The position numbers and the translations under genes are program-made. Below, piece after piece: positions 1 through 64,000 of a DNA stretch of 64,000 bases. The notes under the pieces were generated by a model. It was not told the origin of the DNA and ran no database searches. It saw only the letters and a list, made by a program, of their open reading frames with translations. Each line of letters starts with the position of its first letter. The stretch's first letter is position 1. Source of the DNA: a virus (taxonomy: Duplodnaviria; Caudoviricetes); the IMG/VR virus record IMGVR_UViG_3300015050_000935, positions 5,095 to 69,094 of that record; one strand, 5' to 3'.

Positions 1-1810
1 CGTCCATGCCGTGGTCGCGCAGGTTGTCAGCGAAATACTCCCGCGCCGACTTATTGCGGCTCGGCAACGTCATCAGCATTTCCCGGTAGTTCTCGCCGCC
101 GGGGAGTTGATATTTCTCATATTTCGTCGGGGACCCGATAGCCTCGGGGTCCATGCCGCTTTCGCGCGCCGCGCGCTGCATATACCGGCGCTGATCTGTC
201 GCGCCCAAGGCATCCCACGATTCCCAACCGTGCTCGCGCGCCAAAGCCTCCGCCTTCGGTTGGAAATCGCTCTGGCCCTTCATCACCTCCTGCAACTCGA
301 CCTTGTTGCCTGCGATGTGGTCCATCACCTCCTGCTTGGTGACTGGCTGGCCCTTCTTGCCTGTGAGGAAGTCCGCCAGACCTGTCCATTGCAGTTCCTC
401 CGGCTTCACGCCGGGCTTATTCGACAGCGTGCCCAGCCACTGGTCGCCGGTCATCTTGGGCTGCTGGATTGCCTCCACCGCGCGTTCAACGCCGGAGAAA
501 AACCGGGGCGCGTGTTCGAGGGCCGCGAGCGGCGCGCCGGGGACTGCCGAGTCCGAACGGAAATTGATAACCGGCACCTCCTTGATGCCCAGTTCTTTCG
601 CCGCGATAGCCCGGTGGCGTCCGTCCTCCTTGCCGCCGGGATACAGTTGCAGCGGGTCAAGCGTCTTACCATCCAGCATGTGCTGCTTGAGAATGTCGAT
701 ATTTTCTCGGGACACCTCGTCAATCTTGAGAGGTCGCGCTTCTGCCAGAAATTCATCCGGCGTCATGGTCCCCATGCGCCCGCCGGTGGTTTCAAAATTA
801 GCTTCACCGTGCCATTCGCTGCGCGGCGCCATGGGGTATTCTTTCGGGGCGGCAGCCCGTCGCACAGGCCCCGCACCCAGCGTCGCCGCTGACGTGTCCA
901 ACGCGCCGAACGACGTGCCGCCCGCCATACCTGCGGTGTCCTGTGCGCGCTCGATCATCGTGTTGCTGGTGTGGAATTCACCGGTGCGCGGATCGCGCTC
1001 CCACTGCGGCACCTCGCCGCTCAGGACGTCACCAGGCAGCGTTGCGCCGCTGCGCGCCACCTTCTCCGGCCATGTCTGGAAACGCTCGCCGAACTGCCCC
1101 GTGAGCCGCTGGAAGGCCGAGCGATCGTCGGCGGGGGCTTCCGGGCGTTCCGGCTGCTGTGGCTTGAATTCGCCCATGATCCGCTGGCCGAGCGATCGAG
1201 GGTCAGCATCGAACTCTGGCAACAGCCGCGCGTTCTCCTCGGCCTCGTTCGTCGGGATGTACACCCGAGGCAGAGCCCCACCGGCATCGTACCCGACACG
1301 TCCGCCGGCAGCGCGTTTGATCGGCTGGGTGGTATCGCCGTCCTTGAGCCACGCGCGGAATTCATCCGGCGTCATCTGCTTGAGGTGGCCGAACCGCTTG
1401 TCCGCCTTCCCGTCAGAGAACGCCTTGCGATATGTCGCGAGTACGTGCTGCGGCGAGTTGAAGCCGAACCAGACCTTGTGTTCATCGAACTCGCCGGTCT
1501 TGGCGTCGTTCTGATCAAGCACGAACACCTTACGGCTGTTCAGGTGCGGCCCGACATAGACGTCCACGTGGTCGCCGTCCGCTCCCTCGGTCTTGCGGAT
1601 ATAACCGTAGTGGGCCGGGAGGCGGCACTGCCACGACTTGCCATCGGCATCGGTGCCACGCCGAATCGAACCATTGGCGTTCTCGATCACGATGGGAAGG
1701 CCGTGCGCCTTCACGCGGCCCTTGAGATAATTCCCGGCGCGCTTCTGGCCCTCGGTCGGATTGCTGTGCGTCCGCTGGGCCTGCTGGTGGAGGTGCTTTG
1801 CGAGGTCCAT
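1..1810 (-). CDS. Large polyvalent (probably injected) protein, 5' part; runs off the left edge. InPase domain, ParB-like domain and a further conserved domain
   Basis: Not in the ORF track because no stop codon lies in the window. Manual translation from ATG 1810: MDLAKHLHQQ...HYGYIRKTEGADGDHVDVYVGP...FDEHKVWFGF (phage InPase motif), EDGRHRAIAAKELG (ParB/Srx-like), FFSGVERAVE...GVKPEELQWTGL...YQLPGGENYREMLMTLP. Frame open to the edge. Confidence 0.8.
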   Translation of the reverse strand, partial: MDLAKHLHQQAQRTHSNPTEGQKRAGNYLKGRVKAHGLPIVIENANGSIRRGTDADGKSWQCRLPAHYGYIRKTEGADGDHVDVYVGPHLNSRKVFVLDQNDAKTGEFDEHKVWFGFNSPQHVLATYRKAFSDGKADKRFGHLKQMTPDEFRAWLKDGDTTQPIKRAAGGRVGYDAGGALPRVYIPTNEAEENARLLPEFDADPRSLGQRIMGEFKPQQPERPEAPADDRSAFQRLTGQFGERFQTWPEKVARSGATLPGDVLSGEVPQWERDPRTGEFHTSNTMIERAQDTAGMAGGTSFGALDTSAATLGAGPVRRAAAPKEYPMAPRSEWHGEANFETTGGRMGTMTPDEFLAEARPLKIDEVSRENIDILKQHMLDGKTLDPLQLYPGGKEDGRHRAIAAKELGIKEVPVINFRSDSAVPGAPLAALEHAPRFFSGVERAVEAIQQPKMTGDQWLGTLSNKPGVKPEELQWTGLADFLTGKKGQPVTKQEVMDHIAGNKVELQEVMKGQSDFQPKAEALAREHGWESWDALGATDQRRYMQRAARESGMDPEAIGSPTKYEKYQLPGGENYREMLMTLPSRNKSAREYFADNLRDHGMD

Positions 1811-1811
1811 A

Positions 1812-4760
1812 TCACTGCGCCACCGGTTGCCAGCCGTTGCCCATCCACTTCGCCGGTCCTTTCGGGGTGTTGTACACCTTGTTCAGTTCGCGCTGCTGCG
1901 GCGGCGGCAGCGCGCCACCACCCTCCGGCTTACTGCCGGGGCGATCCGCCACCGAGTGGTCGCCCGTCTTGGACGATGGATTGTAAATCCCCTCGATGTG
2001 CTTTTTGGCTTCTGGCATCGCCTTTTCTTCCGACACCAGTTCTTTCCGCATCATGTCGAGGACGGCCCGGAACTGCGCAGGCGTCTGCGCCGTGCTCAAC
2101 ATTTCCTCGGCGTGCTGCTTGTCGTGGACCGTCGGACGGCCACCGCTGATCGCGCGCGCGTACTCGTTGATAAGCGAGTTGACCGCCGCGCCGAGCGCGA
2201 CAATCTTCGGGTCGCCCGTCTTGGTGCGGTACGCATTGAGCACTTTGTTGACCGGCTGGAATTCGGTGCGCGGCACAGCGTCCGATGCTTCCTGCGCCAG
2301 ATCGGTCGCGCGGAACGCCGTGCGGCCATAGACCGACAGGTTAGCCATGATGGTGGCCTGACGACGCGAGGCGGTCACGTATCCGGCATTCTGCGCTGCG
2401 TTGCTCAGGATTTTGCGCGCCGCATCGCCCACCGATGTGCCGCCTTCCCGCGCCTTCTCGGCGACGCGCCTCTGCACAGCGGCGATGTTTTCTGCGCCCT
2501 GCGCGCCACGGCCAAACCCGATCAGCGCCCGCTGGTCGCCGGCCATCACCCGCTCGGCGAGGAGGTCTATCGTGTCCTCGTCAATAGACGGGCCAGCGGC
2601 AGGCCCCTTCCTCGCGGCTGCTGCGCGCGCCAGATATTCAGGATCGTTCGGACCTCCCTCGGCGGGGCGCAGTTTGCCGTCCGGCCCCACTTCAAAGCCC
2701 TTCGGCGGTGCGTTCTCGCTGACCTTGTTGTGGCGTTCCACCTCGGTTTGCGTGCGGTTACGGTGCGCGATGTCCGACGCGATCTTTTCAGCGTTCTGCG
2801 CCAGTTTCGCGGCGGTGGTCGCCTGCTCCTGCTCGCCCTTCTTGACGCCTGCGTAGGCACCGAACCCGGCCATACCGCCGTCGCCGATCGCATTGCCGAG
2901 GTTCGAGGATCGAGAGGACAGCATTCCAAGCCCGGCACCGAGCAGCCCGGCACGTTCCGCCGGCGTGAGTTTGAACAGCAGCCCACTGCGCTCCTCCGGC
3001 GCAAATCCCATCGCGGCGCTGCGCGGAGTCTCTGGTGCCACACCGCTCTCAGGTGACAATCCCGCGACCGCCGGACGTGCAGCCGGTGGCAGCGCATCGT
3101 CACCGCCTTCGGCCATCACCGGCGCATCATCAGGACGGGCGCGCGGCAGCGGCACATCACCGGCCAGCATGGCTGGTGAGGCTTTCCCGGTGGTGTAGTT
3201 CACGCCCTGCGGGTCAAACGTACCGTCCGCGATAGCCGTTTCAGCCGGGGCGAATCGCTCGGAGAAGTCCAAACCGCCCTTTGGCGGGGCGTCAGGCGCT
3301 GCAAAGAAATTCGGATTGGCCGGGTCGCCCCACGCCGGGTCGCCGTTCATCACGTCGTCGGGCGCGCCGCCGAGGGCAAAACCGGGGATGCCGCCGCCGC
3401 TCGCCATGAACGTCGGGACCGCATAGTCGCCAGCCGCTCCGATCACCGAAAGCGGCGAGGACACGCCAGGCGATCCCATTTCGGACGAGCCGAACCGGTC
3501 GCTCAGTTTCCCGGCGAGGCCCATGGCCTGGCTGATAATCTTCTGGGGATCGACGGTAGACTGGCCTTGGCTCGGCGCGCTCGGCGACGGGGCCGATGGC
3601 GCGCCGCGGCCTGCGGTGATGTTCATTTTGGGCACCCAGCCCACGCCCTCGGACCATGGCGTGCCGCTGATGTCTCCGCCACCGGCCATATGAGGGACGA
3701 ACCCGCCGCGCGCGCGCGCCGAATCATCCGTCACGCCCTTGAGGTCGATGTATTTCAGACCGCTGACGCCCTCGCCGACGTGCTCGGGGTGGCGCTCCTC
3801 GGCCTCCTGCGCCATCGGGCCGATATGCCAGTCCGGCGAGCCCTTGTAGCGATACCGGTAAATGTTCTGCCCATCGTTCATCTTGCCGATGTGCTGGATG
3901 TCCTCCTTGGCGCGTTCATCCGACAGCATCGCCGCCGCCGACAGGCCAAGGCCGAGATATTGCGCCGTCTGATTCGGGGCGGGAGCCGTGGACGTCCCTG
4001 TGGACGTGCCGCCGAGTTGCGAGCCAACGCCGGTCTGGAGCCCCGCCAGCCACTGCAAGGTCTGGAACGGGTACGCCTGCTGCTGGGTGTACTGGCCATA
4101 ATTGGCCGTGTCCTGCGCCTGCTGTGTCTGCTGCTGGAGCGTGCCAGCGCCCAACTGCGCACCGGCGCCAGAGAGGGCCGCGCTCTGACCGGCCACGCCG
4201 AGATTGCCGAGCGAATATGCCGCGCTCTGCTGCCGCGCCTTGTCGCCCTGCGCCGCCGTGAGAGCCTGCTGGTAGCTGTTACTGTACAGGCCAGCGATGA
4301 CTGGAGCCTGCGAAAGCTGCTGCTGTCCGGCGAGGTTTGCCGACGCCACGCCAGTGCGGTTGCCGCCGAGCGCGCCCTGTGCGATCGCGTTGCTGGTCAG
4401 CCCCTGCTGCGCCTGCTGGTTCTGGTTGTTGAACTGCGCCTGCGTCGCATCCACGACCTGCTGGGTGTACGGGTTTTGATAGGCCGCGATCTGGTCAGGG
4501 GTGACTGTAGACGCCCCCTCGCGCGCGTATCCCGCCGCGTCCTGAATGTACGGCTGCGCAAACCCGGCGTTGGAATTGATATTCCCGATCGCCAGTTGCT
4601 GCTGGGAGTTTATCGGCGCGGTCAGTTCGCCGCTGTACGCCTGATAAGGGGTGTTCGCCACGCCCGACGCGCGGGCAATCAGATCACGATACGCGGCCTC
4701 GGCCTGCGGGTCTGCGGATGACGTGCTGGTGGTGGTGGTCTGCTGCTTACCCTTGCCCAA
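1812..4760 (-). CDS. Internal virion/DNA-ejection protein, 982 aa, Gln-rich N-terminus and internal peptidase S74 (intramolecular chaperone) domain
   Basis: MGK-TTTTTS start, Q/A-rich region, SDERAKEDI...IYRYRYKG...GPMAQE S74 motif; located after the tail genes. Confidence 0.75.
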   Translation of the reverse strand: MGKGKQQTTTTSTSSADPQAEAAYRDLIARASGVANTPYQAYSGELTAPINSQQQLAIGNINSNAGFAQPYIQDAAGYAREGASTVTPDQIAAYQNPYTQQVVDATQAQFNNQNQQAQQGLTSNAIAQGALGGNRTGVASANLAGQQQLSQAPVIAGLYSNSYQQALTAAQGDKARQQSAAYSLGNLGVAGQSAALSGAGAQLGAGTLQQQTQQAQDTANYGQYTQQQAYPFQTLQWLAGLQTGVGSQLGGTSTGTSTAPAPNQTAQYLGLGLSAAAMLSDERAKEDIQHIGKMNDGQNIYRYRYKGSPDWHIGPMAQEAEERHPEHVGEGVSGLKYIDLKGVTDDSARARGGFVPHMAGGGDISGTPWSEGVGWVPKMNITAGRGAPSAPSPSAPSQGQSTVDPQKIISQAMGLAGKLSDRFGSSEMGSPGVSSPLSVIGAAGDYAVPTFMASGGGIPGFALGGAPDDVMNGDPAWGDPANPNFFAAPDAPPKGGLDFSERFAPAETAIADGTFDPQGVNYTTGKASPAMLAGDVPLPRARPDDAPVMAEGGDDALPPAARPAVAGLSPESGVAPETPRSAAMGFAPEERSGLLFKLTPAERAGLLGAGLGMLSSRSSNLGNAIGDGGMAGFGAYAGVKKGEQEQATTAAKLAQNAEKIASDIAHRNRTQTEVERHNKVSENAPPKGFEVGPDGKLRPAEGGPNDPEYLARAAAARKGPAAGPSIDEDTIDLLAERVMAGDQRALIGFGRGAQGAENIAAVQRRVAEKAREGGTSVGDAARKILSNAAQNAGYVTASRRQATIMANLSVYGRTAFRATDLAQEASDAVPRTEFQPVNKVLNAYRTKTGDPKIVALGAAVNSLINEYARAISGGRPTVHDKQHAEEMLSTAQTPAQFRAVLDMMRKELVSEEKAMPEAKKHIEGIYNPSSKTGDHSVADRPGSKPEGGGALPPPQQRELNKVYNTPKGPAKWMGNGWQPVAQ

Positions 4761-4784
4761 ATTCCATTTCCACCTGATCGCGCG

Positions 4785-5258
4785 TCAGGCTGATTGGAGC
4801 CCGGCGCTTGCAGGGCGGTGGATGAAATAGCCCCCGCAGGGGTCGCCGAGTTGTCGGCGGTAGAGTTCGAGCTTCGGTTTGGTGCGTTCATTCGACACCA
4901 CCCCGATCACAAGGGGAATACCTAACTCATTCGAGCATCGCTTGCCAAACGAAATCATGTCCTTGGCGTGGGTGGACCGGCGGAATTCCGGGTGGACATA
5001 GCAGAAAATTTCCTCAAGGCAGTATTCATCGGTGTACCAGAACTGTCCGATGGACATGAGGATAGCGCCCTCGATGCGGTTCTGCCCCACCACCCCGATG
5101 ACCGCGCCGCCACGATTGAACGCGCGGTCCACCATGCTCTCCACCTTGGGCATAGACAGCGCGAACTGGCCGTTCTCGCCGTGGTTCTGACGGCAGATTT
5201 CCAGTATCTCGCCCCGGAGGTCCGGCGTGGCCTTGCGGACTGTCGAGACGGTCAGCAT
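4785..5258 (-). CDS. GNAT-family acetyltransferase-like protein
   Basis: EEIFCYVHPEFRRSTHAKDMI GNAT motif A-like segment; typical position beside ejection genes. Confidence 0.65.
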   Translation of the reverse strand: MLTVSTVRKATPDLRGEILEICRQNHGENGQFALSMPKVESMVDRAFNRGGAVIGVVGQNRIEGAILMSIGQFWYTDEYCLEEIFCYVHPEFRRSTHAKDMISFGKRCSNELGIPLVIGVVSNERTKPKLELYRRQLGDPCGGYFIHRPASAGLQSA

Positions 5259-5521
5259 CAGTTGATTTCCTCGGCCTTCGGCTTGGCGTCTTTCACCTGA
5301 TCGGCGAGGATGCGGCCCAGCGTGTCATAAACCTGCTGCGCGCAAAACAGGTCCATGCGCAGGTTGACAGACACATGATCGTCCACCGCGACAACTGGCG
5401 TCCCATCCGGGCCCGACGTCGGCACATAGCCGTTGGTGGTGAAAGCCACGTTCACGACGCCGTTGGCGAATCCGCTCACGGCCACGGCGTTCACAAAATC
5501 AATCTTGCAGCGATCGTTCAT
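5258..5521 (-). CDS. Hypothetical protein, 87 aa
   Basis: Coupled ORF in the operon. Confidence 0.6.
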   Translation of the reverse strand: MNDRCKIDFVNAVAVSGFANGVVNVAFTTNGYVPTSGPDGTPVVAVDDHVSVNLRMDLFCAQQVYDTLGRILADQVKDAKPKAEEIN

Positions 5522-5533
5522 GGAAGGCGCTCC

Positions 5534-5977
5534 CTATTTCGTTGCAGGCCCCGGCAGCTTGCCGAGGGTTTTGATGTGCTTCTTTCGATTCTCGATCACC
5601 CATTCGTCAAGGATTTTGTGGCCCTTGTCCATATCTCCGCCGCCAATCTCGGCGACGCGCTTTGGGGAAATCACATACTCGCCATCGGCGGCCATGATCG
5701 GTACGCCCTGCGAATCCTCGCCGCCTTCACCGCCCAGCGGCTCTCCGTCGTCGCCAAACATTTCCTCAAGGATTTCGAGGCCGTTGGCGGTGTTGCCCTC
5801 GCCGAGGCTGGACACATGATCCGCAGGCAGCACATACGCGCCCGGCGGCACCTCGATCGGGACGTGATCGGCGCGGCCTCCGGTGGCCCCGGCCAGAGGC
5901 CCGACATGCACGCGGCCTCCGTCGGCGCGGCGCTGGCGCTTCACTTCACGGGCGATTCGCAGGGCTGCGTCTGTCAT
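5534..5977 (-). CDS. Virion-associated protein with RADGG...GGRAD.VP...GAYV and ADGEYVISP motifs
   Basis: Start chosen at 5977 (TGATG overlap with the upstream stop); motifs resemble the xxGG...GEFV module of tape-measure proteins. Confidence 0.65.
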   Translation of the reverse strand: MTDAALRIAREVKRQRRADGGRVHVGPLAGATGGRADHVPIEVPPGAYVLPADHVSSLGEGNTANGLEILEEMFGDDGEPLGGEGGEDSQGVPIMAADGEYVISPKRVAEIGGGDMDKGHKILDEWVIENRKKHIKTLGKLPGPATK

Positions 5978-6237
5978 CAGAATGTACTCAGGCTGGCTCG
6001 AACCCATGTGTTCGTCGCGACGCAAACATAGAAGTGGGTCGCATCATAAGCAACTTGTCCGGAGACGCCGGTGGATGAAGCCGTGGGAGGCACGCCAGAC
6101 CAGTCAGGGAATTTGGCGGCAATCTCTCGCAGGGTCTGGAGCGTCAGGCCGCCGTTCTGCGCCATCTGCTGCAACACGGTGACAAGATCGGTAACCGCGC
6201 CGCCCTGGCCGGGGCCGTTTGGGCCAACATCCGCCAT
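5977..6237 (-). CDS. Small tail-associated protein
   Basis: C-terminal PPTASSTGVSGQVAYDATHFYVCVATNTW, a segment common in phage tail proteins. Confidence 0.65.
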   Translation of the reverse strand: MADVGPNGPGQGGAVTDLVTVLQQMAQNGGLTLQTLREIAAKFPDWSGVPPTASSTGVSGQVAYDATHFYVCVATNTWVRASLSTF

Positions 6238-6240
6238 GTC

Positions 6241-8298
6241 TTATCTCCGCCCTGCGGTTGACCACCGGAAGCGCACGCGACCGAGGCGCCAGAAACTGTT
6301 CAGGTCCGAACTCTGCACCGTGATGCTCATTTGGCGGCCCCGAATACGGGTCGAGATATACTCCGTCGCCTGCGTGACTGTATAGGGGCCGTGGACCGTC
6401 GGCGTGTCGCCGGGGTAGTTCAGGACGTTGAACGACATGGTGAGTTGCGCAGTCTGCGCCGCCCCGTAGAACCCCCATTTCATGTCGGGGATAATCTGGT
6501 CGATGAACGCGAAATCCTCGCCCTCGGCGATGAAAAAATAACCGGTGGTGAAACTGGACACCATCGGCGCGCCGGCGGCGTTGTTCGTCGTCTCATGCTG
6601 GTAAACCACGCCGGTCGGCACCGCGCCGATCGGCGGTCCCAACACGGTCTGGTCGATCCACGCCGAACGCGGGAGCAGCCCGTTGTCCCATGGCGTTCCG
6701 GGCTCCGTCACATTCATCTTGACGTAGGAATCGCACTCGCCGTTGGCGCTGGCGGTCGATGGGTACAGCCAGCCGACCTCGTTGAACGGCGTGTTCGGCA
6801 TCGCCCGGATGTTCTGGATGAAATCCGTATTCAGATTTTGGAAAACGGCATCCCACACCGAACACGGCAGCACCGTGACGCCGCCCGAGTTGTAGACGTA
6901 GAAATTGGAGCGGCCCATCCAGTAGACGCTGCCGCGGAACTGCTGCGCCGCGTGGCTGGAGGCGAGCCCGGCCCCGGCGCCGATCTTGTTGAACCCGTAG
7001 GTGTTCGGATAGCCGACATACGACATGGCCCACAGGTCGAGGTCCGTCCAGATCAGGTTCTGGTTCGCGACAGCCATGCCGCCGACGATCATGGAGCCGA
7101 TCGGGATACGGAAATTTCCGGCCTGCGTGTTGGACAGCGCGCGCCATTCAAAGAAGTTTCCGACGTCGCACCACTGCACCAGCATCGGGTCCTGCTGGAC
7201 GCCGATGCCCTGCCCGCTCGCCGCATAGTCGATCGAGGACCCGTAGGCGACCAGGATTTGCTGCGAGGTGGAGACGAAGATGCCGCGATTGAAGATCGGG
7301 CCAGAGGCCACCAGCGAGGCATTGAAGAACCCGCCGGTCGGGTCCCAGTAATAAATCCCGCCGTCCTCGGGGCACGCCAGCACGATCTGGCCCCAGTTGT
7401 CGCTGGTCCAGTCCGTGGCCGAGATTTCGTCGCCAATCTGATTCGGGTTGACGACACCCGTCCCATAGCCGCCGTCGCCGTAACCGCCGAGGCCATAACC
7501 CGCCCCCGGCGGGGGCGGCCCGAGCGCGATGTAATAGACCAATTCCGCATCGCCGCCATTCATTGAGAACGAACCCGATGCGGTCGCCGTCTGCGCGGTG
7601 CTGATCGTGAACGTGTTGGGGTCCTGCACACTGTTGACGGTGTACGATCCCAATATGGTGACCCCGTTGGCCACGGTTGAAATCCCGAACACCACCGTGT
7701 CCAGTGTGGCGGTCAGGCCATGATCGTTTAGGGCCACCTCCACAATCGAACTGTTGGACGTCGTGGTGAAATCTGGGACGGCTCCGCCGTTGGAGGCGGT
7801 GGCTGTGGCGAGCGTGGCGGCCACAATGGTGTACGTGGTCACACCGGTGATGCTGGCGATCGGGTAGAGCCCGGAGAGGATGATGCCCCCCACCGAAATC
7901 GGCGTGTTGAACAGCACCGAGTCGTAGACTGTGACGTCCGCGATGTTGGGGTCGTCCACCTCCACGATCGCCGAACCGCTGATGGTCGAGAAGTCAGGCG
8001 GGAAGTCAGAAATCAGCGTTTGCGGAGTGATGTCCGTTAGGTTGCCCTCGGCGATCACGGCAAGCTGCGCGGTGGTCCCGACCAGAAGGTGGCTGCGCGC
8101 GTTCAGGTCATCCCATGCGTGCATGTCCCGCGGCACGCCGGCCAGCGACAACGGATAGAACGGCGTCCAGCCGCCATACTTCTGCGCCAGCCGATCCTTG
8201 AACCGGATCAACTGTCCCTGCGCGTAGCCAGCCTCCAGCAACGTCGGGGTGCGTTCGACGTTGATGCCGGGGACGAGTTGGACGCTGCCGAACGGCAT
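6241..8298 (-). CDS. Podovirus tail nozzle/stabilisation protein (tail tubular B-like), 685 aa
   Basis: PGINVERT...IRFKDRLAQKYGGW N-terminus, WRLGRVR C-terminus, size and position. Confidence 0.7.
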   Translation of the reverse strand: MPFGSVQLVPGINVERTPTLLEAGYAQGQLIRFKDRLAQKYGGWTPFYPLSLAGVPRDMHAWDDLNARSHLLVGTTAQLAVIAEGNLTDITPQTLISDFPPDFSTISGSAIVEVDDPNIADVTVYDSVLFNTPISVGGIILSGLYPIASITGVTTYTIVAATLATATASNGGAVPDFTTTSNSSIVEVALNDHGLTATLDTVVFGISTVANGVTILGSYTVNSVQDPNTFTISTAQTATASGSFSMNGGDAELVYYIALGPPPPGAGYGLGGYGDGGYGTGVVNPNQIGDEISATDWTSDNWGQIVLACPEDGGIYYWDPTGGFFNASLVASGPIFNRGIFVSTSQQILVAYGSSIDYAASGQGIGVQQDPMLVQWCDVGNFFEWRALSNTQAGNFRIPIGSMIVGGMAVANQNLIWTDLDLWAMSYVGYPNTYGFNKIGAGAGLASSHAAQQFRGSVYWMGRSNFYVYNSGGVTVLPCSVWDAVFQNLNTDFIQNIRAMPNTPFNEVGWLYPSTASANGECDSYVKMNVTEPGTPWDNGLLPRSAWIDQTVLGPPIGAVPTGVVYQHETTNNAAGAPMVSSFTTGYFFIAEGEDFAFIDQIIPDMKWGFYGAAQTAQLTMSFNVLNYPGDTPTVHGPYTVTQATEYISTRIRGRQMSITVQSSDLNSFWRLGRVRFRWSTAGRR

Positions 8299-8309
8299 CT
8301 GTCTCTTTC

Positions 8310-9311
8310 TTACGTCTTGATAAGCCAGACACCGGCGACGATGGATGGCTGCACATTGGCCGGCAGCGTCTGGGTCACACCACCATTGAGGTTGAGATTC
8401 GCCGTGATGCCGGTGGTTTTTGAACCGGTGTTGGTGTTCGTCTGCGAACTCGCCGACGCAATCGCCGGACCTCCGTTGTCGGATGACGAAAGGTTTGTCA
8501 GCGTATAGGTGTGGAAGTGCCCAGGGTCCACGATGTTAACGGTCACAACCTGATTCGGCAGGTCTGACCGCACCATTGCGGCCATCGTTTGCAGGCCGCC
8601 CGCTGCACCGATCGTCTGGCCATCAATGCCGCAGCCCGCAACAGTGATTCGGGTGCCCGTACCATCGTAGGCCAGAGGGACCCGGCCCTGCATGTCCGGC
8701 ACGCCGAACGTGGTGATGCCGTTGCCACCGAACTTGTTGCCGTACTTTGCGCCGAGCGCCGGATAATCGGCGACCAGATACGTGGCCGTGCCGTCGGCGA
8801 GCAGGTATGGCCGCTTGGTGCAAGCCGCGACCCACGCAGGGAGGCCGGTTTCGCCGCCCTCAAATTCCATCTTTCCAGGACGGCCCTCGATGCCCTCCAC
8901 AAACCGGACATTGGTGCCGTCGCAATAGACGCGCACCCGCGATCCCTGCGGCGTGGAAATCACCTCGCCCGAGCCCACGGCGCGGAAAATGACAAGGAAG
9001 GCGCCGGTGGTGATGTTCTCCAGCACCATATAGCCGGGCGTCGGCAGGGTGACGGTGACGTTGGCCGAGAGCGCGCCGGAAAATTGAATAACCGCGTTCT
9101 GCGATTGGACCGGCCCCGGGCCCGGCGTCGGCGTGAACCCGGCGGGAGCAGTGAGAGTGACGGGGACGTTGGACAGGGCAACATTGGCCACGCCGGCGAA
9201 CATGCCGTCAATTGCGGAAAAGTCCGCGTTGACCGGAGTGTCCCATGTGCCGGGGTTGCTGCCGCGCAGCGGGACTGCAAGCCCTACGTTGACTGTCTGT
9301 GGGTCTGCCAA
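8310..9311 (-). CDS. Tail fibre/tail-collar domain protein
   Basis: YLLADG...YPALGAKYG...GGNGITTFGVPDMQGRVP collar motif; TTG start after AGGAG. Confidence 0.8.
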   Translation of the reverse strand: MADPQTVNVGLAVPLRGSNPGTWDTPVNADFSAIDGMFAGVANVALSNVPVTLTAPAGFTPTPGPGPVQSQNAVIQFSGALSANVTVTLPTPGYMVLENITTGAFLVIFRAVGSGEVISTPQGSRVRVYCDGTNVRFVEGIEGRPGKMEFEGGETGLPAWVAACTKRPYLLADGTATYLVADYPALGAKYGNKFGGNGITTFGVPDMQGRVPLAYDGTGTRITVAGCGIDGQTIGAAGGLQTMAAMVRSDLPNQVVTVNIVDPGHFHTYTLTNLSSSDNGGPAIASASSQTNTNTGSKTTGITANLNLNGGVTQTLPANVQPSIVAGVWLIKT

Positions 9312-9323
9312 GGCACACTCCTA

Positions 9324-10031
9324 TTAAGTTCGCGGCGGCGTCGCCACCGGGTCCGGCTGTTTGCTGCTCCATCCTTCTGATGTGAATTTCTTGCGCAGTT
9401 CTTCGATCGAGGCCGATGGTAGCAGCTTTTGGAAGTGAGACTCCCAAGAAACTGCGGACTGCGGATCGTCGCCCTGTGCGGAAAAGTTCTTCTGATAGCC
9501 GCAGGCGAATACCATGCCCGCAGCAATCACGAGGTCCGGCAGGTTGACGGACAGGAACGTGGTCTGATTAGCCGCCGACATTGGCGCCGGCCGCTGCGTG
9601 CCGACGACTTCAACCTGATAGTTTCCGTCTGGCCATGGCCCGACCACGATGCTGGACTGGGTGATCATCCCGAACAACTGCGGCACCCCGGCCCCAGCCG
9701 AACTCGGATACAGCATGTCAATGACTTCTTTCGTCGCGGGCAGCAGCGGATTCCGCGTCCCCAATTCAGGGTCCGTTGTGCCCGCCGGGGTGATGACATT
9801 GATGTCCTCGATCACCACAAATCCGGTGGGAAGCGAGAAGTTGCGATTGCCTGACGTGAGCGCCGCCGATGAATTGCGCACGATCGTGGCCAGCAAATCG
9901 AGTTCGCGGTAAAGCCGCTGCTCCAGGTCGTCAATGATGTTCGGGAGCGCCAGCACATAGCCGGGGTCATCAACCGGCACCACCATGAGGTTGGCGATCG
10001 ACGTGGTGAATGTGTTGTACGTGAGCGACAT
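9324..10031 (-). CDS. Putative head-tail adaptor/tail tubular protein
   Basis: EQRLYRELDL and IVVGPWPD..Y.VEV motifs; position. Confidence 0.55.
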   Translation of the reverse strand: MSLTYNTFTTSIANLMVVPVDDPGYVLALPNIIDDLEQRLYRELDLLATIVRNSSAALTSGNRNFSLPTGFVVIEDINVITPAGTTDPELGTRNPLLPATKEVIDMLYPSSAGAGVPQLFGMITQSSIVVGPWPDGNYQVEVVGTQRPAPMSAANQTTFLSVNLPDLVIAAGMVFACGYQKNFSAQGDDPQSAVSWESHFQKLLPSASIEELRKKFTSEGWSSKQPDPVATPPRT

Positions 10032-10043
10032 TTACCGGCCCCG

Positions 10044-10730
10044 TTATCCTGCGTCTGCGATAGACGTGACCGCCCTGATTTTCGGCAGATAGCTGCTGTA
10101 TGTGTAATACAGGCCGCTTGATCCGCCCGCAGGGTATAGGCCGCCACCCACCCACGTGGTGCCCGGCGCATTGTTGAACACCGCAGCGTAGCCACTCGCG
10201 CCGAAAATATCACAATCTCGGATTTTGAGCGCGCGAATCCCGACGGGGGATGATGTTTTCAGCGACCCGTCCACCAGTAGACTATTCGTCCACAGATCGG
10301 TGGACGCCGAGAGCAGCAGGCTGTCCAGCAGATGGCGGTCGCTGTTCTGTGTCGCGCTGGCGAGAATGGCCAGCCCAGCGCCGCCGGACGTGCCCGGTGC
10401 CGCCGTCAGGCAGAAGTGCGACAGAACGCACCCGTGCGTTCCCGGCATGATCGTCAGGATGCCTTTGCCGGGGGTGCCGTTGTGATTGCGCAGCAGCACC
10501 GTGCGCGGGTTGCAGTCTCCGAACAGATTGATGGGGGCCGCGATGTCCGGCAGCGGGCTGTCCAACCGGTAGGTGCCGATCGGGATGTAGCCCCGGCGGA
10601 CGGGGCTGGCCATCAGTCGCGTCAGGAAGTCGGCAACGGCTGGCTGGGCATCCGAAAGCCCGTCGTTCGGCGCATCCAAAACGAGACAATCCGCCGCCGC
10701 CGAATTTTCTCCGCCGATAGGAAACAGCAT
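10044..10730 (-). CDS. Pectate-lyase-like beta-helix protein (tailspike-type domain)
   Basis: GYIPIGTYRLDSPL...INLFGD...TVL beta-helix start. Confidence 0.55.
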   Translation of the reverse strand: MLFPIGGENSAAADCLVLDAPNDGLSDAQPAVADFLTRLMASPVRRGYIPIGTYRLDSPLPDIAAPINLFGDCNPRTVLLRNHNGTPGKGILTIMPGTHGCVLSHFCLTAAPGTSGGAGLAILASATQNSDRHLLDSLLLSASTDLWTNSLLVDGSLKTSSPVGIRALKIRDCDIFGASGYAAVFNNAPGTTWVGGGLYPAGGSSGLYYTYSSYLPKIRAVTSIADAG

Positions 10731-11197
10731 CAGATCACCCGGTAGGTGAACGTGAACGGATACCGCTGCGCCACAGCCGATTTCGGCATCATGTACATGG
10801 TCGCGCGATCATTCGTTGGGTCGCCGACCAGAGAGCCGATTTCGGTGGTGTTGCCCGCGATTCCGGCCAGTTCGCTCCCGTTGACGTCAGAAAAATTCGA
10901 CGCGATGGGCAGCGAGATTCCCACCGTCGTGAGGACGTTCGCCGCGACCGGATCAACGTCGATGAACCCGCCTACGTGAACGACGTTGCCCACCCGGAGA
11001 TACTGGCAGAGATAGGCAACCGTCGAGGCCACGTTGGCCCCCGGCGCGATCGTTGGGGTGTACGTGCCGCTGTCGAGTGTGATGGACGGCCCACCGCCAC
11101 CACCCGGTGGATGCGCGAGCAGATAGGCGTCCACGATGGCCTGAATCGCCTCGTCTGGAATTTCGAGCGTGCGGGTTTCCGTGATGGGAATCGTCAT
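10730..11197 (-). CDS. Tail-fibre-related protein
   Basis: Start moved to ATG 11197 after AAAGGA; SGTYTPT...YLRVGNVVHV fibre C-terminal motif. Confidence 0.6.
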   Translation of the reverse strand: MTIPITETRTLEIPDEAIQAIVDAYLLAHPPGGGGGPSITLDSGTYTPTIAPGANVASTVAYLCQYLRVGNVVHVGGFIDVDPVAANVLTTVGISLPIASNFSDVNGSELAGIAGNTTEIGSLVGDPTNDRATMYMMPKSAVAQRYPFTFTYRVI

Positions 11198-11207
11198 GGC
11201 GGTCCTT

Positions 11208-11999
11208 TCAGGGACAGTATGGGTTCGTCGGAACGGAAATCGTGGTGCCGGTCCACCCTCGATCCGTGCCAACGCTGATGCGCCACTCGTCAAGGAAACC
11301 ATTCCACGGCGTGGATGTGTTCTCACCGATGCGTCCGATCGAGAACTTGTTGGCGCTGTTGAATATCGTCCCTGAGAACGCCGCCGTCGCCTCGCGAGTC
11401 CCGTCGATATAGAGATTTACGTTCGAGCCGGTGAAGGACACGGCGTACCAATGCCATCCCGGCGTCGTGATCGCGGTGGTGCCCGTCAGGGATGAATAGT
11501 TTGCCCCTGTCGTAGTCCAGACAAGGCCCATCGTGTTCGCCGCGGTGATCGTGCCGCCGACGGAAAAATTGGCCGAGGCCGCATCGGCCTGACCGAACAT
11601 ATTGCGCTGCGCGCCCGAACCGCCGCTAACGTAGAACCAGCCGTCAATGGCGGCGACTGTCCCAAACGTGAAATTCGCGCTGTCAGGCGTATCGACGTAT
11701 CCGGCACCAGCACCGGTGGAGAGCGAGGTTGGCGAGAACTTGAACTGTGTCGTGCTCGTGACCGCCGCGCCGTTCGCCGTCCACGTCTGCGCCGCGCCGC
11801 CGGCGTTCGTGTCGGTGATCGTTGTGCCGCCGTTCGAGCCAGTGAAGTGCAGCAGCGATTTCGTGAAACTGTCATTGCCGAGTTGGGTGCAGGACGCACC
11901 GAGGCCGGGGCCGGGGAACATAACCGACGGCTGGCCTGCGAGGGCCGCGCCTCCGATCAGGAGCCACAGAAAAGTGGAGAATGCTGCGATGCGCTTCAT
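11208..11999 (-). CDS. LamG/concanavalin-A-like lectin domain protein with signal-peptide-like N-terminus
   Basis: SLLHFTG...IDGWFY...WHWYAV...LYIDG...NGFLDEWRIS; MKRIAAFSTFLWLLIGGAALA-GQ. Confidence 0.75.
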   Translation of the reverse strand: MKRIAAFSTFLWLLIGGAALAGQPSVMFPGPGLGASCTQLGNDSFTKSLLHFTGSNGGTTITDTNAGGAAQTWTANGAAVTSTTQFKFSPTSLSTGAGAGYVDTPDSANFTFGTVAAIDGWFYVSGGSGAQRNMFGQADAASANFSVGGTITAANTMGLVWTTTGANYSSLTGTTAITTPGWHWYAVSFTGSNVNLYIDGTREATAAFSGTIFNSANKFSIGRIGENTSTPWNGFLDEWRISVGTDRGWTGTTISVPTNPYCP

Positions 12000-13759
12000 T
12001 ATCGGACCACCACCCAGTTCAAGGTGATCGCGCCCGGCGTGATCGAGGCCGCAGTGTTATTGCAGACCTTGAAATTCACATTGTTCGCGCTCGGATAGGC
12101 CACGATCGTGAGCATCCCGGTGGTCAGCGGCACATAGCCGGTCACTGCCGTGGGGTCGCCGTTGAACGAGGCGTTCACGGTGTCGGTGGTCGCCACACCG
12201 GTCGCCGCCGTCGTGACCACGGTGGCGCAGGTGGCCGACGAAATCGCGCCGGTGCCCAACGCCGAGGTGCCCTTGGCGATCAGGATGGCCGGAGCGCCTG
12301 CGGAGCCGGTGTTGACGGCCAGAGCAGTCGCGATGCCGGTGCCGAGGCCCGAGATACCCGTGCTGACCGGCAATCCCGTGGCGTTGGAGAGCGTGCCGGA
12401 CGACGGGGTGCCCAGAGCGCCATTGAACGTCACGAACGCGCCAGCGGAGCCGACGTTGATGCCCAGCGCCGTCAGAACGCCGGTGCCGGTGGTGTTCGAG
12501 GCAGGGCAGGCTCCCGCGCCACCGCCAGTCAGGATAGCATTGGATGCCAGCAACGCCGACGATGCCCACGTGCTGGTCGAGGTGAAGCACACCACGCCGC
12601 CCGAGGTGCCCGCCACGGTGAACGCAGGGGTGGTGGTCGGGGTTCCGACCGACACGATGCCACCGGTCCAGCCCACGCTGGTGACAGTTCCGCCGCCCGC
12701 CGAGGCCACCCATGACGTGACGCCGGAGCCGTTGGTTTGCAGAACATAGGTGTTCGTGCCGTTATCCGGGGGCAACTGGAAAATCGTTCCGGTGCCCGCC
12801 GCTGCGCCGACACGTAGGGTCGCGCTGCCGGAGGTCGATCCGTTCAGGGTGAACTGGCCTCCGGTGCCGCCGTTGGCGCCGAGGGTTGGCTGCGCGGTCG
12901 CCGAAATGACGTTCGCGGTGCCTGCGTTCAAGATCGTGCCCGCCGCCGCAGTGCTCGGATAGGTCGCGGTGGACCACGATGGCGCGGCGTTCGCGCCGGA
13001 GCGTGGGATTTGCCCAGCCGTCGCCGTGCCTGCAAGGATCGCGAGAGACGATCCGTTGGAATAAACAAGGCCGCCGTTCGAGGCCGTGAGGCTCGCGCCG
13101 GTGCCGCCGCGCGTCAGACCCAACTGCCCGGTCCAACCCAGCGTCAGGGACGTTGCGCCGAGGAGCGCCGTGTTCGGCGCGCCGCCCAGCGTCAGGGTCA
13201 CGTTCGTGTCGTCAACCTTGGTGAGAGCGGACCCGGTGACGGAAACGACGCCAGCCGCACTGACGTTGATCGGCGGGGTGCCGGTGATCGCACCGCCGCC
13301 GCTCGATGTCACGCAGGTGGGGCAGGTCAGGACGCCGGTGTTCAGATCAAGCGCCAGAGGACCGGTGGCCCCGGCTGCAAACGTGCCGGAGGTGTTGGGG
13401 AGCAGCAGAGTGGGCGTACCGGCGACCGCCTGTGGCCGCACAGTAGCCGTGCCGGAGGTGTTGCCAGCGAATCCCATCGACCCAAGCGTGGTGCCGGGAA
13501 TTCCGAGGATCGGCGTTGGCGTGGCCTGTGGGGCCGCCGTGGCACTGGTCGGATTGCCGATGACCGTGCCGCCCGCGATCGGCGCGAGGATGCCCGGCGT
13601 CGGCGTGATCGGACCCGGCAGTCCGGTGGAGCCCGAGGCGTTGCCGCAAATCTTCCCGGCGCCGAACTGTCCAGAGCACCCGGATTGCGCGAGTGCAGGT
13701 CCTGCCCACAGGAAGGCGGCGACCAGTCCGGCTGCGATGATCTTAGAAAGCCGCGTCAT
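11999..13759 (-). CDS. Gly/Thr/Ala-rich fibre-like protein, 586 aa, with signal-peptide-like N-terminus
   Basis: Composition, fibre-type repeats; MTRLSKIIAAGLVAAFLWAGPALA-QS. Confidence 0.65.
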   Translation of the reverse strand: MTRLSKIIAAGLVAAFLWAGPALAQSGCSGQFGAGKICGNASGSTGLPGPITPTPGILAPIAGGTVIGNPTSATAAPQATPTPILGIPGTTLGSMGFAGNTSGTATVRPQAVAGTPTLLLPNTSGTFAAGATGPLALDLNTGVLTCPTCVTSSGGGAITGTPPINVSAAGVVSVTGSALTKVDDTNVTLTLGGAPNTALLGATSLTLGWTGQLGLTRGGTGASLTASNGGLVYSNGSSLAILAGTATAGQIPRSGANAAPSWSTATYPSTAAAGTILNAGTANVISATAQPTLGANGGTGGQFTLNGSTSGSATLRVGAAAGTGTIFQLPPDNGTNTYVLQTNGSGVTSWVASAGGGTVTSVGWTGGIVSVGTPTTTPAFTVAGTSGGVVCFTSTSTWASSALLASNAILTGGGAGACPASNTTGTGVLTALGINVGSAGAFVTFNGALGTPSSGTLSNATGLPVSTGISGLGTGIATALAVNTGSAGAPAILIAKGTSALGTGAISSATCATVVTTAATGVATTDTVNASFNGDPTAVTGYVPLTTGMLTIVAYPSANNVNFKVCNNTAASITPGAITLNWVVVR

Positions 13760-14234
13760 ACCAGTTTCCTGCTGCGAGGGGATTAAACCAGAAATACCCG
13801 AACGGGTTATTGATGACCACCTGTGTCAGGCCGTCCATCGTGTCGCCACCGGAGAACGTGATCGTGATGGGGTTAGTGTCAGCGTCGCCCTTGAGGTCCT
13901 TGATCAGCACCGGGGCCTGGAACGTGCTGGCCGGGTCAAGCTCGATGTAGGTGGGCGCGCCGATCGTCTTGTTGACCAGCACACGTAGTATTGTCGGGTC
14001 AACCGGGAACGGGTCGCCGATGTCAGCGCCGTCCGTGACGAACGTAGGCGTGGCGATCAGACCGATGATGAACTGCGTGAGAATCAACGCCGTGACCGAA
14101 TAGTTGATGCCGAGCGCGGCGTTGCCCGGCGCCACCACCTCGAACAACTCCGTCCCGTCGAACGGGCCGGGGAACGACGGCAGATCGGTCATCTGGCCGC
14201 CAGTGAAAATGCCGAGTGTGTCCTGCTGCGCCAT
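13743..14234 (-). CDS. Tail-region hypothetical protein
   Basis: ORF in the operon; IKDLKGDADTNPITIT motif seen in fibre-adjacent proteins. Confidence 0.6.
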   Translation of the reverse strand: MAQQDTLGIFTGGQMTDLPSFPGPFDGTELFEVVAPGNAALGINYSVTALILTQFIIGLIATPTFVTDGADIGDPFPVDPTILRVLVNKTIGAPTYIELDPASTFQAPVLIKDLKGDADTNPITITFSGGDTMDGLTQVVINNPFGYFWFNPLAAGNWYDAAF

Positions 14235-14236
14235 CG

Positions 14237-14602
14237 TCAGTCCGTGTTGTAATAGCGATTGGCCTGCAACGAGCGGGAGCAGGTGCTGCGTTCAAGATAC
14301 CGTGGCTGGCCACCTTGGAGCAACCGCGGCCAGATTTCGTCAATCGGGTACGGCTCGGGCCGCGCGTTCATCACCGGCATCGGGTCCGGCGGCAGGATGA
14401 TGGTGCCAAGCTGGCGCTGCAATTCGTCCAGACAGTCGTCGCAAACCAGCAGGTTCGTGTTCTGGATTTGCGTGCCGCGCCATTCGTACTGGAATTGCAG
14501 TTTGTCGTGGTTCGTGACGAACCCGCACCGCTGACACGTCGCCCACGCTCGCGGGCTCTGCGAGTTAGTTTCTGCGCGCCGTGGATGCGGACGATTCGCC
14601 AT
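14237..14602 (-). CDS. Conserved phage protein with two CxxC pairs
   Basis: ATCQRCG...LVCDDCLD..QRQL...PPDP.PV.NARP. Confidence 0.65.
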   Translation of the reverse strand: MANRPHPRRAETNSQSPRAWATCQRCGFVTNHDKLQFQYEWRGTQIQNTNLLVCDDCLDELQRQLGTIILPPDPMPVMNARPEPYPIDEIWPRLLQGGQPRYLERSTCSRSLQANRYYNTD

Positions 14603-14605
14603 GTT

Positions 14606-15301
14606 TCACCGCCGATAGTAAGTGCCGATACCGGGCGCCAGATTGAACGGGACGTTCTCGGTATCCTGGCTCGCCGCCACCTTCCACGCCTCGATCGCGT
14701 CGGCTTTGCGGATCGCCTCCAGATCGCGAGCATACACGCGCGACAGCCGATGCGACATGCCCGCCGCGAACCAGTCCAGCCACCGATACGGCAGGTCAGG
14801 CGTTTCGCCGCCCGCCAGATTGGCGTCCTGCATCTGCACGCACGCGAAATAGTTGAACGTCCGCACCGCGCCGCCATCCGGCACCGGCCACAACGTCACC
14901 GTCGGCGCAATCAGCCGGTCGAACCAGAACGTGGTCGGCGGCCCCTGCGTGCTCTTTTGCGAGAAACTGGCAAATTCGGTACGGCTGATCGGGGTGATGT
15001 AGCGGTCATTCTGTGTGACCTGTCCGGCGTTCACTCTGATCCACGCATCCAGCACCATCACCACGCGCGCCGGGATGCTGTAGGTCGCGGTGCCCTGCAC
15101 AAGGTCGATCGAAAGCTGTTCCACCTTCCACAGGTTGACTTGCTTGTTGGCCGCTTCTGACAGCAGGAAATTCAACTCACGGCGCGCGGTCAGCATGTGC
15201 TCGACGCGCAGCGACGGCGCGCGAATCCCGATGCGCTCAAACGCTGCGAGGACAATTTCGCCGTTGGTGGCCGAGAAATTATAGGTGCCAGACGAGGCCA
15301 T
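14606..15301 (-). CDS. Head-tail connector/tail tubular protein A-like
   Basis: MASSGTYNFS...EIVLAAFERIG...ARRELNFLLSE..NKQVNLW; position after head genes. Confidence 0.65.
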   Translation of the reverse strand: MASSGTYNFSATNGEIVLAAFERIGIRAPSLRVEHMLTARRELNFLLSEAANKQVNLWKVEQLSIDLVQGTATYSIPARVVMVLDAWIRVNAGQVTQNDRYITPISRTEFASFSQKSTQGPPTTFWFDRLIAPTVTLWPVPDGGAVRTFNYFACVQMQDANLAGGETPDLPYRWLDWFAAGMSHRLSRVYARDLEAIRKADAIEAWKVAASQDTENVPFNLAPGIGTYYRR

Positions 15302-15310
15302 GCCGGCTCC

Positions 15311-15640
15311 TCAGTTCGTGGAGAAGCCCTGCAACACGGTCATTTTCAGCGTGCCGCCGGACAGGGCCGCGATGACGACGCGCACGCGGGTTACCGGAGC
15401 GGTGATCTGGCCGTCCTTGGTCGCCGCCGTGGCCGCCGCAAACGTGGTGCTGTCGAACCATGACGCATCATTGTCGGTCTGGGTCGGGGTCAGTTCATCA
15501 TAGGTGTACTGGAGTTTGTACGAGACTGTGCCCGCGCTCAGGACGAACGCCACCGACGCATTGAACGGAACAATGGAAGGGTCCAGATTCCACGACTGCT
15601 TGGTGCCGGTGGTGCTGTACGTCTCGGTGCGGGAGAGCAT
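15311..15640 (-). CDS. Hypothetical structural-region protein, 109 aa
   Basis: ORF with AGGA upstream. Confidence 0.6.
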   Translation of the reverse strand: MLSRTETYSTTGTKQSWNLDPSIVPFNASVAFVLSAGTVSYKLQYTYDELTPTQTDNDASWFDSTTFAAATAATKDGQITAPVTRVRVVIAALSGGTLKMTVLQGFSTN

Positions 15641-15665
15641 GTCGCGATCCTCGTGTAAGGCCGCC

Positions 15666-15866
15666 TTACTCGCCCTTCCCGATGTCGGGGTATTTGCGAT
15701 GCACCGCGGCGCGGACTTTGGCTTTTAGCTCCGGGTATCCGTGCTGACTGACCCGAGACAGCGCGTTCCGTGCATGGTTCATATCGTTGATCGGGTAGGA
15801 CCGATCAGGACCGGCAAAATCGCTGGCGGGCAACGCATCGCGCTGTTTGCCCGTCAGCTTGCTCAT
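15666..15866 (-). CDS. Small conserved phage protein (DUF6582-like)
   Basis: LTGKQRDALPASDFAGPDRSYPINDMNHARNALSRV. Confidence 0.65.
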   Translation of the reverse strand: MSKLTGKQRDALPASDFAGPDRSYPINDMNHARNALSRVSQHGYPELKAKVRAAVHRKYPDIGKGE

Positions 15867-15868
15867 AA

Positions 15869-16129
15869 TCAGTTCGCCTGCTTGCTCGGCGACGTGGTGC
15901 CGTGCGCGCTGGAAAGCGGGGCCTTGTCGGCGCCGACGCGCCCGCCACGCTTGCGGCCAGGACGATCGAGGCGATGTTTCGCCTTGGCTCCGTCGGCCTT
16001 CATGGCCTTCTTTGCCTTGCCGACCTTACCGCCCTTCTTGCGGGCTTCGGCTTCCTTGAACACATCCGGGTTGCCGGACACCTTCATCGGGAGGCCACCG
16101 CCGCCGGCTTTGCAAGTCTTGCCCTTCAT
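15869..16129 (-). CDS. Small basic protein with repeated xxGG motifs (possible core/head protein)
   Basis: K/R-rich; KAGGG, RKKGGKV, RKRGGRV. Confidence 0.65.
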   Translation of the reverse strand: MKGKTCKAGGGGLPMKVSGNPDVFKEAEARKKGGKVGKAKKAMKADGAKAKHRLDRPGRKRGGRVGADKAPLSSAHGTTSPSKQAN

Positions 16130-16143
16130 GGCTCAGTTCCCTT

Positions 16144-16602
16144 TCACTCGAAATCGAGGTTCTGGACGTAGCGGACGGTCACCCGCGTAGAACCGGCGGA
16201 TGTCGCACCGCTGACCGCGACCGTGGCGACCACGCTGGTGTTGTTGTTGATGTCCGCCATCGCCGCCAACTGCGCCGTGGTCGGTGCAATGGCCGCGCGA
16301 GGGTTCGTGTTGGTCTTGACGTCGATGCTGGACACATACTGCGTGCCGAGCGCCGCCGTTCCGATCGTCAGACCTGCGCTGGCTGCCGAATTCCACGCCG
16401 TGGTGGTGTCCGCGAGGAAGTCGAGAATCTGCGAGTTCGGCGGCAGCGTGAACGTCGCGCTGACGTTGTTGGTGCTGTTCTGGTTAAGAACAGCGGTCTG
16501 AGACAGGATTGCCAGCCCGACGTTCGCCGGGCCAGCATTGTCTGCGTACCGGCGCGGGCCGGAGAGAAGCGGCCCATTAAAGGCTGTGCCGGGTGCTGCC
16601 AT
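16144..16602 (-). CDS. Putative head decoration/fibre protein
   Basis: GTAFNGPLLSG start; directly after the capsid gene. Confidence 0.55.
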   Translation of the reverse strand: MAAPGTAFNGPLLSGPRRYADNAGPANVGLAILSQTAVLNQNSTNNVSATFTLPPNSQILDFLADTTTAWNSAASAGLTIGTAALGTQYVSSIDVKTNTNPRAAIAPTTAQLAAMADINNNTSVVATVAVSGATSAGSTRVTVRYVQNLDFE

Positions 16603-16629
16603 CGTTCGATACTCCTGCCTGCCGTCTCG

Positions 16630-17544
16630 TTACGACGTTGGGAATTCGCCCCAAGCGGCGCGCGGGTCATTGTAGCCGAACGAATAACGCTCGTATGCCT
16701 TGACCAGCAGGTTGTCGGTGATGTTGTCCACCCACATGTCGCTTTCGTAGGGAATGCGGAGCATGTGGATAAGTCCCTCGATGTTGGTGGTGAGGAACCA
16801 CGCAAAGTTCGAGGTGAGGAAGTCCATCACGATGAAGCCCTCGGGCAGGCCGCCCGACAGCGTGAGGATGGCGTTGACGTCGTTGTCCGCCGTGCCGGGG
16901 CGCAGTTCCGTCTTGGTGAGGCGGATTGCGACCTGTTCGAGGTTCGGCGGGACGATCAGCCGGCGGGCGCGCGCGAGGATGCGCAGTCCGCGTTCGTTGA
17001 CGAACTGTGTACGCACGTTCGTCATGTTCGCCATCAGCGACGACTCGTTGAGCGACTTCGGCACGGACGAGGTGTTCGCCCACGTGCCAGCGTCATACGG
17101 GTGGTCGGTTGCGAACAGAGCCTTGCCGTCACCGATCTGGGCCGCGTTGTAGACGTTGCCGAGGTTGAGGACGTTGGCGCCCTGAATTTCCTTGAACTGC
17201 GCGAACGCTTCCTGGAGTTTCAGGTTGGTCGGGTTGAACTGCGCCTTGTACAGGTTGTCGTCAATCGCCTTGCGGGTGATCGCGTAACCGAGCGCAACTT
17301 CAATGTGGATGAACGCCCAGGTGAAACGCTCACCTGCGTTGTTGTCGAACTGGGTGGCCGCGCCCTCGTCCTTGAGGAACGGCAGAGCCACGAACGCCAT
17401 CTGCGTCGAACGCTCAACCGCCATCGCGGATTTGTGGGTCTTGAACACCTTGTCCCACTGCCGTGGGATCATGTCATACGAACCACGGACGTCAAACAGG
17501 CCCGGCAGCAGTTCGGAGCGGATATTGGCGAGTGCGACTGGCAT
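16630..17544 (-). CDS. Major capsid protein (Mu gpT-like HK97-fold family)
   Basis: SELLPGL...FIHIEVALGYAIT...LIVPPNLE...WFLTT...YERYSFGYNDPRAAWG; 304 aa; position. Confidence 0.8.
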   Translation of the reverse strand: MPVALANIRSELLPGLFDVRGSYDMIPRQWDKVFKTHKSAMAVERSTQMAFVALPFLKDEGAATQFDNNAGERFTWAFIHIEVALGYAITRKAIDDNLYKAQFNPTNLKLQEAFAQFKEIQGANVLNLGNVYNAAQIGDGKALFATDHPYDAGTWANTSSVPKSLNESSLMANMTNVRTQFVNERGLRILARARRLIVPPNLEQVAIRLTKTELRPGTADNDVNAILTLSGGLPEGFIVMDFLTSNFAWFLTTNIEGLIHMLRIPYESDMWVDNITDNLLVKAYERYSFGYNDPRAAWGEFPTS

Positions 17545-17557
17545 ATCTCAGGCCCCT

Positions 17558-18145
17558 TTATGCGATGCCGACTTGTGAGCGATACGCCTGGTTGTTGAAT
17601 GTGACTTCAACCCAGTTGTATGCGCTGGATGCGTCCGACCCGTTGCCGATGCCCTGATAGAGCCCGACAATCTTGAACGGCGCGGTGGTGGCGGTCGTCA
17701 GCCCGGCCTGGTCGATGGTGGCTCCAGAGAAGCCCCCGCCGATTGCCTGCCCGGTGCCGATGTTCACCGTGATGTTCTCGCCGACGTTTGCGGCGGTGAT
17801 CGCGGTGTTGAGCGCCGCCACGAGGAACTTGGCGTTCGGCGCGTCGATGAAATACGCGGTTGCGGCAACCGCCGCAGCGCCCGGCCACCATGGTGACCAC
17901 TGCGGGATACCAAGGCCACCCACCGGGATGAACTCGCAGCCGACGAACACGCCAGCGATTTGCGTGGTGGTCGCAGCGGCCTGCTCGATGTTGCCGGTGC
18001 TCGCATTGCGGACAACGGGGTCACCGGAGAAAATCTTGGTGGTGTTTGTCGAGAGGATCAGGCCCGATGACTGCTGATAGTCAACGCCTGCTCCCGAGAG
18101 GTAACCGATGTGCCGGAAACCGAACGCGCTTTGGGTGTTGGCCAT
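17558..18145 (-). CDS. Capsid cement/decoration protein
   Basis: MANTQSAFGF...IFSGDPV...GVFVGCEF; start moved to ATG 18145. Confidence 0.7.
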   Translation of the reverse strand: MANTQSAFGFRHIGYLSGAGVDYQQSSGLILSTNTTKIFSGDPVVRNASTGNIEQAAATTTQIAGVFVGCEFIPVGGLGIPQWSPWWPGAAAVAATAYFIDAPNAKFLVAALNTAITAANVGENITVNIGTGQAIGGGFSGATIDQAGLTTATTAPFKIVGLYQGIGNGSDASSAYNWVEVTFNNQAYRSQVGIA

Positions 18146-18317
18146 GGCCAGAACCACTCCTGTTTCAAGGAACGGGCTTTTTCTGGCAGGCATTGCCGGA
18201 AGATTGAGCCGGGAAAAACCACAGCGGCGGCTGCGGGAGAGGTCGGGACACGTGGGCTGTGCGTTATGCCCGGTCCACCGACTGAATTTCTAACCCCGGC
18301 GTGGGGTGTGCCCGGAA

Positions 18318-18347
18318 TCTATACGCAGATTTTTTCGGAACCGTCAA
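18318..18347 (-). promoter_or_regulatory. Putative sigma70-type promoter for the capsid operon
   Basis: TTGACG-N18-TATAGA on the minus strand, just downstream of a terminator. Confidence 0.45.
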
Positions 18348-18355
18348 CAGACATG

Positions 18356-18385
18356 AAAAAACCCGAACCGTTGAAGCGGCTCGGG
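18356..18385 (-). terminator. Intrinsic terminator
   Basis: CCCGAGCCG-CTTCAA-CGGTTCGGG followed by TTTTTT. Confidence 0.75.
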
Positions 18386-18479
18386 CTGGGGAAGTTTAGG
18401 GACGTCGCCAGAGAAACCAGACGAGGTTTCTACAGCCTGCCCATAACGCCACAAGCAGAGCGCGTCCGCAAGCGGATCG

Positions 18480-20006
18480 CTATTCCGCCGCCTGCGACGT
18501 CACTCGGCGCCAGCTATCGTCCGGCCCCATCAGCGGACGCATCCCGACGCCGAGCACCGCCGCCATGTCGCGCGGGAAGGCGATCACGTTCACCGACAGC
18601 ATCGTGCCGGGCCAAATGTCGCGCTTGTTCTTGAGGTAATTGTTCGGGTTGAAATACGGCCCGATCGACCAGAACGCCTCATAGTCAAGGGCCTCCAGTT
18701 CGCCCCACAGGGCCTCCGAATCGTCCCCGTTGTTTTCGATGTAGAGCACCGGGCGGCAGCGGGTGATGGTTTCGCGCGCGCCGCGGATCACCTGCGCCTC
18801 CATGCCTTCCACGTCGATCTTGATAAGACTGCACTTCTCCAAATTCATGGAGTCGATGCAGTCCGATGGCGCGGTATCCTCGCCTCCGCCGACAGCGGGG
18901 ACGGCCCCGAAATTAAACGCGGCAACATCATCAGGAAGTGGCGTCAAGTGAAGGATTCCTGCGTTTCGATCCATCACAATTGCGCGCGATGCCTGCACGT
19001 TCTCCAGCCGGTTCAGCACCACGTTGTCAGTGAGACGCTTGAACAGCCTGGGCTGGGGCTCGAACGCATAGACTTGGCCGTGCTTGCCGACCATATCTGC
19101 GAACGCCACGGTGTGGGTGCCGATATTGGCGCCGACGTCCAGCACCACGCCACGCTCTGGAATGTGCGGCTGCATCGTCTGCAACTCGAAATCGCACCAC
19201 TCGCCGTATTCCAGCAGGCTGCGGCCAATGAACGTGTCGTTCGGGTTCACGATGAACCGCCCGCGCTTACCCTGAACGATGGGTTCGCCGCTAGGCGCGG
19301 TCGCGGCCATCTTGATGATTTCCTCGGCGTAGCAGCCGCTGTAATCGTGCGGGCCGGTGTGGACCATCTTGTGGTGCATCGCGCCCCAGACTTCGCCGCC
19401 GCATTCCCGATACCGCTGACAGAACGACAGGTCCTCGGACGTCTCACCCAGTTCGGGGTGGTCAATCTTGTCGAACGCGCGAATCATCCGCTTGCCGCCG
19501 GCGGCCTTCACGATGCCGCCGATCCCCATGTTGTTCACGCGGGTGTCCACGAGGTGCGGCATCTTCTCCAGCATGGTCGCGATGGCGTCGCGCCGGATCA
19601 GGAAACAGCCCATCCCGAGGCCACCCACCTGCATGAAGCCGCCGCGCGTCTCCGCCGCCCCGCCGTTGCCGATCGCCGATGCCGCCCACTCGATCGGCAG
19701 GCTGCGTTTGGGGTAGATGCCGCCGACCATCGGCTTGTCGAACAGCAGCATGTCCAGCACCAGCGCGGGCTCAAAACCCATGTCCGCGTCCACGAACAGG
19801 AGGTGGCTGAAATCCGGCTGGGTGTCATACCAGAGCGACAGCGCCATGTTGCGCAACTGCTCGATGTCGGGGAACGAGTGCGACGTGAGCCCGACGCCCA
19901 TGCCCTTCCCTTGCAGGGTGAGCATGAGCTTTGCGACGGACTTGAACGTGGTGGCGGTAACCTGCCCGCCAAACGCAGGCACATAGATCAGAACGCTGGC
20001 GGGCAA
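18480..20006 (-). CDS. Glycosyltransferase (GT-A-like) fused to FkbM-family methyltransferase
   Basis: LLFVDADMGF and SEDLSFC GT motifs; VLDVGANIGTHT...YAFEP...IKIDVEG FkbM motifs; TTG start after AGGAG. Confidence 0.8.
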   Translation of the reverse strand: MPASVLIYVPAFGGQVTATTFKSVAKLMLTLQGKGMGVGLTSHSFPDIEQLRNMALSLWYDTQPDFSHLLFVDADMGFEPALVLDMLLFDKPMVGGIYPKRSLPIEWAASAIGNGGAAETRGGFMQVGGLGMGCFLIRRDAIATMLEKMPHLVDTRVNNMGIGGIVKAAGGKRMIRAFDKIDHPELGETSEDLSFCQRYRECGGEVWGAMHHKMVHTGPHDYSGCYAEEIIKMAATAPSGEPIVQGKRGRFIVNPNDTFIGRSLLEYGEWCDFELQTMQPHIPERGVVLDVGANIGTHTVAFADMVGKHGQVYAFEPQPRLFKRLTDNVVLNRLENVQASRAIVMDRNAGILHLTPLPDDVAAFNFGAVPAVGGGEDTAPSDCIDSMNLEKCSLIKIDVEGMEAQVIRGARETITRCRPVLYIENNGDDSEALWGELEALDYEAFWSIGPYFNPNNYLKNKRDIWPGTMLSVNVIAFPRDMAAVLGVGMRPLMGPDDSWRRVTSQAAE

Positions 20007-20011
20007 GTGTC

Positions 20012-20692
20012 TTACTCCTCGATCTGGTGTGCGGGGCGGGGAATGTCCAAAGCCTGGTCGATGCTGATTCGCACCTCGCCGCCGGTGCCTTTGAACTTCC
20101 GGCTGTTGATGGCCATGCCTTCTGGCATCTTCTTGGACAGTTTCAGCACGTCAGTCTGATCGCGAACCTGAGCCTTGGCGTGCGCGACGTCCTCGGCGCG
20201 GGCCTCGTCACCCAATTCGGTGGGGCGCTCCTCCAACCGCAACCCCTTGACGATGATCGCGCCTTTGTACTCAGGCGGGGTCCAGCGGCCAGCGTGGCGC
20301 GAGGCCGGGACGGGACGCCAGCCATTCTGCTGCATCACCATCTGCTCCTCGCGCATTTCCTGCCCGGTCACGGTGACGGTGTTCCACTGATAGTCCCAGC
20401 CGCGGGGGATTTCGTTGGCCGGAACGTGGTGGATGTCGCCTACGGTGGTGCGCCGGCGGGTAAGCTGCTCGCCGTCGCGGCCCTGGACCATCACGGCGCC
20501 GCTGCGCGCGGGCTCGCGGGCAGGATCGCGTGGGGCCTCGCGCGCCGGGCGCGGTGCTGCGCGGCGAGGCGGTGCCTCCGACGACACAGTGTCGGGCTCT
20601 GGCGCCGCCGCCCGAGCGCGAGAGGCGCGGGTGCGGGGTGCTCGGGTGATCTGCGCGGCGTCGTCAGCGGGTGCTGTGGTCTTGCGTGGCAT
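20012..20692 (-). CDS. Conserved head-region protein (paralog 1)
   Basis: YQW...GWRPVPASRHAGRW...GLRLEERP. Confidence 0.65.
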   Translation of the reverse strand: MPRKTTAPADDAAQITRAPRTRASRARAAAPEPDTVSSEAPPRRAAPRPAREAPRDPAREPARSGAVMVQGRDGEQLTRRRTTVGDIHHVPANEIPRGWDYQWNTVTVTGQEMREEQMVMQQNGWRPVPASRHAGRWTPPEYKGAIIVKGLRLEERPTELGDEARAEDVAHAKAQVRDQTDVLKLSKKMPEGMAINSRKFKGTGGEVRISIDQALDIPRPAHQIEE

Positions 20693-21364
20693 TTAAGCCT
20701 CCTGTGATGATGCGAGACGCGCCCGCACGTTTTCGATGGCCTTGGGCATCATAAACGCATGAAGGGTCGGCCACATCGGGTCGTTCGGGTTGGCCTTCAT
20801 GTGCTCGTGGAATTTCTGGCTGATGGCGGCGACCTCCAGCGAGTCCTGAATGTGGGCCTCCCCCAGTCTGTCCCGCTCCGCCATGATCGCCAAGACATGC
20901 GGCTGCATATCCTTCGGGATGCGGATAGTGGTGTCGATGGTCTTGGTGACGGTGTTGGTGTGCGTATTCTCGCCCACCGTCGCCACGGCTCCGATCAGTT
21001 CGTAACCGGCCTCCTTGACGATCCGCTCCATCTTACCCAGCGCGTCCTGCGAGTTTTGGTGCGCCTTGGCGTGGCTGGCGGCCTGCTCGGCCTCAACCTC
21101 GAACGTGGGTTTCTCGAACAGCCCGAGGCCGTTCCATGTGATCTGGCCTTCCGTGCCCCACGGGGCAAAGCGACCAGGATGCCGCTCGTTCGGCACCGGA
21201 GCCCAGCCGCTGCCGATGTGGATTTTGTCGTGTTCGAGGTGCATCCACTGATAGGACCGCGAATAGGGGATTTCCTTGTGCGGAATATCCGTCGGGTCCG
21301 GCAAGCGGCGCGCGATCGTGAAACCGGAGCGCCACAGTTCGTTGATGATTTCCTGCGAAATCAC
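20693..21364 (-). CDS. Head-region protein (paralog 2)
   Basis: YQW...GWAPVPNERHPGRF...GLGLFEKP. Confidence 0.6.
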   Translation of the reverse strand: MISQEIINELWRSGFTIARRLPDPTDIPHKEIPYSRSYQWMHLEHDKIHIGSGWAPVPNERHPGRFAPWGTEGQITWNGLGLFEKPTFEVEAEQAASHAKAHQNSQDALGKMERIVKEAGYELIGAVATVGENTHTNTVTKTIDTTIRIPKDMQPHVLAIMAERDRLGEAHIQDSLEVAAISQKFHEHMKANPNDPMWPTLHAFMMPKAIENVRARLASSQEA

Positions 21365-21366
21365 GT

Positions 21367-22356
21367 TCAGGACTCCGTATAGGTCCGGTCGTACCGGCCT
21401 TCCCGCTCCATCGCCAGTTTGCGGCGCGCGAACTCGGAGTGGCCGATGGGATCGCCCTTCTTGAACTTGTTTTTCCCGCTCGGGTCATCGTAGTTCCAGA
21501 CGATCGTGCCGTCCGTCGCCGCGGTGGCTTCGCTTCTGGTCAGTTTGACTGTGGATGGAGCGCCGTTCCGTCCACCCACATCCGCGCCGGGAGCCGTCGG
21601 CGCGCTGGGGCGCCGCTGCTGTTGCTGGGCCGCGCCCGGCTTGGCCTCGACCTTGAGGCCCAAGAACTTCTCCACGTGGGCGAAGTATTCCGGGGTGTCC
21701 ACGGTCAGACCCTCGCCAACCGCGTCGAAGTGCGCGCCGGTGAGTTTGGCGTTCTTGCGCGCGTCGGTGACGAAATCCGGGTGCGCGCGAATCCATGCTG
21801 CCGTGGTGGGGGTGCGCCCCTTCACATACTCCTCGACCGGATCGGACGATGGCGCGGCGCGGCGCGGCTGTTCCTCGACCTTGCGAGGCGCGGGCTTCGT
21901 CGCCGCCAAATCTTCCTTGGCCTCGGTGAGGCGGCTGATACGGCCTTCCGCCTGCGACATGCGGCGCTGGGCGCGCGCAGCAGCCGCAGCATCACCGTCC
22001 GCGAACGCCCGCTCATAGTCCGCCTGCGCCGCGTCAGCCTCGGCGGTCGCCGCCGTGATTCCCTGCTCCACCGTGGACTTGCGGGTGTCAATCACCTCTG
22101 TTTCGAGGTGCTTGTTGCGTACGCGCTCCTCGTCCAGCAGGCGCTGGGTGCGCTGCGCCTCGGTTTCAGCCGAGGTGATTCGCTGGTTCGCCGTGGTCAG
22201 GTCGCCCTGCATCTTGGTGAACTGATTCTTGAGGTCCAGCGCCGGGTCCTCGTTGGCGCGCCCCTCGATCACCTTCACATCGGCGTCGCCGGTGCCCAGC
22301 GTCTCGTCCAGTTCCGGCTCGATCGTCACAATGATTTCGTCGTCGTCGCCTGCCAT
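21367..22356 (-). CDS. Capsid scaffolding protein
   Basis: Acidic N-terminus, long coiled coil, WIRAHP, P/A-rich linker, C-terminal helix; upstream of the capsid gene. Confidence 0.7.
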   Translation of the reverse strand: MAGDDDEIIVTIEPELDETLGTGDADVKVIEGRANEDPALDLKNQFTKMQGDLTTANQRITSAETEAQRTQRLLDEERVRNKHLETEVIDTRKSTVEQGITAATAEADAAQADYERAFADGDAAAAARAQRRMSQAEGRISRLTEAKEDLAATKPAPRKVEEQPRRAAPSSDPVEEYVKGRTPTTAAWIRAHPDFVTDARKNAKLTGAHFDAVGEGLTVDTPEYFAHVEKFLGLKVEAKPGAAQQQQRRPSAPTAPGADVGGRNGAPSTVKLTRSEATAATDGTIVWNYDDPSGKNKFKKGDPIGHSEFARRKLAMEREGRYDRTYTES

Positions 22357-22365
22357 GTGATGCTC

Positions 22366-22557
22366 CTATTTTCGGTGAATTGCGTGGGCAAGCGGACTGA
22401 CGAGGTGCCATCGCTCTTGCAGCCACACGGCTAATTTGTCGGGCGCCACATCGACGTTCAAGCGCATAAACATTTCGGTGGACAGGCTGTCTGCGGCCCG
22501 CTGGGCGCGGGCCTCACGCTCGACCACCGTTTCCTCTCTAAAGAACGTATTCCCCAT
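22366..22557 (-). CDS. Hypothetical protein, 63 aa
   Basis: ORF in the operon. Confidence 0.45.
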   Translation of the reverse strand: MGNTFFREETVVEREARAQRAADSLSTEMFMRLNVDVAPDKLAVWLQERWHLVSPLAHAIHRK

Positions 22558-22560
22558 GGA

Positions 22561-23007
22561 TCACCAGTATTTCGAGGGGTCTTGAACTCGCATCAGGATA
22601 TTCACATCCTGGAAAAGGCGGCACGGCACCTCGCTGAATTCCATCGCGAGGCCGTCGGACGGACGATACAGCACCCAATCTCCCACCTTCAACTCCACGC
22701 CGTGGAATTGCGCAATCCGGTCATCCTTGAACGCCGCAGGTCCCATCGCGATCACGAGGCCAACGCTGCCTTGGTAAATGTCCTCGTCCCGCGACTTGTC
22801 GGGGATGATGATGCCGCCCTTGCTTTTCGCCGGCTGGATGTAGGTCGCCACCAGCACGCCGTTGTGAAAAACCTCGTCAGGGAATTTAGCCGGGGATTTG
22901 TTGCTCTTGCTGTTCATCGGCAGCATGTCCAGAGCCTCGTAAAGCGCCGTCTTGGCGTCCACGACACGTTCGGAAATCGCAATGATCTTGTTGGACGATC
23001 GGCCCAT
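22561..23007 (-). CDS. groES: GroES/cpn10-like co-chaperonin
   Basis: VLV...KSKGGIIIPD...GLVIAMGP...VGDWVLY. Confidence 0.8.
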   Translation of the reverse strand: MGRSSNKIIAISERVVDAKTALYEALDMLPMNSKSNKSPAKFPDEVFHNGVLVATYIQPAKSKGGIIIPDKSRDEDIYQGSVGLVIAMGPAAFKDDRIAQFHGVELKVGDWVLYRPSDGLAMEFSEVPCRLFQDVNILMRVQDPSKYW

Positions 23008-23399
23008 TATTCACCTTTTGCTGGCTTGTCGGAAATGAGGAAGCGGGAATAGATCATCCACCCCGCCTCGCGTTCTGAGAACGGCGGCCTTGCGGGCGTG
23101 TATGGCTGGAATTGGATTTCGGGCCGCGTCCGCCAATACAGAACCGAGTTCTCGTTGATGCGGAATAACGCGCGGGCGGCCACCAGCCACTGGTCAATGA
23201 CGGCGAAAGCCGTGGGTCCCATGGGCAGCAATTCGCCTTCATCGTAGCGCCCGGCGAGGCTGCACGCCACGAACGGTTCGCCGGTGACGGCGAGGCCGGA
23301 ATCCCCGTCTGGTCCGATCCTTAAACCGCTCTCGAACTCGGAAACTGCCGCGGCCAGCTTCGCCGCGATGTCTGCACTGACCAGCGTGTCAGCGTCCAT
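23007..23399 (-). CDS. Hypothetical protein, 130 aa
   Basis: Coupled ORF. Confidence 0.55.
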   Translation of the reverse strand: MDADTLVSADIAAKLAAAVSEFESGLRIGPDGDSGLAVTGEPFVACSLAGRYDEGELLPMGPTAFAVIDQWLVAARALFRINENSVLYWRTRPEIQFQPYTPARPPFSEREAGWMIYSRFLISDKPAKGE

Positions 23400-23444
23400 G
23401 GGTGCGCCCCTGCGATGTGATTCGCGCCAGCACGGCGCGGTGAA

Positions 23445-23681
23445 CTAGTCCGGGGATAGTTGTTTTTCTACTTCTTGGCAAATGGCGATGGCGTCCGACA
23501 GTCCTTTGACCTCGCCGACGCGGTAGCGGTATTCATCGAACGTCTTGGCCAGACCACCGATCAGGCCGTTTCTTTTGTCCTCCAGCAGCGCCTCCAGTTT
23601 GCGCCGCAGCGTCATCGGCAGGAGCCGGTGTTCCTCGACGTAGAGGGCAACCGGCTCCGCTTGTTCGGACTTGGACGTCAC
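23445..23681 (-). CDS. Conserved small phage protein
   Basis: FDEYRYRVGEVKGL motif common upstream of phage groES. Confidence 0.65.
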   Translation of the reverse strand: MTSKSEQAEPVALYVEEHRLLPMTLRRKLEALLEDKRNGLIGGLAKTFDEYRYRVGEVKGLSDAIAICQEVEKQLSPD

Positions 23682-24124
23682 TGGCGCGATGGCCAGCTAT
23701 AGGTGCCCGGATCGCCTTCGCCGACGTGAGTCGACGTGACCCACAGCGTGTCGTTGCCGTCCAGGAACGCCTGACCATTCACCGCGCTGTCAGCGTTATG
23801 GCCCCACGTCTTGACGATCAGCATGGGCACGGTGTCGCCCTCGGCGGCCTTGTTGCCCACGTGGATGATCGTGCCGTTGGCGGCTGCGGCGTGCATCGAG
23901 CGGTGATTGTCGGAGTGCTCGCGGCGGCGATTGATCGCCTCGGCCTGTTCGGCGGTCAGGTGGTAGTGGACAATGCGTCCGATCGACGGGATGGGATACT
24001 CGCTGCCGACACCGCCGCTCCGTGGGTCCAGCCGCTGCGGGTCCTGCTGGCCGCCCTGCTGCGCGCCGACACCACCCTGCGAATTCCCGGCGACGCTCGC
24101 GCCGGTGTTGTCTTGATCGTCCAT
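23678..24124 (-). CDS. Conserved hypothetical protein
   Basis: PSIGRIVHY...PMLIVKTW...NGQAFLDG..TLWVTS. Confidence 0.65.
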   Translation of the reverse strand: MDDQDNTGASVAGNSQGGVGAQQGGQQDPQRLDPRSGGVGSEYPIPSIGRIVHYHLTAEQAEAINRRREHSDNHRSMHAAAANGTIIHVGNKAAEGDTVPMLIVKTWGHNADSAVNGQAFLDGNDTLWVTSTHVGEGDPGTYSWPSRQ

Positions 24125-24142
24125 GTAGACTCCTCGTGTTAA

Positions 24143-24171
24143 GGCCCCGGTACGAGCATCGCACCGAGGCC
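24143..24171 (-). terminator. Strong hairpin after the 232-aa gene (possible terminator or processing site)
   Basis: 13-bp stem GGCCTCGGTGCGA-TGC-TCGTACCGGGGCC, weak T tract. Confidence 0.4.
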
Positions 24172-24180
24172 GGGGGTAGA

Positions 24181-24879
24181 TTACTTTGCGCGGCGCGCCT
24201 TGGCCAACCGGCCCTCGCCGCCACCGGCACCGCCGGGCAGTTTCGTGGCCGCGGCGACACCCTGCGGAGCTTCAACCCGACCGCCCTTGGCGCGGAATTT
24301 CACCGCCACGCCGCCGCCGGTCTTGAACGTCACCACTCGCCCGCGATTCATGTCCTTGAGGTCGTTCTTGCCCTTGATGTGCTTGATGGGGCGTTCGCCG
24401 GCTTCCTTCATGCTCTTGTTGAACACCTTGGTGCCGTCGTTCACGCGACCGCCGCGCTTGCGCATCATCGGGACCGAGCCCGGCCCCATACCGCCCGGAG
24501 GCGCGCCGGGAGGAGGCATCATCGGCGGTTTCGCCGCGAGGCCCTGTGGACCCATCGGCGGCATCCCCGGAGGAGGACCAGGAGGCAATGGGGCGGCGGG
24601 CGGCTGTGCGCCGCCGGTGATGACGTTAACCACCGTCTTGCCACCCTTCGGTGCTCGACCGCCGCGCTTGCGTCCGGGGCGATCAGCCCGCTGCTTGGCC
24701 TTCGGCGCAGTGTCGCCGTTGACTTCCTTGGTGGGCGCGCTGATGGACTTCTGCTTGCTCAGGACGCCCTTGACGTCGTTCGGATGCTCGATGCGCCCGC
24801 CAGCCGCGCGGTGCGCGATCTTGTGGACGCGGGATTTCTCGACCTTGCCTTGACGAATTCCGGCATATGGATGTGACAC
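24181..24879 (-). CDS. Basic Gly/Pro-rich protein with repeated xxGG motifs
   Basis: RAAGGRI, RKRGGRA, RKRGGRV, FKTGGGV, RAKGGRV; AGGAG upstream of GTG. Confidence 0.7.
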   Translation of the reverse strand: MSHPYAGIRQGKVEKSRVHKIAHRAAGGRIEHPNDVKGVLSKQKSISAPTKEVNGDTAPKAKQRADRPGRKRGGRAPKGGKTVVNVITGGAQPPAAPLPPGPPPGMPPMGPQGLAAKPPMMPPPGAPPGGMGPGSVPMMRKRGGRVNDGTKVFNKSMKEAGERPIKHIKGKNDLKDMNRGRVVTFKTGGGVAVKFRAKGGRVEAPQGVAAATKLPGGAGGGEGRLAKARRAK

Positions 24880-24947
24880 GGGATGCTCCTATGAGAGGTC
24901 GCTGAACGCGCGCAGCATGATGTCATCCCAGCGGGGGAACGGCGCTA

Positions 24948-24976
24948 TGTATGGCACCGTTCGTCATTTTCGGCAA
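24948..24976 (-). promoter_or_regulatory. Possible promoter
   Basis: TTGCCG-N17-CATACA in the intergenic gap. Confidence 0.3.
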
Positions 24977-24980
24977 TGGA

Positions 24981-25172
24981 TCACCACCCGGTGGGCGGAA
25001 TCCAGTGGGACGCGGCGACCAGACCGGCAAGAACGACGCCGGTAAAGAACGGTCCCTTGACGTCATAGCCATGGACGCTCGGCGCAGGCATGTTCGCGTT
25101 CGCCCCGAGTAGGATCATGCAATAGAGCAGGGTCAGTAGGATGATCGAGCCGGAAACGATAAATGCGCCCAT
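24981..25172 (-). CDS. Small membrane protein
   Basis: Start moved to ATG 25172 (ATGA overlap); two hydrophobic segments. Confidence 0.55.
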   Translation of the reverse strand: MGAFIVSGSIILLTLLYCMILLGANANMPAPSVHGYDVKGPFFTGVVLAGLVAASHWIPPTGW

Positions 25173-25327
25173 CACTTCGCTTTCCTGATCGCGTTGCGGC
25201 TCGTCACCATGGTGTAGCCGTCCTCGAACACCACCAGACACGAATTCATCGTGCCGCGCACGGTCACCTTGCACCGCTGGCCGATACGGCCATTCCGCCG
25301 CCAGCGGTAGATGTAGGGGTATTCCAT
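25172..25327 (-). CDS. Small conserved phage protein, 51 aa
   Basis: Manual translation MEYPYIYRWRRNGRIGQRCKVTVRGTMNSCLVVFEDGYTMVTSRNAIRKAK; coupled on both sides. Confidence 0.65.
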   Translation of the reverse strand: MEYPYIYRWRRNGRIGQRCKVTVRGTMNSCLVVFEDGYTMVTSRNAIRKAK

Positions 25328-25593
25328 CACGTCAACCGGGTGTAGCCAGCGAGAAAGGCGTCCCTCGGGCTGATCGACGCATATCCGTCATCGTAGACGA
25401 CATAAAAATCCCGCTGGATCGGATTGTACCGCGCGAACAGCGGGTCGCTCTCGTCAAAGGTCAGCGGTTCATAATCCTTGTCGATAAAGGTCAGCCGAAC
25501 CTTGCCCGGCGTCTCGCGGTTGATGTATCGGATTTCCAGCGCCCATACCTGTTTGTGGCACTGGTATCGGGGCATCATTCTGTCTGCGGGCAT
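25327..25593 (-). CDS. Conserved hypothetical phage protein
   Basis: MPRYQCHKQVWALEI...YVVYDDGYASISPRDAF. Confidence 0.65.
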   Translation of the reverse strand: MPADRMMPRYQCHKQVWALEIRYINRETPGKVRLTFIDKDYEPLTFDESDPLFARYNPIQRDFYVVYDDGYASISPRDAFLAGYTRLT

Positions 25594-25595
25594 GG

Positions 25596-27794
25596 CTATT
25601 TTGCTTTCGGCGGATCGGGCTTCAATGCCTCGTGCGTCTTGATCGCAGCATCGTGCGCGGCCACCCCGATGTCCAGTTTGTGCTTGCTGGTGTCCAGACC
25701 GAACTTGCGGTCATCATTGCGCCGCTGCGCGCCGGTTTTGAGGATGGTCTGCGCCATGTCCACGGATTTCAGCGCGCCCTCGGTGTGGAGCGCCTGAACG
25801 CCAAGTTTCCCCTTCAACTCGATGTCGGCGGCGCGCACCTGATTCGACCCCATCTTGGCCTGCGCGTCCAAAATCTTGCCGTCCGCAGCCTTGTCCTTGG
25901 CCTTGGCCTCGATCACCTTCGGATCGTTCGCCGGATCGGTTGGCGGCGCAGGCGGCATGATAAGCCCCTGGTCGTCCTCTTTCATCGACCGGAGGACGCG
26001 CCTCAACGTCTCCTCCTTGTTCATCATCGAACCGAGGCTAGGGCTGTCGCACAACTGCACCAACGCCACCGCGCGCTGGAGCCGGTGAATGTGGCTCGGG
26101 ATGTTCGGGTCCGACTTCGGCACCAGCGTGTAGAGGCCGAGCGCCTGGAGCAGCTTCTGCTCGTCCCAGTAATCGCGTTGCTTCTTGTTCCAGCGCCAGA
26201 ATGCCTCCGGGTCCTCGCGGAACAGGTCCGCGAGCATCTGCAACTCCTCGGACTGAGCGGTGTGCATCCCTTTGTGCGCCGCCGCCATGACCTTGGTGGC
26301 CTGCTCGATCAGGGACAGCATGGTGCCGACCGGGATGTTGGCCGTGCCCTCTCCCACCGGGATGTCAGGCGAGCCGCCGGCTTCCTTGGCCGCCGCCGTA
26401 ATCTTGTCGATCATCCCCATCAGACCGGGGGTCACGTCCTTGTACGGGAAGCCCATGACGGCATCGCCGATTGGCATTCCGTTCGTTTCGATCGGGATGC
26501 CCTGCGCCGGGCCTGCACGGAAATCGCTGCTGTTCTGGCGCCCGGCCAGTTTGGAAATCAGGAACGCTGGGAACGAGGCGAACATGCCCGCGTCCAGAGC
26601 CTCGCGCCACGCCGCGGTCATCGCCGCCGACGAATTGCCGAGGATGTTCAGCAGTCCGGTGCCATAGAAACCCGGACCCGGCACATACGGATATTTCACA
26701 TACATCCGCTTGCGCTCGCACTCCTCGTCCTCGGGCTTCCAGTCCCGGCGGATCGCGAGGATTTCCTGCGTGTCCTTGTCCATGGTCACGAGATACGGCA
26801 GCGGGATGCCTTTGCCCTTGAACTTCGCAGGGGCGTATTCGGGCAGGTCCAGTTCGCACTGGATTTCCCAGATCGTGTAGGGCTCATCCTCGGGCCGCTC
26901 GTTGTGCGGGTTCGTGCCTTGGATGTTGGCGATCTTCTCGTCCACGACGTCGCTGGTGGCGGTGGGCTGCGTCAGTTCGATGTCGCGATACGCGCCGGCC
27001 AACTGCATCCGCTTGAGCACCGAGGTACGCATGGGGATTTCGTGGGTGATTCGCGCACAGGCGGCGAGGTCCTTGGTGGTGTCGGACACGATCAGGTTCT
27101 GCGCTGAAACGCTGTCGGACACGGGGCGGCGGCGCAGCGGGCACCGAAACACCTTCTTGAACCCGGCTCCCCGGAAATACACGCCCCACAGCAGCATCTG
27201 CGAGGTGTCGGGCACATACTCCTTGGCCACGTCGGTCAGATAGGTGTTCATGCCGAGTTCGAGGGCGTCGGCTAGTTCATCCTTCTGCTGATTCGGCGTG
27301 AGGCCCACATTGTCGATCTTGCACGGCCCCTCGGCGGGCAGCAGTTCGGCCTCCGCGTTCGCCCATCCTTTCAGGCACGCCTCCAGCAGGAGCGGGCTCG
27401 TGACCGTGCTCATGCCGTCCAACGCGGATGACGAATCACCCCCGACGCTGGTGGATGGGTCTTTCAGTTCGATGCCGAGCAGGTCCAGACCGCGGGCGTG
27501 GATGGCGAGGGTGTTGGCGCGGGACCGATCGTCCGCCTGCACCGCCTCGTTCAGTTCATTCCCGATGACGTTGAGGCGTGTTTCGTCAATCTTGAGGGCG
27601 AGGTTTTCGTAGAACTTTTCCGGGTCCACTTCATCGTCGGAGCCGGTTTCGTCCTGCGGGTTGAACTGGACCACCACCCCGCCGTCGCCCTGGTCGATTT
27701 CCAGCGCGCCGGTGACCGGATCGCGCCGAACCGGGTTGTCCTCGTCCTCGATCACGACATGGACGTTATCCGCCGCCAGCCCAGCCTGTGCCAT
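25596..27794 (-). CDS. Portal protein
   Basis: 732 aa downstream of terL; GAGFKKVF, YPYVPGPGFYGTGL, NIPVGTMLSLIEQ...AAHK.MH. Confidence 0.85.
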   Translation of the reverse strand: MAQAGLAADNVHVVIEDEDNPVRRDPVTGALEIDQGDGGVVVQFNPQDETGSDDEVDPEKFYENLALKIDETRLNVIGNELNEAVQADDRSRANTLAIHARGLDLLGIELKDPSTSVGGDSSSALDGMSTVTSPLLLEACLKGWANAEAELLPAEGPCKIDNVGLTPNQQKDELADALELGMNTYLTDVAKEYVPDTSQMLLWGVYFRGAGFKKVFRCPLRRRPVSDSVSAQNLIVSDTTKDLAACARITHEIPMRTSVLKRMQLAGAYRDIELTQPTATSDVVDEKIANIQGTNPHNERPEDEPYTIWEIQCELDLPEYAPAKFKGKGIPLPYLVTMDKDTQEILAIRRDWKPEDEECERKRMYVKYPYVPGPGFYGTGLLNILGNSSAAMTAAWREALDAGMFASFPAFLISKLAGRQNSSDFRAGPAQGIPIETNGMPIGDAVMGFPYKDVTPGLMGMIDKITAAAKEAGGSPDIPVGEGTANIPVGTMLSLIEQATKVMAAAHKGMHTAQSEELQMLADLFREDPEAFWRWNKKQRDYWDEQKLLQALGLYTLVPKSDPNIPSHIHRLQRAVALVQLCDSPSLGSMMNKEETLRRVLRSMKEDDQGLIMPPAPPTDPANDPKVIEAKAKDKAADGKILDAQAKMGSNQVRAADIELKGKLGVQALHTEGALKSVDMAQTILKTGAQRRNDDRKFGLDTSKHKLDIGVAAHDAAIKTHEALKPDPPKAK

Positions 27795-27797
27795 TGC

Positions 27798-27917
27798 TCA
27801 AACCCCGATAAAAACCAACAGGGCCGTCAATACCACAATTCCAGCGATGGCTACAGTCGGCCAGATCGGGCCGCGAGGCGGTGATGGCTTGCGCGGTATC
27901 CCGAAATGCCGAGACAA
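27798..27917 (-). CDS. Possible small membrane peptide
   Basis: C-terminal hydrophobic helix; start uncertain (TTG after GAGG). Confidence 0.3.
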   Translation of the reverse strand: MSRHFGIPRKPSPPRGPIWPTVAIAGIVVLTALLVFIGV

Positions 27918-27918
27918 A

Positions 27919-28179
27919 TCAGCCTCGCAGGATGGATGGCCCGGACTTGCGCGGCGGCGCGACAATCTCCAGCACCGTCCGCTTAAGCACATCGAGGCCC
28001 ATGTTCAGTTTGGCGGCGTCAGGCCCGGCGTGCGCCGATCCGAAATCGTCCGGCCCGATGCACACGACGCCCACGGTGGTGACGCGGCCCGCCTTGGCGT
28101 CGGACAGCACCTGCTCCAGCAATGACACGCACGCCATACCGGCTGCGTCCAGCGTCACGCCCTTTTCGATCTTGACCAT
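27919..28179 (-). CDS. Hypothetical protein
   Basis: ATG 28179 after GAGGAG (MVKIEKG...). Confidence 0.6.
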   Translation of the reverse strand: MVKIEKGVTLDAAGMACVSLLEQVLSDAKAGRVTTVGVVCIGPDDFGSAHAGPDAAKLNMGLDVLKRTVLEIVAPPRKSGPSILRG

Positions 28180-28412
28180 CAGTTTCTCTCCTCGTTGGCC
28201 TTGGTGTCGGTCAAGTGTGGGTTCGGCTTTAGCCCGGCCTTTACATCCCCGAACGAGGATGGCCGGGCGTTGCCAGCGATGGCGCGCAGGCCGGTTATTT
28301 CCTCGACGGCGGCTCGGGCGGTGGTCTGGATGCGATCGGCCCACGAGGGGCTGGATGATATTTGCGACGCCGGCGCATCGGCGATCTCCCGTAACTTCTC
28401 CAGAATGTCCAT
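28179..28412 (-). CDS. Hypothetical protein
   Basis: ATG 28412 (MDILEKLRE...), coupled. Confidence 0.55.
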   Translation of the reverse strand: MDILEKLREIADAPASQISSSPSWADRIQTTARAAVEEITGLRAIAGNARPSSFGDVKAGLKPNPHLTDTKANEERN

Positions 28413-28624
28413 CAGGTCCTCTTTCGCTTTCCATTGTTGCGGTATCGCTTGTCGAAATGCTTGGGCGGGTTCATCCCCACATGCCACAGGCGGCAATGCT
28501 CGCAGCGATATGGCGTGCGGTTCGGTTTCCGCTTCGCAGCCTTATCAGCCCGCGCGCGTCCTGTGAACGCTTCCTTGCCCGCGCACGAACTCAAAAACGC
28601 AGATGTCCCCGTGATCTGGTCCAT
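28412..28624 (-). CDS. Small Zn-ribbon-like protein
   Basis: C.GKEAF...PYRCEHCRLWHVG. Confidence 0.65.
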   Translation of the reverse strand: MDQITGTSAFLSSCAGKEAFTGRARADKAAKRKPNRTPYRCEHCRLWHVGMNPPKHFDKRYRNNGKRKRT

Positions 28625-28663
28625 GGACGCCCCTCGTGATGCACGAGGAACGTAACTGATTCG

Positions 28664-30373
28664 TCAGGTAGCCCTCATCCCCGGGTACAAGGGCTTCATC
28701 TTCTTTTTCGGCTTCACGTTCTCACGCTCCTCGGCAATGGCCTCCTCGTCCGACGACGCCATGCCGATCGCGCGCAGATGCTTGATGGCCTGCGTCGCGG
28801 AGTCCGTCAAATCGTCCCATCGGCCCTTTGGAAAAACGTCCATTTCGTCAATCACGTCCTGAGCCCACTGCCGATCCGGGGCGTAGACCATGCCCTGCGA
28901 GAACGTCGGCTGGACCGCGACCGCGCGCGAAACCTTGTCCTGCGACACCGGCACCAGTTCGATGTCCCAGCCCTCGCGCGCGTGCAGCCGGCGCATTTCG
29001 TTCGCGACGTCGATGCCGCTGGCCTTGGCCTCGATCAGGAGTTTGTCCGCCTGAAACCGGCTGCAACTGTCCGCCGCCCACTCGACCAGGCCCCAGTGCG
29101 GCATCGCCCGGCGCCGATACATCGACACGTGCTCGTTCGGTTTTTTCACCACCTTGGGGCCGTGCAGGATCAAGCGTTTTCGCCATGCGTGGATCAGCAT
29201 GATGCGGCGGTGGCCGCGCTCGTTGCGGAACACGCCCCACATCGTGAAGCCGCTGGGGTCGTTCTGCTTGTCCTTGGTGTATGCCGAGTCCAGCGACGCC
29301 ACGATGTACTCGAACGGCGGGAATTTGCCGTCGCTGTCGTCCCACAGTTGCCAGTATTCCCGCGAAATGATCGAGGTGCCGCGGGACTTCGGTGTCTGCT
29401 GGTACTGGCCAGCCCATGCGTGGGGGCCAACGTCCTTTTTGAGGCGCGCCACTTCCTTTTCATCGAAACGCTCGGGCCACGCCAGTTCGCCGTCGCAATC
29501 ATCGCGCTCGGGTTGCCACCGCGGGTCCACCCATCCGAAACCGTTCGGGATCGCCTCGCCGGTGTCGGGGTCCGTCACCCGGTCCCAGTCGAATTCCATC
29601 GGGATCATCAGGTGGGTGTAATCCATCCCCTCCTCAATGATCGTGCCGGACACGTCCGCCTCGTGGACGCGCTGCATGATGATGACGATGGCGCCGGTTT
29701 TCATGTCGTTCAGGCGGTTCGACATGGCCTCGCGGAACCAACGCACCGTCTCGGGCAGCACCGTCAGCGATTCGCTGTCTTTCACGTTGTGCGGGTCGTC
29801 AAAGATGACCCGATCGCCACGCTCACCGGTGCCGACGCCGCCGACCGAGGAGGCGAACTTGCGGCCATGCTTGGAGTTCGAGACTTCGCCCTGCCCGCGC
29901 TTGCGCAGTTTGACCCGATCACCCCACATCCGCTGGTATTCGGGACTGCCGATCAGAACACCGAACTTGTCGTTGTCGCGCTCGGTGATGCTGGCGGAAT
30001 ACGAGAATGCCACATAGCGGAGGTGGGCGAGGTCCATCGGCCCCCACTCCCACGCAGGCCAGAACACATCGGTGACCAGCGATTTCATGAAACCCGGCGG
30101 GACGTTGACCAGCAACCGGTCAATCTCGCCGAACGTCACCGCCTCAAGGTGCTCGCAGATCGCCTCCAGAGCCCAGCCATCGCGGAAAACCGTGCCCGGC
30201 TCCAGGATGTGCCAATAGTACCGGATGAACGCCAGCAGGCCGCCGACCCATTCGCCGGTTTCCTCGTCGCGATAGCCGCGCTGGGCCATCAGTTTTTTCG
30301 CCTGCCGCCGCTCTCTTTCCGCGACCGCTTGGGCGAACCGCTCCTGCATGGCGCGGGTGTTCTGCTGGTTCAC
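28664..30373 (-). CDS. terL: Terminase large subunit
   Basis: NVPPGFMKS Walker A, IFDDPHN Walker B, IIMQRVH, SLDSAY nuclease, WDDLTDS C-terminus. Confidence 0.92.
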   Translation of the reverse strand: MNQQNTRAMQERFAQAVAERERRQAKKLMAQRGYRDEETGEWVGGLLAFIRYYWHILEPGTVFRDGWALEAICEHLEAVTFGEIDRLLVNVPPGFMKSLVTDVFWPAWEWGPMDLAHLRYVAFSYSASITERDNDKFGVLIGSPEYQRMWGDRVKLRKRGQGEVSNSKHGRKFASSVGGVGTGERGDRVIFDDPHNVKDSESLTVLPETVRWFREAMSNRLNDMKTGAIVIIMQRVHEADVSGTIIEEGMDYTHLMIPMEFDWDRVTDPDTGEAIPNGFGWVDPRWQPERDDCDGELAWPERFDEKEVARLKKDVGPHAWAGQYQQTPKSRGTSIISREYWQLWDDSDGKFPPFEYIVASLDSAYTKDKQNDPSGFTMWGVFRNERGHRRIMLIHAWRKRLILHGPKVVKKPNEHVSMYRRRAMPHWGLVEWAADSCSRFQADKLLIEAKASGIDVANEMRRLHAREGWDIELVPVSQDKVSRAVAVQPTFSQGMVYAPDRQWAQDVIDEMDVFPKGRWDDLTDSATQAIKHLRAIGMASSDEEAIAEERENVKPKKKMKPLYPGMRAT

Positions 30374-30376
30374 TGG

Positions 30377-30796
30377 TTACTCCGCTGCGAGCACCGCAGG
30401 CTTGGGCAGGTACGCGCGCACCTTGGCCTTGTTTTCCTCGTCTAAGTAATAACCGCGGCCCCATGCCGTGAGGATTTCCACATCCCACTTTTTCAGTTTG
30501 CGCCGCAGCTTGCAGATAAACACGTCAACGATCTTGATTTCCACCTCGGAATCCAGAGGCTTGTCCGAATACAGCGCCAGCATCCCGGTTTCCTTGGTCA
30601 CCAGATCGCGCTCCAGCAGGGCACCGAGCACGCGCGCCTCGCTGGCGGTGATGTCGAACATCAGCGGGACCTCGATGTGCATTCCCAGTTCTTTCTCCAA
30701 CTGGAGGATGCGCTCCCGCAGTTCCTCGTTCTCCTCCTCCAGAGCATCGCAGTATGCCTGCTCCTCGGATTTCAGCCCTTGATTCGCGCCAGCCAT
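30377..30796 (-). CDS. Coiled coil plus OmpR/PhoB-type winged helix resembling the CtrA DNA-binding domain; no receiver domain
   Basis: EIKIVDVFICKLRRKL...TAWGRGY; ATG 30796 after GGAGG. Confidence 0.8.
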   Translation of the reverse strand: MAGANQGLKSEEQAYCDALEEENEELRERILQLEKELGMHIEVPLMFDITASEARVLGALLERDLVTKETGMLALYSDKPLDSEVEIKIVDVFICKLRRKLKKWDVEILTAWGRGYYLDEENKAKVRAYLPKPAVLAAE

Positions 30797-31569
30797 TCGT
30801 CCTCCAGCGAACGGTATATCGGGATTCCCGCCTTTTGGGCGCGATGCTTCGCATCCATGAATGCGCCGCTGCTGCGGATGATCCGGGCCAGCCGCTCGGG
30901 CTCCACGTCCGGGCGATGCTTGCACAGGATGTTTTCCACGGCCCTGATTTCATATGGCGTGATCGGCGTGCGTTTGGCCAGCACAAGGGTCTGGAGGACC
31001 TTGCGTGAGTTGATGACCCCGCGCGTCCGCACCAGTCGCTGGATCGTCCCCAGTGCCGCCGTATCGCCCTCGGCGACCACGCAGGTGGGGCTCAGGTGCC
31101 GGATACGCACGCCGGCGCGTTTGCATACGTTGTCCACATCCATCGCGTCCTCGTCCCCGGAGCGAATCAGCGCGCGGTAAATGTCGAACGGCGACACCCG
31201 CACGCGGTCGGTGTTCAGACCGACAAACGCATGGGCCTGGGCGGCCACCTCTTTCGCTTCCACGATCAGAATGGGGATTCTCTTGATGCGCAGGCACGCC
31301 GCCACGATCGCGGTGTGCTGGCCGTCGATCACCAGTTTTTTGCCCTTGGCCTCGACCACGTTGGGCACCTTGATGTGCGCCCAAGCAAACTCCTCGAACA
31401 TTTTTTTCATGAGGGCGGCAGATCGGCGGGACATATCCCGCTGATAGGAGCCGTCCACATAGAGGTCCGTGGGATCGGACCATGCCAACACGGGAACGCC
31501 GCCGAAATCGGAGGCAGGCACCAGATCGGGAGGCATCGGTATCGGCGCGATCCGGCGCAGTTCAGTCAT
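30772..31569 (-). CDS. ParB-like N-terminal domain protein (DUF6551-like)
   Basis: LYVDGSYQR...VIDGQHT; ATGA overlap at 31566-31569. Confidence 0.7.
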   Translation of the reverse strand: MTELRRIAPIPMPPDLVPASDFGGVPVLAWSDPTDLYVDGSYQRDMSRRSAALMKKMFEEFAWAHIKVPNVVEAKGKKLVIDGQHTAIVAACLRIKRIPILIVEAKEVAAQAHAFVGLNTDRVRVSPFDIYRALIRSGDEDAMDVDNVCKRAGVRIRHLSPTCVVAEGDTAALGTIQRLVRTRGVINSRKVLQTLVLAKRTPITPYEIRAVENILCKHRPDVEPERLARIIRSSGAFMDAKHRAQKAGIPIYRSLEDEWLARIKG

Positions 31570-32204
31570 CCCACCCATCCCCGTCCCGCCGCGCCAGTAC
31601 CCCAAAATGTAGAGTTCTGCATTGGTGGCGGGTCAGCCGTGAACGTGTACTCCGCCAGCATGTCGATCGCCTTGGTATGTGATTCGATGTCGGCGACGAC
31701 AGGTTTTAACTGCTCCCTGATCTGGCGCGCCTGCCACTCCAACGCGGGCTTGAGGTGATCGGCCCCGCCCTTCTTGGCCAGTCGTTCGCTGATCTTCTCG
31801 ACCGTGGCCAGATGCTTCTCGCCCATGGCCTGGGTGGCGCGCAGGGTTTCGAGTTTCTGGCGCAGATAGATTTTGCCGTGCGCCACCAGATTGCACTGGG
31901 TCGGGTCCGGGCCATTCCCGGCGATGAACTCCGTCACCACCTGATTGAAAAACGTCATCAGCACGCTCATGGGGCCGGACAGCGGATTTGCAGGATCGTT
32001 CGGTTGCCACTCGCCGGTCCTGTCATAGTGCTCGCGCCGCTTCTTGTCGGTCAGCAGCGCCAGCGACTGGGACAACGCCTCGAACGCATCGGACGTCCCG
32101 CCGGCGTCGGGATGCGCCTTCTTGGCCGCGCGCCGATACGCCCCGCGCACGTCGCTTTCCGTTGCGCCTCGATCGACGCCGAGGGTTTCGTAGGGATCAA
32201 TCAC
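31566..32204 (-). CDS. DnaJ-domain protein
   Basis: DPYETLGV...YRRAAKKAHPDAGG...LTDKKRREHYD, with HPD motif. Confidence 0.85.
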   Translation of the reverse strand: MIDPYETLGVDRGATESDVRGAYRRAAKKAHPDAGGTSDAFEALSQSLALLTDKKRREHYDRTGEWQPNDPANPLSGPMSVLMTFFNQVVTEFIAGNGPDPTQCNLVAHGKIYLRQKLETLRATQAMGEKHLATVEKISERLAKKGGADHLKPALEWQARQIREQLKPVVADIESHTKAIDMLAEYTFTADPPPMQNSTFWGTGAAGRGWVG

Positions 32205-32258
32205 TGGTCAGACCCCACACTTCGCGCAGCCGTGGACCCACTCGTCGCCGATCTTCTT

Positions 32259-32585
32259 TCATGGCTTGCCAGCCTTCCCGCAGTAGCCGTCCCGGCGCCC
32301 GTTGAACCTGATCGCTACGGTTCCGACCTCAAGAAATGGGTCCTCAACCTTGACCCATCCATTACGTTCCCAGTGCTTCAAAACAGATTCGTCTACAGGG
32401 CGGTCACCCCAATCACCGTGCCACCGCCACGCCATGCAGGCCGATCCGATACAGTTCATCGGCGACATCGGCGCGGCGGCGACGGCGTGCATCGTGCTTG
32501 GGAAAGCACCCATCGGGGCCATTGCCTGCGAGCCGAACGACTCCTGACATCGCTTGGCCTCGGCTTCTTCCTCGGTGAGAATCAT
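32259..32585 (-). CDS. Cys-containing hypothetical protein
   Basis: KRC...CIGSACMAWRW...GYCGKAGKP pattern typical of small phage proteins. Confidence 0.6.
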   Translation of the reverse strand: MILTEEEAEAKRCQESFGSQAMAPMGAFPSTMHAVAAAPMSPMNCIGSACMAWRWHGDWGDRPVDESVLKHWERNGWVKVEDPFLEVGTVAIRFNGRRDGYCGKAGKP

Positions 32586-33031
32586 GCGCTTGATCCTTCT
32601 GGCGCGAGTTGACGGTGCTCGGGCGGCTCCCGGTCGCGCAACTGGATGCAGGACAGATACAAGAACACCACTATCAGGATCACGTCCCCGGCCATGCGTG
32701 CCAGATCAAGGGTGATAAGATCGGCCACCAAGAACCCCACGTCTAAAGCCATCGCGGCGAGCCGGAAAGGACTCTCGCGCCAGCCCCGCGCCATCATGTT
32801 GAAGGTCGCCAGCCCGGTGGTCTGGGCAGCCACCAGCAGAAACGAATAAAGCCCGCACATAGCGAGGGCGATGAACGCGCCCCATCCATCGACACCACGG
32901 ATAAGGAACAGCGGGGCCAACAGCAGGAATGTGCAAACTCCCACCTGCATCCCGGTGCGGTCGAATATCCACAGGTAAATCGCCTGCACCCAGTCGATCA
33001 ACCGCTGGTCAATAGCGCGGAGCCGGGTCAT
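32582..33031 (-). CDS. Membrane protein
   Basis: About four hydrophobic segments; coupled. Confidence 0.6.
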   Translation of the reverse strand: MTRLRAIDQRLIDWVQAIYLWIFDRTGMQVGVCTFLLLAPLFLIRGVDGWGAFIALAMCGLYSFLLVAAQTTGLATFNMMARGWRESPFRLAAMALDVGFLVADLITLDLARMAGDVILIVVFLYLSCIQLRDREPPEHRQLAPEGSSA

Positions 33032-33225
33032 GGCCGACAGCCCTTGATCCGGTACTGCTTGCCCGCGCGCGGAACGTAATCATACGGCTTTGGCTTGCGC
33101 TTCGGAGAGGGGCGCGATCTGCGAGGCTCCGGCGTCGGTTGCCGCGCATAATCCATACCCATCATCCCGATGCTCATGGCCGCTGCGGCCCCCGCGACGA
33201 GCCCTGCGATTCCTCGATTTATCAT
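33028..33225 (-). CDS. Small membrane-anchored protein
   Basis: ATG 33225 (MINRGIAGLVAG...), ATGA overlap. Confidence 0.5.
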   Translation of the reverse strand: MINRGIAGLVAGAAAAMSIGMMGMDYARQPTPEPRRSRPSPKRKPKPYDYVPRAGKQYRIKGCRP

Positions 33226-33434
33226 TTTGGTTTGGCCTTCTGCTTTTGCCGCTCTCGATATGCCTTCTGAATCTCGGCGCGGGTGAGCGGCGTTTTCCCG
33301 GCCTTCTTGCGTAACAGGTCCTCGCAGGCGTCGCACACGTACAGAACCAGCTTGTTGCGCGGCTGATCGCGGCGCAACTGCCTGATGGTGGCCATGAGAT
33401 TTGCCCCGGAAAGTGCCGGGCGTAGGTCGCTCAC
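33222..33434 (-). CDS. Hypothetical protein, 70 aa
   Basis: LTRAEIQKAYRERQK tail; coupled. Confidence 0.55.
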   Translation of the reverse strand: MSDLRPALSGANLMATIRQLRRDQPRNKLVLYVCDACEDLLRKKAGKTPLTRAEIQKAYRERQKQKAKPK

Positions 33435-33823
33435 GGCTGCCCGCCAGTCTTTGCCGCGGCAAGGGCGGCGTAGTCTGGCGACGTGGAAGGCTCCTCGGAG
33501 GGCCGCAATTTCCTGCCGTACAGTGTGAGGTATTCATCCTCCGTCATGCGGATTGGCGTCGCCGCGTCCTTGTCCCACCATTTTCCTGTGCCCCAACGAG
33601 TGTGGATTAACAGTCGGCCACCAACGATGGCGACATCCCAATTGTGAGCAGCAAGGTCCGCCGCTTGATGCCGGGCGCGTTGCGGGAAGTCTTTGAGCAG
33701 TTCGGCCCATTCACTCGCTGTTACGGGATCAGCAAAATTTTTCCGATCCTTCCTGTCCTTCACATACACGTTGAGGACGCGCCACGCCCGCCCTGCATCT
33801 GCTGTGTTCTGTGCTGCGGTCAT
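33431..33823 (-). CDS. Accessory protein (cassette A)
   Basis: Coupled ORF; termini MTAAQNTADAGRA and ALAAAKTGG shared with 38954-39202. Confidence 0.6.
   Translation of the reverse strand: MTAAQNTADAGRAWRVLNVYVKDRKDRKNFADPVTASEWAELLKDFPQRARHQAADLAAHNWDVAIVGGRLLIHTRWGTGKWWDKDAATPIRMTEDEYLTLYGRKLRPSEEPSTSPDYAALAAAKTGGQP
33441..33468. repeat. 28-bp repeat, copy A (3' gene boundary)
   Basis: CCGCCAGTCTTTGCCGCGGCAAGGGCGG; 27/28 identical to 38964-38991. Confidence 0.9.
33785..33823. repeat. 39-bp repeat, copy A (5' gene boundary)
   Basis: 37/39 identical to 39164-39202. Confidence 0.9.
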
Positions 33824-34041
33824 GAGGACGACTCCGCGTGGCTATTGTCGCCGAGGGCGACACGATCAAATGGCGCGGTGTGGGTGCCGCCATCGGGGAA
33901 TGTAATATCGACGGTGCCTTTGCCCTTCCGACCAACGCCGGAGCGGGACTTGATGGTGCCGCATCGGCCACGATGGGCGCTATCGTCCCATACCGTGGCC
34001 TTGAGGCCGATGATTCTGGCTTGGAAGGTGCGACCGTGCAT
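33820..34041 (-). CDS. Hypothetical protein, 73 aa (SH3-like beta pattern)
   Basis: Coupled ORF. Confidence 0.5.
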   Translation of the reverse strand: MHGRTFQARIIGLKATVWDDSAHRGRCGTIKSRSGVGRKGKGTVDITFPDGGTHTAPFDRVALGDNSHAESSS

Positions 34042-34053
34042 CGTCCCAGCCCC

Positions 34054-34236
34054 TCACCAGTACACGCCGGGGATCGGGATAAGGCGCTCCTGCAACACAC
34101 CCACACGCGGGTCGTAAACCTGTCCGGGGGTGTGGGTGAGGTAGGTCACCTTGGCGGCGAAGTCAGCGCCCTCGGTGTTCTTGAAACTTGCGCCGTGGCG
34201 GAGGATGCAGACGACTTCATGGCGGGCGGTGGACAT
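34054..34236 (-). CDS. Hypothetical protein, 60 aa
   Basis: ORF with AAAGG upstream. Confidence 0.45.
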   Translation of the reverse strand: MSTARHEVVCILRHGASFKNTEGADFAAKVTYLTHTPGQVYDPRVGVLQERLIPIPGVYW

Positions 34237-34309
34237 GGGCGAGAGCCTTTCTGGTTTGTCGCGTCGATGGTGTTACCATCGCATGTCACGTTACGAACGT
34301 CAAGTAACG

Positions 34310-34843
34310 TCAGTGCTCGGTGGCAGGCCGCTTCGAGCCCTTCGGCGCCACATACCCGAGCGCCGCGGCCATGCGGTCAATCTCGCTGTCCAGCTTCTCG
34401 TCGTCCAGCCGGGCGAAGTCGCCGGGGTCGCCCACCTCGACCTTGTGGACCAGCAGGCCCTTGATCTTGGCCGCCAGTTCCAGGCATCGCGCGGCGGTCG
34501 CGCCGTCGGGGTTGCCGCTGAAATGCCCGGTCTGCTTGCCGTCCTTGTCCAGGATCGGCTTGCCCCGCAGCGACCGCTCGGTGAGGTATTTCAGGCGTTC
34601 GATGATCCACGCCTCGGTCAATCCGGCCTTTTCGATGCCGATTTCGCGGGCCTTGCCCTCGGCAGCATACCGCTGCTCCAGCAGTTCCTTTACGCGCGCG
34701 GCGTTCTCTGGCCGGCGGAAAAACTTGTGAGCACTGGCCGGCGCATAGACATACCCGCCAGCGATATAGGCAGCCTTTTGATCCTTACCCGAGGCAAGGG
34801 CCTGACATGCAAGTTCGGCGCGGGGGCTATTTAGTGCTGGCAT
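34310..34843 (-). CDS. terS: Terminase small subunit
   Basis: ACQALASGKDQKAAYIAGGY HTH, AWIIERL, CLELAAKIKGL oligomerisation segment. Confidence 0.75.
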   Translation of the reverse strand: MPALNSPRAELACQALASGKDQKAAYIAGGYVYAPASAHKFFRRPENAARVKELLEQRYAAEGKAREIGIEKAGLTEAWIIERLKYLTERSLRGKPILDKDGKQTGHFSGNPDGATAARCLELAAKIKGLLVHKVEVGDPGDFARLDDEKLDSEIDRMAAALGYVAPKGSKRPATEH

Positions 34844-34883
34844 CTGGACGGTTTAGCATGGGGTTAGGCCGTGGGATCAAGCC

Positions 34884-35228
34884 CTAATTGGCATCCCTGA
34901 TACTTTTCCATGTCTGCTCACATGCTCTTTCGGCGGCGGTGAACGTGCCCCAAGGACCGCCTTCGATCTTGATGGTGCGGGAACTGTCCTTGTGATCTGC
35001 ACGGCGATACGACGCCGTGTATCCGCTGTGTTTATTGGCATCTTCCTCGGACCATTCTGGGAGGCCGGGTTCAAACTGGATCACCCACGTGTAGCCGCCA
35101 TATACGGCCTGCCATATCCTGATGTTCGCCATCGCCGGGATAGCCACGTTCAGGGGCAACCCGTGGCCCTGCTTTCCGGGGCGGTTGACCATGCCGCCCA
35201 TTCTGCCGGTGACATCATCAAAGCGCAT
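34884..35228 (-). CDS. Hypothetical protein
   Basis: Coupled ORF. Confidence 0.5.
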   Translation of the reverse strand: MRFDDVTGRMGGMVNRPGKQGHGLPLNVAIPAMANIRIWQAVYGGYTWVIQFEPGLPEWSEEDANKHSGYTASYRRADHKDSSRTIKIEGGPWGTFTAAERACEQTWKSIRDAN

Positions 35229-35704
35229 TATTGGCCGGGCTCAATCTTGAGGATGCGGAGGCCGCGTTGCTCGGGTGCCCCGGCTTTCTTGCGCATGTGA
35301 TCGGCGTGGGTGGCGATACCGTTGGCGAGGTAGGAGAGCAGGCGATCCTCCTCGTGATTGGCGACCTCGTGGAGGTGCTGGGCGAGGCGCTGTACCATCA
35401 CCCACGATGGGATTTCGATGGTGGTTTCCTCGATCGCATCAGGGGCGATGCTCGGGTGGGCGGCGGATTGCAACGCCGCACCGTCGCCGGGGGGCATCAT
35501 CATGGCCGCGATTTCCTCGTTGAACCTGCGCTCCCCCTTTAGCTTACGGATGGCGAGGAGCCGATGAATGGTGGCCCGTGGCCATGTGTCTGGATGCTCG
35601 ACACAAAGCCCGAGGTGCGCGGCGACCACCGCTCGTTGGCAGTCCTCAGTTCTGTCGAACAGGGCATCCTCGCCGGTCGATCCGTCGTCATAGGTCAGTT
35701 TCAT
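35228..35704 (-). CDS. Hypothetical protein
   Basis: ATG 35704 after GAGG (MKLTYDDG...). Confidence 0.5.
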   Translation of the reverse strand: MKLTYDDGSTGEDALFDRTEDCQRAVVAAHLGLCVEHPDTWPRATIHRLLAIRKLKGERRFNEEIAAMMMPPGDGAALQSAAHPSIAPDAIEETTIEIPSWVMVQRLAQHLHEVANHEEDRLLSYLANGIATHADHMRKKAGAPEQRGLRILKIEPGQ

Positions 35705-35928
35705 GCGGACCTCTCCGGCGCCAGATCGCTCTCGGTCCAGAACTCGCCGCCTGGTCCGAACTCGGGGTGGCGATCCCACACGCCCATGACTTCCTCGGGC
35801 GTCATCATGCCATCGAACCGGGCCGCGGTGCGTTGCGCCAATTCGTATCGGTCATAAACGATGGTCTTGCGCAGGTGGACCGGGACGGGCGGCCAGATCA
35901 GCGCCCAAATCGTTTTCATCCACTTCAT
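35701..35928 (-). CDS. Hypothetical protein
   Basis: ATG 35928, coupled. Confidence 0.45.
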   Translation of the reverse strand: MKWMKTIWALIWPPVPVHLRKTIVYDRYELAQRTAARFDGMMTPEEVMGVWDRHPEFGPGGEFWTESDLAPERSA

Positions 35929-36164
35929 TTCGCTTTTACCTTTTCCCGCCACGCGCCGATAAATCCCAGATTGCACCCACAGTCCGAGCACACAGCATCG
36001 CACGCTCTGGTTTCGTGAAACCGGGGGTGAGAACATCGCCGCTGGCGCAGCCAAGAAGGTCCAAGGGTCACCAACAGGATCACCAGGATGACCGCAATTC
36101 CCACGGCTAAATCAGCAAGCGCCCAACCGACGCGGGCGAGAAATCCATTTACCAGCCACTCCAT
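35925..36164 (-). CDS. Small membrane protein with C-terminal Cys cluster
   Basis: TM helix then CSH...C.AVCSDCG. Confidence 0.55.
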   Translation of the reverse strand: MEWLVNGFLARVGWALADLAVGIAVILVILLVTLGPSWLRQRRCSHPRFHETRACDAVCSDCGCNLGFIGAWREKVKAK

Positions 36165-36174
36165 TCTGGAATCC

Positions 36175-36714
36175 TCAGAGGTTGTGTTCAATTTTTGCTT
36201 TGTTAAGCGCGGCGATGCACGCCTTGCGGGCCTTGCTGGCGTCGGCGTTTTTCACAGACAGGAAAATGGTGGTCTTGGTGCGGTTGCGCGCCGGCGGGGC
36301 CTCGGCGCCCAATTCCTCGATCGGCGGGAGTTCGATATTGTCCAGCCCGAACGCGGAAATGTCGAAATCCATATCCGTCAGCCGCTCCAGTTCGGCCTGC
36401 AAGATTTCGGGATTCCATGTCCCGCGCAGCGGCACCGAGTTATCCGCGATCCGCAGGGCCATGATCTGCGGCTCGGTGAGGTGCTTCAACTGGATCACCG
36501 GCACGGTTTCCATTTTCAGGGACTGCGCCGCGAGGAGGCGACCGTGGCCGGCAATAATCTCCCCGGCCCCGTCCACGAGGATCGGCTGAACGAATCCAAC
36601 CTGTTTGATGATGGCGACCAGTTCTGCCACCTGCTCGGGCGGATGGTCCTTGGCGTTGTTCGGGTACGGCGTCAGCCGGTCAATCGCCCAGTATTCGGTT
36701 TTGATCTTGGCCAT
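36175..36714 (-). CDS. ParB/Srx-like domain protein
   Basis: LTPYPNNAKDH...GFVQPILVD...IIAGHGRLLAA. Confidence 0.85.
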   Translation of the reverse strand: MAKIKTEYWAIDRLTPYPNNAKDHPPEQVAELVAIIKQVGFVQPILVDGAGEIIAGHGRLLAAQSLKMETVPVIQLKHLTEPQIMALRIADNSVPLRGTWNPEILQAELERLTDMDFDISAFGLDNIELPPIEELGAEAPPARNRTKTTIFLSVKNADASKARKACIAALNKAKIEHNL

Positions 36715-36974
36715 TATCGAATCCGCTTAACCGTGGGTGCGCCTGCGCGGCGCATCCGCTCGATGATGCCGATGACGTGCTCCCCGCTCAACGGGGCGCC
36801 GTGAACGCCGCGGCCAAAAAACTGATCGGCGCTGATCGTCTCCGATCGCACCAGGACCTTGCCGTTCGGCGCTGGCCATTTGACACTGATCTTGACCTCC
36901 GTGGGCCACGAATCATCGGGTTCGCTGGCCTGTGCGCGAGACAGATCGGATTGCGGGATGGAGGGCTTTGCCAC
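36714..36974 (-). CDS. Hypothetical protein
   Basis: Coupled ORF. Confidence 0.55.
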   Translation of the reverse strand: MAKPSIPQSDLSRAQASEPDDSWPTEVKISVKWPAPNGKVLVRSETISADQFFGRGVHGAPLSGEHVIGIIERMRRAGAPTVKRIR

Positions 36975-37011
36975 GGGATTCTCCTTTCCGGCAGAGTGCC
37001 ATATCCGGTGG

Positions 37012-37464
37012 CTACTCGTCCACTCCGCAGGCCCTTAAACCCGCAGCAATACCGTCGCTCAATTTGCCGGTCTTGGCGTCCACGAGTTTCTGGAGCCTGT
37101 CCACTTCTAGCGTCAATTCAGTGGCCCGGTTCATTTCGGCGGCGTAGAGCGATTTGTAGTCTGGCCCCTCACTAAGAGCGGAGAGAATGGCGTCCTTGAG
37201 GGCGGCGTGGAGTTTTGCGGCTGTTCTGCCATGAGCGGTGACCGTAATGTCACAGGCGACATTGCGGGCGATGTAAATATAGCCAAGTTTCTCGGCCTTC
37301 TCGATCAGCCCGGCATCCTGATAAGCCTGCTCCCAAGGCTCCAACCGGAGGCCATTCGTTTCGCCCTGTCTTATAAAATCGAAAACATAAGACTCGGGAG
37401 TTAGCGCCAACGCCTCTCTCACCCCCTGTTGGTTGTCGGGGGAATTGTCCATTTTCGCGGTCAC
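37012..37464 (-). CDS. Hypothetical protein
   Basis: Coupled ORF, coiled-coil C-terminus. Confidence 0.55.
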   Translation of the reverse strand: MTAKMDNSPDNQQGVREALALTPESYVFDFIRQGETNGLRLEPWEQAYQDAGLIEKAEKLGYIYIARNVACDITVTAHGRTAAKLHAALKDAILSALSEGPDYKSLYAAEMNRATELTLEVDRLQKLVDAKTGKLSDGIAAGLRACGVDE

Positions 37465-37691
37465 GACTGAATCCCTTCCTGCTTAAAAACATACCCCACG
37501 TCGCGGATGGTTTCGATCCTGCACCCTGCGGGGAGAACATCGCGCAGACGCCGCACAGCATGGGCGGCATCTTTTAGCCCCGTGCGCGTGGCCGGACACG
37601 CGCCCACGAATATGGCGACCTGTTTCGTGGTCACCACCCTACCGTCGGAAATCTTGAATAGGTCCAGCAGTTCCTGGTCGGCGCGGCGCAC
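37461..37691 (-). CDS. Stand-alone OmpR/PhoB-type winged-helix protein
   Basis: GRVVT...AVRRLRDVL...IETIRDVGYVF. Confidence 0.7.
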   Translation of the reverse strand: MRRADQELLDLFKISDGRVVTTKQVAIFVGACPATRTGLKDAAHAVRRLRDVLPAGCRIETIRDVGYVFKQEGIQS

Positions 37692-37694
37692 GGT

Positions 37695-37937
37695 TTACTC
37701 CGCTGGCTTGGCGGGTTCAGCCGGCGCTGCCGGTGGCTTAGGCTGGTTCTGGGCGATGACCTGCGCCTCAAGACGTTGGTACAGGTCCCTGACCTCGGCG
37801 AGGGGCCGCGCGCCCAGCGCGTTGCCGATCACCTGCACATCCTGCGGCGTTACGGTCAGTGTGTACTGCGTCGGCTGCTGGCCGAACGCCGCAGTTGAGA
37901 TAAGAAACAGGGTAATGCAGGATAGGGTCTTGAGCAT
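37695..37937 (-). CDS. Small exported protein
   Basis: Signal peptide MLKTLSCITLFLISTAAFG-QQ. Confidence 0.6.
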   Translation of the reverse strand: MLKTLSCITLFLISTAAFGQQPTQYTLTVTPQDVQVIGNALGARPLAEVRDLYQRLEAQVIAQNQPKPPAAPAEPAKPAE

Positions 37938-38033
37938 TTTCGGTCCTTTTTGGATAGAGGAAATAAAAACCCAGCATCGTAACGGCGATCTGGACGAGCA
38001 GGATACAAAAGGTCCCCTTTAACACCAGAAGCA

Positions 38034-38276
38034 TCAGCAACCCTCCGGCCATTTCGGGATGCGGTCGCGGTCCAGTTCGATCGCCGTGTTGGCGTAGAAG
38101 CATGACAGCAGGAACACCAGCCGGGCCAATAGAGGTGGCACGCGGTCGCTCATTTCGTACCGCTTCATGGTTTTGTAGATATTTCCAGGGTCCCCGCTGT
38201 AGCCGAGGGCGTGGGCGAACGTGACGCGCTCCATCCCCATCCGCTCACGGATTTCCTGCAATTCGGAGCCCTTCAT
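38034..38276 (-). CDS. XRE/Cro-like HTH protein
   Basis: MKGSELQEIRERMGM.RVTFAHALG...MKRYE...VP. Confidence 0.7.
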   Translation of the reverse strand: MKGSELQEIRERMGMERVTFAHALGYSGDPGNIYKTMKRYEMSDRVPPLLARLVFLLSCFYANTAIELDRDRIPKWPEGC

Positions 38277-38461
38277 GCTGCGCGCCCCTCGGCCTTTTCA
38301 ACGATCCGATCGACCATCCGCATGGACTGAGCGAAATTAGCGGCCAGAAACTTGATGACGTCCGGGGTGTCCGGTGCCTTCACCACGAGATAATGCCCGG
38401 CTGGGCGCTCGACCACATGCGCGGTCCACGATCCGATGGTTTCGCGCCTCACGATCTGCAT
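38273..38461 (-). CDS. Hypothetical protein
   Basis: ATG 38461 after GGAGG. Confidence 0.55.
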   Translation of the reverse strand: MQIVRRETIGSWTAHVVERPAGHYLVVKAPDTPDVIKFLAANFAQSMRMVDRIVEKAEGRAA

Positions 38462-38582
38462 GACAGTTCCTCCAGATACCGCGCGATGGCGGACGGGCGC
38501 ACGTTTGGGTTTGCTGCCATGAACGACAGGACCGCGCGACCCTCGTCGCCCTTGTGGATTTTCAGCCAGTGCTGGAGGTCGA

Positions 38583-38957
38583 TCATCGGACCGCTCCGGT
38601 GATAAAATCTTCCTCGGATTCGTAGTGAGGCGCCGACCAGTCCATGTGTGCCTCCAGTTTCTCCGCCAAATCCTCGTCATTGTAGATGCCCGGCCAGCCG
38701 CACTCGTGGCCATCACGCAGAAACATCATGATCGCGCCGGCGCAATGCTGGGTATTGCCGCCGAACATGAACCCGGTGGATTCCCCGTCCGGCAATTCGT
38801 GGTTTACTGCGGACAAATGGCACGGGAATCCGCGACGATATGCGGATTCGGAAATCTCCTCGGCGCGCTCCTTGCAACTGAACGTGATGCGCGTTTCCAG
38901 CGGCGAGAATGGGCAGTTCTTGCACGGCTTCTTGAGCATGTACCCCGGTTCGCTCAC
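38583..38957 (-). CDS. Cys-rich conserved phage protein
   Basis: KPCKNCPF...FPCH...HCAGA. Confidence 0.7.
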   Translation of the reverse strand: MSEPGYMLKKPCKNCPFSPLETRITFSCKERAEEISESAYRRGFPCHLSAVNHELPDGESTGFMFGGNTQHCAGAIMMFLRDGHECGWPGIYNDEDLAEKLEAHMDWSAPHYESEEDFITGAVR

Positions 38958-39202
38958 TTCGCACCGCCAGTCTTTGCAGCGGCAAGGGCGGTGCGTTTGG
39001 CGTCAAGTTCTGCGGGCGTGAAACGCGCCCTCATTTGCGCGACGGCTTCACGTTCCTTTTTGTAGCAATCCGGTCCCACGGTCATGGTGCGATCAGGGCG
39101 CATGAAAACCGAAATCTGGAACCGTCGCGATTTTAGCGGCTTCCCGCACATGTCGCATTTCAGCGCCCGCCCTGCATCTGCTGTGGTCTGTGCTGGGGTC
39201 AT
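38954..39202 (-). CDS. Accessory protein with CxxC...GPDC Zn-finger-like motif (cassette B)
   Basis: ATG 39202 (TGATG overlap); KCDMCGKPL...VGPDC. Confidence 0.65.
   Translation of the reverse strand: MTPAQTTADAGRALKCDMCGKPLKSRRFQISVFMRPDRTMTVGPDCYKKEREAVAQMRARFTPAELDAKRTALAAAKTGGAK
38964..38991. repeat. 28-bp repeat, copy B
   Basis: CCGCCAGTCTTTGCAGCGGCAAGGGCGG. Confidence 0.9.
39164..39202. repeat. 39-bp repeat, copy B
   Basis: CGCCCGCCCTGCATCTGCTGTGGTCTGTGCTGGGGTCAT. Confidence 0.9.
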
Positions 39203-39441
39203 CACGCCTTCTCCGGGCTGGAGCGAAACTGCATATTGCACGAGTCCCATAAATCGGTTTCGCCGGTCACAACGATATGTTGAGTATCGCGGGATATGTA
39301 GACGTGCCGCTTTGCGGCGTCCCAGCCGGTAACCACGAATTCCTCTTTCCCGTTACGCTTGAAGGCATGGCCCCGACTAACCACCCAGAAATCACCCGCC
39401 TGCGTCGCCGCGAAATAAAACAGTTTCTTTCCCTTGGCCAT
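39202..39441 (-). CDS. Hypothetical protein
   Basis: Coupled ORF. Confidence 0.55.
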   Translation of the reverse strand: MAKGKKLFYFAATQAGDFWVVSRGHAFKRNGKEEFVVTGWDAAKRHVYISRDTQHIVVTGETDLWDSCNMQFRSSPEKA

Positions 39442-39854
39442 CAGTCCGCTCCATACTGTTCAAGGCCATCGGCCAGCATGTCCGACATGGGCGTGTAAGT
39501 CTGCAAATCCGGCAAGCCCAACTCCGCGCGACGGCGGTGGTGCATCATCTGTGCCGTGTCCATGTAAAACTTGATGGAGTCGCGCAGGTACGAGGGCGGA
39601 TAATTGGCCGAACCGAATTCCCGCATGGCCCGGATGGCCGCGATCTTGCGCACCGCGATCATGTCGATGTCGCCGGTTTCCTGATTAACGAGGTGGTGCG
39701 GGCCGTAGGAAATCAAGTCACCGACCGGCAGATGGCACACCTCGCCAGCCGCGTTGCGCACGGTGGTGACGGAGCCGTTGCATTCGATCACGTCGAACGC
39801 CTCGCCGCCGTACTTGAGGAAAACATTTTGCTGCGGGTAGAATTTGTTGGCCAT
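39441..39854 (-). CDS. Hypothetical early protein
   Basis: GGAGA RBS; first gene after promoter module 3. Confidence 0.65.
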   Translation of the reverse strand: MANKFYPQQNVFLKYGGEAFDVIECNGSVTTVRNAAGEVCHLPVGDLISYGPHHLVNQETGDIDMIAVRKIAAIRAMREFGSANYPPSYLRDSIKFYMDTAQMMHHRRRAELGLPDLQTYTPMSDMLADGLEQYGAD

Positions 39855-39905
39855 TTCAGTCTCCGGGTTCGGGTGGGGCTCAGTGCCCCGTTGGCTTCGA
39901 TTTTC

Positions 39906-39945
39906 ACAATACAGCCCAGGATATGGGTGTCAAACGGTATTTGAC
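39906..39945 (-). promoter_or_regulatory. Early promoter/operator module, copy 3
   Basis: Operator GTCAAAC-GGT-ATTTGAC (39929-39945) over TTGACA-N16-TATTGT; leader hairpin GGGGC-ACTGA-GCCCC-ACCC. Confidence 0.75.
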
Positions 39946-41219
39946 GCTATTTCCTTTTCCGCGTCGAGGATCGCCCCGAGGACTTCCGCGGCAAGCTGCG
40001 GAACGATTGAATTGCCCGCAAGGCGCCAAAGATCAATTCTTCCGGCCATCCCATTAACGAGCATGCGAATACCGGGTTCGGCGCGCCGCGCTTTTCCGTC
40101 GTGACACTTGATCCATTGCCACCCGCTCCAATACGTCCCGTTGCGACCATTTGGCGTGGTAACTGGTCGATGCGCTGGCGGTGCTTCTCCAGCCCCGGAA
40201 TCGCGATCTGGTCCCCGTCCACCTGCTCGCCCTCGGTCGCCATCCCCTCCGAATCCTTGTAGTCCCGCGCCGACGGGGCCACCCACATCGAAGTCTCCGC
40301 GCCACGCAGTTGCGTCCCCAGCCCGTCCCCGGCTTTCTCCGAAATCCCCGCCCGGTTGTTGTTCCCGTGGACCGTCGGCGTCGCCCAAAAAATCCTGTCC
40401 GCGTTCGCGTAAATCTGGGCTGGCAGCGGCTCCCCGCCGCCCGAGAATTCCTGTTTCGGTGCGCCCTTCTCTCCGTCGCTCGCCCGAGGCGTGGACCACT
40501 GCGCCTTGCGAATCAGAGAGCCCATCAGCGGCTCGTCCTTGCGGTCCCCGCTCCGCGAAGTCTCCCCGGCTGCGCTCGCCTTCACCGCCGGCCAGTAGAC
40601 CGTCCCCGCCATGACCGTTTGCAGCGATGGCCCCGTGTCGCTCCGCTCCAGTTTGGCGAAGTCCGGCCCCGCCGCCGACGATTTCGGCGCTGGCCACACC
40701 GCCTCCGATCGCAGCCCACCAGAGTCGGTTCCGTTGCTGTGGAGAGTCGACGGCGCAAGCCGCGACGTCAACTGTCCGAGCGGGGATGCCTTCTCGCGCC
40801 AGATCAGTGCGGACTCCGTCGAACCAATGGTAGCCAGCCGACTGCGCAACTTGCTCTCCCACAAGCACAGGAATTCGCTGTCCTGCTGCGCGGGCGGTAC
40901 GGATGATCCGATATAAGTCCGGCCACAGATGCCTTGGATCATCGGCACCTCCTTGTTTCCCCGCGCCCGACCACGGCTGGCAGGGGCAACTGGCTGTCCA
41001 AATAGGTCGGGTGTCGGGCCAGCCTGCCATTCGGGCTGCGATGCTCCAGAGGCCAGCCCCGGCGAACCAGTGGCATTGCGTGTACCCTTTGACGTCATCG
41101 GCGGTCACTTCCTTGATGGAACGCGAATCAACATGGCCGGGGGCAATTACGCCCTCGGCTATCATGGCCCGCAGCACGGCTGCGGCGACTGGATCAAATT
41201 CGCTATAATAGGCGGTCAA
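39930..41219 (-). CDS. C5-cytosine DNA methyltransferase, catalytic (alpha) chain
   Basis: FAGAG (motif I), SCPCQPWS (IV), EQV (VI), PQQRNRLW (VIII), AGNSIVPQLA (X). Confidence 0.85.
   Translation of the reverse strand: MTAYYSEFDPVAAAVLRAMIAEGVIAPGHVDSRSIKEVTADDVKGYTQCHWFAGAGLWSIAARMAGWPDTRPIWTASCPCQPWSGAGKQGGADDPRHLWPDLYRIIRTARAAGQRIPVLVGEQVAQSAGYHWFDGVRTDLAREGIPARTVDVAACAVDSPQQRNRLWWAAIGGGVASAEIVGGGAGLRQTGAERHGAIAANGHGGDGLLAGGEGERSRGDFAERGPQGRAADGLSDSQGAVVHASGERRREGRTETGILGRRGAAASPDLRERGQDFLGDADGPREQQPGGDFGESRGRAGDATAWRGDFDVGGPVGAGLQGFGGDGDRGRAGGRGPDRDSGAGEAPPAHRPVTTPNGRNGTYWSGWQWIKCHDGKARRAEPGIRMLVNGMAGRIDLWRLAGNSIVPQLAAEVLGAILDAEKEIASNTV
39947..40942 (-). CDS. Nested alternative-frame methyltransferase partner (beta chain carrying a motif IX-like segment)
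   Basis: AAGGAGGT 4 nt before ATG 40942 inside the alpha gene; five W-x-[A/T]-[P/V] units; PNPVFACSLMGWPEE. Confidence 0.65.
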   Translation of the reverse strand: MIQGICGRTYIGSSVPPAQQDSEFLCLWESKLRSRLATIGSTESALIWREKASPLGQLTSRLAPSTLHSNGTDSGGLRSEAVWPAPKSSAAGPDFAKLERSDTGPSLQTVMAGTVYWPAVKASAAGETSRSGDRKDEPLMGSLIRKAQWSTPRASDGEKGAPKQEFSGGGEPLPAQIYANADRIFWATPTVHGNNNRAGISEKAGDGLGTQLRGAETSMWVAPSARDYKDSEGMATEGEQVDGDQIAIPGLEKHRQRIDQLPRQMVATGRIGAGGNGSSVTTEKRGAPNPVFACSLMGWPEELIFGALRAIQSFRSLPRKSSGRSSTRKRK

Positions 41220-41404
41220 GCCGTACCCCAGTAAAATTCGGCGAGGGCCAACATGGCCTCTTTGCTGTCCACCAGCAACCGATAGCGAGAATTGCCGCCA
41301 GCAGGGCCAAACGGCTCAAGGCCCTGCACCTCAATCTGCTGTTGGCACAGCATTTCATTGAAATTCCCCACGTTCTCGTGGGGCATATCGACCGTGACCA
41401 GCAT
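41216..41404 (-). CDS. Hypothetical protein
   Basis: AGGAG RBS, coupled. Confidence 0.55.
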   Translation of the reverse strand: MLVTVDMPHENVGNFNEMLCQQQIEVQGLEPFGPAGGNSRYRLLVDSKEAMLALAEFYWGTA

Positions 41405-41758
41405 CTACTCCTCCGCCGTCGCTTCTGCGAACGCCACAAGGTATCCTTGGCACAGGTCGCGCAATTCGGAATCTGTCATCGACGGGCTGTCCGCCTGCGG
41501 GCGATAGCCCACCGTTTCCTCGTACCAATCGTTCATGGCGTCGGCGGAGACGTCGGCGAACGAAACCCGGTCCTCGGCCATCTTGGCCAGACATTCCGCA
41601 TGGGACCGTCGCGCACACGATTCGTCATCAATGCGTCGCCAGCCATCAGCGTACACCGGACGCCACACGTCGTTGATCTTCTGGCGGGTAATCACGATCC
41701 ACTCCTGACCGTCGGCGAACTTCACCGTCTGCCCAGTCGCGCTCATGGAGGCGTTCAT
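41405..41758 (-). CDS. Hypothetical protein
   Basis: Start 41758 or 41746; WYEETVGYRP motif. Confidence 0.55.
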   Translation of the reverse strand: MNASMSATGQTVKFADGQEWIVITRQKINDVWRPVYADGWRRIDDESCARRSHAECLAKMAEDRVSFADVSADAMNDWYEETVGYRPQADSPSMTDSELRDLCQGYLVAFAEATAEE

Positions 41759-41925
41759 GGCTTCACCGTCGGCGCTAGGGTGTAACTGTCGCCTTCGCGC
41801 AGTGGACGTATGACGGCGTGAATTTTCTCGAAAATCGGCATCGCCAGCGGGTTCTCGTTGCACTCATGCTCGGTTTCGAGCAGGCGCGCGAGATATAACA
41901 ATTCCTCATTGTTGAACGTGCTCAT
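41755..41925 (-). CDS. Hypothetical protein, 56 aa
   Basis: Manual translation MSTFNNEELLYLARLLE...; ATGA overlaps at both ends. Confidence 0.5.
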   Translation of the reverse strand: MSTFNNEELLYLARLLETEHECNENPLAMPIFEKIHAVIRPLREGDSYTLAPTVKP

Positions 41926-42233
41926 GACCCCACCGCCGCGCTGCGCTCGAACCTGCGCTTTTCGATGAAGGCCAGCACCTCGTTCCAGTCGTCGGTGTCG
42001 AAACCTTCCATGCCGACCTCTACGCCAGCCTCCTGATTCGAGACGGTGAACCGCTTGGTGTCGGGGAATTCCCGGCTCTCGGTGTCGGTGTAGTCGATGA
42101 AGATTTGCAGCCCGAGCGCATCACTAACGATGCAGGGGCAGGCGTCGTTCCGCCAAGACACATCCTCGAAACCGTCGGGGATGGCAGGGAAATCAGCGGC
42201 GGGGAAATCTGGGAATTCGGTCTGGAATGTCAT
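41922..42233 (-). CDS. Conserved small phage protein
   Basis: FPDF...GFEDVSWRNDACP. Confidence 0.65.
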   Translation of the reverse strand: MTFQTEFPDFPAADFPAIPDGFEDVSWRNDACPCIVSDALGLQIFIDYTDTESREFPDTKRFTVSNQEAGVEVGMEGFDTDDWNEVLAFIEKRRFERSAAVGS

Positions 42234-42236
42234 GGC

Positions 42237-42692
42237 TCACACCTCCTCGGTCTTGAGCCAATGATGCAACTGGCGCACACGCTGGTCCGTGGTGGCCGCG
42301 CTCCAGTCGAACCCGCTGAACACCATGGACGCCACGCCGCCATCGCTGACGTTGGCGATGTTCATGAGCGGCAACAGGGCTGCGTCCAGATCATCCACGA
42401 GCGCAGCGGCTTCCACGTCGCTGTCTTTGACGCAGGCCACGTTCACATCGCAGTAGCCCTCAGAGCAGGCAAACTCGTAAAGGCCACGCTCCAGCGATTC
42501 CAGATCATCGCTAACCGTTTCTTCCCGGCCAACGAGAAGGCTGTAAAACCCGGGCTTCTGCGTGAAGTCCATCAGAAATAGCACGCCGAGGTATGTCAGG
42601 CCGCTGACGCCCTGCATGGATTCGTCCGAGGTCGGGACGCCGAGGTCGGCGCACACGGTCTTGGTGGCTTGGAACTGCTGGAAATTCATCAT
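42237..42692 (-). CDS. Hypothetical early protein
   Basis: ATG 42692 after GGGAGA; first gene after promoter module 2. Confidence 0.65.
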   Translation of the reverse strand: MMNFQQFQATKTVCADLGVPTSDESMQGVSGLTYLGVLFLMDFTQKPGFYSLLVGREETVSDDLESLERGLYEFACSEGYCDVNVACVKDSDVEAAALVDDLDAALLPLMNIANVSDGGVASMVFSGFDWSAATTDQRVRQLHHWLKTEEV

Positions 42693-42739
42693 GTCGTTCT
42701 CCCGTTGGGGTGGGGCGCTGTGCCCCGGTTGACGCCCCG

Positions 42740-42780
42740 TATATGGCACGGCCCTGCCGATGTGTCAAACGCTGTTTTAC
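42740..42780 (-). promoter_or_regulatory. Early promoter/operator module, copy 2
   Basis: Operator GTCAAAC-GCT-GTTTTAC (42764-42780) over TTGACA-N17-CATATA; leader GGGGC-ACAGC-GCCCC-ACCC. Confidence 0.75.
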
Positions 42781-42781
42781 A

Positions 42782-43300
42782 CTACAGCAGATCGGGCGGG
42801 ACCAGACAGCCGCGCATTCCAGGTGCCGGGCCGTGCTCCGGCTTCCACTGGTGCGTCCGCTTATAGGCCCGCATGATCGCCTCCCATGTCGCGTGATCGA
42901 ACGCAGCAGGCCCCACAGTGGGCTTGGGGCCGTCCGTGGGAGGCAGCGGGGTGCGCCCCAGCCGTTTCGCCGTCCTGATGATCCAATTACGCCAGGTGGC
43001 CTCCCAGTCCAGTTTAACGGCGCTCTGGGAGGAGTTCGCCAGCCAGTAGTTCTTGAACTGCTCGGCCTCGCTGCGCACCTCGGCCTCACGCAGGCCCTGC
43101 TGGAGGCCATATTGGCCCCAAGTGCTCGGCAGCACCCAGTTCGGCGCCAACCGGGTCCCGCGCACCGCGCGATCCGCCGAATCGCCCTTCTTGGGCGGCT
43201 TCACCTTGGCCTCCTCGATTATCTCCAGCACCTTGTCGAAAATATCGTCCGTCAAATTCAGCGCGCGCAGCTTTCTGATGGTCGCCGTCGTCAAAGTCAT
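42782..43300 (-). CDS. Replication initiator/helicase-loader-like protein
   Basis: EAEQFKNYW...KLDWEATWRNWI motif; directly after dnaB. Confidence 0.65.
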   Translation of the reverse strand: MTLTTATIRKLRALNLTDDIFDKVLEIIEEAKVKPPKKGDSADRAVRGTRLAPNWVLPSTWGQYGLQQGLREAEVRSEAEQFKNYWLANSSQSAVKLDWEATWRNWIIRTAKRLGRTPLPPTDGPKPTVGPAAFDHATWEAIMRAYKRTHQWKPEHGPAPGMRGCLVPPDLL

Positions 43301-44676
43301 ACGAAATCTCCTCTCCAGTTTCTGATCGCGTTACAGCCGATGTCGCACAGCAGTTTAACCGATGCGGTGGGACCGGAACGCTGCTTGGCAATTTCCGCAT
43401 CCAGCCGATATGCGCAGTCCTCCATTTCCTTTTCCCAGATCAGGAATTCCGCGCTGCCCGCCGGCGGCTCCTTGCGCGCGAGGTAGTACGACTCGCGGTA
43501 CAGCAGGATCACGGTGTCGGCGTCCTGCTCGATGTCGCCGGAGTTGCGCAGGTCCGACAGTGCCGGGCGCTTGTCCTCGCGCGCATCGACGCCGCGGACG
43601 ATCTGGGCGAGCGCGAATATCGGGATGTCCAGTTCCTTGGCGAGGGCCTTGAGGCCGCCGGTGATTTCGCCCGTCTCGTTGACCTTGTTGCCTGCATACC
43701 GGCCTGACGCCTTCATGAGGCCGATGTGGTCCACGAACAGCGCGTCCAACCCGCCTCGGGACTTCATCTGCCGCGCACGGGTGCCAAGCTGGGCCAACGT
43801 CAACTGCGGCTGCTGCTCGATGCGGATGGGGAGGGTCGCGAGATATTCCCCGGCATCCCTGATTCGCTCGAATTCCTTTTCGCGGAATCGTCCCGACCGC
43901 AGGAGCGAATAGAACATCCGGCCCTCGTCATACATTTGGTCGGTTATCATCCGCTGGGTCAGTTCAACGTCCACCATTTCGGCGCTGTAAAACAGCACCT
44001 TGTGGCCAGCAATCCCGAGGTTGCGCGCGATGCAGACCGCGAGCGCGGTTTTCCCCATTCCAGGGCGACCGGCCAGCACGATCAGATTGCCGCGCTGCGC
44101 GCCGAGGGTTTTCTGGTCGATTTCGGACAGGCCATAAGACAGGCCGACCATCTTCCCCTCGTTTTGGTAGGCCGACGCCGCCGCGTCGATGGCGCCGATG
44201 ACGGACTGCGCCATGGTCACCGCGCGCCAGCCGTGGCTCACGTTCGCAGCGATCACCTCGTCCATCCGCTCGACCACGAACGCGGCCAGTTCGGCGGCGC
44301 TCCCCTCGGGCCTCGGGGCCATTTCCAACGCCGTCTCGCCGATGATTCGCTTGTCATACAGTTCGCGCACGATCTTGGCGAAGTGCGGGGCCTGCGTGAT
44401 CGACACCGAGGCCGCCGCCAGCCGCGCGATGTACTCGCGCAACTTAACGCCGCCCAAGTCGATGTCCTCGGGGATGAACGGCTTGATGGTCTGCGGCGTG
44501 GCGAGTTTCCCCAAGGTGATAAGGTCCACGCAGGTCTGCCAGATCACCTTGTGGATGGGCTCATAGAAATGGTCCGTGTTCACGATTTCGGATACCACCC
44601 CGAACACGGCGTTCTGCATCAATACCGCGCCGAGCAACGCCTGCTCGGTTTCAATGTCATGAGGGTGCCACGTCAT
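43297..44676 (-). CDS. dnaB: DnaB-like replicative helicase
   Basis: IETEQALLGA, LAGRPGMGKT, FVDHIGL, ALAQIVR, RPALSDLRNSGDIEQDAD, AKQRSGP. Confidence 0.95.
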   Translation of the reverse strand: MTWHPHDIETEQALLGAVLMQNAVFGVVSEIVNTDHFYEPIHKVIWQTCVDLITLGKLATPQTIKPFIPEDIDLGGVKLREYIARLAAASVSITQAPHFAKIVRELYDKRIIGETALEMAPRPEGSAAELAAFVVERMDEVIAANVSHGWRAVTMAQSVIGAIDAAASAYQNEGKMVGLSYGLSEIDQKTLGAQRGNLIVLAGRPGMGKTALAVCIARNLGIAGHKVLFYSAEMVDVELTQRMITDQMYDEGRMFYSLLRSGRFREKEFERIRDAGEYLATLPIRIEQQPQLTLAQLGTRARQMKSRGGLDALFVDHIGLMKASGRYAGNKVNETGEITGGLKALAKELDIPIFALAQIVRGVDAREDKRPALSDLRNSGDIEQDADTVILLYRESYYLARKEPPAGSAEFLIWEKEMEDCAYRLDAEIAKQRSGPTASVKLLCDIGCNAIRNWRGDFV

Positions 44677-45392
44677 ACCGGGAACTGCCTCACCATCAGT
44701 TCAGACGGCACAGGCTTTTTCCCGGCCATTTGCTTCATGAAGAACGCCACGGCTGCGTCGTCGCACTGCTCCATGATGTTCTCGGCCCACGCCTGTGGCA
44801 TGTCGCGATGTCCGGTGCCGGATTCGCCGCCGCAGATCAGCCAGTCCGGTGTGCTTTTGAACCCGAGGATGGAAAGCGGCCCCAACGCCGGTTCATAACT
44901 GACGAACCTCACACGCGCGGGAATTGTCGCCAGCACAGCCCACCGGCGGTCATAGTGCTGCTGATCCTCGCAGGTGGTGCCGAGCCAGACGTGCCCCGGT
45001 AATTTCCAGCCCGCAATCATCTTGATGATATTTTCCGGGCGCTTCGTCAGCAGCAACCAGTCCAGTTCTGGTGTCGCGTCGATCAACGCGAAAAGGTCCG
45101 CCCGCGCCCCGTCCGGGGCTTGGTTGTCAAACACGTCGGCCAGCGACGCACAGAACACGCGAGGACGGATGCCAGTCTCACGGGCTTCGCGAGCCCATTT
45201 GAGCGGCTGTTTCCAGTATGCCGGCGAGGTCCGCTTGCGCGGCGCGTGCGGCCCCCACCCCCCACCGTTCCATTTCCAGTGATTGTTCTGCGTCTCCGCA
45301 TAGCAGTGATCGCATCCCGGCGAGACTTTCTGGCACCCGATCCACGGATTGAACGTGTGCGTGGTCCACTCGATCAGAGATTTTTCACCCAT
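44673..45392 (-). CDS. DUF5131 (phage Gp37/Gp68) radical-SAM-like protein
   Basis: IEWTTHTFNPWIGCQKVSPGCDHCYA...LLTKRP...ICGGESG...FFMKQ. Confidence 0.9.
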   Translation of the reverse strand: MGEKSLIEWTTHTFNPWIGCQKVSPGCDHCYAETQNNHWKWNGGGWGPHAPRKRTSPAYWKQPLKWAREARETGIRPRVFCASLADVFDNQAPDGARADLFALIDATPELDWLLLTKRPENIIKMIAGWKLPGHVWLGTTCEDQQHYDRRWAVLATIPARVRFVSYEPALGPLSILGFKSTPDWLICGGESGTGHRDMPQAWAENIMEQCDDAAVAFFMKQMAGKKPVPSELMVRQFPV

Positions 45393-45631
45393 TATCGTTT
45401 TACCTTCATGATCTTCCCACCACGTCGTTCCAGCCCAAGCCCGAACCGCAGGGCGAGGTCATTCTGCATTTCAAGGTCGTTCGACAGTTTTGCGATGTTG
45501 CCACCTCGCCGCGCGGTGCTTTTCTGGAGCATTTCGGACTCCAGAGCGGCCAGAAAATAATTGACTCGGAGAGCGAGTGCGCGCAGATGATTTCGCAACT
45601 CACGTTCCGCCTTTGTTGATTTTTCAGCCAC
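45392..45631 (-). CDS. Hypothetical protein
   Basis: GTG 45631 after GGAGG. Confidence 0.55.
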   Translation of the reverse strand: MAEKSTKAERELRNHLRALALRVNYFLAALESEMLQKSTARRGGNIAKLSNDLEMQNDLALRFGLGLERRGGKIMKVKR

Positions 45632-46229
45632 GATACAACCCTCCATGGCCCAACTGGCGCGGGCCTTTTTTCGATTCCAGCATTTTCGTCTCGATCGCCT
45701 CAAAGTCGATCGACGTCATCGCATCCTCAACCGGCGCGAGGCTTTCCAGGAACATTTTGGCGTCCGGCGTCATCAAGCCGAGCGAAACCACCTGCGTCCG
45801 CAAATCAAGACTTTGCCGTTCGATCTTCGTGAGCGCCGCAGCCTTCATCGCCTCGATTTCAGCTTTTGCCGCCAAACGCAGTTCGTTCCTACGTTGCGCC
45901 ATTTTCATCTGGCCGCGGCCTTCCCATGACAGCAACAGGCGCGGGGACAGGTCTTTCGGAATCCCCATTTTCACGCATCGCGCCTCGATCTTCTCTTGCG
46001 CCTTGGCTACCTCCGCCATCGCCAACTCCGTCGCTTCTTTCCACACCTCGTCCTGATCGTAGGCGTAGATCGTGGAAACTTTTTTCTCGAAATCCGCGAG
46101 ACACTTTTTTGCCTGTTCGTCAGCGTGTGCTTTCAGCACCTTGGTGCGTTCCTTGATAATCATGCCTAGGTCGTGCGCTTCCTGACGGCTCAACTTTCGC
46201 GCCGGTTCTTCTGTCGGTGATCGTGGCAT
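45624..46229 (-). CDS. Helical hypothetical protein
   Basis: About 200-aa ORF in the replication block. Confidence 0.6.
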   Translation of the reverse strand: MPRSPTEEPARKLSRQEAHDLGMIIKERTKVLKAHADEQAKKCLADFEKKVSTIYAYDQDEVWKEATELAMAEVAKAQEKIEARCVKMGIPKDLSPRLLLSWEGRGQMKMAQRRNELRLAAKAEIEAMKAAALTKIERQSLDLRTQVVSLGLMTPDAKMFLESLAPVEDAMTSIDFEAIETKMLESKKGPRQLGHGGLYRG

Positions 46230-46679
46230 TGCCAAGCCCTTTCTATAAAAACTTCCGAATCATACCGCCCGCGGCTCAAAACAGCGGATTTTTGTGTCGC
46301 AACCTTTTCAGGAAACCGGGCCGTGAGGTTTCGGTTTTACGCGCCGCCACGGCGCAGAGGCGCGCCAGCACCCCGGCACGCTTTTGAGGGTATGTTAGCC
46401 CTCCGCTATTCGGGAATTGAGCCGTCCACTGGCAAGCTAACCACGGCCCGGAAATCACCGGAGAATCCCCGGCAATAATCGGAAACTGTCGCTGCCCTGC
46501 GACGATTGCACCCACGGTCATGCCCATGGAGTCGGTCCCAACGGGGGACTGGCTATGTGCGATCCGCGGCTATTTTGGGGAACAATATCGAGGTGGGGTT
46601 CTTGAACCCGACAAAAGACGCAAGTATATTGCGCCAACACCTCGATCCAGTCGCCCTGCAAAAGCTTGGATCGAAACTT

Positions 46680-46708
46680 AAAAGCCCGCCCGAGTGGTGG
46701 GCTTTTTT
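46680..46708. terminator. Bidirectional intrinsic terminator
   Basis: AAAA-GCCCGCC-CGAGT-GGTGGGC-TTTTTT. Confidence 0.75.
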
Positions 46709-46757
46709 GTTGCCTAATTCTTACGTGTGAGTCCGCCGAGTCCACAAGCCGCAAAAT

Positions 46758-47381
46758 CTAGCGTGGCTTGAGCACTGCGGCCCTACCGGTTGAGAATTTA
46801 TGCGATTCGTCGCCGCGCACCGTCCAGCCCTCGCGCTGCTGCCGCCCGAAAAGTTCGAGATACGGCCCGGCGCCGTACTGCTCGGCATTCAAGAAAAACG
46901 CATCTGGCTTTTGGCTGTGCTCGCGCAGCGGGGCGGTGATGATCTGGTGAACTGATTTCGACAGCCGCTTGGGATTGCCGCGGCGCCCGAGGATCACGAA
47001 TTCGGCATTCTGTCGGGTGGTGAAGCCGAGCCCCATTTTCCATATGTTTTTCTCGTTCAGCCGCACGAACCTGCCATAGGCACCCAGCGTCGGCTTGATC
47101 CACACGGCCCACATCGCCGTCGGCTCGAACCCCCACGATCGCATAATCGGGATATGGCGACCGACAACCAGGCGCGGCCCCGTCTCCCAGTACAGCAGGT
47201 GCGAGTCATCCGCCGCGTGCGCCCCGACGTCCATGCGGCGCAGATCATCGTCGGACATGGTTTTGTAGTGCCGCTCCGGGCTGCGGCCCTCGCCCTTCTT
47301 GGAGCGGAGCCGAAAATTCGTTGCACAGTCCGACGCGATCAACCCAAAATGCCGATACGGCAAACCCTCAAGCATCCTCAC
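46758..47381 (-). CDS. MT-A70-family methyltransferase with a degenerate catalytic motif
   Basis: HYKTM, LLYW, SWGF, GLGFTTRQNAEF, EHSQKPD, YLELFGR...GW; DCAT where DPPW is expected. Confidence 0.8.
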   Translation of the reverse strand: MRMLEGLPYRHFGLIASDCATNFRLRSKKGEGRSPERHYKTMSDDDLRRMDVGAHAADDSHLLYWETGPRLVVGRHIPIMRSWGFEPTAMWAVWIKPTLGAYGRFVRLNEKNIWKMGLGFTTRQNAEFVILGRRGNPKRLSKSVHQIITAPLREHSQKPDAFFLNAEQYGAGPYLELFGRQQREGWTVRGDESHKFSTGRAAVLKPR

Positions 47382-47872
47382 ACAAAATCCCCGATCAGTG
47401 GCCGCTGTTCTGGGTCAGCCGGCACGTCCTCGAACCATTTCCAGATTGTCACGCGAATCATCGGCTCCGCCGCCCACGATTTCTGGACCTGTCCCATCAC
47501 CACCCGGCTGTCATCGTCCCAGACGATGCCCTTGAAAGCGTCGCATACCGACTTGGCGACGTTATCCCAGTCCGGCTTGGACAGGTGCGCCATGCGCCCG
47601 GCGAGAGCGTCCGCAACGCCGCGCTTGCTCCAGCTTTTCGGCGGGACGAAATGCGCCTCGATCGCGATGGACACCGCCTCGCCGCGCAGCAGTGGCAACC
47701 CCATCACCGCGATCCGCGCATATTTCGCAATCGCGGCCTCGTGCGCCACCATCTTTGGGTCCGGGTAGTGCATCACGAACGGTTTTCCGTTCTTGAAAAC
47801 GACGCGGCTGTTGTGTGCCCGCTTGCCCTCGGCCTCGATCGGCATGGTGATGGTCACGTAAGGCTCGGCCAT
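47378..47872 (-). CDS. rusA: RusA-family Holliday junction resolvase
   Basis: KPDWDNVAKSVCDAFKGIVWDDDSRV. Confidence 0.9.
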   Translation of the reverse strand: MAEPYVTITMPIEAEGKRAHNSRVVFKNGKPFVMHYPDPKMVAHEAAIAKYARIAVMGLPLLRGEAVSIAIEAHFVPPKSWSKRGVADALAGRMAHLSKPDWDNVAKSVCDAFKGIVWDDDSRVVMGQVQKSWAAEPMIRVTIWKWFEDVPADPEQRPLIGDFV

Positions 47873-47883
47873 TAGGTCCCTCT

Positions 47884-47919
47884 AAAAATAGCAAAATGGC
47901 CCCGGTTTCCCGAGGCCAT
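47884..47919 (-). terminator. Intrinsic terminator
   Basis: ATGGCCTCGG-GAAA-CCGGGGCCAT then TTTGCTATTTTT. Confidence 0.65.
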
Positions 47920-47947
47920 GATAATTTTTGCAACCAGATTTGAGGCG

Positions 47948-48712
47948 TCAGTTGATCGAACCGAAATCACCGCCGCCGGGCTTGAAATACTTATCCGCCG
48001 TCGCCTTCGCAGCCGCCTGCGTGTCCTTGTCCGCTCTGGACTGCTCCTTGTGGGTCAGGCCCTTGGAAATCTGCGGCTTGGCCGGGGGCGGTCCCGCGTC
48101 TTTTTTCGAGGCCGCAGCGGCGTCCTTTTCCGATTTCTTAATCAGTTTCGCCCCCGGCTCGCTTTCGTCCAGCGGCTTGATGCCGGCCTTGAGTTGGCGG
48201 CCCTGCTCCTCGTGGTAGGAGTCCATATACGCCTTGTATTGCGGCGTGGACGGGTCGTATTTCGGTTTCGCCGGCTTGTTGGTCTGGGCGTCAACCGCGC
48301 CCTCCGTGGCCGCGCGTTCGGTGGCCGGCACGCGGGACGGCTCGATGAACAGCGACAACTGCGTGCCGATGTCGGCGCCGACGTAGGCCGCCGCGAGGAG
48401 GTCGTTGGCGATCCGGCTCTGCAACGCGGCCTCGCCCTCGGGGGTGCTGCATTCCACACCGACCTTGATCTGGGACAACGTGAAGCCGTCGCCCTTGATG
48501 GTTTTCTCGTGCGATCGTCGTTGCGCGACCGCCTTCTGGACAGCCTGGTTCAGGCGCTCCCACTTCTCGCGGTTGACGTTGAATAGCGCCTGCTTTTCAG
48601 GGTCAATAAAATTGAGCACCGCTTTTGCGGCTCTCGGCTTCGCTGCGGGCTTGTCGGCCTTTGGCTTTGCCACACGTGGTTTAGCGGCCTTCTTTGCTGC
48701 CTTCTTTGCCAT
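47948..48712 (-). CDS. GapR/DUF2312-like DNA-binding protein with a Lys/Ala-rich N-terminal tail
   Basis: ATG 48712 MAKKAAKKAAKPR...; KTIKGDGFTLSQIK resembles the GapR AKGxGF segment. Confidence 0.5.
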   Translation of the reverse strand: MAKKAAKKAAKPRVAKPKADKPAAKPRAAKAVLNFIDPEKQALFNVNREKWERLNQAVQKAVAQRRSHEKTIKGDGFTLSQIKVGVECSTPEGEAALQSRIANDLLAAAYVGADIGTQLSLFIEPSRVPATERAATEGAVDAQTNKPAKPKYDPSTPQYKAYMDSYHEEQGRQLKAGIKPLDESEPGAKLIKKSEKDAAAASKKDAGPPPAKPQISKGLTHKEQSRADKDTQAAAKATADKYFKPGGGDFGSIN

Positions 48713-48720
48713 GTTCTCTC

Positions 48721-48939
48721 TCAGTAGGGTTGAGGTTTGATGTGCTCTTTTGGGTATCCCGTGGCGGTGGAAATAGCATCCAGCCGATCGTTCGGGATGC
48801 CATGGGATTCCCAACGGTGAACGATTTGCCGGGTGCAGTCCAGAGCCCGCGCCCATGCAGTTTTGTTGCCCTCGAAATAGGCCAGCACCAGTGCGTAGCC
48901 CTCGGCGTTCGTCTTGGGGATTGTGTATTTTTTCACCAT
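48721..48939 (-). CDS. Cro/YdaS-like HTH repressor
   Basis: GNKTAWARALDCTRQIVHRW...GIP; sits at the divergence point. Confidence 0.75.
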   Translation of the reverse strand: MVKKYTIPKTNAEGYALVLAYFEGNKTAWARALDCTRQIVHRWESHGIPNDRLDAISTATGYPKEHIKPQPY

Positions 48940-48953
48940 GATCCGGGGATACC

Positions 48954-48994
48954 GTAAAACAGTGTTTGACACTAGCCGCGTGTCCCCATATATC
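48954..48994 (+). promoter_or_regulatory. Early promoter/operator module, copy 1
   Basis: Operator GTAAAAC-AGT-GTTTGAC (48954-48970) over TTGACA-N17-TATATC; leader GGGGC-AGCAA-GCCCC-ACCC (49010-49028). Confidence 0.8.
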
Positions 48995-49041
48995 AAGATC
49001 ACTCAGGCCGGGGCAGCAAGCCCCACCCAGAATGGAGACTG

Positions 49042-49236
49042 ATGATGGCAATTATCCGAAAAGTGAAATTGACCGGCGAGCGGTCCATCCAGAGTAAATT
49101 GCAGCGCCTCGCATTCGAGTTGGAGGCCGACGCCAACCGCATCAAGGCCGACCATCCCGAGCAGGACAGCCTGTCAAACGGCGTCCGCGCGATCAGCAGC
49201 ACCCTCGGCAAGATGGCGCGGGGGATGGATTCATGA
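49042..49236 (+). CDS. Hypothetical early protein
   Basis: GGAGA RBS. Confidence 0.65.
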   Translation: MMAIIRKVKLTGERSIQSKLQRLAFELEADANRIKADHPEQDSLSNGVRAISSTLGKMARGMDS

Positions 49237-49412
49237 CCCAACGCACCGTCGAATCCTACGTCCAGCGGGACTGGTTCCAGATCATCACGGATTTCGTGTT
49301 CTACGTGGTTCAGGCCGCTGGCCTGATTGCTTTCATCGGCATGTGCATCGCGCTCTGGATCGTCACCCCGGAGTGGCCGCTGCCGACCCAGTGGTGGGAG
49401 TTTTTGAAATGA
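49233..49412 (+). CDS. Small membrane protein, 59 aa
   Basis: Manual translation MTQRTVESYVQRDWFQIITDFVFYVVQAAGLIAFIGMCIALW...; ATGA overlaps. Confidence 0.6.
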   Translation: MTQRTVESYVQRDWFQIITDFVFYVVQAAGLIAFIGMCIALWIVTPEWPLPTQWWEFLK

Positions 49413-49651
49413 GCAAGGAAAACATAGCCACGGTGCAGGCTTTCCAGACCGAGGACGGCAAGCTGCACAAAACGATGGAATGGGCGGTTTACCACCTCGC
49501 GGAGAAGGCGATGGAAGAACTGCTCGCGCAGGGCGAATCCGCCGACCCCATCAACATCATGAACCGCATGAGCGGGACCCATAATCGCCGCATCGTTCGC
49601 AACTGGCTCAACGCCACCGACGCCCTCGAAAAATCGGTGATGGGCCAGTGA
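49409..49651 (+). CDS. Hypothetical protein
   Basis: ATG 49409 (MSKENIATVQAFQTEDGKL). Confidence 0.6.
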   Translation: MSKENIATVQAFQTEDGKLHKTMEWAVYHLAEKAMEELLAQGESADPINIMNRMSGTHNRRIVRNWLNATDALEKSVMGQ

Positions 49652-50082
49652 GCCAACGCGATCCCCGCCTGCACGACGACCGCTATCTGCGCTGGCTGCG
49701 CCGCCAGCCGTGCTGCATCTGCGGGGCACGCGCGCCGAACGAGGCCGCGCACATCCGCGCCGGGAGCGTGCGCCACAATAAACGCCCCTGCGGTATGCAG
49801 GAAAAACCCCACGACCGATGGGCTGTTCCGATGTGCCCCGGCGACCATCGGCTGGGCCGGAACAGCCAGCACGCGAACAATGAATTGAGGTGGTGGGGCA
49901 TCCACGGCAAGGACCCGTTCGACACCGCTGCGGCCTACTATGCCGAGTTCGGCGGAGGCGGCGGCCAGCCGAAAAAGCCCCGCAAACCCGCCGCGCGCAA
50001 GCCCCGAGGGCAACGCGCCAAGGTCGGTCCATCCCGAGGATTCGCCGCAGGGCGGAAAATGCAGAACCGAGGATTTCAATGA
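49648..50082 (+). CDS. DUF968-like Zn/HNH-type nuclease
   Basis: YLRWLRRQPCCICG...AAHIR...KPHDRWAVPMCPGDH...QH. Confidence 0.75.
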   Translation: MSQRDPRLHDDRYLRWLRRQPCCICGARAPNEAAHIRAGSVRHNKRPCGMQEKPHDRWAVPMCPGDHRLGRNSQHANNELRWWGIHGKDPFDTAAAYYAEFGGGGGQPKKPRKPAARKPRGQRAKVGPSRGFAAGRKMQNRGFQ

Positions 50083-51056
50083 ACGATTTCACATGGCACA
50101 CCAATGCCCTCAAGGGCGTGCGCGGTCCGATCAACGCCGACGATCCAGAGCCGGGGTTCTACGAAAACCGGTGGAAGGATAGGCAAACCGGCGACGTGAC
50201 GCGCCAACCGGTTGCCTACTGGTACGACACAAACAACGGCGAGTTGCGGTGCCACAAGAACGGGCGCGACGTCGAGGAACTGAGGGCGCGGGAAATGTGG
50301 CCCCACGCCAGCAAACGCCCGATCACGCGAGAAGGGTACGATTCTGCCCTCAAGGGCATCTGGCTGGATGACGCCAAGGGCGTGTCCGACGCCGCCGCGC
50401 TCGCGAACGACGAGGACCTGACGCCGGCGCAAAAGATCATCAAGGAAATCGAGGAGGCCAAAAAGGACCTGCCGAACTACCTCAAGATCGATTCGGACGA
50501 CGTGGCCGCCAAGGGGCAGTCCCTGCGGTCCCTGTTCACCACGCTGGCGGGTAAATTGGACAAGGAGCGCGAGGCACTGGTGCGCCCGCATCTGGACGCA
50601 CAGCGGGACATCAACGCCCAGTACAATCCCGCCATCAACGCCGCCAAGGCCGATGCTAACACCATCAAGAAGGCTCTAGAACAGCACGAGACGGATAAGC
50701 GGGTCGCCCAGCGGGCTGCGGAGGCCCGTCAGGCCGAACTGGACGCCGAGGCGGCGCGCAATGCGGACTGGCAGGCCGCGGCACCCGTGGGGTCCGTGCC
50801 GGAGCCTGTCGCGGCTCCCGTGCGCGTGGTTTCCAACGCGCCTCCGCCGTCCACGCAGATCAAGGGCGGCTCCGGGCGCGCCGCCAGCGTTTCGACCTAC
50901 CAGCACGTCCTGTCCATCGACATCGACAAGGTGTTTGAGCAGTTCAAGGGCGACGCCCATCTGATGGCGACCCTGATGGAGTTGGCGCAGAAAGCTATCA
51001 ATGCAGGCATCCCGGTTCCGGGGGCCACCACCGAGGAAAGGGCAAAAGTCCGATGA
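50079..51056 (+). CDS. Recombination-module protein with coiled coil
   Basis: ATG 50079; LDKEREALVRPHLDAQRDINAQY coiled-coil motif; precedes recT. Confidence 0.65.
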   Translation: MNDFTWHTNALKGVRGPINADDPEPGFYENRWKDRQTGDVTRQPVAYWYDTNNGELRCHKNGRDVEELRAREMWPHASKRPITREGYDSALKGIWLDDAKGVSDAAALANDEDLTPAQKIIKEIEEAKKDLPNYLKIDSDDVAAKGQSLRSLFTTLAGKLDKEREALVRPHLDAQRDINAQYNPAINAAKADANTIKKALEQHETDKRVAQRAAEARQAELDAEAARNADWQAAAPVGSVPEPVAAPVRVVSNAPPPSTQIKGGSGRAASVSTYQHVLSIDIDKVFEQFKGDAHLMATLMELAQKAINAGIPVPGATTEERAKVR

Positions 51057-52435
51057 ACCAGGCTCCTACCCAATTGGAAGTGTACCGCGGCGAAGTCTTG
51101 CCGCCCGAGAAGGCCAGCGAACTCTGGCAGGCGCTGCCGTCGCACATCAAGCCCGCCGTGTTCGAGCGGAATCTGATGAACGCCTTGATGGCGAACCCGG
51201 ACCTGATGCAACACGATCCCCGGCTGGTCTATCGCGAGGTGGCGAAGGCTGCGGGCCTCGGGCTGCTGCTGGACCCATTGCTGGGCGAGGGCTATCTGGT
51301 TGTCGCCTATAACTACAAAACCAAAAACAAAGAGCCGCAGTTGCGCGTCGGCTACAAAGGCATGTGCAAACTCGCCCGGCAGACTGGCGAGGTGGGGAAT
51401 ATCTATGCCCACGAGGTCCATGAAAAGGACCACGTGGAGGTGGACCTTGGATTCCCTAAGATATTCCACCACAAGCCCGTCCTGTTCGGCGATCGCGGCC
51501 CCATCATCGGGTACGTCGCCCTGATCACGTTCGATGACGGCACGTTTGATTTCGAGCCCATGTCGGTGCAGCAGTGCCACGATATTCGGGACCGCTCCGA
51601 CGCCTGGAAAGCGTTCTCGGAGGGCAAGATCAAGAGCACCCCGTGGAGCACGGACGACAGCGAAATGTCGAAAAAGACCGTCCTGCGGCGCCTGCTCAAG
51701 CGTCAGCAGCAGTCCCCTGAAATGGTGGCCGCGCAGCGGATCGAGGATGACGCCGAATTCCCGAACATGGCTCGCGCCATCGCCCCGTCCACGCCGAGGG
51801 ACGCGGGGCCTCCGCGGGCGCAGGCCATCACAGAGCAGCCCGGCCCGGCGACCATCGACGGAGAGATTGTCGAGGACGAGCCCGAGCAGCAGCGGACCGA
51901 GGAAGAACAGGGCGCGCAGACTTTCGACCAGAAGCCCGAAACCGCAGCCAAGGCCATAGAGCCCTATATGCTGCCGGTGGAACGCGAGACATTCGCGTCC
52001 CTCGCAGCCAAATACATCAAGGCCGTGGAAACCAGTCTGACCCCCGGCGACGTGTTCAAATGGGCGGAGAAAAACTACAAGGCGTTGGACCAGATCGCGC
52101 AGGGCGCGCCGGCGGAATCTGCCAAGATCAAGAAGGCGTCGGAGGAGCAGTTGCGGCGTCTGCAAGGGACGCAGCAACCAGCGCCGGACAAGACGAAACC
52201 CGCCACCCCGAAACGGGAGCGAAAGGCCAAGGCACCCAAGGACGCGCCGAAAGACGGGCCGGAGGCCATGCTGGCCACGATCGAGGCCGAACTGGCGGCG
52301 GTGGAAAGCGCCGACGGATTGGAGAAGGTCTGGCATGATGTGTGCCTGCCGCTGCTCAAGGACGCCATGCCGCCGGATCAAGACGAGGCGCAGGCCATCT
52401 ATCAGCGCCACGAAAAGCGGCTCGGCGGGGACTGA
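51053..52435 (+). CDS. recT: RecT-family single-strand annealing protein with long C-terminal extension
   Basis: AAGLGLLLDPLLGEGYLV.Y...QLRVGYKG, W.TD..EMSKKTVLRRLLK. Confidence 0.9.
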   Translation: MNQAPTQLEVYRGEVLPPEKASELWQALPSHIKPAVFERNLMNALMANPDLMQHDPRLVYREVAKAAGLGLLLDPLLGEGYLVVAYNYKTKNKEPQLRVGYKGMCKLARQTGEVGNIYAHEVHEKDHVEVDLGFPKIFHHKPVLFGDRGPIIGYVALITFDDGTFDFEPMSVQQCHDIRDRSDAWKAFSEGKIKSTPWSTDDSEMSKKTVLRRLLKRQQQSPEMVAAQRIEDDAEFPNMARAIAPSTPRDAGPPRAQAITEQPGPATIDGEIVEDEPEQQRTEEEQGAQTFDQKPETAAKAIEPYMLPVERETFASLAAKYIKAVETSLTPGDVFKWAEKNYKALDQIAQGAPAESAKIKKASEEQLRRLQGTQQPAPDKTKPATPKRERKAKAPKDAPKDGPEAMLATIEAELAAVESADGLEKVWHDVCLPLLKDAMPPDQDEAQAIYQRHEKRLGGD

Positions 52436-52438
52436 GCC

Positions 52439-52912
52439 ATGACCGACCTCGTGATGACAAAGCGCGCAGGCCGTCAGGGCGAGGTCGGTCTGTTCATTGA
52501 CTCGGAAATCTGGGAGGAGGGTTTCCAGGCCATCACGATGGGCGGCGAGGTGACCGTAAAGGCCACCATGCCGCGCAACCTGAAACAGCACAAATTCGCG
52601 TGGGCGCTCGCCACCAAACTCGCCGAACTGTGTTCCTCGGGCGACGAACGCCTGACCAAAGAGGACATGATGGACCACCTGCTGGTGGAGGCCCGTCACT
52701 ATCGCAAGGTCTGGGACCCGCTGCGGAAAAAGGTCGAACTGAAACCAAAGCCGACGAATTTCGGCGCAATGGATGGCGTTGCGTACACGCGCCTGCTGAA
52801 CCGCATCAAGTACGTTGCCGTGACCCACCTCATTCCCGGCCTTGATCCCTCCGAACTGAAACGAGAGGTCGAGGCCATGCTGGCTCCAGCCCACCATCAG
52901 GATTTCCGATGA
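52439..52912 (+). CDS. NinB/DUF1367-like recombination accessory protein
   Basis: PRNLKQHKFAWAL...PKPTNFGAMD. Confidence 0.65.
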   Translation: MTDLVMTKRAGRQGEVGLFIDSEIWEEGFQAITMGGEVTVKATMPRNLKQHKFAWALATKLAELCSSGDERLTKEDMMDHLLVEARHYRKVWDPLRKKVELKPKPTNFGAMDGVAYTRLLNRIKYVAVTHLIPGLDPSELKREVEAMLAPAHHQDFR

Positions 52913-53268
52913 CCATTGAAACGAAAAACGCCGTTATCAAATCAGCCACGATCAGCAACGACGATCACGGGCTGCTCACCTCATTTTTGCATCTGGACTA
53001 TGGCGGCACGTGTCAGGGGTTCGGCGGCTACGCCCTATATCTCCCGCGCGATTTCTCTCACTCCGAGCAGTCCAAGCAACGCAATTATGCTGGCCATTTC
53101 ATCTGGCGCTGCATGGAGGTCGCGGGCGTCGGGGAGTGGTCGAAATTGCCGGGGAAAACCATCCGGGTGCGGTGCGAACACTCCAAGGTCCACGCCATCG
53201 GCCACATCGTGAAAGACGACTGGTTCAACCCGACTGATGATTTCAAGGCCATGGGAGGCGACCAGTGA
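52909..53268 (+). CDS. Conserved phage protein
   Basis: LDYGGTCQGFGGY...VAGVGEWSKLPGK.IRV...AIGHIVKD.WF. Confidence 0.7.
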   Translation: MTIETKNAVIKSATISNDDHGLLTSFLHLDYGGTCQGFGGYALYLPRDFSHSEQSKQRNYAGHFIWRCMEVAGVGEWSKLPGKTIRVRCEHSKVHAIGHIVKDDWFNPTDDFKAMGGDQ

Positions 53269-55001
53269 GCAAGAATCTTATCCCGCCCGGCGCGCTTGAT
53301 CGTCACATCGCGTTCCTCGGCGCCACTGGCTCCGGCAAAACCAGCGGGGCAAAACGCGCCGTGGTCGAGCCGGCGTTGATCGCCAAAGAGCGTGTCCACA
53401 TCATCGATCCGGCCGGCGCATGGTGGGGTTTGCGCATGAACTCCGATGGCGTCCGCAAAGGCTTCCCGATTTTCATTTTCGGCGGCGACCATGGGGACTA
53501 TCCACTGCGCGCCAAGGACGCCGAAATGCTCGCCGACGCCTTCGGGACGTCCAGCGATTCCGCAATCTTCGACACGTCCCTGATGAACGTATCGGAGCGC
53601 ACGGCATTTTTCACCGAGTTCGCCGAGGCGATCCGCCGCAAGAACCGTGGCCCGTTGAAATTCATCATTGACGAGGCGCATCTGTTCATGCCGCAGGCTG
53701 GTGCCCAGTTCGGCGGCGCGACGCCAGCGATGCTGCACGCGGGCAACAATCTGGTCAGCCTTGGCCGGTCCAAGGGGCTGCGCATTACGCTGATTTCCCA
53801 ACGCCCGGCCAAACTGCACAAGGACAGTCTCACGCAGGTGCAGTCCATGGTCGCCATGCGCTTGATGGCCCCGCAGGACCGCAAGGCCATCGCCGAGTGG
53901 ATCGCCGACCAGGCCGACCCGGAGCGTGGCAAGGAAATCATCGCATCCCTGCCGACCCTCAAGCCCGGAGAGGCTTGGGTATGGGCGCCGCAGGACGGCG
54001 TTCTTGATCGCGTGAAATTCCCGCTGCCCAAGTCCTTCGACTCAAGCAAGGCCCCCACCTCCGCCGGCGACGGGCCGCAGCTTCCACCGATCGATTTGGA
54101 CAAACTCACCGGTCGGCTCAAAGCCGTGGAAACCGAACGCAAGGCCAATGACCCCAAAGCCCTGCGCGCCGAGATTGTTAAATTGACATCCGAAATGGCG
54201 CGGATGCGCAACGAACCGCGCATTGATGACGGGGCTATACAGGCAGCGGAACAGCGCGGATATTTGGCGGGCCACGATCAGGGCCTGCGCGCGGCTGAAA
54301 AATCCCATATGGAATTGAACGACAAAGTGCGCGAGGCTCTGGCCGATTTTAACAAAACTGTCGCGCGCGTCCTGAGCGACACCATCGTGGTCGCGGTGCC
54401 ACAGGAACAGCGATCCCTCCCTCTCCCGAAATCGGCCTCGCCAGCGGCTCCTAAAGCAAAGGCCGTGGACACGCCGATTAAACGCCCGGCACCCGCCGCG
54501 CGCGTACCATCACCGGCGGCGAGCGGTGATGGGTCTTTGACTGGGCCACAGGCCGCGCTTCTCCAGGCGCTCGCATGGTGGAAACGGATGGGGCACGACG
54601 CCCCAACGCGGATTCAGTGCGCGGCTATCGCCGGCTGGAAAACTACTGGCTCCAATATCAAAAACCGGCTTTCAGAACTCTCCCAGATGGGAATGGTCAC
54701 CTACCCGGCGACCGGTAAAGTAAGCCTGACCGCCTCCGGCCTCGCCCATGCGCCGGAGCCGGATATGTCCGCGACGCTGGTGGATAGCGTGCGGAAAATC
54801 CTCACCGGCCCGCAAACGACAGCGTTTAACATCCTGCTGAAACAGGGGGAGGAAATGACCCGATCCGACCTCGCCTCGGCGTGCGGCTGGGAGGAGGGCG
54901 GGAGCAACATCAAGAATCGGCTCTCCGAGTTAAGCCGTCTCGAAATCGTCACCTATCCCGGCACGGGGCGCGTGCAACTCCAAGATTGGATCACCTCCTG
55001 A
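53265..55001 (+). CDS. HerA/FtsK-type (DUF87) ATPase with tandem C-terminal winged-helix repeats
   Basis: GATGSGKT, IIDEAH, ISQRPA; two GW...SNIKNRLSELS...VTYP repeats. Confidence 0.85.
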   Translation: MSKNLIPPGALDRHIAFLGATGSGKTSGAKRAVVEPALIAKERVHIIDPAGAWWGLRMNSDGVRKGFPIFIFGGDHGDYPLRAKDAEMLADAFGTSSDSAIFDTSLMNVSERTAFFTEFAEAIRRKNRGPLKFIIDEAHLFMPQAGAQFGGATPAMLHAGNNLVSLGRSKGLRITLISQRPAKLHKDSLTQVQSMVAMRLMAPQDRKAIAEWIADQADPERGKEIIASLPTLKPGEAWVWAPQDGVLDRVKFPLPKSFDSSKAPTSAGDGPQLPPIDLDKLTGRLKAVETERKANDPKALRAEIVKLTSEMARMRNEPRIDDGAIQAAEQRGYLAGHDQGLRAAEKSHMELNDKVREALADFNKTVARVLSDTIVVAVPQEQRSLPLPKSASPAAPKAKAVDTPIKRPAPAARVPSPAASGDGSLTGPQAALLQALAWWKRMGHDAPTRIQCAAIAGWKTTGSNIKNRLSELSQMGMVTYPATGKVSLTASGLAHAPEPDMSATLVDSVRKILTGPQTTAFNILLKQGEEMTRSDLASACGWEEGGSNIKNRLSELSRLEIVTYPGTGRVQLQDWITS

Positions 55002-55012
55002 AAGGACGGACC

Positions 55013-55636
55013 ATGTACATCGTTTGCGATACCGAGGGCACTGGCATTTTCGATTACAAGGCCGCCGCCGATGCCGACGGCCAGCCGCGCATGGCTGAAC
55101 TGAGCCTTGTTTTTGCGAACGAGGATTTGGAAGTGGAGCGGGAATACACCGCGATCATCAAGCCGGACGGCTGGATCATGCCGCCGGAGGTGGCGGAGAT
55201 TCACGGCCTCACACAGGAAATCCTGATGGAGCAGGGCCTGCCGGTGCGCGAGGCGTTGGACGTGTATCTGGGCGCGATCGGCGAGGGTCGCGTGATGGCG
55301 GCGCATAATGCGCAGCACGATGCCAAGCAAATCAGGGGGGAGTTGCGCCGCGCCGGGCTGCCGGATGAATTCGAGAGCGCGCCGAACCTCTGCACCATGC
55401 GGTCCCTGATAAAGGTGATCGGGCTCAAACAGGAGGGCTCCAACCGCGCCAAATGGCCGACCCTGCAAGAGGCGTGTGACTTCTTCGGCATCGAACGCCA
55501 CGGCGCCCACACGGGCCGCGGCGACGCCATGGACGTGCTGATGGTGATGCGCCGCATGAAGGCGATCGGGATACTGCCCGAGGCCAAGGTCCACTACGCC
55601 AAAAATCCGCCGGCAAGAAAGGAAGTCACGCCGTGA
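55013..55636 (+). CDS. DEDDh 3'-5' exonuclease (DnaQ-like)
   Basis: DTEGTG, HNAQHD, HTGRGDA; ATG 55013 after AAAGGA. Confidence 0.85.
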   Translation: MYIVCDTEGTGIFDYKAAADADGQPRMAELSLVFANEDLEVEREYTAIIKPDGWIMPPEVAEIHGLTQEILMEQGLPVREALDVYLGAIGEGRVMAAHNAQHDAKQIRGELRRAGLPDEFESAPNLCTMRSLIKVIGLKQEGSNRAKWPTLQEACDFFGIERHGAHTGRGDAMDVLMVMRRMKAIGILPEAKVHYAKNPPARKEVTP

Positions 55637-55998
55637 GCACAAAGCCTCCAAAGGGCGAAAAGCCCGCCGACACCATCCGCTTTCAGGCCGCGCAGTTGGA
55701 CATGCTGTATAAACGATGCGACGACTTGTCAGCCGCCCGAGGGAAGGCCGAGGCCGATCGGCAGAATGCCGAAAAAGAAAAGCGTGAAATAAGCGCGAGC
55801 CGGGACAGATATGTTGAGCAGCGTAATTCATACAAGCTGCGCGCGGAGAGACTTGAGGTAGAGGTGGCGCGCCTCCAAGGCTATATCAACCGCGTGCGCG
55901 AGGCGGAAGGCGGGCCTCCGGCGCACACAGATCGCGGGCCATCCATCGGCGACCTTGATTTTACCGGGCCAGCTAACGGTCCAGATCGGCTCCGGTGA
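55633..55998 (+). CDS. Coiled-coil hypothetical protein
   Basis: Coupled ORF. Confidence 0.55.
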   Translation: MSTKPPKGEKPADTIRFQAAQLDMLYKRCDDLSAARGKAEADRQNAEKEKREISASRDRYVEQRNSYKLRAERLEVEVARLQGYINRVREAEGGPPAHTDRGPSIGDLDFTGPANGPDRLR

Positions 55999-56261
55999 GA
56001 ATCGATCACACCGAGATTGACGAACGCATTGCGGCCCGCGCCGACGAATTCCGCGCGGGCCAGATCACCGAGACGGTATTCCGGGCCGCAGTGTTCGCGC
56101 TCGGGAAGCGGGGCCAGGAACTGGACCTGATCGTCCGGCATCACCAGCAGTTAAAATACGAGGCATCACATGCGCCTGACCGGGCATCAGATCATGATGG
56201 CGGTGTGCCATCACATGAAAATCCACCCTGCGGAACTGCAAGGGAAAAGCCGCGACCCTAA
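55995..56261 (+). CDS. Hypothetical protein
   Basis: Coupled start; 3' end overlaps the next gene. Confidence 0.45.
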   Translation: MRIDHTEIDERIAARADEFRAGQITETVFRAAVFALGKRGQELDLIVRHHQQLKYEASHAPDRASDHDGGVPSHENPPCGTAREKPRP

Positions 56262-56481
56262 AATGGTCCGCGCCCGGCGCATCATCGCCCAGCGGATGAA
56301 GGCGCAGGACTACAAAATATCGATCATCGCGAAGCGCCTGAACCGGGATCACACCACGATCTATTCCTACCTGTTCCCGAATTTTCGCGCCGACAAGCAG
56401 CGCCGCTATTTGGAGAAAAAACGTGAAAAACTTGAAGCCCGAGCATTACAAGAACAGCAACATTCGGCCCATCCGGGCTGA
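56170..56481 (+). CDS. Stand-alone DnaA domain-IV-like HTH protein
   Basis: ELQGKSR...VRARR...ISIIAKRLNRDHTTIY (DnaA signature RDHTT). Confidence 0.8.
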   Translation: MRLTGHQIMMAVCHHMKIHPAELQGKSRDPKMVRARRIIAQRMKAQDYKISIIAKRLNRDHTTIYSYLFPNFRADKQRRYLEKKREKLEARALQEQQHSAHPG

Positions 56482-56605
56482 TGACGGCTCTACCGCGCGC
56501 GGGCTCATGATCGCCCTCGCCTCGATCGCCAAGGGACAGGCCAGCAAATCGCAGCAGATCGCGCCGCTGGAAAAATTCCCGCCACACCCCACGGAGGAAC
56601 GATGA
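56423..56605 (+). CDS. Possible small protein
   Basis: Fills the gap before the 56607 ORF. Confidence 0.35.
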   Translation: MKNLKPEHYKNSNIRPIRADDGSTARGLMIALASIAKGQASKSQQIAPLEKFPPHPTEER

Positions 56606-56606
56606 A

Positions 56607-57095
56607 ATGTCTGACGATTCCAACACTGCTGATCGCCTGCCTGTTGCTCCTGAGTTCGTGCAGCGAGCGGTACAGCGAGCGGATGAATCCGCAGCCGCCT
56701 CTGTGCCGGGCCGCGAACCAACGATGCTAGAGCAGATGACGGCTCGCACGCGGTTGCCGACCGGCGAGGAGCGCACCCCGATCGAGCGCGCGCGCGACGA
56801 CTACAACCAGTTGCGCACCGACAATATGATCCTGATTGACGAGGTGCGCGCGTTGACGATCGAGCGCGATGTGCTACAGGCGCAGTTGACCGAGGAGCGC
56901 AAGGACAAGCACCGAATCCAGGTCAAATACGAGGAATGCGCCAAGCGCCTCGGCTCGATCATGCAGAACATGCGGACAGCCGGCGACAGTATCTTGCAGG
57001 TGATTCGGGCCTCGCAGGAGGCGGTCAGCGACGAACCGGGCCTGACGGATTTTGCCCCATCGGGCCTCACGGCAGGAAAAATCCAGACCCGCTGA
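56607..57095 (+). CDS. Coiled-coil hypothetical protein
   Basis: GGAGGA RBS; last gene before the terminator. Confidence 0.6.
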   Translation: MSDDSNTADRLPVAPEFVQRAVQRADESAAASVPGREPTMLEQMTARTRLPTGEERTPIERARDDYNQLRTDNMILIDEVRALTIERDVLQAQLTEERKDKHRIQVKYEECAKRLGSIMQNMRTAGDSILQVIRASQEAVSDEPGLTDFAPSGLTAGKIQTR

Positions 57096-57111
57096 TGTTT
57101 CACGTGAAACG

Positions 57112-57146
57112 AAAAACCCGCCGCGGATTTCTCCGGGCGGGTTTTC
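57112..57146. terminator. Bidirectional terminator between the early operon and the tRNA array
   Basis: AAAAACCCGCC...GGCGGGTTTT inverted repeat. Confidence 0.8.
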
Positions 57147-57150
57147 TATT

Positions 57151-57224
57151 TGGCAGGAGTGGAAGGAATCAAACCCTCGCGAGCGGAGTTGGAGGCCGCC
57201 ATGCTGTCATTACATCACACTCCC
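57151..57224 (-). tRNA. tRNA-Trp(CCA)
   Basis: Cloverleaf, loop CTCCAAC, G73, CCA; C31xU39; T-loop TTTGATT. Confidence 0.85.
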
Positions 57225-57228
57225 AAAT

Positions 57229-57305
57229 TGGTACTGACGGACTGATTCGAACAGTCTGCTCCCGGTTCACAGCCGGACCGCCCGTTGCCATCGAGCATCG
57301 TCAGC
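57229..57305 (-). tRNA. tRNA-His(GTG), A73, no G-1
   Basis: Loop CTGTGAA; T-arm GACTG/TTCGAAT/CAGTC. Confidence 0.85.
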
Positions 57306-57306
57306 A

Positions 57307-57377
57307 TGGTCGCGCACCCCGGTTTCGATCCGGGCTGATGGCCTTATGAGAGCCACGTCCTCGCCAGAGGGAGCGCG
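57307..57377 (-). tRNA. tRNA(CAT), mini-D-arm class (Met or Ile2 unresolved)
   Basis: CGCGCTC/CCTC-TGGC-GAGG/GTGGCT-CTCATAA-GGCCAT/CAG/T-arm; 71 nt. Confidence 0.75.
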
Positions 57378-57380
57378 GGT

Positions 57381-57452
57381 TGGCTGGGGTGGTCGGTGTC
57401 GAGCCGACCGCATCAGGCTTCAAAGGCCCAACTCCGCGCCGGCGGCACCCCG
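57381..57452 (-). tRNA. tRNA-Gln(TTG), mini-D-arm class
   Basis: Loop CTTTGAA, C1xA72, G73. Confidence 0.8.
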
Positions 57453-57458
57453 TTGAAT

Positions 57459-57533
57459 TGGCACTCCCTGCGGGTATCGATCCCGCTTCTACGGTGTGAA
57501 AAACCGCAATCCTAGCCAGTAGACGAAGGGAGC
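57459..57533 (-). tRNA. tRNA-Glu(TTC)
   Basis: Loop TTTTCAC, Glu-type D-stem GTCT. Confidence 0.85.
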
Positions 57534-57537
57534 ATGA

Positions 57538-57611
57538 TGGTGCGGGCTGCGAGGCTCGAACTCGCGTCTCTTGGTTGGAAGCCAAGGGTCCTACCTCTGA
57601 ACGAAGCACGC
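57538..57611 (-). tRNA. tRNA-Gly(TCC), A73
   Basis: CTTGG-CTTCCAA-CCAAG. Confidence 0.85.
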
Positions 57612-57639
57612 ATTTTTATGTCAAAAAATCGCATTAAAA

Positions 57640-57727
57640 TGGCGGAAGGCCGGAGACACGATCACCACACCGTCGCCGGTGCCATGCCCTTAGCAGGGGC
57701 CGCCAGCGCCTTGCTGGTTGACCTTCC
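57640..57727 (-). tRNA. tRNA-Ser(GCT)
   Basis: Loop CTGCTAA, long variable arm, G73; weak T-arm. Confidence 0.8.
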
Positions 57728-57728
57728 A

Positions 57729-57805
57729 TGGTGCTCGCGGGAGGGATCGAACCTCCATCGTCCAATTACGGTGTCCCGCTTAGGAGGCGGGGCCGGTACG
57801 CGAGC
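57729..57805 (-). tRNA. tRNA-Arg(CCT), D-armless with D-loop-like variable arm
   Basis: GCTCGCG-TACCGGC-CCCGC-CTCCTAA-GCGGG-ACACCGTAATTGGACGAT-GGAGG-TTCGATC-CCTCC-CGCGAGC-ACCA. Confidence 0.75.
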
Positions 57806-57809
57806 ATGT

Positions 57810-57884
57810 TGGCCGTCCCGCGAGGACTCGAACCCCGATTACCCGCTTAGAAGGCAGGCGCCTGTCCAGTTGGCCGACGGGACG
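57810..57884 (-). tRNA. tRNA-Arg(TCT)
   Basis: Canonical; D-loop AACTGGAC (A20). Confidence 0.9.
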
Positions 57885-57885
57885 A

Positions 57886-57959
57886 TGGAGTCGCCAGCAG
57901 GATTTCAACCTGCCTGTCCGGGGTTGCAATCCGGCGCGTAGTCACTCCGCCATGGCGAC
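57886..57959 (-). tRNA. tRNA-Cys(GCA)
   Basis: Loop TTGCAAC, U73. Confidence 0.85.
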
Positions 57960-57964
57960 AGAAT

Positions 57965-58034
57965 TGGCTGCGGACGAAAGACTTGAACTTTCATCACCCG
58001 GTTCAGAGCCGGGCTTACTCCCTGAGTATCCGCA
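57965..58034 (-). tRNA. tRNA-Gln(CTG), mini-D-arm class
   Basis: TGCGGAT/ACTC-AGG-GAGT/CCCGG-CTCTGAA-CCGGG; U1-A72, G73; 70 nt. Confidence 0.8.
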
Positions 58035-58037
58035 ATT

Positions 58038-58118
58038 TGGCCTGCACGGCAGGATTCGAACCCGCATCTTCCTCCAGTTAGCTTACTCCCGGTTCGTAGC
58101 CGGGGGGCTTACGTGCAG
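58038..58118 (-). tRNA. tRNA-Arg(ACG), D-armless with D-loop-like variable arm
   Basis: CTGCACG-TAAGCCC-CCCGG-CTACGAA-CCGGG-AGTAAGCTAACTGGAGGAAGAT-GCGGG-TTCGAAT-CCTGC-CGTGCAG-GCCA. Confidence 0.75.
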
Positions 58119-58122
58119 ATAT

Positions 58123-58197
58123 TGGCACTGCTGGCGGGTACTGACCCCGCGCCTGCCGGGTGAGAACCGACGATCCTGACCATTAGACGACAGCAGT
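58123..58197 (-). tRNA. tRNA-Glu(CTC)
   Basis: Loop TTCTCAC; T-loop GTCAGTA. Confidence 0.85.
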
Positions 58198-58201
58198 ATG
58201 T

Positions 58202-58280
58202 TGGCTCCGGTCGGCGGGATCGAACCGCCCTAATCACCGCTTAACAGGCGGGTCCATGCACCAAGCTCGGCTTGACCGGA
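58202..58280 (-). tRNA. tRNA-Asn(GTT)
   Basis: TCCGGTC/GACCGGA, loop CTGTTAA, G73. Confidence 0.85.
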
Positions 58281-58287
58281 ATAAAAA

Positions 58288-58359
58288 TGGTGGACCGACG
58301 GGGTAACGCTCCCCGCGCGACAATCTTGCAAGGATCGTCTGCACCCTTGTGCTCGGCCC
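58288..58359 (-). tRNA. tRNA-Ala(TGC), mini-D-arm class
   Basis: G3:U70, A73, 7-bp anticodon stem GACGATC/GATTGTC, T-loop AGCGTTA. Confidence 0.8.
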
Positions 58360-58432
58360 GTATTGGCCCCGGTGCGCAGCAATAGCACCGGTGGTCGCTA
58401 TAGGTCCCCTTTTCCACGGCGACCTCCTGAAA

Positions 58433-58508
58433 TGGTGCCCAGTCGTGGTTCCTCCCCACGCTCTCCGAGGCTTCAACTCGGCGCTTTCAATAGATTAGCT
58501 TACTGGGC
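58433..58508 (-). tRNA. tRNA-Phe(GAA)
   Basis: CCGAG-TTGAAGC-CTCGG; T-loop GGAGGAA; D-loop lacks GG. Confidence 0.8.
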
Positions 58509-58513
58509 TTGAT

Positions 58514-58587
58514 TGGTGCGGACACGGGGAGTCGAACCCCGGCTGAGAGTGTGGCACACTCCCCGACTTCCGTAATCTTTTGTCCGC
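58514..58587 (-). tRNA. tRNA-Gly(GCC), A73
   Basis: Loop GTGCCAC; reduced D-loop. Confidence 0.75.
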
Positions 58588-58681
58588 GTGTTGCTGGCCG
58601 CTGGCGCGCCCGTGGGCGTCTCGGCGTCGAGGCTGGAAGGGTGGCCAACCCATCCGCAGCGCACTCTCCAGCGGCGCATTC

Positions 58682-58769
58682 TGGTCCCCCGCCGTGGTAA
58701 CGATCCACGCCAGCCCGGAGGCGTCGGTTTTACAGACCGTGCCGCGTCCTTAGCGGCCTACCGAGGGGA
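58682..58769 (-). tRNA. tRNA-Tyr(GTA)
   Basis: Loop CTGTAAA, long variable arm, T-loop ATCGTTA. Confidence 0.85.
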
Positions 58770-58772
58770 ATT

Positions 58773-58848
58773 TGGTTGCGCAGGGAGGATTTGAACCCCC
58801 GACCTCCAAGTTATGAGCCTGGCGAGCTAACCGCTGCTCTACCGCGCA
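58773..58848 (-). tRNA. tRNA-Met(CAT), initiator-like
   Basis: GAGC/GCTC D-stem, CCAGG-CTCATAA, ends CGCAACCA as in alphaproteobacterial fMet. Confidence 0.85.
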
Positions 58849-59013
58849 ATAAACGGTGCCGGGCTATCAACTCCCGAGCGATGGTCCGCAGTTCATCCGT
58901 GCGGTCATGACAGCATCCGGCGATCAACCCGGATGGCCCCCCTTACGAGAGGTCTTGAGCGCCGCCTTTCGACGGACAAAAAGGGTTACCCCGATTTTCC
59001 GTCTTAGGCAACA

Positions 59014-59101
59014 TGGCGGACAGCCGAGGAATCGAACCCCCATCGCTTGCGCGAGCCACGGTTTTCAAGACCGCTGCCAGACCATTCCGGCTGGACTGTC
59101 C
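59014..59101 (-). tRNA. tRNA-Ser(TGA)
   Basis: Loop CTTGAAA, long variable arm, G73. Confidence 0.9.
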
Positions 59102-59106
59102 ATTGG

Positions 59107-59183
59107 TGGTCGTCACGGGATGACTCGAACACCCGGCCTCGGCCTTCGGAGGGCCGCGCTCTATCCAGTTGAGCTACGTGACG
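59107..59183 (-). tRNA. tRNA-Arg(CCG)
   Basis: Canonical; followed by a second encoded CCA (59104-59106). Confidence 0.9.
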
Positions 59184-59528
59184 TCATTTCTTTTTCGGCG
59201 CCGGGAAAAACTTCCGGGTCCGCTGATCTATAATCAGACTGTCATCCCGAACGATGCCCGGCTTTGTCAGCGTCGTGTGATCCATCGCCTGCTCCAACGC
59301 CAGATAGGCGTTGCCAAGGTCGGGAGTTGACGGGTTCACAAACAGCACGTCGAGAGCAATCGGGTGGTCGATCACTTCGGTGATGCCAATTTTGGCGAGC
59401 GCCTGGCGGATGAACACCCGGTACTGCTGGATGGTCCGCAGGTGCATCCGGCGATGCGGCGCGTCGTGAATCCAAAGCGACAGTTTCGGGATGTCCCGAT
59501 CGTCGTCGTACTCGGCAATGACGCGCAT
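59184..59528 (-). CDS. RusA-fold-like protein inside the tRNA array, catalytic residues degenerate
   Basis: ATG 59528 after GGAGG; PDLGNAYLALEQAMD...GIVRDDSLI versus the RusA consensus PDxDNxxKxxxD...DD. Confidence 0.65.
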   Translation of the reverse strand: MRVIAEYDDDRDIPKLSLWIHDAPHRRMHLRTIQQYRVFIRQALAKIGITEVIDHPIALDVLFVNPSTPDLGNAYLALEQAMDHTTLTKPGIVRDDSLIIDQRTRKFFPAPKKK

Positions 59529-59539
59529 GGCGTCCTCCA

Positions 59540-59616
59540 TGGTGGGCGGCCCCGGATTCGAACCGGGGTCGGACCTGTTATGAGCAGGTGGCACTGGGCC
59601 GCTGTGCTAACCGCCC
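59540..59616 (-). tRNA. tRNA(CAT), probably Ile2 (lysidine)
   Basis: GGGCGGT/GCCGCCC acceptor, A73, loop CTCATAA. Confidence 0.8.
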
Positions 59617-59727
59617 GATAGCAGCCCTGCTCCCGGCGCGACCGGGTTCGAGCCCGCCGACAGGCGTAGCGCCATGGTGCGCGTTGCCGACGGGCTCAGG
59701 AGGCGTCCACGACGCGCAGGGCAAAAT

Positions 59728-59806
59728 TGGTCTGCGTGGCAAGATTCGAACTTGCGATCCCCTGATTCCAAGTCAGGTAGGGACGACCAGACTCCCCTAC
59801 ACGCAG
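59728..59806 (-). tRNA. tRNA-Pro(TGG)
   Basis: C1-G72, A73, loop CTTGGAA. Confidence 0.9.
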
Positions 59807-59813
59807 ATGAAAA

Positions 59814-59888
59814 TGGCGCGACTTGCGGGTGCTGACCCCGCGACCTTCCCCGTGACAGGGGGATGCTCCGCCGTTGAGCTAAAGCCGC
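59814..59888 (-). tRNA. tRNA-Asp(GTC)
   Basis: Loop CTGTCAC, G73; T-loop GTCAGCA. Confidence 0.9.
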
Positions 59889-59894
59889 ATGAAA

Positions 59895-59981
59895 TGGTGC
59901 GCGTCGGGTGAATTGAACACCCACGGGATTGCTCCCACAGCCGTCTCAGGACTGCCTGTCTACCGGTTCCAGCAGACGCGC
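59895..59981 (-). tRNA. tRNA-Leu(GAG)
   Basis: Loop CTGAGAC, long variable arm, A73. Confidence 0.9.
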
Positions 59982-59984
59982 AAA

Positions 59985-60058
59985 TGGTGGACCACCACGG
60001 TACTGACCCGTGTTCACGGGGTTAAGAGGCCCGTGCATCACCTTAATGCTTGTGGTCC
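59985..60058 (-). tRNA. tRNA-Lys(CTT)
   Basis: Loop CTCTTAA; C31xC39; T-loop GTCAGTA. Confidence 0.85.
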
Positions 60059-60062
60059 GCGA

Positions 60063-60137
60063 TGGTGAACCCGCTCGGTACTGCCCCGAGTTCGCATGGG
60101 TTAAAAGGCCAGCGTGCTACTTTCCTACTCCGGGTCC
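60063..60137 (-). tRNA. tRNA-Lys(TTT)
   Basis: Loop CTTTTAA; C31xC39; T-loop GGCAGTA. Confidence 0.8.
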
Positions 60138-60139
60138 GA

Positions 60140-60265
60140 TTAGGACCGGGGTTTGTGGCGCGCGGCGAGCACCGCCATGCGCTCCTGCACGCGGCGCAGC
60201 GTCTCCTGGCACGCTTCGGAAAGCGTGTGCGTGCCCGTCACCGGGTCGGTGGTGGTGCCCTTCAT
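60140..60265 (-). CDS. Small ORF (41 aa) inside the tRNA array
   Basis: AGGAG RBS; MKGTTTDPVTGTHTLSEACQETLRRVQERMAVLAARHKPRS. Confidence 0.55.
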   Translation of the reverse strand: MKGTTTDPVTGTHTLSEACQETLRRVQERMAVLAARHKPRS

Positions 60266-60278
60266 GTCGCTCTCCTGT

Positions 60279-60352
60279 TGGTAGTCCTAGCCGGTTACGA
60301 TCCGACGTCTGCCGGTTATCAGCCGGCTGCACTGCCATTGTGCTATAGGACC
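60279..60352 (-). tRNA. tRNA-Ile(GAT)
   Basis: GCCGG-CTGATAA-CCGGC; T-loop ATCGTAA. Confidence 0.9.
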
Positions 60353-60356
60353 ATGA

Positions 60357-60431
60357 TGGTGCGCCTTGCAGGTGCTGCCCCTGCGGCCTCCTGCATGTCA
60401 CGCAGGCGATCTGCTGCTGATCTAAAGGCGC
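60357..60431 (-). tRNA. tRNA-Val(GAC)
   Basis: Loop GTGACAT; T-loop GGCAGCA. Confidence 0.85.
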
Positions 60432-60551
60432 CCGAAATTCGATCGGCAGTCTGGGAGCAACCCCTATGCCGGTCCCGCTGCCGTCCGCAGCCAGTTTTTG
60501 GACCGGAAGCAACCCCGATCTTACTGGCCAGCCGTGACCTTGCAGCGATGC

Positions 60552-60626
60552 TGGTACACCGTGAGGATGTCGAAACCCCGGCCTCCCCCGTGTGAAAGGG
60601 GCGCTCTGCCTCTGAGCTAACGGTGC
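60552..60626 (-). tRNA. tRNA-Val(CAC)
   Basis: Loop TTCACAC, A73. Confidence 0.85.
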
Positions 60627-60632
60627 GTGAAG

Positions 60633-60721
60633 TGGTGCCCGGCGCAGGAGTCGAACCCGCACGGTCCGCGAGGACCAGATCGCTTTTGAGGCGTCGGCGT
60701 CTACCGTTCCGCCAGCCGGGC
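60633..60721 (-). tRNA. tRNA-Leu(CAA)
   Basis: Loop CTCAAAA, long variable arm. Confidence 0.9.
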
Positions 60722-60726
60722 ATGAT

Positions 60727-60812
60727 TGGTGTCGGCGGGGAGACTCGAACTCCCAAAGCTACGCGGTCTGAACGCGCACGGTATGCCAAATTCCCGATGA
60801 AGCCACGCCGAC
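60727..60812 (-). tRNA. tRNA-Leu(CAG), enlarged D region and short variable arm
   Basis: GCGCG-TTCAGAC-CGCGT; variable region only AGCTTT. Confidence 0.8.
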
Positions 60813-60815
60813 AAA

Positions 60816-60890
60816 TGGTGCCCGGTGCAGGTTACGATCCTGCGCCTGTTCCTTACCAAAGAACCGGTCTGCCATTGATCCTAACCGGGC
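60816..60890 (-). tRNA. tRNA-Thr(GGT)
   Basis: Loop TTGGTAA; T-loop ATCGTAA. Confidence 0.9.
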
Positions 60891-60926
60891 GCGTATCTCG
60901 GCGTTGTAGGCGCGCATTGGCGCCTC

Positions 60927-61038
60927 GTTCGTTCCCGTAGTGCAAAGGGGTATCCTACCAACTAGACGAACCCGCAGGTTTCCCCGCAAGTGCAGGGCTC
61001 GAACCTGCGTCTCCCCAACCCTACGGCTCTCGCCGAAC
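60927..61038 (-). ncRNA. Circularly permuted tRNA mimic, YrlA-type Y RNA candidate
   Basis: Order: long stem 5' strand, GGGG, AGAC, T-arm GCAGG-TTCGAGC-CCTGC, acceptor capped by GAAA, D-arm GTCT-AGTTGGTA-GGAT, CCCC, long stem 3' strand. Confidence 0.7.
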
Positions 61039-61112
61039 TGGTGCCCCAGCCGGTAATCGAAACCGGCTCTGCCGCTTACGAGGCGGCTGCATCGCCTCAA
61101 TGCTTCAAGGGC
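61039..61112 (-). tRNA. tRNA-Thr(CGT)
   Basis: GCCGC-CTCGTAA-GCGGC. Confidence 0.9.
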
Positions 61113-61123
61113 AAATCTGTTCT

Positions 61124-61198
61124 TGGTGCTGGCTCGGTGAATCGAACACCGGTCATTCGCTGTACAAAGGCGACGGTCTGCCACTGGCCTAAGCCAGC
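61124..61198 (-). tRNA. tRNA-Thr(TGT)
   Basis: Loop TTTGTAC; first tRNA of the array. Confidence 0.85.
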
Positions 61199-61592
61199 AC
61201 GAAAAACAGTTTTTCGGTGAGCGTGAAACCAGTCCACCGGCATCGCCGGGTCCTACACGTCGCACCTAGCTGTCGGGACGCGCGTGCGCGGCGACGATCA
61301 GCGGCTGTTCGCTTAGGCGGAGAGGGTGCAACTGGATTCCGAGTGGGGAGTGTTGCGGGTCGTTTCTCTCTGCCTTTCGGCAGAGGGCGAGCCCGCTGCC
61401 GTTTAACCTAGTATCCTGCGCCCTTTGGGCTGCATCGGGTGTTCCAAGCCCGCAAACGCGCATACGCCGTCCAGCCGATTGCTCGACCAGATGGAGGTAC
61501 GCGTGTATGTGGCGGCTTGTAACATCGTCGTTCCTAGCGGGGCGGCAGGCCCCGTGTGTGGGCGAAGCGTGTACGCCCCATTCCGAATCACG

Positions 61593-61994
61593 TCAACCGG
61601 GATTTAACGGTCGGCGCCGATTTTTGTTCGATCGTCCGCGAATTAGTTTGGCGAGCCCGTTCATTTCGCCGCGCATGGCGCTCATTTCGCCGCTGATGTG
61701 GCCCAACGCCCGCTCGATCCCATCCACGTCGCGTTGGATTTCCTGCGCCTGCACTCCGATCGTGGTGAGGCCGGTAAGGATGGTCACGATCCACAGGCTG
61801 TCCGGTGCGATTTCAGTCGGTGCCGATACCTGCGCCGGCGCAGGGGCCGCGCGAAACATTTTGATTCCCGCGCTCAGTATCGGGAGGGCCAGTGCGAGGA
61901 CGATGAAAAACGCGACTAGGTTCTGCGAGGGCGGGAGCGTGCTGATAGTCGCTATTGCCCAGTCACCAAGTTTTTCCGCTATTTTTTCCCACAT
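61593..61994 (-). CDS. Membrane protein with C-terminal coiled coil (lysis-cassette associated)
   Basis: Two hydrophobic segments and a heptad tail. Confidence 0.55.
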   Translation of the reverse strand: MWEKIAEKLGDWAIATISTLPPSQNLVAFFIVLALALPILSAGIKMFRAAPAPAQVSAPTEIAPDSLWIVTILTGLTTIGVQAQEIQRDVDGIERALGHISGEMSAMRGEMNGLAKLIRGRSNKNRRRPLNPG

Positions 61995-62466
61995 AGCCCC
62001 TCGCCAGCGCCCGGTACATCGAAATCAGTTCAAAAAACGCGAGGACACTGTAGACGGGTATCCCGACTGACGGCGGCGTGCCGTTCACCTCGAAAAGCAG
62101 AACCAGCGCGGCGGCCATTTGTGCCCAGACTACAGCGCCGACAAGGGCACCAGCCGCGCGGATGACCGGCCCGTAGAATTTCCAGTGACCGTTCGCGATC
62201 AACGCCGCAATTCTGGCCACCCCGATTGTCACGTAAACCCCGACGATGGTTTCGGCTGACACCACCGTCAGGAGATACCTGAAAGCGCCGGCCTCGATCG
62301 ACCGCGGCCACAGCACCACGAACAGCCCGATGCCCAGCATCATGATGGTGGTGGCCAACTCGAATAGACGGCTCTCGAAATGCCGAATGAGGGCCTTTAC
62401 AGGCCACTCAACCGCATATTCGACGTTGGACAGCAGCCGCATGGTCTGGGCCTGCATGATGGTCAC
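61963..62466 (-). CDS. Multi-pass membrane protein (holin-like candidate)
   Basis: About four TM helices; lysis cassette. Confidence 0.6.
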   Translation of the reverse strand: MTIMQAQTMRLLSNVEYAVEWPVKALIRHFESRLFELATTIMMLGIGLFVVLWPRSIEAGAFRYLLTVVSAETIVGVYVTIGVARIAALIANGHWKFYGPVIRAAGALVGAVVWAQMAAALVLLFEVNGTPPSVGIPVYSVLAFFELISMYRALARGYVGKNSGKTW

Positions 62467-62702
62467 ACGTCTTGATCGGTTTGCGGGGGCAGCGGCTTGT
62501 TCAGCCGGGCCTCCAACGCCGCGATGCTGGCTTTCAACTGCTCGGCCTGCTCCGGCGTCACATCCGCGCCGCCGAACAGGTCGTTGTAGATCGCCTCGGC
62601 AAACGGCGCGGCGTCCTCCACGGTCTGGATGATCTTCGGGGTGAGGTCCACGGCGGTTTTCACCACGGCGGCGATCAGGCTGACGATTGCTGCTGTGTCC
62701 AT
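62463..62702 (-). CDS. Small lysis-cassette protein
   Basis: ATG 62702 (MDTAAIVSLIAAVV...). Confidence 0.6.
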   Translation of the reverse strand: MDTAAIVSLIAAVVKTAVDLTPKIIQTVEDAAPFAEAIYNDLFGGADVTPEQAEQLKASIAALEARLNKPLPPQTDQDV

Positions 62703-62703
62703 G

Positions 62704-63144
62704 TCAGGAAATCCCGTTGCTTGATTTCGTGTTGAGGAAAACATTGAACGCTCGTTGCGCCGCGTTGATGTACGACGCCGCGTTCAATGTCGGGTTTGCC
62801 CGGATGAACTCATACGCCTGATCCAGTGCGAACCGGACCTTTTGCTGGGCGTCCATCAGTTTCACGGTCACCGACCGTTTGGCGCAAATGTTCGATGCGC
62901 TGAACGGGCGCGTCTTTGTGCAGGGGTTCGTGTCGTACAGTTCGCGGTAGGCGACCGCGCCGACGAGCGCGAGCCCATAGGCGTTCTCGATGTCGCTGAT
63001 GTTCCCGGTGGTGACGGGATTCTGGATCGGCGCGGCACCCACGCCGATGCCGAGTTTGGCGAGGTCCTTGGAACAGCCGCCCGATGACAACGCCAGCACG
63101 GCGATGACTGAAAGGGCGGCGAGTCGGCTGACGATGCTGCGCAT
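62704..63144 (-). CDS. Lipoprotein (spanin-like candidate)
   Basis: ATG 63144 after GGAG; signal peptide ending LSSGG-C. Confidence 0.65.
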   Translation of the reverse strand: MRSIVSRLAALSVIAVLALSSGGCSKDLAKLGIGVGAAPIQNPVTTGNISDIENAYGLALVGAVAYRELYDTNPCTKTRPFSASNICAKRSVTVKLMDAQQKVRFALDQAYEFIRANPTLNAASYINAAQRAFNVFLNTKSSNGIS

Positions 63145-63157
63145 GGTGTTCTCCGGG

Positions 63158-63505
63158 TTAGGCCGCATTGGCGGTGGCGGCAACTTTAGCCTCCGCCGCC
63201 AAGGTTGGGACGATCTTGTTCTGCGTCGGGTCCATCGCCAGCGTGGCGAGGGTTTTATTGGCGTAGCCATTGACCGCGATCCCTTCCACGCCGGGCATGT
63301 TTTTCACATCGAGCACGGTGTTGCCCTGGCTCGTGAGCACGGCCATCACGGACTGGATCATCAGGTTGCCGAGGCCGGCGACCGAAACGATAGACTTGGC
63401 CACACCCGTCCCGAACAGGTCGGTGAGTTGTGTGGTGGAAATCATCAGCACGCTCAGGATGGCGCCGACGATCGAGAAAATCTGTTTTCCGTTGAGGTTG
63501 CCCAT
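63158..63505 (-). CDS. Holin-like two-TM protein
   Basis: Two TM helices; lysis cassette. Confidence 0.6.
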   Translation of the reverse strand: MGNLNGKQIFSIVGAILSVLMISTTQLTDLFGTGVAKSIVSVAGLGNLMIQSVMAVLTSQGNTVLDVKNMPGVEGIAVNGYANKTLATLAMDPTQNKIVPTLAAEAKVAATANAA

Positions 63506-63553
63506 GATCGGCCCCTAATTTTGAGAACAGCGGCGCCCATGGTATTGACCCCC

Positions 63554-64000
63554 ATGGACAAGAAACATCACAACGCAACGCATGGGATGGAGAAATCCCC
63601 GGAATACCGCATCTGGATAGATATGCGGCGCAGGTGCCACCAACCCCAACGTCCTGACTATCACAGATACGGCGGTCGCGGCATTACCGTATGCGATAGA
63701 TGGCGATTCGCGGGAAGTGGTGGGTTCGCCAATTTCTACGCCGACATGGGTTCTCGCCCGCTGGGCCACACTATAGAGCGACGTGACAATGATGGCCCAT
63801 ACAGCCCGGAGAATTGCTACTGGGCGACCAAGAAGGCGCAAGCAGCCAACACTCGCACCAACCGGATGATAGAATTTCGCGGCCAGCACATGACCGTCAC
63901 AGCGGCGTGCGACTTGGCCGGGATATTCTCGGGCGTAGTGTTCCAACGGCTGAACCGTGGATGGGGCGCCGAACGCGCGCTTACCACTCCAGCATTGAAG
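63554..64000 (+). CDS. HNH homing endonuclease (partial, runs off the right edge)
   Basis: Not in the ORF track. Manual translation THGMEKSPEYRIW.DMRRRC...YGGRGITVCDRW...DMGSRP...TIERRDNDGPYSPENCYWAT. Confidence 0.85.
   Translation, partial: MDKKHHNATHGMEKSPEYRIWIDMRRRCHQPQRPDYHRYGGRGITVCDRWRFAGSGGFANFYADMGSRPLGHTIERRDNDGPYSPENCYWATKKAQAANTRTNRMIEFRGQHMTVTAACDLAGIFSGVVFQRLNRGWGAERALTTPALK

What the first reader, a model, noticed from the sequence alone, without database searches (positions are those of the whole stretch)
57729..58118. Two D-armless Arg tRNAs whose D-loop appears relocated into the variable arm
Arg(CCT) at 57729-57805 and Arg(ACG) at 58038-58118 share one architecture: perfect acceptor stem, a 7-nt TA-initiated linker instead of a D-arm, normal anticodon and T arms, and an 18-22-nt variable region with T-AA(C/T)TGG-A. 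That string matches the D-loop of the canonical Arg tRNAs in the same array (AACTGGA), including G18G19 and the ArgRS identity base A20. Two different isoacceptors sharing the plan argues for a functional alternative tRNA fold rather than decay.
Basis: partly seen in the sequence, partly recalled or inferred. Interest (0 to 1): 0.85.

Follow-up and report, generated by a model that had tools for sequence, protein, structure and literature searches.

The report
Two phage arginine tRNAs, rewired D-arm
These two phage genes are very probably working arginine tRNAs that are not cloverleaves: one strand of the D-stem and the whole D-loop lie after the anticodon arm and pair back around it. Well over a hundred phage sequences share this layout, gene finders miss it, and I found no paper describing it.

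Summary
The window is a 69-kb phage contig with a ~35-gene tRNA array on the minus strand. Genes 57805-57729 (anticodon CCU) and 58118-58038 (ACG) have perfect 7-bp acceptor stems, normal anticodon and T arms and an encoded CCA. They have no D hairpin, and a D-loop-like AAYUGGA follows the anticodon arm.

They are not truly D-armless. Linker nt 10-13 pair, around the anticodon arm, with the 3 nt just 5' of that motif. This rebuilds the D-stem with swapped connectivity.

The layout defines a large family:
I collected 146 distinct sequences, 142 with Arg anticodons.
- The two core pairs are standard in 199/200 cells (shuffles 109±5.5).
- Base 15 covaries with the base before the T stem, like the Levitt pair (A:U 100/100; G:C 12/17).
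- A20 occurs in every Arg member, and U20 in the rare Ile/Lys members.
- ARAGORN misses 163 of 165 genes.
- phiCbK-like Caulobacter phages carry the gene, unannotated.

Here the two genes complete a non-redundant four-member Arg set. Charging and decoding are inferred, not shown. I found no paper on it. The scan met this family before on at least eight other genomes and read it the same way.

The parts
57729..57805 (-). Rewired tRNA-Arg(CCU), 77 nt including the encoded CCA
   Evidence: Read from the sequence. Family model R1 gives 67.9 bits (the gene was a training member). Missed by ARAGORN. Its best Rfam hit is tRNA-Sec at 26.6 bits, below threshold.
57793..57795 (-). Gene 1, nt 11-13 (CGG): the 5' strand of the rewired D-stem. 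It pairs with 57769-57771.
   Evidence: Complementary in the sequence. The equivalent positions covary across the family.
57769..57771 (-). Gene 1, nt 35-37 (CCG): the partner strand of the rewired D-stem, located 3' of the anticodon arm
57761..57768 (-). Gene 1, U + AAUUGGA: the D-loop equivalent (A14 A15 U16 U17 G18 G19 A20)
   Evidence: Same string as the D-loops of the array's ordinary Arg tRNAs apart from one Y. A20 tracks Arg anticodons.
57757..57760 (-). Gene 1, 4-nt connector (CGAU) to the T stem. Its last U is the proposed U48, the Levitt partner of A15.
   Evidence: 15/48 covariation in the family
57782..57784 (-). Gene 1 anticodon CCU (reads AGG)
58038..58118 (-). Rewired tRNA-Arg(ACG), 81 nt including the encoded CCA
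   Evidence: Read from the sequence. R1 gives 88.9 bits (training member). Rfam tRNA gives 30.0 bits with the D-arm deleted. Missed by ARAGORN. It is 84% identical over its full length to an unannotated gene of Mesorhizobium phage Cp1R7A-A1.
58107..58109 (-). Gene 2, nt 10-12 (AGC): the 5' strand of the rewired D-stem. It pairs with 58080-58082.
   Evidence: Complementary. ViennaRNA predicts this helix in both the MFE and the centroid structure. Family covariation supports it.
58080..58082 (-). Gene 2, nt 37-39 (GCU): the partner strand of the rewired D-stem
58073..58079 (-). Gene 2, AACUGGA: the D-loop equivalent (A14 to A20)
58066..58072 (-). Gene 2, 7-nt connector (GGAAGAU) ending in the proposed U48
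58095..58097 (-). Gene 2 anticodon ACG. If A34 is deaminated to inosine it reads CGU, CGC and CGA.
   Evidence: Deamination is inferred from the known biology of bacterial tRNA-Arg(ACG).
57151..61198 (-). The tRNA array that holds both genes. Genes are packed 1-5 nt apart and encode CCA.

Best explanation
Both genes encode functional arginine tRNAs of a conserved family found in phages and mobile tRNA arrays. The family has a non-cloverleaf connectivity.

Proposed fold:
- After U8 A9, nt 10-13 run straight into the anticodon arm.
- After the anticodon arm comes a 3-5 nt spacer. The next 2-4 nt pair back with nt 10-13, so the anticodon arm is nested inside the D-stem.
- An ordinary D-loop follows (A14 R15 Y16 U17 G18 G19 A20).
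- A 4-9 nt connector ending in U48 leads to a normal T arm.

In three dimensions this helix should stack on the anticodon stem as a D-stem does. The loop should reach the elbow, giving U8:A14, R15:Y48 and G18G19 with the T loop, and so an ordinary L shape.

Proposed function:
- The host ArgRS would recognise A20, C35 and G36/U36.
- TadA would convert A34 of the ACG species to inosine.
- EF-Tu would see a normal 7/5 acceptor/T helix.
- In this phage the two genes read AGG and CGU/CGC/CGA. They complete a four-member Arg set together with the ordinary UCU and CCG genes.

Shown here: the family, the rewired helix, the 15/48 covariation, the A20/anticodon link, and the place of the genes in the array. 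Inferred: the 3D fold, processing, charging, inosine formation and decoding.
For: 1. Family. Searches with model R1 added members, giving 146 distinct sequences.
2. Rewired helix. Linker nt 11 and 12 pair with the two nt before U-AAYUGGA in 199 of 200 cells, with four Watson-Crick pair types at each position. Shuffled partners give 109±5.5, maximum 128. On the model-based alignment both pairs show double changes. The whole structure is 96.8% paired against 63.4% shuffled, and at most 47.5% when the partners are slid. ViennaRNA predicts this helix for gene 2 on its own.
3. Tertiary pair. With A15, the base before the T stem is U in 100/100. With G15 it is C in 12, U in 3 and G in 2 of 17. Fisher p = 7e-14.
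4. Identity. 142 of 146 members have Arg anticodons (ACG, CCU, UCU, UCG, CCG, GCG). A control scan for anticodons without C35 found one member. Among the 31 members found by the model alone, outside the scan motifs, 28/28 Arg members have A20 and the 3 Ile/Lys members have U20.
5. Not relics. 161 of 165 genes have no ordinary twin with the same anticodon in the same locus. The loci hold a median of 11 tRNA genes.
6. This window. The Arg anticodons present are UCU and CCG (ordinary) plus CCU and ACG (rewired), with no duplicates. An ICG tRNA would read about 63% of the phage's Arg codons. Both genes sit in regular array slots, 1-5 nt from their neighbours, with CCA encoded.
Against: - There is no expression, processing, charging or decoding evidence.
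- The rewired helix is short: 3 bp in each window gene and 2-4 bp across the family.
- RNAalifold on the MAFFT alignment predicts only the three ordinary helices. The MFE fold of gene 1 is a different one.
- Most members were retrieved with a motif that fixes UAAYUGGA and the T loop. The invariance of those bases is therefore partly by construction.
- The sequences are related, so cell counts overstate the number of independent events.
- 5 of 17 G15 members lack C48, and the phiCbK-type genes have G there.
- The G18G19/T-loop contact cannot be tested by covariation.
- Compatibility with RNase P, EF-Tu and the ribosome is untested.
Confidence: 0.75

Rival explanations
1. tRNA-like RNAs of the same conserved family that do not decode. 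They could act as decoys or sponges for host tRNA-targeting nucleases, for ArgRS or for TadA. They could also act as processing or regulatory elements of the array transcript.
For: Conservation and covariation show selection on the fold, not on decoding. Nothing here shows charging. Phage tRNA arrays have been proposed as anti-defence elements (abstract of PMC12803027, listed).
Against: - The anticodons are restricted to the six Arg anticodons, and A20 tracks them.
- The acceptor/T helix, discriminator and CCA are complete.
- The genes fill otherwise empty isoacceptor slots in their arrays.
A decoy would not need all of these features at once.
Confidence: 0.12
2. One reading: a truly D-armless tRNA whose relocated D-loop caps a variable-arm hairpin, with an unpaired 7-nt linker.
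For: Gene 1 can form a local 3-bp hairpin, CGU/ACG, around AAUUGG.
Against: Across 100 members the corresponding local pairs form in only 51% and 26% of sequences, near chance. The linker pairing forms in 99.5% with covariation. Gene 2 has at most 2 local pairs.
Confidence: 0.05
3. Decaying tRNA pseudogenes that lost their D-arm within a fast-evolving array.
For: Many other genes of this array have weak or reduced D-arms and are missed at default ARAGORN settings.
Against: The same architecture occurs in more than 130 loci with compensatory changes in four helices. Identical design rules hold in hosts as far apart as Caulobacter, Mesorhizobium and marine phages. The genes have no ordinary twins.
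Confidence: 0.03

Closest known systems
Ordinary class I bacterial and phage tRNA-Arg (Rfam RF00005), for example this array's own Arg(UCU) at 57884-57810 and Arg(CCG) at 59183-59107
   Same: 7-bp acceptor stem, U8, 5-bp anticodon stem, the CU-NNN-AA loop with Arg anticodons, D-loop string AAYUGGA with G18 G19 A20, an R15:Y48-type covariation, 5-bp T stem with a UUCGA loop, and encoded CCA.
   Different: The order of the parts differs. The partner of nt 10-13 and the whole D-loop lie 3' of the anticodon arm, so there is no D hairpin and the secondary structure is a three-way junction, not a four-way one. The ordinary variable loop is replaced by a spacer, the D-loop and a connector. Gene finders miss the genes.
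D-armless mitochondrial tRNAs, such as metazoan mt tRNA-Ser(AGY) and nematode mt tRNA-Ser (PMC4013460, PMC7609411, PMC9427863)
   Same: No D hairpin between the acceptor and anticodon stems, and a short linker in its place.
   Different: As those papers describe them, the mitochondrial tRNAs are truncated and have flexible cores. Here nothing is lost: the D-stem strand, the D-loop with G18G19 and a canonical T loop are all kept, only reconnected. The setting is bacterial translation, not a co-evolved mitochondrial system.
Class II tRNAs (Leu, Ser, Tyr) with a long variable arm
   Same: 18-25 nt lie between the anticodon and T arms.
   Different: Class II tRNAs keep a normal D-arm, and their extra region is a self-contained hairpin. 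Here there is no conserved local hairpin, and the region pairs with nt 10-13. The control scan did pick up true class II Tyr/Leu genes whose variable hairpin happens to contain the motif. All of them have ordinary D-arms.
allo-tRNAs and 8/4 or 9/3 tRNAs of bacteria and phage tRNA clusters (Mukai et al., PMC5389517)
   Same: Non-standard tRNA designs discovered in phage tRNA gene clusters and metagenomes.
   Different: Those tRNAs change the acceptor/T split and remain cloverleaves with D-arms. The genes here keep 7/5 and change the D-arm connectivity.
Circularly permuted tRNA genes of the red alga Cyanidioschyzon merolae (from my own knowledge, not checked here)
   Same: The order of tRNA segments in the gene differs from the textbook order.
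   Different: In the alga the 3' half precedes the 5' half, and processing restores an ordinary cloverleaf. Here the acceptor ends are in their normal places, and the mature RNA itself would have the unusual connectivity.

Membership tests
Canonical tRNA cloverleaf (Rfam RF00005, class I tRNA-Arg) | 7-bp acceptor stem, discriminator, 3' CCA | tested here: met
   Both genes have 7/7 pairs and an encoded CCA.
Canonical tRNA cloverleaf (Rfam RF00005, class I tRNA-Arg) | D hairpin (stem 10-13/22-25 with the loop between) placed before the anticodon arm | tested here: not met
   Only 7 nt separate the acceptor and anticodon stems. The Rfam alignment deletes 15 model positions there.
Canonical tRNA cloverleaf (Rfam RF00005, class I tRNA-Arg) | Score at or above Rfam's gathering threshold (29 bits), and detection by ARAGORN | tested here: inconclusive
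   Gene 2 scores 30.0 bits. Gene 1 has no RF00005 hit, and its best match is tRNA-Sec at 26.6 bits against a threshold of 47. ARAGORN at default settings finds neither.
Canonical tRNA cloverleaf (Rfam RF00005, class I tRNA-Arg) | 5-bp anticodon stem, 7-nt loop with U33 and an Arg anticodon, and a 5-bp T stem with a T-psi-C-type loop | tested here: met
Rewired-D-arm tRNA-Arg family (unnamed; defined in this scan) | U8 A9, then nt 11-12 (±10, 13) pairing with the nt immediately 5' of U-AAYUGGA, around the anticodon arm | tested here: met
   Gene 1 pairs CGG with CCG, and gene 2 pairs AGC with GCU. In the family 199/200 cells pair.
Rewired-D-arm tRNA-Arg family (unnamed; defined in this scan) | D-loop string A14 R15 Y16 U17 G18 G19 A20 located 3' of the anticodon arm, and Y48 before the T stem matching R15 | tested here: met
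   Both genes have A15 and a U before the T stem.
Rewired-D-arm tRNA-Arg family (unnamed; defined in this scan) | Arg anticodon, and a location inside a phage or mobile tRNA array | tested here: met
   The anticodons are CCU and ACG, inside an array of about 35 genes on a phage contig.
Rewired-D-arm tRNA-Arg family (unnamed; defined in this scan) | Arginylation by ArgRS and use in translation | not testable with these tools
   No charging or expression data.
D-armless mitochondrial-type tRNA | Loss of the D-arm together with loss of the canonical D-loop/T-loop elements | tested here: not met
   The G18 G19 string and the UUCGA T loop are present, and the D-stem is rebuilt.
Class II tRNA (long variable arm) | Normal D-arm plus a conserved self-contained variable-arm hairpin | tested here: not met
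   There is no D hairpin, and the local hairpin pairs form in only 51% and 26% of members.
allo-tRNA / 8/4 and 9/3 tRNAs | Acceptor stem of 8-9 bp with a T stem of 4-3 bp | tested here: not met
   Both genes, and the family, are 7/5.

The most novel reading that the evidence does not exclude
The rewiring is adaptive, not neutral. It keeps everything that ArgRS, TadA, EF-Tu and the ribosome read, but changes the D-arm topology. The phage's arginine tRNAs would then escape a host factor that needs an ordinary D-arm, such as a tRNA-Arg-directed nuclease or toxin, or a quality-control or modification enzyme. Alternatively, they could be told apart from host tRNAs by a phage factor. This would make it a structural anti-defence strategy, and the first natural non-cloverleaf tRNA working in bacterial translation.
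Probability: 0.2. Interest if true: 0.95.

Novelty: new variant of a known kind. Interest (0 to 1): 0.85.

Why it matters
[quoted passage not shown] The 2020 review of natural non-canonical tRNAs lists no phage or bacterial case without a D hairpin (PMC7609411).

- **Fold.** If these RNAs are charged and decode, the cloverleaf is not the only connectivity that bacterial translation accepts. The L shape could then be built from the same parts joined in a different order.
- **Testable system.** This gives a natural system for asking which enzymes read tRNA topology and which read only shape. The candidates are RNase P, ArgRS, TadA, modification enzymes, EF-Tu, the ribosome and anticodon nucleases.
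- **Annotation.** ARAGORN missed 163 of 165 genes. The cultured phages I examined (phiCbK-like phages and Mesorhizobium phage Cp1R7A-A1) leave the gene unannotated. Phage tRNA repertoires and codon-coverage analyses therefore undercount arginine tRNAs systematically.
- **Engineering.** The design could serve as a scaffold for orthogonal tRNAs.

Tried and rejected
- **Close relatives of this phage.** A neighbouring HerA-like protein (53265-55001) found two viral contigs at 49% identity. Neither has tRNAs in the 10 kb downstream, so they gave no homologous array.
- **Whole-array blastn against phage records.** Only single ordinary tRNAs matched. Gene 1 alone found nothing.
- **RNAalifold on the MAFFT alignment.** It recovered only the acceptor, anticodon and T helices. 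The rewired helix is too short, and MAFFT shifts its register by one column in some subfamilies. I therefore counted pairs on a motif-anchored alignment and on a model-based alignment. In the model-based alignment the same register problem lowers pair 12:41 to 82% paired.
- **Variable-arm hairpin model.** Tested and rejected.
- **A first regex count of A20.** It mis-hit an upstream GG. I discarded it and redid the count on alignment columns.
- **T5-like phages.** The blastn hits cover only the D-loop, connector and T-arm part. They have no proper anticodon arm and score 35.9 bits with R1. I do not count them as members.
- **Literature.** Eight full-text searches and four papers read in part found no description of this fold. 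The library lacks most subscription journals, so this is not proof of absence.
- **No protein-level work** (folds, complexes) was relevant.

Full report
**What is in the window.** Read on the minus strand, 57805-57729 and 58118-58038 are each a complete tRNA-sized unit.
- Both have a mismatch-free 7-bp acceptor stem, U8 A9 and five further linker bases.
- Both have a 5-bp anticodon stem, a CU-NNN-AA loop (CCU and ACG) and a long region of 18 and 22 nt.
- Both have a 5-bp T stem with a UUCGA-type loop, a discriminator base and an encoded CCA.
- There is no D hairpin. The long region contains U-AAUUGGA in gene 1 and U-AACUGGA in gene 2.
- AACUGGA is the D-loop string of the array's two ordinary Arg tRNAs, UCU at 57884-57810 and CCG at 59183-59107.
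- ARAGORN finds neither gene.
- Rfam's tRNA model gives gene 2 30.0 bits only by deleting the D-arm, and gives gene 1 no hit above threshold.

**Context.** The assembly is a single 69-kb contig of 62% G+C. It encodes a large terminase, an SU10-type portal, virion proteins and a DnaB helicase, so it is a phage. The two genes lie in an array of about 35 tRNA genes on one strand (57151-61198). Genes there are 1-5 nt apart and nearly all end in CCA.

**A large family.**
- I scanned IMG/VR for the anticodon loop, the relocated motif and the T loop at the right spacings.
- Every hit had the same architecture. The 100 distinct sequences form 5-7 acceptor pairs (7 in 95), have an invariant U8 A9 and a linker of 7 or 8 nt, and carry only Arg anticodons.
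- Neither U8 A9 nor the A-U before the T stem was part of the search motif, yet both are invariant.
- A covariance model built from these sequences (R1) found further members in the same loci and in later fetches. The total is 146 distinct sequences.

**The D-stem is rewired, not lost.**
- Anchored on the motif, linker nt 11 and 12 pair with the two bases just before U-AAYUGGA in 199 of 200 cells.
- All four Watson-Crick pair types occur at each position. The dinucleotide combinations are CC/GG 39, CG/CG 19, AC/GU 14, GC/GC 11, CA/UG 6 and others.
- Shuffling the partners among sequences gives 109±5.5, with a maximum of 128.
- nt 10 pairs with the U in 20% of members, and nt 13 with the next base in 44%. 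The helix is therefore 2-4 bp long.
- In this window the helix is CGG/CCG in gene 1 and AGC/GCU in gene 2. ViennaRNA predicts the latter on its own.
- On the model-based alignment all four helices show compensatory changes. The structure is 96.8% paired, against 63.4% for shuffles and at most 47.5% for slid partners.
- The alternative, a local hairpin capped by the relocated loop, is not conserved (51% and 26% paired).

The strand that precedes the D-loop is thus the equivalent of canonical 10-13. The real nt 10-13 take the place of 22-25 and run directly into the anticodon stem. The anticodon arm is nested inside the D-stem.

**Tertiary and identity signals.**
- The second base of the relocated loop (position 15) is A in all 100 first-scan members, and the base before the T stem is U in all 100.
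- A separate scan for G at position 15 found 17 true members, spread over several linker subfamilies. The base before the T stem is C in 12, U in 3 and G in 2. Fisher p = 7e-14.
- This is the behaviour of the R15:Y48 Levitt pair of ordinary tRNAs (established tRNA structure). It argues that the loop sits in the usual core.
- A20, together with C35 and position 36, is the established identity set for bacterial ArgRS (my knowledge).
- Among the 31 members found by the model alone, all 28 with Arg anticodons have A after GG. The two Ile(GAU) members and the one Lys(CUU) member have U.
- A control scan for anticodons without C35 found a single member (UAU). The rest were ordinary class II Tyr/Leu genes or noise.

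**Distribution.**
- The same motif scan over one genome for each of 185,579 prokaryote species gave only 12 true members. All lie in dense tRNA arrays. Most are on MAG contigs, and two are on large Bradyrhizobium scaffolds.
- Among cultured phages, Mesorhizobium phage Cp1R7A-A1 carries an 84%-identical copy of gene 2, directly after an annotated tRNA-Asp. The copy is unannotated.
- 30 Caulobacter phage records (phiCbK-like) and 3 Brevundimonas phage records match the CcrColossus member, 32 of them over at least 80% of its length. None of the 25 listed records annotates the region.
- ARAGORN at default settings overlaps only 2 of 165 family genes in the fetched loci.
- 161 of 165 genes have no ordinary twin with the same anticodon in their locus.

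**Role in this phage.** The array's Arg anticodons are UCU and CCG (ordinary) plus CCU and ACG (rewired). This is a complete, non-redundant set. In 69 long ORFs the Arg codon counts are CGC 588, CGG 353, CGU 142, CGA 129, AGG 98 and AGA 48. An inosine-bearing ACG species would therefore read about 63% of Arg codons, and the CCU species about 7%.

**Most likely mechanism.**
- Shown: the conserved rewired secondary structure, the 15/48 covariation, the A20/anticodon link and the place of the genes in the array.
- Inferred: excision from the array transcript by RNase P and 3' trimming; an L-shaped fold with the rewired helix stacked on the anticodon stem and G18G19 docked on the T loop; arginylation by the host ArgRS; A34-to-I editing of the ACG species; and normal use by EF-Tu and the ribosome.
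- Confidence: I put 0.75 on functional decoding and about 0.97 on a conserved structured RNA family.
- Why the rewiring persists is open. It could be a neutral founder event spread by array exchange, or an adaptive escape from a host factor that reads the ordinary D-arm.

**Novelty.** Eight full-text searches found no description of this fold. The 2020 review of natural non-canonical tRNAs has no phage case. A 2024 paper states that all known bacterial tRNAs are cloverleaves. Mukai et al. hand-folded phage tRNA clusters but reported 8/4 Ser and His species. The library lacks most subscription journals, so prior description cannot be excluded.

**Earlier notes of this scan.** After I had reached the reading above, a look-up showed at least eight earlier reports of the same family on other genomes, with the same conclusion. 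One adds a rewired Tyr and one a rewired Ile. These are AI notes and not independent evidence. I tested the central claims myself. The 15/48 covariation, the A20 contrast with the Ile/Lys members and the no-twin count are tests of my own; the summaries I was shown mention none of them.

**Limits.**
- Most members were ascertained with a fixed motif.
- The sequences are related, so cell counts overstate independent events.
- The helix is short.

Noticed in passing
L123:1469-1540 (Escherichia phage DaisyDussoix MZ501058.1, about 68851-68922), and about 85 other T5-like records: T5-like phages hold a partial look-alike with the partner strand, UAACUGG, the connector and the T arm at 91% identity to gene 2. 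It has no proper anticodon arm and a mismatched acceptor (R1 35.9 bits). It is unannotated or lies under a 'hypothetical protein' on the other strand. It may be a relic of the family or a different tRNA-like element.
   Followed up: partly
L074:692-772, L006:2428-2504, L223:11003-11080, L185:1726-1802: Rare non-Arg members of the rewired fold: two Ile(GAU) and one Lys(CUU), all with U instead of A after G18G19, and one UAU member that keeps A20. The fold is therefore not strictly tied to arginine.
   Followed up: partly
L143:1557-1633, L157:9192-9268, L176:7984-8064: Some family members have C instead of the near-universal U at position 33 of the anticodon loop (loop CC-UCU/UCG-AA).
   Followed up: no
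window 57154-57224, 57307-57377, 57381-57452, 57640-57727, 58126-58197, 58288-58359, 58682-58767, 59985-60058, 60360-60431 (all minus strand): At least nine further tRNA genes of the array are missed by ARAGORN at default settings. They appear only at a lowered threshold or with Rfam. Several have reduced D-arms or unusual T loops. None matches the rewired model (best other hit 23 bits).
   Followed up: partly
window 57965-58034 (minus strand): tRNA-Gln(CUG) is only 70 nt long, with a very small D-arm (4-bp stem with one mismatch, 5-nt loop, without the usual G18G19 context). It lies directly downstream of rewired gene 2.
   Followed up: no
window 58360-58513, 58588-58681 and 58850-59012 (minus strand): These stretches inside the array have no tRNA call from any tool and no obvious ORF. 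I did not examine them.
   Followed up: no
L199 (Bradyrhizobium sp. C9, NZ_NWTG01000004.1) and L202 (Bradyrhizobium sp. Ai1a-2, NZ_AUEZ01000004.1): Dense arrays of 18 and 22 tRNA genes per 8 kb, each with a rewired Arg(ACG), sit on large scaffolds (480 and 214 kb) of cultured Bradyrhizobium isolates. They are presumably prophages or other integrated elements. This is a second cultivable setting for experiments.
   Followed up: no
L001, L002 (IMG/VR contigs 3300015615_000275 and 2920053212_000002): These are the only viral contigs found through the HerA-like neighbour protein (49% identity). They have no tRNA genes in the 10 kb downstream, so the array seems to be an acquisition of this phage lineage.
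   Followed up: partly
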